DNA of 32,000 nt. It comes from Crocosphaera subtropica ATCC 51142 (GTDB taxonomy: Bacteria > Cyanobacteriota > Cyanobacteriia > Cyanobacteriales > Microcystaceae). The notes under the pieces were generated by a model that saw only the letters and a program-made list of their open reading frames with translations, was not told the origin of the DNA and searched no databases. How positions within the stretch are numbered: position 1 is the first letter of the stretch; every line of letters starts with the position of its first letter. The stretch lies in the NCBI RefSeq assembly GCF_000017845.1, contig NC_010546.1, positions 4,650,001 to 4,682,000 of the forward strand, in the 5' to 3' direction. The position numbers were made by a program, and so were the translations under genes. Positions 1 to 32,000 of the stretch are shown here, piece after piece.

Positions 1-49
1 TTTCTATCACTAATAGATAATTATTTATCCTCCTAGGGAAAAGAAAAAA

Positions 50-2041
50 TCATAATTCCGAATTCCGAATTCCGAACTCTGAACTCAGGTTTTGATAACG
101 TCCCAATGCAATTAAAGGAAAATAATGACGATAGAAATGATAGCGGATATAGAAATGACAAGGAAAACCGGTGCCAGTAAATTCTGATTCTTCCCAAGTT
201 CCTTCCTCGGTTTGGGTGTTTAATAAGTAGCTAATTCCCCGTTGAATACTATCAGTTTCAAAATGATTTAAGGCTTCTCCTGCATCTAATAACCCAATTA
301 AAGCCCAGGCAGTTTGCGAGGCGGTACTAATGCCCTTTCCTTTGAGATTAGAATCGTTATAACTCCAGCAGGTTTCGCCCCAACCACCGTCCTTATTTTG
401 ACAGCTTAATAACCAGTTAATTCCTTGTTCGATTTGGGGTTGATGTTTTTCGGGATTAATAACAGCTAAGGCAGATAAGACACCACTGGTTCCATAAATA
501 TAATTTACGCCCCAACGACCAAACCAACTACCATCCTTTTCTTGTTCTTTGTATAAATAATTAAGGGCTTTGTTAAGGCGTTTACTTGATATTTCTAGGT
601 CACAACTGCCCACCATTTCCACTACCCTAGCAGTGACATCGGCAGTATTCGGATCGATCATGGCTTTTAAGTCACCGTAAGGGACTTCGTTTAACCAAGC
701 TTGATCATTATCTACATCAAAAGCAGCCCAACCGCCCTCTTTACATTGCATGGTTTCTATCCATTTGACACAACGATTAATGGCTGCTTGTTTACGGGCT
801 TCATCAGGTAATTTTATGCCATTTAACGCCATAACAACCACCGCAGAATCATCAATATCTGGGTAGAAACGATTGGTAAATTCAAAAGCCCATCCACCGG
901 GTTTTCCTGTTTTATTTTTAACCGCCCAGTCGCCATATTCAAGGCATTGTTTCTCTAATAACCATTTTCCTGCTTTTACTAAAGAAAAATGATCTTTCGG
1001 TAAACCTGAATTCGTCAAAGCTCGTACACACCAAGCTGTATCCCATACAGGAGAGACACAAGCTTGCACCCGATAAGTTTCATTTTCTTCGATAGAAAAG
1101 CGATCAATAGCTTCAAATCCTCGTTGAACAGAAGGGTCGTTAACATCATAATTTAACACCCGAAAGGCTAACAAAGAATTGACCATTGGGGGCATAATTC
1201 CTCCCCAATCTCCTGTTTCTTGTTGATGGTTTAACATCCATCTTTCTGCTGCTTGAAGTCCTTTTTTTCGGAAGGGAACTAAGTCAACTTGTTCAGCAAA
1301 TTTGAAGACCTTATCTAACCCTAAAAAGATGTCACCCCAATTATTATTTTTCGGTAATTCATACTTGACATTTTCGATCCCTTCTGCATATAATTCATCA
1401 AGATTGAAGATAGGATCGACGGCAAAAACTGGCTTATCGTTAAAGACAATAATTAAAGGGACAGTGCTTTCTCTTGCCCAACTTGCCATTTCATAAATAG
1501 TGAAAGGAAAACTATTAGGAAATAACATGATCCACGGGGGAATAGAAGGAATTCCTTTCCAGCTATAACAACCAATTAAAGCAAGGTGAAACTTAGTAAA
1601 AATTCGGGTTTTGCTAATACCCCCTTTACTAAGAATAAAGTCTTTGGCGCGAATTAAGGCCGGGTCATCTTGGGGAACGCCTAATAAACGCAGGGCCATA
1701 TAAGCTTCGACGGAGGTACTAATTTCTCCCCCGTCTCCATAGAAGAGTTCCCATCCTCCCTGTTCCCGTTGTTGTTGGCGTAAATACGCTTCAACTTTAT
1801 GAAGGGGACGGGTTTTATCGGTTCCCCATATTTTATGAAGTAAGACTGTTTCGGCTGTTAGAGTAATGTTAGACTCTAATTCTGCCCACCAGTAGCCTTG
1901 AGGATATTGTAGGGATAATAAATAATTTTGGCTGGCGGTGATGGCATCATTGAGGGATAAAGCGGGTTTTTGGGTTTGTCTGTCTCGCGTTTGCATCGCT
2001 ATTTCCGTTACACTCCTTCGATATTCTTTATAGGTTAGCAA
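50..2041 (-). CDS. shc: Squalene-hopene cyclase
   Basis: 663-aa ORF with repeated QW-type motifs (GGW/GxW) and the class II terpene cyclase catalytic motif DIDDSAVV (DxDD). The true start may be the internal MQTRD. The last ~12 codons and the stop lie inside a heptamer repeat array. Confidence 0.9.
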   Translation of the reverse strand: MLTYKEYRRSVTEIAMQTRDRQTQKPALSLNDAITASQNYLLSLQYPQGYWWAELESNITLTAETVLLHKIWGTDKTRPLHKVEAYLRQQQREQGGWELFYGDGGEISTSVEAYMALRLLGVPQDDPALIRAKDFILSKGGISKTRIFTKFHLALIGCYSWKGIPSIPPWIMLFPNSFPFTIYEMASWARESTVPLIIVFNDKPVFAVDPIFNLDELYAEGIENVKYELPKNNNWGDIFLGLDKVFKFAEQVDLVPFRKKGLQAAERWMLNHQQETGDWGGIMPPMVNSLLAFRVLNYDVNDPSVQRGFEAIDRFSIEENETYRVQACVSPVWDTAWCVRALTNSGLPKDHFSLVKAGKWLLEKQCLEYGDWAVKNKTGKPGGWAFEFTNRFYPDIDDSAVVVMALNGIKLPDEARKQAAINRCVKWIETMQCKEGGWAAFDVDNDQAWLNEVPYGDLKAMIDPNTADVTARVVEMVGSCDLEISSKRLNKALNYLYKEQEKDGSWFGRWGVNYIYGTSGVLSALAVINPEKHQPQIEQGINWLLSCQNKDGGWGETCWSYNDSNLKGKGISTASQTAWALIGLLDAGEALNHFETDSIQRGISYLLNTQTEEGTWEESEFTGTGFPCHFYIRYHFYRHYFPLIALGRYQNLSSEFGIRNSEL
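54..89. repeat. Heptanucleotide tandem repeat (AATTCCG x3, then AACTCTG and AACTCAG), STRR-like
   Basis: Direct reading shows period-7 tandem copies. It is related to the CTCCGAA arrays at 6699-6730 and 9971-10009. Confidence 0.85.
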
Positions 2042-2138
2042 GGAACCGAGCGATCGGGTGAATTTGTCGAGAAATGATGATATTTATTATTTCTTTTTAA
2101 ATAAGTAATGACATAAAATAAATCCCACAGTTGAGAAA

Positions 2139-2168
2139 GGGAACGGGGAACGGGGAATAGGGAACAGG
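2139..2168. repeat. Heptanucleotide tandem repeat GGGAACG GGGAACG GGGAATA GGGAACA
   Basis: Direct reading. It is the reverse complement of the array family at 4566-4605 and 12656-12684. Confidence 0.9.
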
Positions 2169-2305
2169 AAAGAGAGATAGGTAGTTTCAATGACTATCAA
2201 AATGTGTAGTTAATTATGTTTAGATACTTATTTATATTTATGTATATTCGAGCTTTTAGAAATAAAAAGCTGTTAAAATATAATAGTGAGATAGTGAATA
2301 AATAA

Positions 2306-4495
2306 GTGAAAAAGAAAACATTAAAATTTATTGATTTATTTGCTGGTATTGGTGGTTTTAGATTAGCTTTTGAAAAAGCTGGTTATCATTGTGTTTATTC
2401 TTGTGAAATAAATGATCATTGTCGTCAAGTGTATTATGATAATTTTGGTGAATTACCCGATCAAGATATTACTAAAATAATTCCTAAAAATATTCCTGAT
2501 TTTGATATTTTAACGGCTGGTTTTCCTTGTCAACCTTTTAGTATTTGTGGAAAAAGAGAAGGTTTTAAAGATACTAGGGGAACATTATTTTTTCATATCT
2601 GTGAAATCATAGAAGTGAAGAAACCTAAAGTTATTGTTCTTGAAAATGTTAAACATTTAATTCATCATCAGCAAGGAAAAACTTTAGAAACTATTATCTA
2701 TGCGTTAGAAGATTTAGGCTATTTAGTTGACTATAAATTACTGAATGCCAAAGATTTTGGGGTTCCTCAAAATCGAGAAAGAATTATTATTATTGGTACA
2801 CTTAATAAAAAATTTAATTTTGATTTGATTGATATTCAGAAGAATGTTCCTAGTCTTAGAAGTTTTTTAGATCAGAAAGGAAATTTTGAATATTTAGACC
2901 CGAAAGAATATACATTAATTCAAGAACCTAAAAAACAATTATCAGGTTTAATTTTTATTGGTTATCGTAATAAAAATATCTGGAAAAAAGGAATAAGACC
3001 AAATACTGAACATCTATCTAGAGTTCATCGTCAACCGAATAGAATTTACTCAATAGATGGGGTTCATCCAACTTTGCCATCTCAAGAAACATCAGGACGC
3101 TTTTTTATTTATATTCCTGAAGAAAACGCAGTTCGTAAATTAACTTTAAAGGAATGTTATAGAATTATGGGGTTTCCTGATGATTTTATCATTCATAGTA
3201 GTACCGCAGAAGCTTATAAGCAAATTGGTAATTCTATTTGTGTTCCTTTGTTTAAAGAAGTAGCAATTCAATTAAAAGAACAAATTTTCCAACAGGAACA
3301 ATCTCAAGATATCAGCTTTCAAAAAAACATTGATCAATTTAACTGTAAATCATTAAACTTACAATTAGAAATAACAGGTATGACTATCATGAATCATAGA
3401 GAAAAATTACTAGAACTATATGATTTATCTGCAGAAGTTAGTAATATTCAAGATTTAATCCCTTCAAATTATATAGATTATATTAATGTTATTGCTACAA
3501 ACTGTAAAAAACAAAAAGGAGTCTATACTGTTTTAATCACTTTATTAACCCATAAAATTCTTAATCCGAATCAAGATATTAGATATCATCAAAAGAATTT
3601 ACCTGGGGGTTTTTCAGGAAGAACTATCGATACTCAATACATTACACCAACTTTAAAAGAGTTAGGACTTCCTGCAATGGCAGAAAGCGGATGGTTAACT
3701 CGTTCTCTTGAACAACCTTATCCTTATACCCTAGATTATAATGGTAATATTAGTAATAAAAAAGTAAAAGAAGCTTTCTTGAATTTAATTGATTTTGTCG
3801 AAACCTATCCTAATAATACAGAAATTATACTTAAAATTTTGTTCTCAGAAGTAAGAAAAATAACGGAAGCAAATAAAATAAAAATTATTAAATTAAACAA
3901 CCCTGAAAAATTCGATATTGCTACTATTGTTAACTGTTTGGACTATCATTTTAATTTTAACTATAAAACTCATGGTGCTTCTAAATTACCCGTATTAGCT
4001 TTTTATGCAATCTATCAACAATTAATCCAAGAAGTTGAAAGATATAAATCATGTCAACTCAATCCATTAGGGAGTCATACCGCATCAGATAGAACATCAA
4101 AAACAGCAGGAGATATTGAAATTATAGGAAATAGGAAAACCCTACTAGAAGTTATTGAAATTAAACAGGGTAAACCTATCGATCTGCAAATTATTCGTAT
4201 TGCAAAAGATAAGATTATAAAATTTAATCCTCGTCGTTACTGTATCTTTTCCTCTGCTAATATTAAAGTCGAACAATCAGAACTAATTGAACAAGAAATT
4301 AAAAAGATAAGAGAGACTCACGGTTGCCAGATTATTGTTAATGGTATTATTCCCACGCTAAAATACTATCTAAGACTCTTAACCTCCGTTGAAAATTTTA
4401 TTAATAACTACTCAAACTTAGTAGAATCTGATCCAGAATTACAAGCCATTCACAAAATAAAATGGAACGAAATATTATTCCAACTAGAAATATAA
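2306..4495 (+). CDS. DNA (cytosine-5) methyltransferase fused in frame to a ~370-aa PD-(D/E)XK-like C-terminal module
   Basis: The N-terminal ~320 aa carry the C5-MTase motifs FAGIGG (I), GFPCQPFS (IV), ENV (VI), QNRERIIIIG (VIII) and GNSICVP (X). A GTG start is forced: TAA lies immediately upstream and motif I begins at residue ~12. The C-terminal part has no MTase motifs but contains GDIEI-x12-EVIEIKQGK. The locus is very AT-rich. Confidence 0.85.
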   Translation: MKKKTLKFIDLFAGIGGFRLAFEKAGYHCVYSCEINDHCRQVYYDNFGELPDQDITKIIPKNIPDFDILTAGFPCQPFSICGKREGFKDTRGTLFFHICEIIEVKKPKVIVLENVKHLIHHQQGKTLETIIYALEDLGYLVDYKLLNAKDFGVPQNRERIIIIGTLNKKFNFDLIDIQKNVPSLRSFLDQKGNFEYLDPKEYTLIQEPKKQLSGLIFIGYRNKNIWKKGIRPNTEHLSRVHRQPNRIYSIDGVHPTLPSQETSGRFFIYIPEENAVRKLTLKECYRIMGFPDDFIIHSSTAEAYKQIGNSICVPLFKEVAIQLKEQIFQQEQSQDISFQKNIDQFNCKSLNLQLEITGMTIMNHREKLLELYDLSAEVSNIQDLIPSNYIDYINVIATNCKKQKGVYTVLITLLTHKILNPNQDIRYHQKNLPGGFSGRTIDTQYITPTLKELGLPAMAESGWLTRSLEQPYPYTLDYNGNISNKKVKEAFLNLIDFVETYPNNTEIILKILFSEVRKITEANKIKIIKLNNPEKFDIATIVNCLDYHFNFNYKTHGASKLPVLAFYAIYQQLIQEVERYKSCQLNPLGSHTASDRTSKTAGDIEIIGNRKTLLEVIEIKQGKPIDLQIIRIAKDKIIKFNPRRYCIFSSANIKVEQSELIEQEIKKIRETHGCQIIVNGIIPTLKYYLRLLTSVENFINNYSNLVESDPELQAIHKIKWNEILFQLEI
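3380..4495 (+). other. C-terminal module of the MTase ORF; possible independent restriction-endonuclease-like ORF starting at ATG 3380 or 3389
   Basis: In-frame ATG codons at 3380 and 3389 follow a Q/S-rich linker directly. A D-x(n)-E-x-K pattern is encoded at 4112-4165. The A7 tract at 3321-3327 lies just upstream. Confidence 0.4.
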
Positions 4496-4565
4496 TAAAT
4501 GTCTAAACAGTGAACATTAATAAACAGCACGATACTAACTAATTTTAACAACTCTAGAACTTTTA

Positions 4566-4605
4566 CCCGTTCCCTGTTCCCTATTCCCTATTCCCTATTC
4601 CCTAT
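4566..4605. repeat. Heptanucleotide tandem repeat (CCGTTCC CTGTTCC, then CTATTCC x4), inverted relative to 2139-2168
   Basis: Direct reading. The reverse complement reads GGAATAG x4, GGAACAG, GGAACGG. Confidence 0.9.
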
Positions 4606-4699
4606 CTAAATCAAATATAAGAAAATGTTACAGATCCCCCATCACCCCTAAGTAATTTTGCTACATTAAATAATTGATATCTCTGCGTCTGTTTCAATT

Positions 4700-6499
4700 A
4701 TGGCTCTCATTGTCCAAAAATACGGGGGAACCTCCGTCGGGTCTGTCGAAAGAATTCAAACCGTTGCCCAACGTATTCAAAAAACGGTTCAACAGGGAAA
4801 TACGGTGGTTGTGGTTGTGTCTGCAATGGGAAAAACCACTGATACCCTAGTTAGTTTAGCTCAAGAAATCACTGCTAACCCTTCCCGACGGGAAATGGAT
4901 ATGTTACTCTCCACAGGAGAACAGGTAACGATCGCCTTGATGACCATGGCCTTACAAGAAATAGGACAAGCAGCCATCTCCTTAACCGGCGCACAAGTTG
5001 GCATTGTAACCGAAGCAGAATATAGTCGGGCCCGCATACTCTCCATTAAACCCGATCGCATTAAACGCCATCTAGACAAAGCTGAAGTCGTTGTCGTCGC
5101 AGGGTTTCAAGGCATCAGTTCCAGGGAAAATTTAGAAATTACCACCCTGGGCCGGGGAGGTTCCGACACCTCCGCAGTCGCCCTCGCAGCAGCCCTAAAA
5201 GCCAGTTTTTGCGAAATTTACACCGATGTTCCAGGGATTTTGACCACCGACCCCCGAATTGTTCCAGAAGCAAGGTTAATGGACGAGATTACATGCGATG
5301 AAATGCTAGAATTAGCCAGTTTAGGGGCGAAAGTATTGCACCCTAGGGCCGTGGAAATTGCCCGTAATTATGGGGTTCGCTTGGTGGTGCGATCGAGTTG
5401 GAGTGATGCACCAGGAACTAGCGTTATTTCCCCTATTCCCAAACCCAGATCCCTCGAAGGGTTAGAAATTGCCAAAGCAGTGGATGCCGTAGAATTTGAT
5501 GGAGAACAGGCGAAAATTGCCCTATTACGGGTTCCCGATCGCCCTGGAATCGCAGCCCGTTTATTCGGCGAAATAGCCCATCAACAGGTAGATGTAGACT
5601 TGATCATTCAATCTATCCACGAAGGGAATAGTAATGATATTGCCTTTACCGTGATCAATAATGTATTAACCAAGGCCGAAGCAGTTGCAGAAGCGATCGC
5701 CCCCGCGTTACGTACTACTCCTTCTAATGTCACAGAAGCAGAGGTAATGGTAGAAACTGGTGTGGCTAAAATATCTATCGCTGGTGCCGGAATGATTGGC
5801 CGGCCAGGCATTGCAGCGACAATGTTTAAAACTCTCGCTGAGGCCAATATAAATATTGAGATGATTTCTACTTCAGAAGTGAAGGTCAGTTGTGTCGTCG
5901 CTAAAGAAGACGGCGATCGCGCTATAAAAGTTTTATGTGAAGCCTTTGATGTAGAATTATCCCCGAACCCTGTAGCCTCCCAAGCAGTGGAGGTGTCGCC
6001 TCCGGTGCGTGGGGTAGCCTTAGATCAAAAACAAGCTCAAATTGCCATTCGTCATGTGAAAGATAAACCAGGGATGGCGGCCAGTATTTTTGGTGTTTTA
6101 GCAGAAAATAATATTAGTGTCGATACCATTATTCAATCGCAACGGTGTCGTATTTTGGACGGAATGCCTACCCGTGACATTGCTTTTACTGTTTGTGAAG
6201 GGGATGCAAAAGCAGCGTGTCAGGTATTAAGTAGTCTATCCGATGGTTTTGATGAGGTGATTGTCGACGAAGATATCGCTAAAGTGAGTATTGTCGGCGC
6301 TGGTATGGTGGGACAACCTGGGGTAGCAGCCAAGTTTTTTGGTGCCTTGGCGACGGAAAACATCAATATTAAAATGATTGCCACCTCTGAGATTAAAATT
6401 AGTTGTGTGGTTCCCAAAGAACAAGGGGTTAAAGCATTAAAAGCGGTTCATCAAGCGTTTGAGTTAGCTGGGATAGAAAAGGTAGAAGTTTCGGCTTAA
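4700..6499 (+). CDS. lysC: Aspartate kinase, cyanobacterial long form with duplicated ACT regulatory region
   Basis: The N-terminus is VQKYGGTSVG...VVVVSAMGKTTD and the kinase core has GRGGSDTSA. Two successive ACT-pair regions follow (AKISIAGAGM...NIEMISTSE and AKVSIVGAGM...NIKMIATSE). Confidence 0.93.
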   Translation: MALIVQKYGGTSVGSVERIQTVAQRIQKTVQQGNTVVVVVSAMGKTTDTLVSLAQEITANPSRREMDMLLSTGEQVTIALMTMALQEIGQAAISLTGAQVGIVTEAEYSRARILSIKPDRIKRHLDKAEVVVVAGFQGISSRENLEITTLGRGGSDTSAVALAAALKASFCEIYTDVPGILTTDPRIVPEARLMDEITCDEMLELASLGAKVLHPRAVEIARNYGVRLVVRSSWSDAPGTSVISPIPKPRSLEGLEIAKAVDAVEFDGEQAKIALLRVPDRPGIAARLFGEIAHQQVDVDLIIQSIHEGNSNDIAFTVINNVLTKAEAVAEAIAPALRTTPSNVTEAEVMVETGVAKISIAGAGMIGRPGIAATMFKTLAEANINIEMISTSEVKVSCVVAKEDGDRAIKVLCEAFDVELSPNPVASQAVEVSPPVRGVALDQKQAQIAIRHVKDKPGMAASIFGVLAENNISVDTIIQSQRCRILDGMPTRDIAFTVCEGDAKAACQVLSSLSDGFDEVIVDEDIAKVSIVGAGMVGQPGVAAKFFGALATENINIKMIATSEIKISCVVPKEQGVKALKAVHQAFELAGIEKVEVSA

Positions 6500-6552
6500 A
6501 GTGAGTGTATCCATATTCTAGTTAACGTGAGTTGGGGATAAGCTCAAAGGCT

Positions 6553-6687
6553 AACCAAGACTTGTGCTTGCCGAGGACACCTCGGCGCACTTCCTTGGTC
6601 AATTCTCTCGTTGCCTGAAACCCCTATTGTCTCGTCTGCTTGGTGCGCTTTCCAACCGCCGTACGACGACGGTTGGGTCGCATCCGC
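6553..6687. other. GC-rich element with two extended imperfect hairpins; candidate structured RNA, terminator complex or MITE-like element
   Basis: Hairpin 1 pairs 6554-6559/6594-6599, 6564-6567/6587-6590 and 6570-6576/6580-6586, with loop ACA. Hairpin 2 pairs 6642-6647/6679-6685 (one bulge) and 6652-6658/6670-6676. The element is much more GC-rich than its flanks and has no convincing ORF. Confidence 0.3.
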
Positions 6688-6698
6688 AATAATGCTTT

Positions 6699-6753
6699 AC
6701 TCCGAACTCCGAACTCCGAACTCCGAACTCATTTTTCCACTTATTTCCACTTA
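6699..6753. repeat. Heptamer array (CTCCGAA x4.5) followed by a direct 10-mer duplication (TTTCCACTTA x2)
   Basis: Direct reading: 6699-6730 has period 7, and 6734-6753 has two identical 10-mers. Confidence 0.85.
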
Positions 6754-6863
6754 TAGGGAAAAACAAAAATAGCTAAATCCCTGAATTGATGGGCTTTTTG
6801 GGACTGACATCACCCCTTGTCACCTCATAAGATGAGGATAACAAGAAAAAAGAGGTCATCAAA

Positions 6864-7058
6864 ATGTTCACCAACACCAACAACACCCAATTTATCCGCA
6901 ACTATGTTATCCTTGCTGCAACGGTCATGATTACTTCTGTGGGTTTAACGGATGCGTTTTTATCCCCCAGTCGTACCGGACAACAAGAACGCCTCGACAG
7001 CTACGGACAAGTAGCAAAAGCAGGTTTAGTTGCTTACTCCCAAAAAATTGGTCGTTAA
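6864..7058 (+). CDS. Hypothetical small protein (64 aa, one hydrophobic segment)
   Basis: ATG preceded by AGAGG about 8 nt upstream. The ORF is flanked by a perfect 10-bp inverted repeat (6851-6860 and 7059-7068). No recognisable family. Confidence 0.4.
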   Translation: MFTNTNNTQFIRNYVILAATVMITSVGLTDAFLSPSRTGQQERLDSYGQVAKAGLVAYSQKIGR

Positions 7059-7099
7059 GATGACCTCTGTTGATAAATTCTCTAGTTATCTTCTTATCA

Positions 7100-7312
7100 C
7101 TAATTTTTCTTGAGACTTTGTAATTGCTGAAGTAACACATCAATTTCAGCTTGTAGATGTAAATATTTGACTTGTTGCACCACTGGATAAGCTTTTTGTA
7201 CTTTCATCATCTGATTATCTTTATCTTTCACCCCGAATGATTGATTATTGGAACGGTTAGCGGTAATTTCAGAAGGTTCGGAAGATGAACGAGATAAAAT
7301 TTGAGTTGTCAT
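7100..7312 (-). CDS. Hypothetical small protein (70 aa; S-rich N-terminus, coiled-coil-like C-terminus)
   Basis: It lies directly downstream of the 681-aa gene and is co-oriented with it. There is no clear SD sequence and no recognisable family. Confidence 0.35.
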   Translation of the reverse strand: MTTQILSRSSSEPSEITANRSNNQSFGVKDKDNQMMKVQKAYPVVQQVKYLHLQAEIDVLLQQLQSLKKN

Positions 7313-7426
7313 AAATTTATTAAGTATATTTACTTATCTGAGTTTGTTCTGCGATGCACATTATAAACAATCTTTGCGATCGTGTATAGTCCATCACGTT
7401 AGAATTTTGTCACTGCGGTGACCTTC

Positions 7427-9472
7427 TTACTGTTGTCTATGATACACAGTCATTAAATTTCCTTGAGCATTGTAAACTTCGATAGACTTACCAGTTTGAT
7501 TACTGATTTTTTGTAAGCGGTGTTCAAAGGTAGAAAGATGGTTGAGTAGTTCGACTTGAATTTGTAAATTCCCTTGTGCTTTTGCTTGTAACGCTGTCAT
7601 CCATACCTGCTCTAAATACTGGGATTCTAGTTTCATTTTTATTGATTCTTCTGTTATTTGATAATCACATATTTTTTGTTTCATGGTACACATGGTATCT
7701 AATTCTGCATTAATCGTTTTTGATTGTGTTAATTGATTTAACTGATTAGTAGCTTTGTTTAGGGATAAATTGTAAGTTGAAATAAACGGTTGAATTTGAT
7801 TGCCTTTAAAGGTATTTTGAGGAATTTTTTTAATATAAACCATAGCCATATTCCAGTAATTAACAGCTTGCGACCATTGATTATTTTCTTCGGCTTTTTG
7901 TGCTAAATTAGAATAATTGTTAGCTTCCTCATACAGTCTAACTGCTATTTCTTCTTGTTTTTTCCGTTGTTGCGCTCTTGTTTTATGGGATAAATAGGTT
8001 TTTAAAAGAGGACGAGAAGATTGATAAACTTTTGTGTTGGGTTGTATTTCTTGTAACCGTTTTGTCGCTGTTAACCAAGTATTATAAACCAATTCTAAAT
8101 CTTTTAATTGATGGGCAGTGTTTTCTCTTTTTTGAGCTAATAATGCTGCTTCCTCAGCTTGTTTTAAACTTTTCTGTGCTTGTTTTTCTAGGGCAATTTT
8201 ATTATTAATTTCTTCAATGCTTTGTGAATATTTTTCATGGTCTTTGTTTTCTACCTCATCTAAAAATTGATTATTTTTAATCGTTGTGATTGTTTTAATT
8301 CCTGTTTCTATTTCTTTTTTTGTTGTTTCTAATTTTTCGATAGATAAAGAAGAATTTTTATATAAATACATTGCTTCATCTATTTGCTCTCTTGCCGAAT
8401 TTAATAATACTATGTTGTTTAGCCTTTGTTGATATTTTCCTTTTAATTGAGAAGATTTTTGATGATAATCTGACCAAAAAGGAATCATGTCTAATAATTT
8501 AATAGCTGATTCTAACTTTATTCTAGCCATATTTAAGTCAGAATTAGAAGTATTATTATTTAATAAAATCTCAGTCTCATCCGAGAGTTTTTGAGCTTGC
8601 TTAATTTCTGAACATCCATTAAAAATACAAGGACGAGTTAAGCCATAAAAAATAGTTAACAGTGTCAAAGTTCCCAAAGTTCCACTAATTACTAACCATG
8701 ATAACTGATTAGATTTAAAGTTATTATGCAAAGACTTAATGAACCCTTGATACCAGTTCATTATTAAATTTTTATGTTTTTTTACAAAAAATCGCCTATC
8801 TTTGTTGAATAGTTGCCAAGCTAAAATTTCGAGCAGACTGGGTTGCTTACCTAAGTCTAAAAAACAATATTCCCCATTGATGTAATAGTAAATTTCAATA
8901 AAATAAGCGTGAGCTAAATTTTCTTGTTTTAAAATTTTATATAAAAAAGCTTCAATTTTTTCTAAATTGAGAGAATCATTATTATGAAAATCAACTAAAA
9001 TCAATAAAACTTCTCCTAAAAAACAATTAATCGATAACGGAATAGAACCTAATATGAATTTTGTTAACTGTTTTTTCAACAGTATTTCTAAGTCCGTTAA
9101 TCTAGTCGTATTAGGGATAGTATTGATCCTTACTATCTCTTCGCTATCATCAATTGTCCCATCTAGTAAACTGGATTGCTGATTTAAGTCTAAAAAACAA
9201 TATTTCCCATTGATGTAATAGTAAATTTCAATAAAATAAGCGTGAGCTAAATTTTCTTGTTTTAAAATTTTATATAAAAAAGCTTCAATTTTTTCTAAAT
9301 TGAGAGAATAATTGTTATGAAAATCAACTAAAATAAGTAAAACTTCTCCTAAAAAACAATTGACGGATAGTAGAACAGATCCTAAAGCCGATTTTTCTAA
9401 CTGCCTTTTTAAGAGTATTTCCAAGGTCGTTAATCTTGCCGTATTAGGGATAGTATTCATCGAGATCACCAC
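7427..9472 (-). CDS. Membrane-anchored protein of unknown function with a duplicated ~100-aa N-terminal domain and a long helical C-terminal region
   Basis: 681-aa ORF. Residues ~6-104 and ~117-215 are near-identical repeats. A hydrophobic segment LSWLVISGTLGTLTLLTIFYGL lies at ~aa 258-280. The remaining ~400 aa are Q/K/E/L-rich and helical-looking. No catalytic motifs seen. Confidence 0.75.
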   Translation of the reverse strand: MVISMNTIPNTARLTTLEILLKRQLEKSALGSVLLSVNCFLGEVLLILVDFHNNYSLNLEKIEAFLYKILKQENLAHAYFIEIYYYINGKYCFLDLNQQSSLLDGTIDDSEEIVRINTIPNTTRLTDLEILLKKQLTKFILGSIPLSINCFLGEVLLILVDFHNNDSLNLEKIEAFLYKILKQENLAHAYFIEIYYYINGEYCFLDLGKQPSLLEILAWQLFNKDRRFFVKKHKNLIMNWYQGFIKSLHNNFKSNQLSWLVISGTLGTLTLLTIFYGLTRPCIFNGCSEIKQAQKLSDETEILLNNNTSNSDLNMARIKLESAIKLLDMIPFWSDYHQKSSQLKGKYQQRLNNIVLLNSAREQIDEAMYLYKNSSLSIEKLETTKKEIETGIKTITTIKNNQFLDEVENKDHEKYSQSIEEINNKIALEKQAQKSLKQAEEAALLAQKRENTAHQLKDLELVYNTWLTATKRLQEIQPNTKVYQSSRPLLKTYLSHKTRAQQRKKQEEIAVRLYEEANNYSNLAQKAEENNQWSQAVNYWNMAMVYIKKIPQNTFKGNQIQPFISTYNLSLNKATNQLNQLTQSKTINAELDTMCTMKQKICDYQITEESIKMKLESQYLEQVWMTALQAKAQGNLQIQVELLNHLSTFEHRLQKISNQTGKSIEVYNAQGNLMTVYHRQQ
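8828..9457. repeat. In-frame tandem duplication, period 333 bp (111 codons)
   Basis: By-eye alignment of 8853 onward against 9186 onward shows about 124 bp with a single mismatch, then a few mismatches, then clearly diverged sequence. Confidence 0.9.
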
Positions 9473-9583
9473 TCCTCTATCATCGATTGTCCCATATTGC
9501 CATATTTATTGCCGTTATGGGTCAGGAACAAACCAGTTAAAACTTGTTCTGAATAATTATGAGTGACAAGGAGTAACCCAACA

Positions 9584-9895
9584 ATGCTTTATCTTCTCGA
9601 TTTTCAGGTCGAGTATGGCCCAGATATGACACAAAAGGATCTCTTCTCTGTATGGTCAAAAGAAGCAGAAGCCGCTTTAAACGCCAAAAAAGCGGGTGTG
9701 GTAGTAGATTTATGGAAATGCGTGGGAGAAAGAAGAGTTATTGCCATTGTTAATGTCGAATCCCCTGATATACTCGACCAAATCCTCTTTAGCTTACCGA
9801 TCATGAAAGCGATGGGACAATACGTTAACGTTAAAGTCACCTCCCTGCGTCGTTATGAAGACTTTGCTAACGATGTCAATCAATGGTTAACCTGA
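9584..9895 (+). CDS. Muconolactone delta-isomerase-like small protein
   Basis: The likely start is ATG 9584, preceded by AAGGAG at 9568-9573; the track's GTG at 9563 is probably an over-extension. The ~100-aa protein (MLYLLDFQV...DLWKCVG...LPIM) resembles the MIase fold family (CatC-like pattern ML..V....DM...LWR..G...LPL). Confidence 0.55.
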   Translation: MLYLLDFQVEYGPDMTQKDLFSVWSKEAEAALNAKKAGVVVDLWKCVGERRVIAIVNVESPDILDQILFSLPIMKAMGQYVNVKVTSLRRYEDFANDVNQWLT

Positions 9896-9970
9896 GTTTG
9901 ATATAAGGCAATTTATAGATAACGTCTCAAAATAGGAAGTCTCAAACTTTGATTCCCCCGTTGAAAAAAT

Positions 9971-10009
9971 CCTAACTCAGACCTCCGAACCCCTAACACC
10001 GAACTCAGG
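9971..10009. repeat. Degenerate heptamer array (CCTAACT CAGACCT CCGAACC CCTAACA CCGAACT)
   Basis: Direct reading. It lies between convergent genes and belongs to the same CCGAACT family as 6699-6730. Confidence 0.7.
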
Positions 10010-10030
10010 TTGGTTAAGGGACTTAGACAG

Positions 10031-10573
10031 TTAAGGACTGGTTTGATAATCAACGATCGCAATATTCCATTCTCCGAGTTGACTGGTTTGAAAGGCCACT
10101 TGAGAACCATCCCCCGTAATAGTCGGTTGTCTAACCGAACCCCGAACATTAGCGGTGAGTAAGGTTGATCGTTGTTGGTTGCGATCGTAAACCATAATAT
10201 CCGATTTACCCCGTTCGGTCGAAACATAGACTAAATATCGTCCATCAAAACTTAAGGCCGGTTGATCTTGACTCGAATCTCTGCGATTCAGATTAGGCAA
10301 AGAAACGAGACGCTTTTGTTGTAAATCAAAAAGATAAATATCTCGATGACCTTGACGTTCCGAAGCAAAAGCTAAAAAACGACCGTCTCCGCTATAGGTT
10401 GGGTATTCTTCGGGGGACTTACTATTGAGTCCTCCCGTCGGTATTTCCGGGGTAGTGAGAAGAGGATGACGACAACTACTTAGGATCATTCCTATTAACA
10501 ATGCTGGAAATATAAAAAGACGAAACCCCATTTGTAAGACATGATTATCTTGATTAAACAGAAAAAACGGCAT
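10031..10573 (-). CDS. TolB-like (PD40/WD40-like beta-propeller repeat) lipoprotein
   Basis: Three repeats of the pattern SxDGRxLAF/VS.R.G..DI..YD (SGDGRFLAFASERQGHRDIYLFD, SFDGRYLVYVSTERGKSDIMVYD, TGDGSQVAFQTSQLGEWNIAIVD). A signal peptide with lipobox ILSSC is present. An alternative start lies at M16 (10528). Confidence 0.75.
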   Translation of the reverse strand: MPFFLFNQDNHVLQMGFRLFIFPALLIGMILSSCRHPLLTTPEIPTGGLNSKSPEEYPTYSGDGRFLAFASERQGHRDIYLFDLQQKRLVSLPNLNRRDSSQDQPALSFDGRYLVYVSTERGKSDIMVYDRNQQRSTLLTANVRGSVRQPTITGDGSQVAFQTSQLGEWNIAIVDYQTSP

Positions 10574-10655
10574 CTACAATAGATGCCTTTTGTGGTTGAA
10601 ATCGTCAGTCAACTCCACTGATTAAAATCATTCTTGAGATTTTACCAGTTAGAAT

Positions 10656-10793
10656 TTACTTAAAACCAACAGCAGCTTGCCAAACGAAGGCTAAAGCCAA
10701 GAAAAATACAGGAATAACGGGTAGTACATCCACTAAGGGATCGAAAATTTGATAAGCTTCGGGTAATTTTGCTAAAAGGAATACTGCTTCCAT
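10656..10793 (-). CDS. psbK: Photosystem II reaction centre protein K
   Basis: My own translation gives [45 protein letters not shown] (45 aa). It carries the near-invariant PsbK signature [19 protein letters not shown]...[15 protein letters not shown] lies upstream of the ATG. The gene is too short for the supplied ORF track. Confidence 0.9.
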
Positions 10794-10852
10794 ATCGTTA
10801 TCTACCTTCCCAACTCTTTTATATTATGGATCACAAAACATCCTATCATAAA

Positions 10853-12526
10853 CTATGGTGATTGCTCATCTTCTTGTTGAGGCAAAGGTTCAAATACAGG
10901 ACAATAACCCTCTGGTGTTACTTTAAACCCATAAAGAGGGGATTGAGAATTCCAACAACGTTGACCTCGATAATGACGACAGGTTAAACAACAGTCTAAA
11001 TCATTGATCACCTTTTCGGTATTACTTTGACTAACCAGTTCCCGTTGAGAAATCCCCCGCAAAACCAACTCATCTCCTTGCCAACGGGCCTCCACCAGTC
11101 CGGTATCAGCAAAATAACGCCAGTGAGGATCATTGATAATGTTATGGGGCAAAGTAATCGTAATGTTTCTTTCTACATCGTTTAATTCTCCCTCATAAAC
11201 CCCAGGGGAAGGGGCTGCTGGTTGAATAAAGGTATCTCCAATGGGCAGTTCCACTAATTTTCCGGTGGAGGGAAGATGAAGTTGATAACGATTTTGTAAC
11301 TCTTCTAAACTGGTCAGATCCGTTAAATTAATGGGAGAACCATGAACAAAAATAATATGTTGGGGTCGTAAATTATGAATTAATTGAGTCGTGTTACGGC
11401 CATCGCTGTGTTCAGCCAAAACGTAAGACTCACTATGAATGGACACTCGTTCCATCAACCTGACAATTTCTGGTGATTCTAGGGTTTCTCCTTCATGGGG
11501 TGACGCAGGGAATAACATCACCCATAACCCTGACAGCAGATATCCTTCGTCATAAAGGGTAGTGAGATCATCGGTTAAAACAATGCAGGGAGTTTGTCCA
11601 ATTTTCCCCCGTTGTTGAGGGGTCAAACGACGTAAACGGGGACAAATTCGTTCATCCCAAAATAGGGGTTGATGTTTGGCAAAATTTTGCACCGATAAGG
11701 GAAATTCTGGCAGTAAATCTAAATAGCGATCGCAAGCATTAGCCACTTCCCCGTCCACCCAAATATCTAAGTCTCGTCCGGTAAACTGATGATGAGAACG
11801 CAATAATTTCAAAATTTCTTGTCCTAACCCCAAGGTTGGCACCGGTAACACCACACTATACCCATGAGTTAAACACTCGTGAATCCGTTGCATCAACTGT
11901 TTTTCCTGCTGACGACGGTGGGGATGGCGCATAGTGCCATAAGTGCCTTCAATAATTAAAATATCAGGGGATAAGCCCCGTAAGGCCTCGATGGATAGTC
12001 CTTCAACTAATTGGAGATTGGAGAGAGAAAAGTCCCCTGTATACAATAATTTATAGACACGTTCGACGGTGCGATAAGTCAAGAGGATACAGGCAGCCCC
12101 CGGTAAATGACCAGCCCGAAATAACTGTACTGTTAAATCATCAAATAACTCAAAGGGTTTTTCCCAAAATAACCCCTGACAAAAGTTAGCGGTTTTGGGG
12201 CTATTTTTTTCAGGCCAATTTAAAGGTAGTAGCTGTTTGGTGACATGACTAGCATAAATGGGTAAAGTAGGGAAGGTTTCATGAAGGGCTTTTAATCCTC
12301 TGGCATGATCACTATGGGCATGACTACAGAAAACTGCATCTACTGGGGGTTGGTTCTGATTAAGTAGGGGGGTGAGATCCCTTAAACCACAATCAAGCAG
12401 GAGACGATAAGGGCCTAATTGTACCTCCAGACAGACCCCTTCATGATCATGACCAACTCCATAGGGTAAACAGGCGAGACGGGTAGGACGATGCTCAGCT
12501 TTAGGAGGGCGTTGACTCATAGACAC
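10853..12526 (-). CDS. Metallo-beta-lactamase fold, beta-CASP-type hydrolase with a Cys-rich C-terminal extension
   Basis: MBL motifs are LLLDCG, HAHSDH, AGHLPGA and YTGDFS. The beta-CASP-like motifs are A (IIEGTYG), B (AEHSD) and C (FVHGSP). The C-terminal ~110 aa end in DCCLTCRHYRGQRCW...GYCPVF. Confidence 0.8.
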   Translation of the reverse strand: MSMSQRPPKAEHRPTRLACLPYGVGHDHEGVCLEVQLGPYRLLLDCGLRDLTPLLNQNQPPVDAVFCSHAHSDHARGLKALHETFPTLPIYASHVTKQLLPLNWPEKNSPKTANFCQGLFWEKPFELFDDLTVQLFRAGHLPGAACILLTYRTVERVYKLLYTGDFSLSNLQLVEGLSIEALRGLSPDILIIEGTYGTMRHPHRRQQEKQLMQRIHECLTHGYSVVLPVPTLGLGQEILKLLRSHHQFTGRDLDIWVDGEVANACDRYLDLLPEFPLSVQNFAKHQPLFWDERICPRLRRLTPQQRGKIGQTPCIVLTDDLTTLYDEGYLLSGLWVMLFPASPHEGETLESPEIVRLMERVSIHSESYVLAEHSDGRNTTQLIHNLRPQHIIFVHGSPINLTDLTSLEELQNRYQLHLPSTGKLVELPIGDTFIQPAAPSPGVYEGELNDVERNITITLPHNIINDPHWRYFADTGLVEARWQGDELVLRGISQRELVSQSNTEKVINDLDCCLTCRHYRGQRCWNSQSPLYGFKVTPEGYCPVFEPLPQQEDEQSP

Positions 12527-12655
12527 TTTTTTTCAGCCCTTGAGAGAGCTTAATTAGTATCAAGGATAACAAAGTTTCTTAATTGTATCGAATCTACAGT
12601 ATAAAGTTAATTATCTCAGCCATCAGTCATCAGGTAAATTTATTGGTCAGTGTTG

Positions 12656-12684
12656 CCTATTCCCTATTCCCTATTCCCTATTTC
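12656..12684. repeat. Heptamer array CCTATTC x4 (same family and orientation as 4566-4605)
   Basis: Direct reading. It abuts the stop codon of the hisD-like gene. Confidence 0.85.
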
Positions 12685-13980
12685 TTAATAATCTTCCCCT
12701 TCGACTAACCGTAAATTAATAGCATCAGCCGTTCCTGGCAACCCCTCTGCTAAGGCTAAAATTTCCAAGGCATTGGCTAATTTTTTCAGCGCAGTGGGAG
12801 CATATTCGATGAGATGGGAAGGTTTTAAGAAGGTTTCGACTCGGACAGAAGAAGCGTAACGAATTAAGCCCGAAGGGGGCAAAATTACACTCCCAGTTCC
12901 TAGATAATCCCCAACTGCTTTGGGGGTGTTATGTCCAATGAAAAGGCTACCGACGGCACGAATTTTCTCTATAATATCCCAAGGTTCGGTTAAAGCTAAC
13001 ATCCCATAATGAGGGGCAAATTCGTTGGTGATGTTAACAGCTTGTTCGAGGGACTCGACTATGATAATTAAGCTATAGTGGGCGATCGCTTTTTCGGATA
13101 AAATCCCGTGGGCGTTATCTTGTAATTTTTCTTGTACCTTGGTTTGAATTTTTTGAGCTAAACTGAAATCTGTTGTCAGGACAATCACCGCACTACTAGG
13201 GTCTTGTTCGACTTGTGCCAATAAGTCGGCAGCGACATAGGCAGGGTTGGCGGTTCGGTCAGCAATAATGAACAATTCTGAGGCATCGACGGGGGTATCG
13301 GTGGTGACGGTACCATAGACCATGCGTTTAGCTAAAATAACGTCTAATCCCCCAGTTCCTGTGATCACTTCTACTTTAGGGATGGTTTCTGTTCCATGCG
13401 CTAAAGCAGCGATGGCTTTTGCCCCTCCAATACGGTAAATTTGATTAACCCCACTCACTTGAGCAGCGACTAAAATATCAGGGGGAACTTTGCCGGTTTC
13501 ATCAGGGGGAGTCACAAGGATAATTTCCGGGACTTTGGCCATTTTTGCGGGTAGGGTTTGCATCAGTACCCGACTAATGGGGGACCCTTGATCCCAAGCG
13601 ACATAAATACCTGCCCGTTTGACTGGAGTATAGCGTTTGCCGACCACTACGTCATCGTCTTCAAATTTCACCCAAGGTTTAGGGAGTTGTTGTTTATAAA
13701 AGCTTTCTAATTTTTGACTAACGGTTTGGATAGCATCGAGTAATTCTTTAGGAATCTTTTGATAGGCTGCATCTAAGTCGGAACCACTCACCTTGAGGTT
13801 GGTGGGAGTGGTAAGGATGTCAAAGGGTTCAAAGAGTCCTTGATCGCCTTGGTGTTTAATTCTTTCGAGAATTTCTCCCACAGCAACTTCTTTTGCTTGA
13901 ATCTCGTCTCGATAAGGGCGATCGCGGATTCGTTGCAATTCTGTGTTTATCTCAGCTGACTGGGTGATGATTCGCAGCAT
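12685..13980 (-). CDS. Histidinol dehydrogenase family protein; divergent paralog with substituted active-site residues
   Basis: It aligns along its full length with HisD (IGGAKAIAALAHGTETIPKV, SELFIIAD, AADLLAQVEQD, GDY). At the positions of the canonical motifs QAEH, PEH, NHVLPT and AH it has QVEQ, PHY, SVILPP and GT. Confidence 0.8.
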   Translation of the reverse strand: MLRIITQSAEINTELQRIRDRPYRDEIQAKEVAVGEILERIKHQGDQGLFEPFDILTTPTNLKVSGSDLDAAYQKIPKELLDAIQTVSQKLESFYKQQLPKPWVKFEDDDVVVGKRYTPVKRAGIYVAWDQGSPISRVLMQTLPAKMAKVPEIILVTPPDETGKVPPDILVAAQVSGVNQIYRIGGAKAIAALAHGTETIPKVEVITGTGGLDVILAKRMVYGTVTTDTPVDASELFIIADRTANPAYVAADLLAQVEQDPSSAVIVLTTDFSLAQKIQTKVQEKLQDNAHGILSEKAIAHYSLIIIVESLEQAVNITNEFAPHYGMLALTEPWDIIEKIRAVGSLFIGHNTPKAVGDYLGTGSVILPPSGLIRYASSVRVETFLKPSHLIEYAPTALKKLANALEILALAEGLPGTADAINLRLVEGEDY

Positions 13981-14147
13981 GGAGTTTGATCACTTTGCTA
14001 TAGTCGCTAAGCCAGAATTTACATTCTTTCTCCACTTAAATTTAAGAAAGAAACTTGCTTCTAACCTTGGGTAGGACTGTTGTTAATCCTTTCCTTATCT
14101 AGCTTACCTTGTATTTTTGAAATTGTAGTCATCTGGAGAATTTTCTC

Positions 14148-14885
14148 CTAAGATTCTCCGTCAGATTCTTGATAAGCTGCCCCTAAATAAAGTTGTCCCA
14201 CTTTAGGATCGTTCAGTAATTCTTCTCCTGTTCCTTCAAAGCGATCGCGGCCATTTTCTAGAACGTAACCACGATCAGCCATCATCAGGGCTTTTTTGGC
14301 GTTTTGTTCCACTAAGACGATGGCTTTTCCGGTTTGATTGATGGCTTTAATTTGTTCAAAGACACTATTGACTAAAATAGGGGACAAGGCTGCTGAGGGT
14401 TCGTCTAATAATAATACGTCGGGGTCTAACATTAACGCCCGTCCCATAGCTAACATTTGTCTTTCGCCTCCGGAAAGGGTTCCTGCTTTTTGACGACGAC
14501 GTTCGGCCAGTCGGGGGAACATGGTGTATATTTTTTCTTTCTGTTGTTTTAATGACCCATGAGTGATAAAGGCACCCATTTCTAGGTTTTCTTCAATACT
14601 GAGGGTGGCAAAAACATTTTGTATTTGAGGGACGTAACACATTCCCAATTTAACAATTTGGTCGGATTTTAATCCTGTGATATTTTGTCCTTTAAAAGTG
14701 ATTTGACCTTCGTTGGTTTTGAGAAGACCAAAAATTGTTTTTACTAAGGTAGATTTTCCGGCACCATTAGGACCAATAACAGTCACTAATTCTCCTAAAG
14801 AAATACGAAAGTTAATGCCTTGTAAAATATTCAAATCTTTGACATATCCGGCATAAACATCCTTGACTTCTAAAATATTTTCCAT
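14148..14885 (-). CDS. ABC transporter ATP-binding protein, LivF/NatE (branched-chain/neutral amino acid) type
   Basis: Walker A is GPNGAGKST, the ABC signature is LSGGERQML and Walker B is LLLDEPS. The LivF-type N-terminus is LEVKDVYAGY. No permease gene is adjacent. Confidence 0.88.
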   Translation of the reverse strand: MENILEVKDVYAGYVKDLNILQGINFRISLGELVTVIGPNGAGKSTLVKTIFGLLKTNEGQITFKGQNITGLKSDQIVKLGMCYVPQIQNVFATLSIEENLEMGAFITHGSLKQQKEKIYTMFPRLAERRRQKAGTLSGGERQMLAMGRALMLDPDVLLLDEPSAALSPILVNSVFEQIKAINQTGKAIVLVEQNAKKALMMADRGYVLENGRDRFEGTGEELLNDPKVGQLYLGAAYQESDGES

Positions 14886-14938
14886 GTTTTCAATCGTTAT
14901 TACCCCAATCTACTTATTTTAAAATCATTGTTATTATC

Positions 14939-15166
14939 TTAGGATGGAGTTTTTTGTAAGTCGGGTCTTTCTTCTGGTACAATGGCTCCTTCAACGGGAC
15001 AAACTTGTAAGCAAATTCCACAATCAATACAGGTAGCAAAATCGATCCAATACCAGTCTGTTCCTTTGACATTTTTTCCTGGACCTTCATGGATACAAGC
15101 GACGGGACAAGCGTCTACGCAGTCGGCTACGCCTTCACAGGTTTCGGTTACAATGGTGTGTGGCAA
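14939..15166 (-). CDS. Small dicluster ferredoxin (Fe-S)
   Basis: The 75-aa protein has CEGVADCVDACP and CIDCGICLQVCP cysteine motifs. Confidence 0.85.
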   Translation of the reverse strand: MPHTIVTETCEGVADCVDACPVACIHEGPGKNVKGTDWYWIDFATCIDCGICLQVCPVEGAIVPEERPDLQKTPS

Positions 15167-15473
15167 CGTTATTCTCCTTTTTACAGTTCGGTTGTTTATT
15201 ATTTTAAACTATCTTGGTTATTATAGCACTTTTATAGTCCTTATTTAAAGGTGTATTTTCAATAAATAGCTATCAATAATTTTATAATTACAGTGATACT
15301 TATTTTTTATTAAATCAATATCTAGAGATAGCATTAAGGATTCAATTTATTTTATTTTATTAGATTTGAAAATGAGAATTAACTTGAAATCAGGGAACAA
15401 TTAAAAAGAAATTAGAGTCAATAAATTTTGATTATTCTAGTTTATTCTTTTTTACAAAATTATACCTTTAAAA

Positions 15474-16607
15474 ATGGCTAAATCTCATATCAAAAATTCC
15501 TTTATTAATATAATTATCGCCATATTCGTTGTTTTCGCTATTACTTTATACTTCTATTTTTTAAAATTTGATGGTAATATTACAGGGTTTTTTCGCATTG
15601 GCTCAATTTTACCCATTTCTCCTTTTTTAAATGCTGAAAACACTTTAATTTATCAAGGAGAAATTGGTTATGATGGTCAACAATTTTTAAGTTTAGCCCT
15701 TGACCCTTTTTTACAAAATCCTGAAACGATTAATAGTTTAGATCATCCAGTTTATCGTTATCGTCGTATTTTGTATCCTTTAGTTAGTTATGCTTTAGCT
15801 TTGGGAAATAGAAGTTTAATTCCTTATATGATGGTGATAATTAACGCTATTTCTATTGTCCTTATTGTTGGTCTTACAAATTTATATTTCAAATCCGATC
15901 ACGTATCAAAATTTCAATCTCTTTTTACCCTATGTATTCCTGGGGTTTGGATGGTTTTATCGTTAGGAACGGCTGATTTATTTAGTAGTGTCTTTTTAAT
16001 TGCTTCTTTTTATTGTTATCGTTACGAAAAATATAAGTTAACAGCCTTATTTATTAGTCTAGGTTGCTTAACCAGAGAAACCTTATTAATTGTTTGGTTT
16101 GCTTTATTTTTGACCAGCTTATTACAACGAAAATTTAAACAAATTCAATATTTGTTATGGGCATTAATTCCTCCTATTTTCTGGACAGTTTATATAAGTT
16201 TTTTAAATTTACCTGGAAAAGTAAGGGTCAAAGATAATTTTGGTTTTCCTTTTATGGGAATTATCAATAAATTGACTAATATCCTAACAGGAGGTTTTAG
16301 CGGAAGAAACTTGTTTGAAGCTTATATGTTTTTCATTTTACTGCTAAGTTTCGCTACAATTTTTATTATTTATTTTAAACATCGTCAACCTAATTTCTTA
16401 ATGCAGATAGGTAATAGCTTCTATGGTTTAATGTTTGTGTTCAGTAGTATTACAATTTTAGGATACTACTTAGATTATTCAAGAGTTTTTATGGATGTTT
16501 ATTTTTTATTGTTGTTAAGTATTAATTTAACCAGAATTCCCTATAAAACTATCTTATTCTCAGCATCAGGGATAGGAAGCTTAGCTTTCTTGATTTTACA
16601 TTCTTGA
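15474..16607 (+). CDS. Polytopic integral membrane protein of unknown function
   Basis: The 377-aa protein has about 9-10 hydrophobic segments and is very AT-rich and F/Y/L/I-rich. No catalytic motif is recognised. It could be a GT-C-like or glycopolymer-related membrane protein. Confidence 0.65.
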   Translation: MAKSHIKNSFINIIIAIFVVFAITLYFYFLKFDGNITGFFRIGSILPISPFLNAENTLIYQGEIGYDGQQFLSLALDPFLQNPETINSLDHPVYRYRRILYPLVSYALALGNRSLIPYMMVIINAISIVLIVGLTNLYFKSDHVSKFQSLFTLCIPGVWMVLSLGTADLFSSVFLIASFYCYRYEKYKLTALFISLGCLTRETLLIVWFALFLTSLLQRKFKQIQYLLWALIPPIFWTVYISFLNLPGKVRVKDNFGFPFMGIINKLTNILTGGFSGRNLFEAYMFFILLLSFATIFIIYFKHRQPNFLMQIGNSFYGLMFVFSSITILGYYLDYSRVFMDVYFLLLLSINLTRIPYKTILFSASGIGSLAFLILHS

Positions 16608-16634
16608 ATAGTAAGTAGGTGATTATCAATAAGC

Positions 16635-16702
16635 GTAAGGTAGGCAATGTCTAAAATAGTTTCTGTCTTAGATTTATATTTTATTGGCATTGCCCACCCT
16701 AC
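16635..16702. repeat. Imperfect inverted repeat (GTAAGGTAGGCAATG ... CATTGCCCACCCTAC) around a 38-bp AT-rich spacer
   Basis: Direct reading. The arms belong to the same family as the compact palindrome at 25385-25408. Confidence 0.7.
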
Positions 16703-16790
16703 AAGTTTAATCTATTTAATGATGCTTTCTTACTTTTGTCATCATCTGTGGTAAGATGCAAAAGCAAAAAACAAATGTTTATCATAAATT

Positions 16791-17513
16791 ATGTCTTGGC
16801 AACGTCCTGATGGCCGTCAACCGAATCAACTTCGTCCTGTTAATTTTGAACTCAATTTTACCCGTTTCTCTGCTGGATCTGTTTTAGCCCAATGTGGGGA
16901 AACTAAAGTGCTTTGTACTGCGAGTATTGAAGAATATGTTCCCCGTTTTCTACTAGGAAGTGGTCAAGGATGGTTAACAGCAGAATACAGGATGTTACCC
17001 AGTGCAACCCAAGAACGTCAACGAAGAGAACTATTAAAACTATCAGGAAGAACGCAAGAAATACAGCGACTAATTGGTAGAAGTTTACGCTCTTGTATCG
17101 ATTTACAACAGTTAGGAGAAAGAAGCATTACCATTGATTGTGATGTTCTGCAAGCTGATGCCGGAACTCGGACTACTTCTATTACAGGGGGATATGTCGC
17201 CTTGGCTTTGGCATTGAATAAATTGATAAAAAAAGGTGAATTAATCCAGTCTCCTTTACGATTTCCTGTAGCAGCTATCTCGGTGGGACTTATTGAAGGA
17301 GAGGCATTTTTAGACTTAAATTATCCTGAAGATTCTAAAGCAGATATTGATTTTAATGTAGTGATGACAGGAAATTTAGACTTAATTGAAGTCCAAGGAA
17401 CAGCCGAAGAAAATAGCTTTACTCGTTCTCAACTGAATGACATTTTAGATTTAGCAGAACTTGGCATCAAAGAGTTAGTATCTTTACAAAATCAAGCATT
17501 AAGTCAAGCATAG
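16791..17513 (+). CDS. rph: Ribonuclease PH
   Basis: [44 protein letters not shown] and [13 protein letters not shown] are typical RNase PH sequences. The length (240 aa) also fits. Confidence 0.93.
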
Positions 17514-17559
17514 TTTCACTTCTCATTAAAAATCGTTAGGATATATTAATGTAAGTATC

Positions 17560-18078
17560 ATGGAAAAACAACTTTTAAACTTAATGATACTGCTGACTTC
17601 CTTATTGGCATTCAATCAGCCTTTAATGAGTCAAAGTAACTTTAAAGAGGCTATTTTAAAAACTCATAATAAATATCGACAAGAAGTTAATCTTTCTCCC
17701 TTAACTTGGTCAAATACCTTAGCAGAAGATGCTCAAAAATGGGCTGATCATTTAGCTAGTTTAGGGGGTGATCAATTAAAACATGATCCTAACCCCAATG
17801 GACAAGGAGAAAATATCTGGTTCGGTACATCAAATCAATTTACTTACGCAGAAATGGTGGATGGTTGGGGACAAGAAAAACAATATTTTGTCCCTGGAAG
17901 ATTTAACCTTGAAACGGTTAGTTCTACTGGGAATTGGTCTGATGTAGGACATTATACACAAATTGTTTGGAAGAATACGAAAAAAGTTGGTTGCGCCACC
18001 TCAACCGCCGGAGGAAATGATATTTTAGTGTGTCGTTATCATCCCCAAGGTAATATTATTGGTCAACCTGTTTATTAA
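17560..18078 (+). CDS. Secreted CAP/SCP/PR-1-like domain protein
   Basis: It has an N-terminal signal peptide, HNKYR, GENI, GHYTQIVWKNTKKVGCA and VCRYHPQGN. Confidence 0.85.
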   Translation: MEKQLLNLMILLTSLLAFNQPLMSQSNFKEAILKTHNKYRQEVNLSPLTWSNTLAEDAQKWADHLASLGGDQLKHDPNPNGQGENIWFGTSNQFTYAEMVDGWGQEKQYFVPGRFNLETVSSTGNWSDVGHYTQIVWKNTKKVGCATSTAGGNDILVCRYHPQGNIIGQPVY

Positions 18079-18081
18079 TGA

Positions 18082-19056
18082 TTAAATTTTGGGAGATTGT
18101 AGCATGGTTGCTTGTAAAATCAACCAAGGAATTTTAATATCTGGAATGAAAGAAGCATACTGTTTTAAAGCAGGAACAGCAGAGGGTAAAATAAAGCGAA
18201 GGGAACGTAAAGAAACGGGACGGTTATGCTTTTCATCCACAATATTATATTGTTGTGCTAATTCAGCAATAATATGAACTTTTCCTGTTAGTTTCATGGT
18301 GTTTTCTTGGGCAGCTAATGCAGCAATCACTCTCCCTGTAAATAAGGGAGTTTCCCAGTTGTAATAATCGTCAAATCTAGCATTTTTTCCTTGAATATTC
18401 ATCTGTTGGGAAAACTCAAACATAAGTTCGGTTCCCACAATTCCTGGCCATACAGAAAGAGAAGTAATATTATCAGCTTTTAACTCCACAGCCATGTCTG
18501 CAGCCAAGCGATCGCAAGCTGCTTTTCCCACTCCATAAGCTGCCCCAAAAATATAGGATAAACTACCCCAAGAAGAAATGGTACAAATGAGTCCTTGTTG
18601 ACGTTGACTCATCAAACGGGCTGCAAAAATACTGGCAACATAGTGGCTACGAAGCCCAACATTATTAATTGCATCCCACAAACTAGGGTCATGTTTCCAG
18701 AAGGGTTCACTATAAGCATTACTAATAGCTTTAACGCCTGAAAAAACGTTATTAACTAAAATATCTAATTGTCCATTTTGTTCGGTTTTAATGCGTTCAA
18801 ATAATAATCTAACTTGTTCATCGTCACTATGATCAACTTGAACCAGAATACAGTTTCCTCCTGCTTCATTTACGGCTTTTTGAGTGTCTAATAAGGTTCC
18901 CGAAACGTCATCATTCTCATCGCTGCCTAAGGTTCGTCCGGTAATATAAACCGTAGCCCCTGCTTCTCCTAAACCGATGGCAATGCCTTTACCAATGCCT
19001 CTGGTTGCCCCTGTCACTAAGGCAACTTTTCCTTTTAAATCTGTCATTTTGATCAT
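18082..19056 (-). CDS. Short-chain dehydrogenase/reductase (SDR) family oxidoreductase
   Basis: The cofactor motif is TGATRGIGKGIA. NNV is present, and the catalytic YxxxK is YGVGKAA. Confidence 0.9.
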   Translation of the reverse strand: MIKMTDLKGKVALVTGATRGIGKGIAIGLGEAGATVYITGRTLGSDENDDVSGTLLDTQKAVNEAGGNCILVQVDHSDDEQVRLLFERIKTEQNGQLDILVNNVFSGVKAISNAYSEPFWKHDPSLWDAINNVGLRSHYVASIFAARLMSQRQQGLICTISSWGSLSYIFGAAYGVGKAACDRLAADMAVELKADNITSLSVWPGIVGTELMFEFSQQMNIQGKNARFDDYYNWETPLFTGRVIAALAAQENTMKLTGKVHIIAELAQQYNIVDEKHNRPVSLRSLRFILPSAVPALKQYASFIPDIKIPWLILQATMLQSPKI

Positions 19057-19146
19057 CCTTATCTTTTGTATTGATAAATATTATCTATTTTAAAACTTTC
19101 ATAAAGAAAACGATAAAATAAAAGTAGAGTATTCGAGGGATTAACC

Positions 19147-19530
19147 ATGATTCTACTCTACTTATTAGCTTGGTTTCCCATGATAGTTATTGCTATTCTT
19201 AATGCGACTGTTAGGGAAAAAATCTATGGCAAGTTTGTCACGGAATTACAGGCCCATCAACTTTCTACATTAACCGCAGTCCTTTTATTTGCTGCTTATA
19301 TTTGGGGGTTAACGTCTTTATTTCCGTTAAAATCTTCTTCTCAAGCCATTGTGATAGGATGTTTATGGTTAGTGTTAACGGTGATGTTTGAGTTTTCTTT
19401 TGGTCATTATGTTGCCCAACAGTCTTGGGCCAAACTTTTACAAGATTATAATTTATTAGCAGGACGAGTGTGGATTTTTGTCCCTCTTTGTATTGCTATT
19501 TTTCCTTGGTTATTCTATCAACTCCATTAA
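19147..19530 (+). CDS. Small membrane protein (4 predicted TM segments), unknown function
   Basis: The 127-aa protein has a hydrophobic pattern and lies divergent from the SDR gene. Confidence 0.55.
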   Translation: MILLYLLAWFPMIVIAILNATVREKIYGKFVTELQAHQLSTLTAVLLFAAYIWGLTSLFPLKSSSQAIVIGCLWLVLTVMFEFSFGHYVAQQSWAKLLQDYNLLAGRVWIFVPLCIAIFPWLFYQLH

Positions 19531-19548
19531 GGTTTTATCTAATAATTG

Positions 19549-19574
19549 TAGGGGTCAACTACTGTTAACCCCTA
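19549..19574. terminator. Hairpin between convergent genes (possible bidirectional terminator)
   Basis: In TAGGGGTCAACTACTGTTAACCCCTA, AGGGGT pairs with ACCCCT and AAC with GTT, with one mismatch. It lies between the 19147-19530 (+) gene and infC (-). Confidence 0.45.
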
Positions 19575-19596
19575 GGATGAATTATGCTATTTTCAA

Positions 19597-20148
19597 TTAA
19601 CTTGGTTCGAGGATGATAGACAGTTGATGACCATTATAGTTGCTATTTCCGTCTTGACTAGCAACATCAGATAGTCTATCTACAATGTGGTCTAATTTTT
19701 CACGGCCAAGCTTCATAAATGCTCGCTCACGACCCCTAAACCTCATAGAAAACTTCACTTTTGAACCGTTGTTCAGAAATTTTCTTGCTTGTCTAAGTTT
19801 CGTATTTAAGTCCCCTGTATCGGTGCAGTATCTCAGTTTAACTTCTTTTAGGGTGTTTTCTGTACGGTTTTTCTTGGCTAAGGATTCTTTTTTCTGCAAT
19901 TCGTACTTAAACTTGCCGTAATCAATGATTTTGCATACCGGTGGTGAAGCGTTGGGGGCAACTTCTACTAAGTCTAAACCTGCTTCTTGTGCTATATCTA
20001 TAGCTTCTGCTACAGGTTTGATGCCAACTTGTTCCCCATTATCGGTAACAACTCTAACTTCTTCTGCTCGAATTCGATTATTAACTCGATGTTTATCAGG
20101 TTGATTAAAAGGTTTAAAGGGTTTATTTCTTCTTCTGGGTCGTCCCAA
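19597..20148 (-). CDS. infC: Translation initiation factor IF-3
   Basis: NNRIRAEEVRVV..GEQ.GI, LDLVEV, PPVCKIIDYGKFKYE and KEVKLR...D...K are present. A TTG start (20146-20148) has AGGAGG upstream. No in-frame ATG occurs before residue ~125. Confidence 0.92.
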   Translation of the reverse strand: MGRPRRRNKPFKPFNQPDKHRVNNRIRAEEVRVVTDNGEQVGIKPVAEAIDIAQEAGLDLVEVAPNASPPVCKIIDYGKFKYELQKKESLAKKNRTENTLKEVKLRYCTDTGDLNTKLRQARKFLNNGSKVKFSMRFRGRERAFMKLGREKLDHIVDRLSDVASQDGNSNYNGHQLSIILEPS

Positions 20149-20363
20149 ACTACTTGATTCCTCCTAAATTTAACAACAATTTTTAGGTTTGATTAAGTGT
20201 ATCATATCATGTACTACAAATTATTGCAAGTCTGTTTTAACTCAATAGTGGTTCGATATAATTAAATTAAGTTACAAACTAAGAGAGAAGAAAAAACAAT
20301 AATTGTCCTTTTTGTTCGTTATTTTTTACAAATTTGTCGATTTATGCGTGATTATTGAGAGTT

Positions 20364-20879
20364 ATGAAATATGTGTCTTTTATTATTTTCTTATTATCTA
20401 CTCCGTTATTATTAATGGGTTGTACAGAAACCACTAATAATTTGTACCGCTTGGAATTAGAGAGAGAATGTGTCGGTTGCAACTTAGAAGGGGTTAATTT
20501 ACCTAGGGAAAATTTTGGTCTAAAATACCGTATTCCTCGCAGTAGTTCCCCGTTGTCTGTTACACCTTTTGGCATGGATAAAGCGAAACCCGTTGATCTG
20601 ACTAGGGCTAATTTATCCAATGCTAATTTATATCAATCTGATTTATCCAGTATTATTTTAGAAAATGCTATTTTAGTAGAGACAAATCTCAGTGAAACGG
20701 ATTTAGAAAACGCCATTTTAATCGGTGCAAATTTACAAGGAGCAAATTTAGAAAATGCCAATCTTCAAGGAGCGAATTTAGAAAATGCTAACCTTCGAGG
20801 TGCTATTTTAACTGGTGTCAATCTAGAAGAAACTCACTTAAAAGGCATTGAAACTGATAAAAATACTGTTTGGGATTGA
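20364..20879 (+). CDS. Pentapeptide-repeat lipoprotein
   Basis: It has a signal peptide with lipobox LLMGC, then A(N/D)LxxANLxx-type pentapeptide repeats (ANLQGANLENANLQGANLENANLRGAIL). ATG 20364 is preferred over the track's TTG at 20355. Confidence 0.85.
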   Translation: MKYVSFIIFLLSTPLLLMGCTETTNNLYRLELERECVGCNLEGVNLPRENFGLKYRIPRSSSPLSVTPFGMDKAKPVDLTRANLSNANLYQSDLSSIILENAILVETNLSETDLENAILIGANLQGANLENANLQGANLENANLRGAILTGVNLEETHLKGIETDKNTVWD

Positions 20880-21515
20880 TTAGCCAGTTTGTTGTTGAAT
20901 CCACTGACGAAATTTTTTTAAGGTTGCTGTTTCTCCTTCTTGTAAACTTTGTTGAATAAAAGGTAAAAGATCAGCTAACTTTAACCAAGGAAACGTTAAA
21001 CTATAGTCAGATTCAACATAATTTTGATTATTTAAGATAAAAGCAATTAATTGATGACCATCATATCGCCAAATTTCAGGCACTCCTAAAGCAGCATAAA
21101 TAGGTAACTTATTGAGAGAACTATTACTCATATCAATTTCTAACACTAAATCAGGGGGTGGATCAATATCTAGTCTAATATCTTGTTTATGTCTAACTAA
21201 AGGTTCATTGTTTAGGTAATAACAGGAATCAGGTTCAACTCCTTTTTTAACTATTTCTTTTTTTAAAGTTAATGACCCCATTGTTTTAATATTCAAATCA
21301 AGTTCTAGAGCAATTACTAAAATTAAATTATCAAGAAAACGATTACTATATTCATGTTGTCCAAACGGAGTCATAATTTCAACAATTCCTTGATCATAAG
21401 CTAAATGAATTACTCTTTTATCTCCTAACTCTTTGAGAAGTTGATTAAAAGTTTCCCAAGTGATATTATTTAAAACAACTCGATTTTCGGTCACACTTTG
21501 CTGAATTATTTTCAT
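20880..21515 (-). CDS. Uma2 family (DUF820) putative endonuclease
   Basis: It shows the typical cyanobacterial Uma2 pattern: TWETF..L, EIMTP...H, EPDSCYY, PPDLVLEID.S.S, K...YA.LGVPEIWRYDG. Confidence 0.8.
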   Translation of the reverse strand: MKIIQQSVTENRVVLNNITWETFNQLLKELGDKRVIHLAYDQGIVEIMTPFGQHEYSNRFLDNLILVIALELDLNIKTMGSLTLKKEIVKKGVEPDSCYYLNNEPLVRHKQDIRLDIDPPPDLVLEIDMSNSSLNKLPIYAALGVPEIWRYDGHQLIAFILNNQNYVESDYSLTFPWLKLADLLPFIQQSLQEGETATLKKFRQWIQQQTG

Positions 21516-21712
21516 GATTTATATCCCAATTTATACTTTAAATATAACTAATTATTTAGTGGAGAATTTTAAATTTTTCTCTTGTATTTATGATATTTAT
21601 ATTTTTATTATTTTAACATTAATTGATATTAAAATATACTACAAATAGTTATAAGTTTTCACTAATTTACAAAATAGGTTTAATCAAATTGAAGCTAGGG
21701 AGATTTGTTTCA

Positions 21713-22015
21713 ATGTGTTTACTAAATATCAATCTAATTCGGATGTCTTATTGTCTTGGATGGGGTGTTGCTTTTAGTTTATTTTTGTTAACAACTGGTT
21801 GCAGTTCCTTACGAACAAGATTATCACGAACGGCCTCTGATTGGCGAAATCGAACTGCCGAAATTTCCTGTTATTCTGGAGGTAAACTCATCTATTCCGG
21901 TAAAACCGATGGAAAAGTATTCTCTGAATCTAATTCTGATGGTTATACTTTCATTTCCGCAGAGGATAAAAAACTAAAAGAAGTATCTGGGGACTGTGTA
22001 ATTAAGTATGACTGA
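21713..22015 (+). CDS. Small putative lipoprotein, unknown function
   Basis: ATG 21713 is preceded by AGGGAG. The signal sequence ends in LLTTGC. The track's TTG start at 21623 is probably an over-extension. Confidence 0.5.
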   Translation: MCLLNINLIRMSYCLGWGVAFSLFLLTTGCSSLRTRLSRTASDWRNRTAEISCYSGGKLIYSGKTDGKVFSESNSDGYTFISAEDKKLKEVSGDCVIKYD

Positions 22016-22502
22016 ATCTTGTCCTCATCAATTGTAACTATTCTTTATAAAATTCTTTTTGACACCCTTTTCAGTCCCCTCAATAACGGCAAAATGCCCT
22101 TTTTTGTTACATTACTTAATTTTTAACGGTTTTGTACTAGAGCTATATCCCAATAGTAAATCCACCTAAGCCTTATCTAATAATGGGTTTAGATATTTTG
22201 AGTTTAAAATGAGCGATCGCTTACAAACCGAAATTTTTATATTGTTCCTAATCATCTAAATGCGGAACACAAAAAATAATAAAGTTACTTTTTAGAGCTT
22301 CAAAAATTTTCTGATTTGTTTTAAAGCAATTTTTCTCTTATATTCAAAATTTTACTTTAAATTGCTACCTATTTTATCTTTGACACCCCTTGGAATTCTT
22401 GGCTACTTGTTTCATAATGCGAGTAATGAGATTGACAACCTTGCTGTCGTCACAACGCAGTAATAACAAGCTTTATATTTGATCACAAAGGAGACTAAAC
22501 CC

Positions 22503-23372
22503 TTGACTTTAACACTCGCAGTTTACGGAAAAGGTGGTATCGGAAAATCAACCACCAGTTGCAACATCTCCACCGCATTAGCAAAACGGGGTAAAAAGGT
22601 ACTACAGATTGGTTGTGATCCCAAACATGATAGTACATTTACACTAACTGGGTTTCTTATTCCTACCATCATCGACACCCTACAAGAAAAAGACTTTCAC
22701 TATGAAGATATTTGGCCTGAAGACGTTATCTACAAAGGATACGCAGGGGTTGACTGTGTAGAAGCAGGGGGACCTCCTGCCGGTGCCGGTTGTGGTGGTT
22801 ATGTCGTCGGAGAAACCGTTAAACTTCTCAAAGAACTCAATGCGTTTGATGAGTACGATGTCATCCTATTTGACGTATTAGGGGACGTTGTCTGTGGTGG
22901 GTTTGCTGCACCCCTAAACTATGCTGACTACTGTTTAATTGTCACGGATAACGGGTTTGATGCGTTGTTTGCTGCCAACCGTATCGCTGCTTCAGTCAGA
23001 GAGAAAGCAAGAACCCATCCGTTACGGTTAGCCGGGTTAATTGGTAATCGGACTTCTAAGCGTGATTTAATTGATAAATATGTAGAAGCGGTTCCCATGC
23101 CGGTGTTAGAAATTTTACCGTTAATTGAAGATATTCGGGTATCACGAGTTAAGGGTAAAACCTTGTTTGAAATGACAGAAAGTGACCCCTCTCTTGACTA
23201 TGTTTGCAATTATTATTTAAACATTGCTGACCAATTATTAGCGATGCCGGAGGGTGTTATTCCTAATGATGCTCAAGATAGAGAATTATTCACTTTATTA
23301 TCTGATTTCTATCTTAATCCTCAAGCACCTAAACAAACAGAAGAAGATGAATTAGACCTTATGATGGTGTAA
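22503..23372 (+). CDS. chlL: Light-independent protochlorophyllide reductase, iron-sulfur ATP-binding subunit
   Basis: [35 protein letters not shown] and [13 protein letters not shown]...[12 protein letters not shown] are near-identical to ChlL as I recall it. The likely start is TTG 22503, preceded by AAGGAG at 22488-22493. The track ORF begins at an upstream TTG (22479). Confidence 0.95.
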
Positions 23373-23374
23373 AA

Positions 23375-23500
23375 AGTCATTGCGAGGGATAATATAAATA
23401 GTAAGCTTTGAGTTTTATTTAAAATATCCCGAAGCAATCTCTCTATCTCTTTCTGAGAACTTAAGTCGTCATTCCGAGGAAACGAGGAATCTTATTAACC
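23375..23500. repeat. Short dispersed-repeat-like sequence (GTCATTGCGAGG... / ...CGAAGCAATC type)
   Basis: Imperfect inverted pairs are CATTGCGAGGGA...TCCCGAAGCAATC and GTCATTCCGAGGAAACGAGGAATC. It resembles the small palindromic repeats common in cyanobacterial intergenic regions. Only one locus is visible in this window. Confidence 0.3.
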
Positions 23501-23593
23501 TTAAACACCATATTATATAGTGTTTTGATGATAAGAATTTTATCTAACAAGGGAATACTAAATATAGTAACTTTTGTGATTAGGATAAAATTC

Positions 23594-23977
23594 ATGATGA
23601 CGTTTGAACAAATTAAAGTAAGTTTACCTGATAAATGGTTAGATTATTATCAAATTAACCGTTGTTGGATTAAACCTTTAATGGACTCTAGAAATTTGTG
23701 GAAACCAATTCCTAATAATGGTGGTAAAAGACCTTGTGCTGACATCATTTTAGGAGCTATTACGGCCTTAGAACCAGAGTTGGCGTATTGGATACCACCG
23801 TTTTGTGAAATTGAACCGAATCAAGACAAATTTGTAAAGGTTTTAGGATTAGATTTTGATCCAGAAACTGAACTCAATAACCGTGAAGAAGAAAGAGCCA
23901 AAAATCCACAATTTAACTCATCAGACACTGACGAAATTGAACGAATTAGACAACAATTAAGCAAAGGAGAACTCTAA
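23594..23977 (+). CDS. Small conserved-looking hypothetical protein between chlL and chlN
   Basis: The protein (127 aa from ATG 23594, with AGGA upstream) is W/C/P-rich with an acidic tail. Its stop at 23975-23977 lies 3 nt before the chlN ATG at 23981. Confidence 0.6.
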   Translation: MMTFEQIKVSLPDKWLDYYQINRCWIKPLMDSRNLWKPIPNNGGKRPCADIILGAITALEPELAYWIPPFCEIEPNQDKFVKVLGLDFDPETELNNREEERAKNPQFNSSDTDEIERIRQQLSKGEL

Positions 23978-25381
<1,404 letters not shown>

Positions 25382-25384
25382 ATA

Positions 25385-25408
25385 GTAGGGTGGGCAATGC
25401 CCACCTAT
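25385..25408. repeat. Compact GC-rich palindrome GTAGGGTGGGCAATGCCCACCTAT (possible terminator)
   Basis: A 7-bp stem GGTGGGC/GCCCACC has loop AAT and lies 4 nt after the chlN stop. It has the same arm sequence as 16635-16702. No T-tract follows. Confidence 0.5.
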
Positions 25409-25516
25409 CAAACCGAAACAATAAAGATGATAAGATAAAAATAACGATAAAGATAAAGATAAGGATGGTATAATATAGTTAAGGATAAAAATAGGAATAA
25501 AGAGCGATTAAAATTG

Positions 25517-25810
25517 ATGTCGACATCTACTCTCGGCAAAAAGTTAAATACAATTAACCCAAGTAATGAGAAAATTTCTGATGTTTTAGAGGATAACTAT
25601 ATCACTACTATGGTGGAGTATGTTAAATCTCTTTACGAGTCTGGAAATATTAGTGATACCACTTGTAATTATCTAATTCGTCAGCTTTATTCCCAAAAAA
25701 TAGAGCAAATGATTGAAAAAAAAGTTCAACAAAAACTTGAAAAAATTACTTTAAAGCTTAATCAAAAAGCTTTGTCATGGGCTATTATAGAACTATTGGA
25801 AGGAAAGTAA
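25517..25810 (+). CDS. Hypothetical protein (97 aa)
   Basis: This ATG-initiated ORF lies in an AT-rich islet and is helical and K/E/Q-rich. No family is recognised. A GATAAA-rich purine tract lies upstream (about 25420-25500). Confidence 0.4.
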   Translation: MSTSTLGKKLNTINPSNEKISDVLEDNYITTMVEYVKSLYESGNISDTTCNYLIRQLYSQKIEQMIEKKVQQKLEKITLKLNQKALSWAIIELLEGK

Positions 25811-25820
25811 TCTTTAGAAT

Positions 25821-26272
25821 ATGGCAACCGATAAAAGTAAGAAAAAGAGCGAAGAAAGTTCTCAAGAAGATGAAAAACTCGATGATACTTCTAATAAAAT
25901 AGAAAATATTTTGCCACAAGAGGTGGCAGAAGAAATTAATGAGTTACCTCCAGAAGTTAAAAGAGCTATGGTGTTGTCAATATCAGGTAGCTTTTCTCTG
26001 GTTCAGAAATTACTAAACGCATAACTTCTGAACAAATTAGTCAAATCATTGATAGTAGTGATAAAGAAAATGAGAGAGAATATCAAAAGTTCCAAATTAG
26101 TGAATCGACAAAAAGATATAGTATTCTATCAATTCTTCTTTTAGTTTTGATGATTCTTATTTATACAGGTTTAACAAAAGATGTTCAACTTTCTGAAAAA
26201 ATAATTACAGCAGGAATATCTGCATTAGGTGGGTTTGGGTTAGGATATGGAGTCGGTAGGAAAAATCAATGA
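25821..26272 (+). pseudogene. Small two-TM membrane protein gene split by a -1 frame change (67-aa ORF plus a start-less downstream frame)
   Basis: Frame A stops at 26022-26024. A second frame opens after TAG at 25988-25990, runs to TGA at 26270-26272, and encodes ITSEQISQIIDSSDKENEREYQ...SILSILLLVLMILIYTGL...ITAGISALGGFGLGYGVG without a usable start codon. Confidence 0.45.
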
Positions 26273-26330
26273 TACTCATTATTATGAGTGAATCAGATAA
26301 TAAACGATAATAATTAAATAACTTATTATA

Positions 26331-27983
26331 TTATATATTTTTTTCATACACATTCAAATCAAAATTATCTAACGCCCAAGTTCCGATTAATTTTTGAGAA
26401 CTCTGTAAATTATAATCATTATCTAAAACCGTTTTAACCGCTTCTTTTTGTTCTTCTGTACTAGGTTTTCCCCAAACCGGACGTTGACTATCTAACCATA
26501 AAATACGTTGGTATTGTTCGGGATTTTTACTTAAATTTTTAGCTAAAACAGGGGATAAATTATTAGATTTCTGCGCTAGTAAACTAATAGGCGAAGTAGT
26601 AGGAAGATAATAAGCTAATCTTAATACATGACCCCACGCTTGAGAATTCATGATAATTAAAGTAGGGGTATCAGGTTGTTCATTAATAATATCTGCTACC
26701 CGATGAAACATCCAACGAGAACGTAAACCAAAATCAGCGATATTAATCCCTAAATATAATAATAATAACCCTAAAATAGCAATATTTTTAAACTTTATAC
26801 CTGCTTTTTCTATCCAGACAACTAATAATAATAAACAGCCAGGTAACACAAATATGACAGAACGTCCAAACCCAAACGCCAAGGTAAATTTTCCTGTAAT
26901 AATATCTATAGTTAACATTAATAATAAAGGAAATAAACCTAATAGCAAGCTAATTATTAATAATTTAATTTGATTCTTTTTATATAAACTCCAACTACAA
27001 TACAGTAAACCAATAAAAACTAAAAAGCCGAAAGTAGTTATGATAAAATTTGGTAGAATACTCGACCAATCACCTACTAATAAATGAATTCCTAACACAT
27101 CAAGAAATTCTTGTAAATGTTGAACCATTGCACTTAAAAAACCACCTTTATTTGAAAATCTCCCTAGATCAGCATTTCTCAATTGTTGTCTAGTCCCCCA
27201 CCACAGCCAAGGAATAGTAATAATAATACTACTAATTAAATAAAGTGCATATTGCCACCATCTTTGTCTGTCTAAATATAAAACTAAAACAGCAAATACG
27301 AAAAAGAAAATAGTAAAATAGTAAAATGTCATTAGCCCTGATGCTGCTGATAAAATTAATAAAACTGTCCAGAAAAGCTTAGATAATTGAGAATTATTTT
27401 TATGAGTTTCTGAGGTATTTAAGCTAATTAATTCTAGTAAAGACCAACTACTTAACAAAACCCAAAACACCAATGAGCCATACATTCTCACATTTAAAGA
27501 GTGAAAAAGATAATAAGGATTTAAACCCAATAAAGCAGTAAATAATAAACCCCCTTGAAACCCTAATAATTTTCTACCTAAACCATAAGCACATCCCAGA
27601 GAACCAAGACTAAATAAAACTATAATACTTCGCATTGCTGCTTGAGAATTTCCCCATAATCTTAACCAAAAATGCTGTTCTAAAAAGAAAAGAAAGGGAT
27701 GAGGTTCGGCCACTAATCCTTTAAGAAAGTTTTCAAAAGTAACAAGAACATCAGAAAAACTATTTTCAACAGGAAGGATTAATAAACGGGTATAATTAGC
27801 TAAAATAATTGGTACATCTTGAGGTGTTTGATATCTTGCTTTTTGTCCAGTGGATAATAATAAAGATAAGACCTCATCGTACCACAATTCTCTACTACCT
27901 AAATTAATAATTCTCAGAATTACAGCACAGGCGATCGCAGCTAAAAGAAGTATATTAATGATTTTTGTCGAAATTTTCATCAA
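26331..27983 (-). CDS. Glycosyltransferase family 39-like (ArnT/PMT-type, GT-C fold) membrane protein
   Basis: The 550-aa protein has >=10 TM segments, an N-terminal motif RELWYDEVLS (LWxDE type) after TM1, and a soluble C-terminal domain. Confidence 0.75.
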   Translation of the reverse strand: MMKISTKIINILLLAAIACAVILRIINLGSRELWYDEVLSLLLSTGQKARYQTPQDVPIILANYTRLLILPVENSFSDVLVTFENFLKGLVAEPHPFLFFLEQHFWLRLWGNSQAAMRSIIVLFSLGSLGCAYGLGRKLLGFQGGLLFTALLGLNPYYLFHSLNVRMYGSLVFWVLLSSWSLLELISLNTSETHKNNSQLSKLFWTVLLILSAASGLMTFYYFTIFFFVFAVLVLYLDRQRWWQYALYLISSIIITIPWLWWGTRQQLRNADLGRFSNKGGFLSAMVQHLQEFLDVLGIHLLVGDWSSILPNFIITTFGFLVFIGLLYCSWSLYKKNQIKLLIISLLLGLFPLLLMLTIDIITGKFTLAFGFGRSVIFVLPGCLLLLVVWIEKAGIKFKNIAILGLLLLYLGINIADFGLRSRWMFHRVADIINEQPDTPTLIIMNSQAWGHVLRLAYYLPTTSPISLLAQKSNNLSPVLAKNLSKNPEQYQRILWLDSQRPVWGKPSTEEQKEAVKTVLDNDYNLQSSQKLIGTWALDNFDLNVYEKNI

Positions 27984-28064
27984 TTAATTAACCTTTTTAA
28001 AATTATCGAATATTTGATATAATAATATAAGAATACTTATTTATATTTTAGTTTTTCTTCTCCT

Positions 28065-29216
28065 ATGGTTCAGCAAATAAAAACAATAAAAACTATTTTA
28101 GAAGAGATAGAAAACGATAGAGAACTATCCGAAAGCGATGCAGTTACGCTTCTATCTCAAACTGATGAAAGCATAATTAATGAAATTCGTCAAACTGCTG
28201 ATAAACTGCGTCAAAAACAAGTCGGAAACACTGTTACCTATATTATTAATCGTAATATTAACTTTACCAACATTTGTGAGCAACATTGTAACTTTTGTGC
28301 CTTTCGACGAGATGCAGGGGATGAGGGGGCATTTTGGCTAAATATAGAACAAATTATCGAAAAAGCAACGGATGCGGTGAAAAGAGGGGCGACAGAAATT
28401 TGTATGCAGGGAGGTTTAAACCCTCAAGCAAAACTACAAGGAAGTTCTTTGCAGTATTATCAACAATTAGTTATCAGTCTTAAACAAGCCTTTCCTAACC
28501 TCCATCTACACGCTTTTTCTCCCCAAGAAATCCAATTTATTGCCAGGGAAGATAACCTAAGTTATGCTGAGGTCATTATAGCCTTAAAAAACGCTGGTTT
28601 AGGGTCAATGCCAGGAACAGCAGCCGAAGTCTTAGACGATAAAGTTAGACGCATTATTTGCCCCGAAAAAATCAACAGCCAAACCTGGTTAGACATTATT
28701 AGCTTAGCCCATTCCCTAGGATTATATACCACCAGTACCCTATTATCGGGACATATAGAAACCACCGAACAACAAATACAACATTTAACTCATTTAAGAA
28801 ACTTACAAAAAACAGCGATTGACAAAAATTATTCAGCTAGAATAACAGAATTTATCATCTTACCTTTTGTGGGAAAAGATGCCCCTTTAGCTCTACGAAA
28901 CCGTGTCAAACGAGATCAACCCAGTCTAAAAGATACCTTATTACTAACAGCAGTATCTCGACTTTTCCTAGGAAAATGGATACCTAATCATCAACCCAGT
29001 TGGGTAAAATTGGGCTTAAACGGTGCAACCGAAGCCTTACGATGGGGGTGTAATGATATTGGCGGAACCCTCATGGAAGAACATATTACTACGATGGCAG
29101 GGGCAATGGGAGGAACCTGTATGGAAGTCGAAACCCTACAACAAGCGATCGCCTCTTTGAACCGTACCTATCAACAACGGAGTACCTTGTATGAAAACTT
29201 GAGTTCGCAGTTCTGA
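28065..29216 (+). CDS. cofH: Radical SAM enzyme, FO (7,8-didemethyl-8-hydroxy-5-deazariboflavin) synthase subunit CofH-like
   Basis: [19 protein letters not shown] carries the CxxxCxxC radical SAM cluster in a CofH/MqnC/MqnE-type context. CofH is preferred because cyanobacteria make phylloquinone by the classical men pathway and use FO for photolyase. Confidence 0.65.
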
Positions 29217-29348
29217 TTTTCTCTAGGAGATTATCAAAGTATGAGTAAAACGGGGAACTTTTAGCTATCTTTTCTCATCCTATGGAACTAGACTATTTAC
29301 CCGACTAGGCTACGGAGTCATCTTAAATCTGAGAGTCAAAAACCATTA

Positions 29349-30509
29349 ATGTTAAGGTACTTTATCCCCATTCTTGATCCAACGGTAGAAGACTGGTCTA
29401 GAGAAGCCCGCTTTTTACGCTGGTTAACCTTTCTTTGGCTATCTCTAGGGTTAATTGCCCTATTTTCTGCTTCTTATCCCGTGGCTTTAGCAGAAACTGG
29501 GAACGGTTGGTACTATGTGATTCGTCAAACCATTTGGATTTGGATCGGGTTACAAGGGTTTAACTTAATTGTGCGATCGCCCCTACAATACCTGATTAAA
29601 CTTGCCCCTTGGTGCATTTTTCTTCTACTCGGATTAATTTTATCCACCCTAGTTCCGGGGTTAGGCCACGAAGTCTATGGGGCCACCCGTTGGATTAAAT
29701 TAGGTCCCGTTTTGATCCAACCCTCAGAACTCATGAAACCCTTTTTAGTCTTACAAAGTGCCTACATTTTCGGCTTTTGGCATCGTCATTCTTGGCGAGT
29801 GAGACTGCAATGGGTGGGCATTTTTGGGGTTATATTAGCTGCGATTTTATTACAACCGAATTTAAGTACCACCGCCTTATGTGGTATGAGTTTATGGTTA
29901 ATTGCCCTGGCATCTGGTATTCCCATGATGTATTTAACCACCACTGCGTTAGGGGGTTTATTAACGGCTTTTGTTAGCATTAGTTTACGGGAATATCAAC
30001 GGAAACGGATCACCGCTTTTCTTGATCCCTGGGCCGACCCGTTAGGTAATGGTTATCAGTTAGTACAAAGTTTAATGGCGGTGGGATCAGGGGGAACCTT
30101 TGGGGTAGGATATGGCCAGTCTGTGCAGAAATTATTTTATCTTCCTATTCAATACACCGATTTTATTTTTTCGGTATATGCCGAAGAATTTGGCTTTGTG
30201 GGTAGCATTCTCTTACTTTTACTATTATTTACTTATACAACCTTTGCCTTAAGAGTTGCCCTTAACTGTCTTCATCGGGTGAAACGTTTAATTGCTATTG
30301 GTGTGATGGTGATGATGGTGGGCCAAGCATTATTAAATATTGGGGTTGCTACCGGGGCTTTACCGACGACCGGTTTACCCTTTCCTTTATGGAGTTATGG
30401 GGGAAGTTCTACCCTAGCAAGTCTAACCCTAGCAGCTTTATTAATTCGTGTGGCTAGGGAAAGTAACGAAGCAGAAATTCTCCCCTGGAAGAAAACAGTT
30501 AATAGTTAA
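29349..30509 (+). CDS. ftsW: FtsW/RodA/SpoVE (SEDS) family cell division protein, FtsW-like
   Basis: It has 10 TM segments and the motifs QPSELMKP, GYQLVQSLMAVGSGGTFGVGYG, TDFIFSVYAEEFGFVGS and LPTTGLPFPLWSYGGSS. Confidence 0.85.
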   Translation: MLRYFIPILDPTVEDWSREARFLRWLTFLWLSLGLIALFSASYPVALAETGNGWYYVIRQTIWIWIGLQGFNLIVRSPLQYLIKLAPWCIFLLLGLILSTLVPGLGHEVYGATRWIKLGPVLIQPSELMKPFLVLQSAYIFGFWHRHSWRVRLQWVGIFGVILAAILLQPNLSTTALCGMSLWLIALASGIPMMYLTTTALGGLLTAFVSISLREYQRKRITAFLDPWADPLGNGYQLVQSLMAVGSGGTFGVGYGQSVQKLFYLPIQYTDFIFSVYAEEFGFVGSILLLLLLFTYTTFALRVALNCLHRVKRLIAIGVMVMMVGQALLNIGVATGALPTTGLPFPLWSYGGSSTLASLTLAALLIRVARESNEAEILPWKKTVNS

Positions 30510-30518
30510 CAGTTACCA

Positions 30519-30746
30519 TTAAGGGGCATTTTCTGCTTGTTTTAGGATTAAACGATTGGTTTGATCCATATGGGTTTTTATACCACTATTTTCTTTATTA
30601 TTGATAATGTAGGTGAGGCTAAAACTAAGTAATCCTACTATAATCAAATAGAATAAATAATGACATAAAATTGTCAAATAATCACTAGGATGGTCTAACA
30701 TTGTCAATTCCCTCCTCAACGAAGTTAGGAAGATACGATTGCTCAA
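30519..30746 (-). CDS. Hypothetical small membrane protein (weak call)
   Basis: TTG-initiated ORF with an internal ATG at 30701 that would give 60 aa. It has one hydrophobic segment and no recognised family. Confidence 0.25.
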   Translation of the reverse strand: MSNRIFLTSLRRELTMLDHPSDYLTILCHYLFYLIIVGLLSFSLTYIINNKENSGIKTHMDQTNRLILKQAENAP

Positions 30747-30854
30747 TACTATTATAATTCCTTCACTTCTCCAAGTTCAGGGATAGGTTACGATTTTTAA
30801 TCAATTTCTCTGATGATTCAACCCATTAGAGCATTCTCGACTTCATTTTTTTTC

Positions 30855-32000
30855 TTACATTACATAGTCAATCACCTCTTGATTCGATAATTTAACTAAG
30901 CGATCGCCTTGACCATCTTTACCCCAAATTTTCACATCTTTGGCTACTATATTCAGGGTTTTCTTTTGGTTGGTTAGCAAGGTAATATCTTTTGAGTCTG
31001 AAGCCCGAATCATCCCCAATAAACTATCATTTTTATGGGTAAATTGTAAGGCTTGTGTACCAATATCCCCTAATTTTGTCATCCGTAACCCTGTCACGTT
31101 TAGCCGTTTACCATAGCCCAATTTTGACACTAATAAAACTATCTTATTATCATCAAGGGTCACACAACCAATAATGGTTTCTCCATAGCGTAATTTTAGG
31201 GCTTGATTTCCTTGAGCATTACGACCCATAATAGGAATCACTTCATCAACCACAGGGAAGCGTAACACTCGGCCACTGGACATGGCGATCGCGACTTCTT
31301 CCCCTTCTTTTGTGATAGAAACCGACTCTAAACCATCTTGATCTTTGAGTTTAATTAACACTAATCCTCGATTGGTTAACCCTGCTAATTCTGATAATTG
31401 AATTCGTTTGATTTTTCCTTGATTTGTTAGTAATAATAAATCCTTATTTTCTGTGTTATCTGATAAGAAGAAAAGAGAAACAACTTTTTTACTATCCCGT
31501 TGTGCGCTTTTGGGTAATAAACTCAGCAATGGAATGGGTTGAATTTCAATGGGGGGAACATCCGCAACATTTACAGGGTAAGCCTTGCCGATATCGGTAA
31601 TAACAATAAATTGCTCCCTTTCTTGAATCGGTTCGCTGTAAATCGGGACATGATTATCAGGAACCTTAGTATCAGGCGATCGCCAGCAAATCGTCCCTTG
31701 ATAAGTCATTTCTAAGATGGCATTTTTTGGCGGAGTTTGAGGGGTAAACAGACTAAAGGGTTGACTTGTTGTATCTGGTTCTCTGTTTGATATTGAGGTG
31801 GTTTTATTTTGATCACTACTTTGTTTTTTAGCGGTTTGTGTTGCTTTAGATTGGCTTTTTTGGGCAGTGGGTTGCACGATACGAGTCCGTCTTTCATCGC
31901 CGTATTTCCGTTTCAGCGATCGCAGTTCTTTCTTTAAGACTTTTAAGAATTCAGGACGATTATTTAACAGGTTTTCTAACTCGTTGATTCTCCCTTGTAA
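30855..32000 (-). CDS. GyrA/ParC-family type IIA topoisomerase subunit A paralog, C-terminal part (partial; continues past the window end)
   Basis: The frame stays open from 31877 up to 32000 and reads LQGRINELENLLNNRPEFLKVLKKELRSLKRKYGDERRTRI, the conserved end of the GyrA/ParC N-terminal region. A Q/K/T/S-rich linker follows, then beta-pinwheel blades (LLLLTNQGKIKR, VAIAMSSGRVLRF, IVLLVSKLGYGKR, ITLLTNQKK). Confidence 0.8.
   Translation of the reverse strand, partial: LQGRINELENLLNNRPEFLKVLKKELRSLKRKYGDERRTRIVQPTAQKSQSKATQTAKKQSSDQNKTTSISNREPDTTSQPFSLFTPQTPPKNAILEMTYQGTICWRSPDTKVPDNHVPIYSEPIQEREQFIVITDIGKAYPVNVADVPPIEIQPIPLLSLLPKSAQRDSKKVVSLFFLSDNTENKDLLLLTNQGKIKRIQLSELAGLTNRGLVLIKLKDQDGLESVSITKEGEEVAIAMSSGRVLRFPVVDEVIPIMGRNAQGNQALKLRYGETIIGCVTLDDNKIVLLVSKLGYGKRLNVTGLRMTKLGDIGTQALQFTHKNDSLLGMIRASDSKDITLLTNQKKTLNIVAKDVKIWGKDGQGDRLVKLSNQEVIDYVM

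Follow-up and report, generated by a model that had tools for sequence, protein, structure and literature searches.

Can an m5C methyltransferase and a restriction endonuclease occur in nature as one polypeptide? The question is raised by a gene in a 32,000-nucleotide stretch of the Crocosphaera subtropica (Cyanothece) ATCC 51142 chromosome (the window), where an initial annotation, made from the sequence alone, had described a C5-cytosine methyltransferase (MTase) and a nuclease-like module fused in a single reading frame. That observation is confirmed. In the ORF listing, 2306..4495 (+) is one ORF with a GTG start and 729 codons plus a stop, as had been claimed. Over the same interval the other two forward frames contain 61 and 94 stops, in DNA of about 28% G+C, so the 729-codon frame is not a product of chance. 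The encoded protein is 100% identical to ACB53859.1 / WP_009543436.1 and corresponds, at 100% identity and coverage, to P0271 of our homolog collection; its database label is DNA methyltransferase only. Among the ORFs examined there was no second restriction-modification (R-M) component nearby, again in agreement with the initial annotation. The explanation that we favor, and consider likely, is that the gene encodes a natural single-chain m5C Type II R-M enzyme derived from a fused, coupled M-R operon. This was the first of the options offered initially, and it is supported by the homologs, by a predicted EcoT38I fold and by conservation of the D/E/K residues.

Judged from its sequence, the amino-terminal half (residues 1–333) is a complete M.HhaI-like C5-methyltransferase. 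M.HhaI was the top PDB sequence match (E = 7e-68), and full-length profile matches exceeded the curated cutoffs for both PF00145 (residues 6–324, profile positions 1–323/324, E = 6e-94, 315.5 bits, cutoff 22) and TIGR00675 (E = 1e-92, 311 bits, cutoff 100.65). All five of the motifs first noticed (FAGIGG, PCQPFS, ENV, QNRER and GNS) are present; in the translation and in the alignment with M.HhaI they correspond to motifs I, IV, VI, VIII and X, with the target-recognition domain (TRD) between VIII and IX. None of C75, E113, R157, R159 or N309 varies among 35 fused proteins with identities as low as ∼50%. The domain shares with M.HhaI, which recognizes GCGC, the ten-motif architecture, TRD loop-1 ‘Q..RIYS’ and a conserved T-L dipeptide; it differs in TRD loop 2 (TLPSQETSG versus TLSAYGGG) and in the addition of a ∼40-aa tail and the endonuclease. 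R.HhaI is a smaller, unrelated protein. In the full-length model, pLDDT across the M domain was high except in the catalytic loop (77–92) and the TRD loop (225–243).

The carboxy-terminal half, measured at 368 aa (residues 362–729) where ∼370 had been estimated, is predicted from homologs and structural models to be a complete Type II PD-(D/E)xK restriction endonuclease. It is 55–68% identical to free-standing proteins of ∼366 aa that start at the Met362 position, and at least 3424 homologs, mostly free-standing and ∼366 aa long, were found. This half had no significant domain match in Pfam, NCBIfam, PADLOC or PHROGs, and searches of PDB with the R domain, by sequence and by profile, yielded no real relative; Tako8 and IGPD proved to be repeat or chance matches. 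HaeII-type relatedness was likewise not supported, Pfam scans of the R half having returned no restriction-endonuclease family. A faint YraN hint (E = 0.3–0.7) over the catalytic strands is not evidence by itself.

The AlphaFold and Foldseek comparison proposed in the initial annotation returned the fold of an endonuclease, EcoT38I, over the full length of the domain. The R-domain AF2 model (pLDDT 91.4, pTM 0.85) matched 7edb_A, EcoT38I with DNA, with E = 2e-10, probability 1.00 and TM 0.62/0.65 across 379 aligned columns, and the runners-up (Mus81 and others) had E > 0.1. The relation to EcoT38I was found by fold comparison only. EcoT38I (PDB 7EDB/7E8R), whose crystal entry contains two protein chains and DNA, is of comparable length (350 versus 368 aa), but it is free-standing and shares only 14–16% sequence identity with the R domain and no profile-level match. 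EcoT38I is a BanII isoschizomer that recognizes GRGCY^C. The specificity of the R domain is very probably different, since its partner MTase is HhaI-like.

Some homologs are named ‘restriction endonuclease, SacI family’ by NCBI, and the SacI family (PF09566) is listed as PD-(D/E)XK (PMC3424549). Membership of the R domain in Pfam RE_SacI (PF09566) was rejected: the window protein had no match at E ≤ 1, 2 of 52 diverse family members matched at E ≤ 0.01, and homolog P0073 was marginal (20.4 bits against a threshold of 19.3). At best, the R-domain family is a distant sister family of SacI without a model of its own.

The D...(D/E)xK core perceived in the initial annotation was borne out, with a correction to its spacing. 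The motif at 4112–4165 spans exactly D603 to K620 (GDIEIIGNRKTLLEVIEIK), and the proposed x12 was slightly off: between GDIEI and EVIEIK there are 8 residues, and the spacings are D603-x11-E615 and D603-x14-E618. In the confident models, D603 immediately precedes strand 604–607 and E618-I-K620 lies within strand 613–620. Across the 873 clusters of the family, no residues are more conserved than D603, E618 and K620. In a set of 52 diverse members, the most distant at 27% identity, only D and K are strictly invariant, and E618 is conserved in at least 90%; the D/E/K residues are invariant in A3 and A4. Glu576, at the end of helix 558–576 before the catalytic strands, is a candidate extra metal ligand, invariant in A3 (as E215) and present as E in 33 of the 35 fused proteins, with Q in the others. 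Core topology, catalytic-residue conservation, fold similarity and MTase linkage all agree with PD-(D/E)xK membership.

The same residues bear on whether the R domain might have ceased to be a nuclease and been co-opted by a solitary regulatory m5C methyltransferase for DNA binding or targeting. Solitary methyltransferases are numerous in cyanobacteria (PMC6105098), and the methyltransferase-only label and the lack of another R-M gene among the nearby ORFs examined would fit such a role. However, D603, E615, E618 and K620 are invariant in the 35 fused proteins, to ∼50% identity, where a binding-only module could lose them, and the low G+C of the gene (0.28 versus 0.39–0.48 for its neighbors) together with a patchy cross-phylum distribution is typical of mobile R-M systems. 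We regard co-option as improbable. The coordinates of the features of the predicted R-M enzyme are collected in Table 1.

Table 1. Features of the fused M-R gene and its upstream region, in window coordinates.
Feature	Position	Strand	Basis
Candidate promoter-like site, TTTAGA-18-TATAAT	2255..2284	+	Motif scan; 22 nt upstream of GTG start
Whole fused M-R gene	2306..4495	+	ORF; 100% match to ACB53859.1 / WP_009543436.1
M domain, aa 1–333, M.HhaI-like C5-cytosine DNA methyltransferase with its own target-recognition domain (predicted)	2306..3304	+	PF00145, TIGR00675 and M.HhaI matches
MTase motif I, FAGIGG, AdoMet binding, aa 12–17	2339..2356	+	Translation; F12, G14, I15, G16, G17 invariant in 35 fused proteins
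MTase motif IV, GFPCQPFS, aa 72–79, predicted catalytic Cys75	2519..2542	+	Translation; C75 invariant
MTase motif VI, ENV, aa 113–115	2642..2650	+	Translation; E113 invariant
MTase motif VIII, QNRER, aa 155–159	2768..2782	+	Translation; R157, R159 invariant
MTase motif X, GNS, aa 308–310	3227..3235	+	Translation; N309 invariant
Linker, aa 334–361, former C-terminal tail of M, with conserved ‘LQLEITG’	3305..3388	+	pLDDT; tails of split relatives
Retained ancestral R start codon, Met362, first residue of MNHREKLL	3389..3391	+	Free-standing homologs begin MNHKEKLL
R domain, aa 362–729, predicted Type II PD-(D/E)xK endonuclease, EcoT38I-like fold	3389..4492	+	Homologs, AF2 model, Foldseek
Glu576, candidate extra metal ligand	4031..4033	+	Conservation
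Predicted nuclease core, D603-x11-E615-x2-E618-x-K620 (GDIEI...EVIEIK)	4112..4165	+	Models and family conservation

Comparison with relatives places the two halves in a common genomic setting. M and R are adjacent or fused in 79 of 80 related loci, with an orthologous, HhaI-like M; the lone locus without an adjacent M (L078) ends at a contig edge, and L079 has a 1.5-kb gap. Non-cyanobacterial and some cyanobacterial loci have separate M and R genes, in that order, whose ends overlap or abut, and these split operons occur in Bacteroidota, Proteobacteria, Microcoleus, Planktothrix, Coleofasciculus and some Nostocales. Fusion is seen at 39 loci in cyanobacteria and also in some Firmicutes, and neither the window gene nor any of the 39 has a stop codon between the domains. 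Some of the fused loci are on complete chromosomes (Microcystis, Capilliphycus and Anabaenopsis). Intact fusions, with linkers that have diverged but are always open, make up >100 protein clusters at 50–87% identity, and the cyanobacteria whose finished genomes contain a member include both model strains and bloom formers: Cyanothece 51142, Microcystis, Stanieria and Anabaenopsis.

The initial annotation had held that a fusion would be in doubt if all homologs were two separate genes. Many are indeed split, but the intact fusions, those on complete chromosomes included, show that this does not hold of all. These loci also decide whether the gene is in reality two ordinary genes, joined by a sequencing or assembly frameshift or by a fresh, strain-specific pseudogene accident. 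Relatives commonly have a split M/R pair with a 4-nt overlap, from which one wrong base could produce an apparent fusion; the same fusion in 39 independently assembled cyanobacterial loci, and the open linkers of the >100 clusters, practically refute such an origin. A run of 40 codons free of stops has a probability of ∼0.03 per sequence, yet the linker is open in dozens of diverged AT-rich sequences. Decayed copies exist in other genomes (L031, L035, L044 and L059), as is usual for R-M systems, and an individual copy may therefore be inactive.

The split relatives suggest how a natural single-chain enzyme would have arisen. They are Type IIP M-R operons of the same family, with an orthologous MTase (57–77% identity), an orthologous endonuclease (53–68%) and the same gene order. 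In these operons M ends ‘...IQLxIPGLxL*’ at its stop codon, overlapping the R ATG, whereas fused relatives read through as ‘...IQLEIxGxxxMNH’; the M tail ‘IQLxIPGL’ and the R start ‘MNH’ are thus common to both arrangements. The split operons make two proteins; the window gene, lacking the stop, encodes one 84-kDa chain, as known from the gene, and so is not an orthodox two-gene Type IIP system with separate R and M polypeptides. By this comparison the gene goes back to an ordinary two-gene operon whose M stop either overlapped the R start or directly preceded it, the frames being joined by a small indel or by loss of the stop. We considered, and dropped, an origin by frameshift five codons ahead of the M stop. 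Because ‘QLAIPGLQAMEH’ (Spirulina) continues the M frame up to the junction, it is simpler to place the event, an indel or loss of the stop, exactly at the ATGA overlap. The initial annotation could not reveal that the gene descends, by recent fusion, from a familiar kind of two-gene system, nor that it is common in databases but labeled methyltransferase only.

At least four junction types were distinguished (a cyanobacterial 5-residue type, a Nostocales 3-residue type, the P0354 type and a Firmicutes short linker), so fusion took place several times. Within Nostocales, fused and split members are interleaved in the tree. Separately, a distant 1008-aa version bears a different C5-MTase.

The Q-rich linker noted initially is real and comprises aa 334–361. 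With pLDDT < 50 over residues 334–360 of the full-length model, it is predicted to be disordered, and in the model as a whole (pTM 0.47) it separates two folded domains that have no fixed packing. The junction also raises the question of whether the working endonuclease might be a free ∼42-kDa protein translated from the internal ATG (Met362), with the full chain mainly a methyltransferase carrying a passenger and the system behaving as a two-protein Type IIP pair. Split relatives start R at exactly the Met362-equivalent codon, at or within the M stop; of 35 fused cyanobacterial loci, ∼33 still carry the ATG at this position (3389–3391 in the window), from which free R could be translated in addition; Firmicutes-type fusions commonly have a Met close to the junction; and an AGG lies 10–12 nt upstream of ATG 3389. 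On the other hand, the codon is ACG in L021 and GTG in L025, and several Firmicutes-type fusions have no Met at the junction, all with intact R domains. MNH is also conserved within the first helix, so Met362 may be kept for structural reasons. With no stop between the domains, ribosomes initiating at the M start would necessarily make the full fusion even if internal starts were used. We therefore consider a free endonuclease unlikely, although less so than co-option of the R domain.

If the full chain is the working R-M enzyme, it would consist of two complete, self-sufficient enzymes tethered by a flexible linker of ∼28 residues: an M.HhaI-like C5-MTase, and a cognate EcoT38I-fold PD-(D/E)xK endonuclease that has DNA-recognition elements of its own. 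The M domain would act as a monomer and methylate host sites, probably a GCGC-core palindrome, and the R domains of two chains would pair to cut unmethylated incoming DNA, as suggested by the EcoT38I dimer on DNA. The endonuclease would thus probably act only after the chains dimerize. One promoter and one translation event would impose obligatory 1:1 co-expression, so that the endonuclease would never occur without its antidote, and restriction would lag behind modification because cleavage would need concentration-dependent dimerization. The entire defense system would be a single mobile 2.2 kb gene. Promoter-like sites in the region were no more numerous than in shuffles, so the TTTAGA-18-TATAAT site is a candidate only; a scan of the region found no terminator.

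The recognition site was approached through palindrome avoidance. In host genomes the palindromes TGCGCA and GGCGCC are depleted, unlike non-palindromic NGCGCN. Many unrelated palindromes are depleted equally in the same hosts, so palindrome avoidance does not support a site assignment, and a hexamer with a GCGC core, TGCGCA for example, is no more than a lead.

How does the predicted enzyme compare with known single-chain systems? The initial statement that these use N6-adenine modules agrees with the literature consulted, in which all characterized single-chain R-M enzymes are described with an N6-adenine methyltransferase (PMC3039593, PMC4081073). Type IIC/IIG/IIL enzymes (Eco57I, MmeI, BcgI, BpuSI, BtgZI) combine restriction and modification in one chain, as here, and BtgZI has the same order as the window protein, with an N-terminal MTase and a C-terminal PD-(D/E)xK variant (PMC4081073). 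At the gene level the window protein conforms to Type IIC in having endonuclease and MTase domains in one polypeptide. It departs from Type IIC in having M then R, a C5-cytosine MTase, and a stand-alone homolog for each half. Type IIC/IIG/IIL enzymes have N6-adenine (gamma- or alpha-class) MTases and mostly one specificity module shared by R and M, and they cleave DNA some distance away from sites that are asymmetric or bipartite (PMC4081073, PMC3039593). In contrast, the window protein appears to tether two autonomous enzymes, one of them an m5C MTase, with separate recognition elements.

The closest precedent is man-made. In the engineered RM.Eco29kI fusion, a Type IIP endonuclease and an m5C MTase were combined in one polypeptide by removing the overlapping stop/start of a head-to-tail pair, which is the route proposed for the window gene; both functions remained active and phage was restricted 100-fold (PMC3039593). 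That construct has the R-M order (R N-terminal), a GIY-YIG nuclease and a two-glycine junction (PMC3039593), whereas the window gene is natural, has the M-R order, a predicted PD-(D/E)xK nuclease and a disordered linker, and is evolutionarily maintained with repeated origin. In vitro, methylation by the engineered fusion was poor, and the protection it gave was 100-fold below that of wild type (PMC3039593), so fusion is not obviously advantageous. Its authors suggested that nature might contain, as yet unrecognized, Type IIC derivatives of head-to-tail systems (PMC3039593). We found the m5C single-chain R-M arrangement described in the literature only as this laboratory construct, of which the present gene family appears to be the natural counterpart. 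Our literature search found no characterized natural m5C R-M fusion, and nothing specific on the accession numbers or on restriction in Cyanothece 51142; REBASE may already list putative fused enzymes. The arrangement is not a new defense principle.

A broader reading, to which we give somewhat less than an even chance, is that fusions of a C5-MTase to a Type IIP endonuclease are a widespread, selected one-gene R-M class with at least four independent origins, each in a translationally coupled M-R operon, in which dimerization-gated restriction is inseparable from modification. If true, this would be a self-contained 2.2-kb mobile defense gene that needs neither controller protein nor promoter logic. 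A comparable control by assembly has been proposed for Type IIC enzymes, with monomers M+R− and dimers R+ (PMC12707154). In a stronger version, the conserved ‘IQLEI..G’ tail/linker motif may mediate contact between M and R or between chains, in which case the split systems too would be physical M-R complexes. The family would offer a natural experiment, an R-M system with a fixed 1:1 ratio of toxin to antidote and no separate regulation, whose split and fused orthologs can be compared, and a palindrome-cutting m5C single-chain enzyme could serve as a scaffold for tool building. The label ‘DNA cytosine methyltransferase’ hides a predicted endonuclease in many genomes, which bears on the poor transformability of these cyanobacteria.

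The reading frame in which the initial annotation had placed both a C5-methyltransferase and a nuclease-like module proved to be one ORF of 729 codons with a GTG start. Stop codons number 61 and 94 in the two alternative forward frames across the gene, so a frame of this length is not a product of chance. The predicted protein matches ACB53859.1 / WP_009543436.1 at 100% identity; this record, from Crocosphaera subtropica (Cyanothece) ATCC 51142, is annotated as a 'putative site-specific DNA-methyltransferase'. The G+C content of the gene is ∼0.28, as against 0.39–0.48 in its two neighbors, a contrast typical of DNA gained by horizontal transfer. All five methyltransferase motifs named in that annotation were found; PF00145 is matched end to end by residues 6–324 (E = 6e-94), and TIGR00675 also matches this half. 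Its closest solved relative is M.HhaI (E = 7e-68), whose TRD loop-1 'Q..RIYS' and T-L dipeptide are kept, whereas TRD loop 2 has diverged. Judged by its sequence, the N-terminal half (M, residues 1–333) appears to be a complete C5-methyltransferase with its own recognition domain.

Coordinates of features in the window and in loci encoding relatives of the endonuclease half (L numbers)
Locus	Position	Strand	Feature
Window	50..2041	-	Squalene-hopene-cyclase-like gene, neighbor of fused gene
Window	2306..4495	+	Fused M-R gene
Window	3389-3391	+	ATG at ancestral R start
Window	4112-4165	+	Nuclease motif, D603..K620
Window	4700..6499	+	Aspartate kinase gene, other neighbor of fused gene
Window	7427..9472	-	681-aa ORF
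Window	15474..16607	+	377-aa ORF
Window	26331..27983	-	550-aa ORF
L001	7737-9533		Aspartate kinase near R-M unit
L044	4608-6404		Aspartate kinase near R-M unit
L047, L049-L051, L053, L054, L056			Aspartate kinase near R-M unit
L001	4175-4615		Partial extra C5-MTase copy beside fused gene
L009	7357-7674		Partial extra C5-MTase copy beside fused gene
L012	7361-7628		Partial extra C5-MTase copy beside fused gene
L031	3738-4716		Decayed; M part scattered over three frames
L035	~6016-6030		Decayed; in-frame stop right after R start (MNHK*KLL)
L044	3435-4076		Decayed; R domain truncated
L059	5548-5898		Decayed; internal deletion in M

The C-terminal half (R, residues 362–729) had no direct match to any Pfam, NCBIfam, PADLOC or PHROG model and none among PDB sequences. 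Among the candidates scored, it has 3424 homologs at E <= 1e-3, and the family comprises 873 clusters at 50% identity. Most are free-standing proteins of ∼366 aa beginning MNHKEKLL, a start which aligns with Met362 of the window protein. Some carry the name 'restriction endonuclease, SacI family', a label based on borderline PF09566 scores (homolog P0073 reached 20.4 bits, the cutoff being 19.3); this model was matched at E <= 0.01 by only 2 of 52 diverse family members, and it did not match the window protein. In one homolog of 575 aa (P0210), the R domain is followed by a Peptidase_S24 (LexA-like) domain.

An AlphaFold2 model of residues 362–729 was confident (pLDDT 91.4, pTM 0.85), and its only significant PDB fold matches all came from EcoT38I, a Type IIP endonuclease represented by three chains, with the DNA complex 7edb_A ranking first (E = 2e-10, TM 0.62/0.65, full length). 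The nuclease core proposed in the initial annotation lies exactly at the coordinates it gave (D603..K620, GDIEIIGNRKTLLEVIEIK), although its 'x12' spacing was slightly off. In the predicted models, D603 sits just before one beta-strand and E618-x-K620 on the next, an arrangement canonical for PD-(D/E)xK enzymes. When 52 family members of as little as 27% identity were aligned, only the D and K columns were invariant, with at least 90% conservation of the catalytic E. Fold, strand geometry and conservation of these residues indicate that the motif is a true catalytic core and that R belongs to a bona fide restriction endonuclease family.

A genome scan yielded 355 loci encoding an R relative, of which the best 80 were analyzed. 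An orthologous HhaI-like M (57–92% identity) adjoins or is fused to R in 79 of these 80; the sole exception, L078, starts 25 bases from a contig end, and in L079 a 1.5-kb gap separates M and R. The two are separate genes in Bacteroidota, Proteobacteria, an archaeon and cyanobacteria such as Microcoleus, Planktothrix and Coleofasciculus, with M preceding R except in three loci of reversed order. In non-cyanobacterial loci, the tail of M and the start of R overlap by 50–62 nt, mostly 56 nt. The split cyanobacterial M ends '...IQLxIPGLxL*', and its stop overlaps the R ATG (ATGA, gap -4) or lies a few bases off. An open junction, reading '...IQLEIxGxxxMNH...', joins M and R into one frame of 727–773 codons at 39 cyanobacterial loci; ∼35 are fully intact, and finished chromosomes with the fused form include those of Microcystis sp. 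BLCC-F210, Capilliphycus salinus and Anabaenopsis elenkinii. These comparisons show that the fusion descends from a coupled M-R operon, and the fused protein corresponds to M and its tail followed by R, the linker (residues 334–361) being the former M tail. A full-length search recovered more than 100 clusters of fused proteins (696–759 aa), including Stanieria PCC 7437, Pleurocapsa and Nostoc, nearly all named just 'DNA cytosine methyltransferase'; fused proteins from Firmicutes (Terrisporobacter, Oscillospiraceae, Virgibacillus) are ∼50% identical.

Many free-standing ∼366-aa R homologs (e.g., P0013, P0020 and P0023) are named 'DNA (cytosine-5)-methyltransferase 1' by JGI and have no methyltransferase domain. 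This misnaming, which mirrors the fused proteins being called only methyltransferases, is probably annotation transfer from the latter.

No substitutions occur at methyltransferase residues C75, E113, R157, R159 and N309 or at nuclease residues D603, E615, E618 and K620 in 35 fused proteins whose identity falls as low as ∼50%. The linkers have diverged almost completely, yet are always open, and the chance of 40 stop-free codons in this base composition is ∼0.03 per sequence. The invariant active sites and open linkers show that purifying selection acts on each half and keeps the junction open, and they speak against an artefact, a pseudogene or an inactive nuclease domain. A full-length AlphaFold model comprised two well-folded domains with no defined inter-domain packing (pTM 0.47), and linker residues 334–360 were predicted to be disordered (pLDDT below 50); as modeled, the protein would be two autonomous enzymes on a tether. 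Visibly decayed copies occur in other genomes (L031, L035, L044 and L059), as is normal for R-M systems.

In a neighbor-joining tree of concatenated M and R, most fused sequences fall in one large clade, sister to the split Coleofasciculus/Microcoleus sequences, and in Nostocales fused and split sequences are interleaved. Five residues separate 'QLEI' from 'MNH' in the large clade and three in Nostocales; the group of homolog P0354 has a different linker without MNH, and Firmicutes-type fusions have very short linkers. Distant proteins of 1008 aa (P0199) and 1060 aa (P0221) combine a different C5-MTase, a ∼300-aa unassigned middle and an R domain which keeps GDIEI...E.VEVK. We infer that fusion occurred independently at least four times, or was followed by reversion; the exact count is provisional because the tree method is simple.

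The fused gene encodes two halves, each homologous to a complete stand-alone enzyme and each with its active site conserved, which supports the first option raised in the initial annotation, a single-polypeptide m5C R-M enzyme. We interpret it as a C5-methyltransferase that has been fused, naturally, repeatedly and under selection, to its cognate Type IIP endonuclease. The M domain would methylate host sites as a monomer, whereas the R domains of two chains would have to meet to cut both strands of unmethylated DNA, a pairing proposed because two EcoT38I chains are on DNA in 7EDB. Since cleavage would need a higher protein concentration, modification would precede restriction on entry into a new cell; such 'regulation by assembly' is a general proposal for Type IIC enzymes (PMC12707154). 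Fusion would also pack the whole system into one gene and ensure that R is never made without M. Free R might still arise by initiation at the ancestral ATG, which is retained in ∼33 of 35 fused cyanobacterial loci; however, L021 (ACG), L025 (GTG) and some Firmicutes forms lack this codon, so it is not essential. The terminal motif of M, 'IQL(E/K)I..G', is conserved whether M is split from R or fused to it, despite its predicted disorder, and may be a protein contact motif or reflect a constraint from the R translation start.

With R and M in one chain, the enzyme is by definition Type IIC. In characterized Type IIC enzymes, a PD-(D/E)xK domain at the N-terminus is combined with an N6-adenine MTase of the gamma class (alpha in BtgZI) and usually with a shared specificity module, and DNA is cut at a distance (PMC4081073, PMC3039593). 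In contrast to the members described there, the window enzyme lacks these features and, from its sequence, resembles an orthodox Type IIP system with its two proteins tethered. The closest described counterpart is RM.Eco29kI, an artificial fusion of the Eco29kI endonuclease with its m5C MTase, which kept both activities and restricted phage 100-fold, 100-fold more weakly than the two-protein wild type (PMC3039593). That this construct works supports the feasibility of a natural fusion, and its authors suggested that nature could harbor bifunctional Type IIC enzymes derived from head-to-tail systems and not yet identified (PMC3039593). Our literature search found no paper on a natural, characterized m5C fusion; REBASE may already flag such ORFs as putative. 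M-R fusion is not a new principle; C5-MTase/endonuclease fusions are common in public data under methyltransferase annotation, and the split and fused forms offer a clean comparison for toxin/antidote balance without separate regulation.

The likeness to M.HhaI suggests a GCGC core in the recognition sequence. TGCGCA, the specificity of cyanobacterial enzymes such as AosI, MstI, FspI and AviII, is the most depleted NGCGCN hexamer in cyanobacterial host DNA (O/E 0.11–0.13), and GGCGCC in non-cyanobacterial hosts was observed 0 times against 9.3 expected. For NGCGCN hexamers that are not palindromic, cyanobacterial hosts show no depletion, and the other hosts only a weak one (AGCGCC, O/E 0.51). 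Many unrelated palindromes are as depleted in host DNA, so these values are only a lead.

Aspartate kinase is the immediate neighbor of the R-M unit in Crocosphaera and lies near it in other loci. In split-type Microcoleus/Oscillatoriales loci, a kinase of 67–70% identity is encoded on the other strand, ∼0.2–1.4 kb downstream of R (4.5 kb in L049); this neighborhood is thus shared by distant cyanobacteria. Partial extra C5-MTase copies adjoin some fused genes: in two Microcystis loci, the N-terminus of M (aa 1–106, 60–75% identity) is present a second time ∼170 bp downstream, and a Crocosphaera MAG carries an MTase fragment of 36% identity upstream. Insertion with target duplication, or earlier systems, may have left these copies behind.

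Three other low-G+C ORFs in the window had no Pfam match. The N-terminus of the 681-aa ORF carries two tandem ∼110-aa copies, roughly 90% identical (NTIPNT.RLT.LEILLK...NCFLGEVLLILVDFHNN.SLNLEKIEAFLYKILKQENLAHAYFIEIYYYING.YCFLDL), followed by a long coiled-coil-like region rich in Q, K and E. The 377- and 550-aa ORFs lie among housekeeping genes: RNase J-like, hisD, a short-chain dehydrogenase/reductase, chlL/chlN, a radical-SAM MqnC/CofH-like gene and ftsW/rodA.
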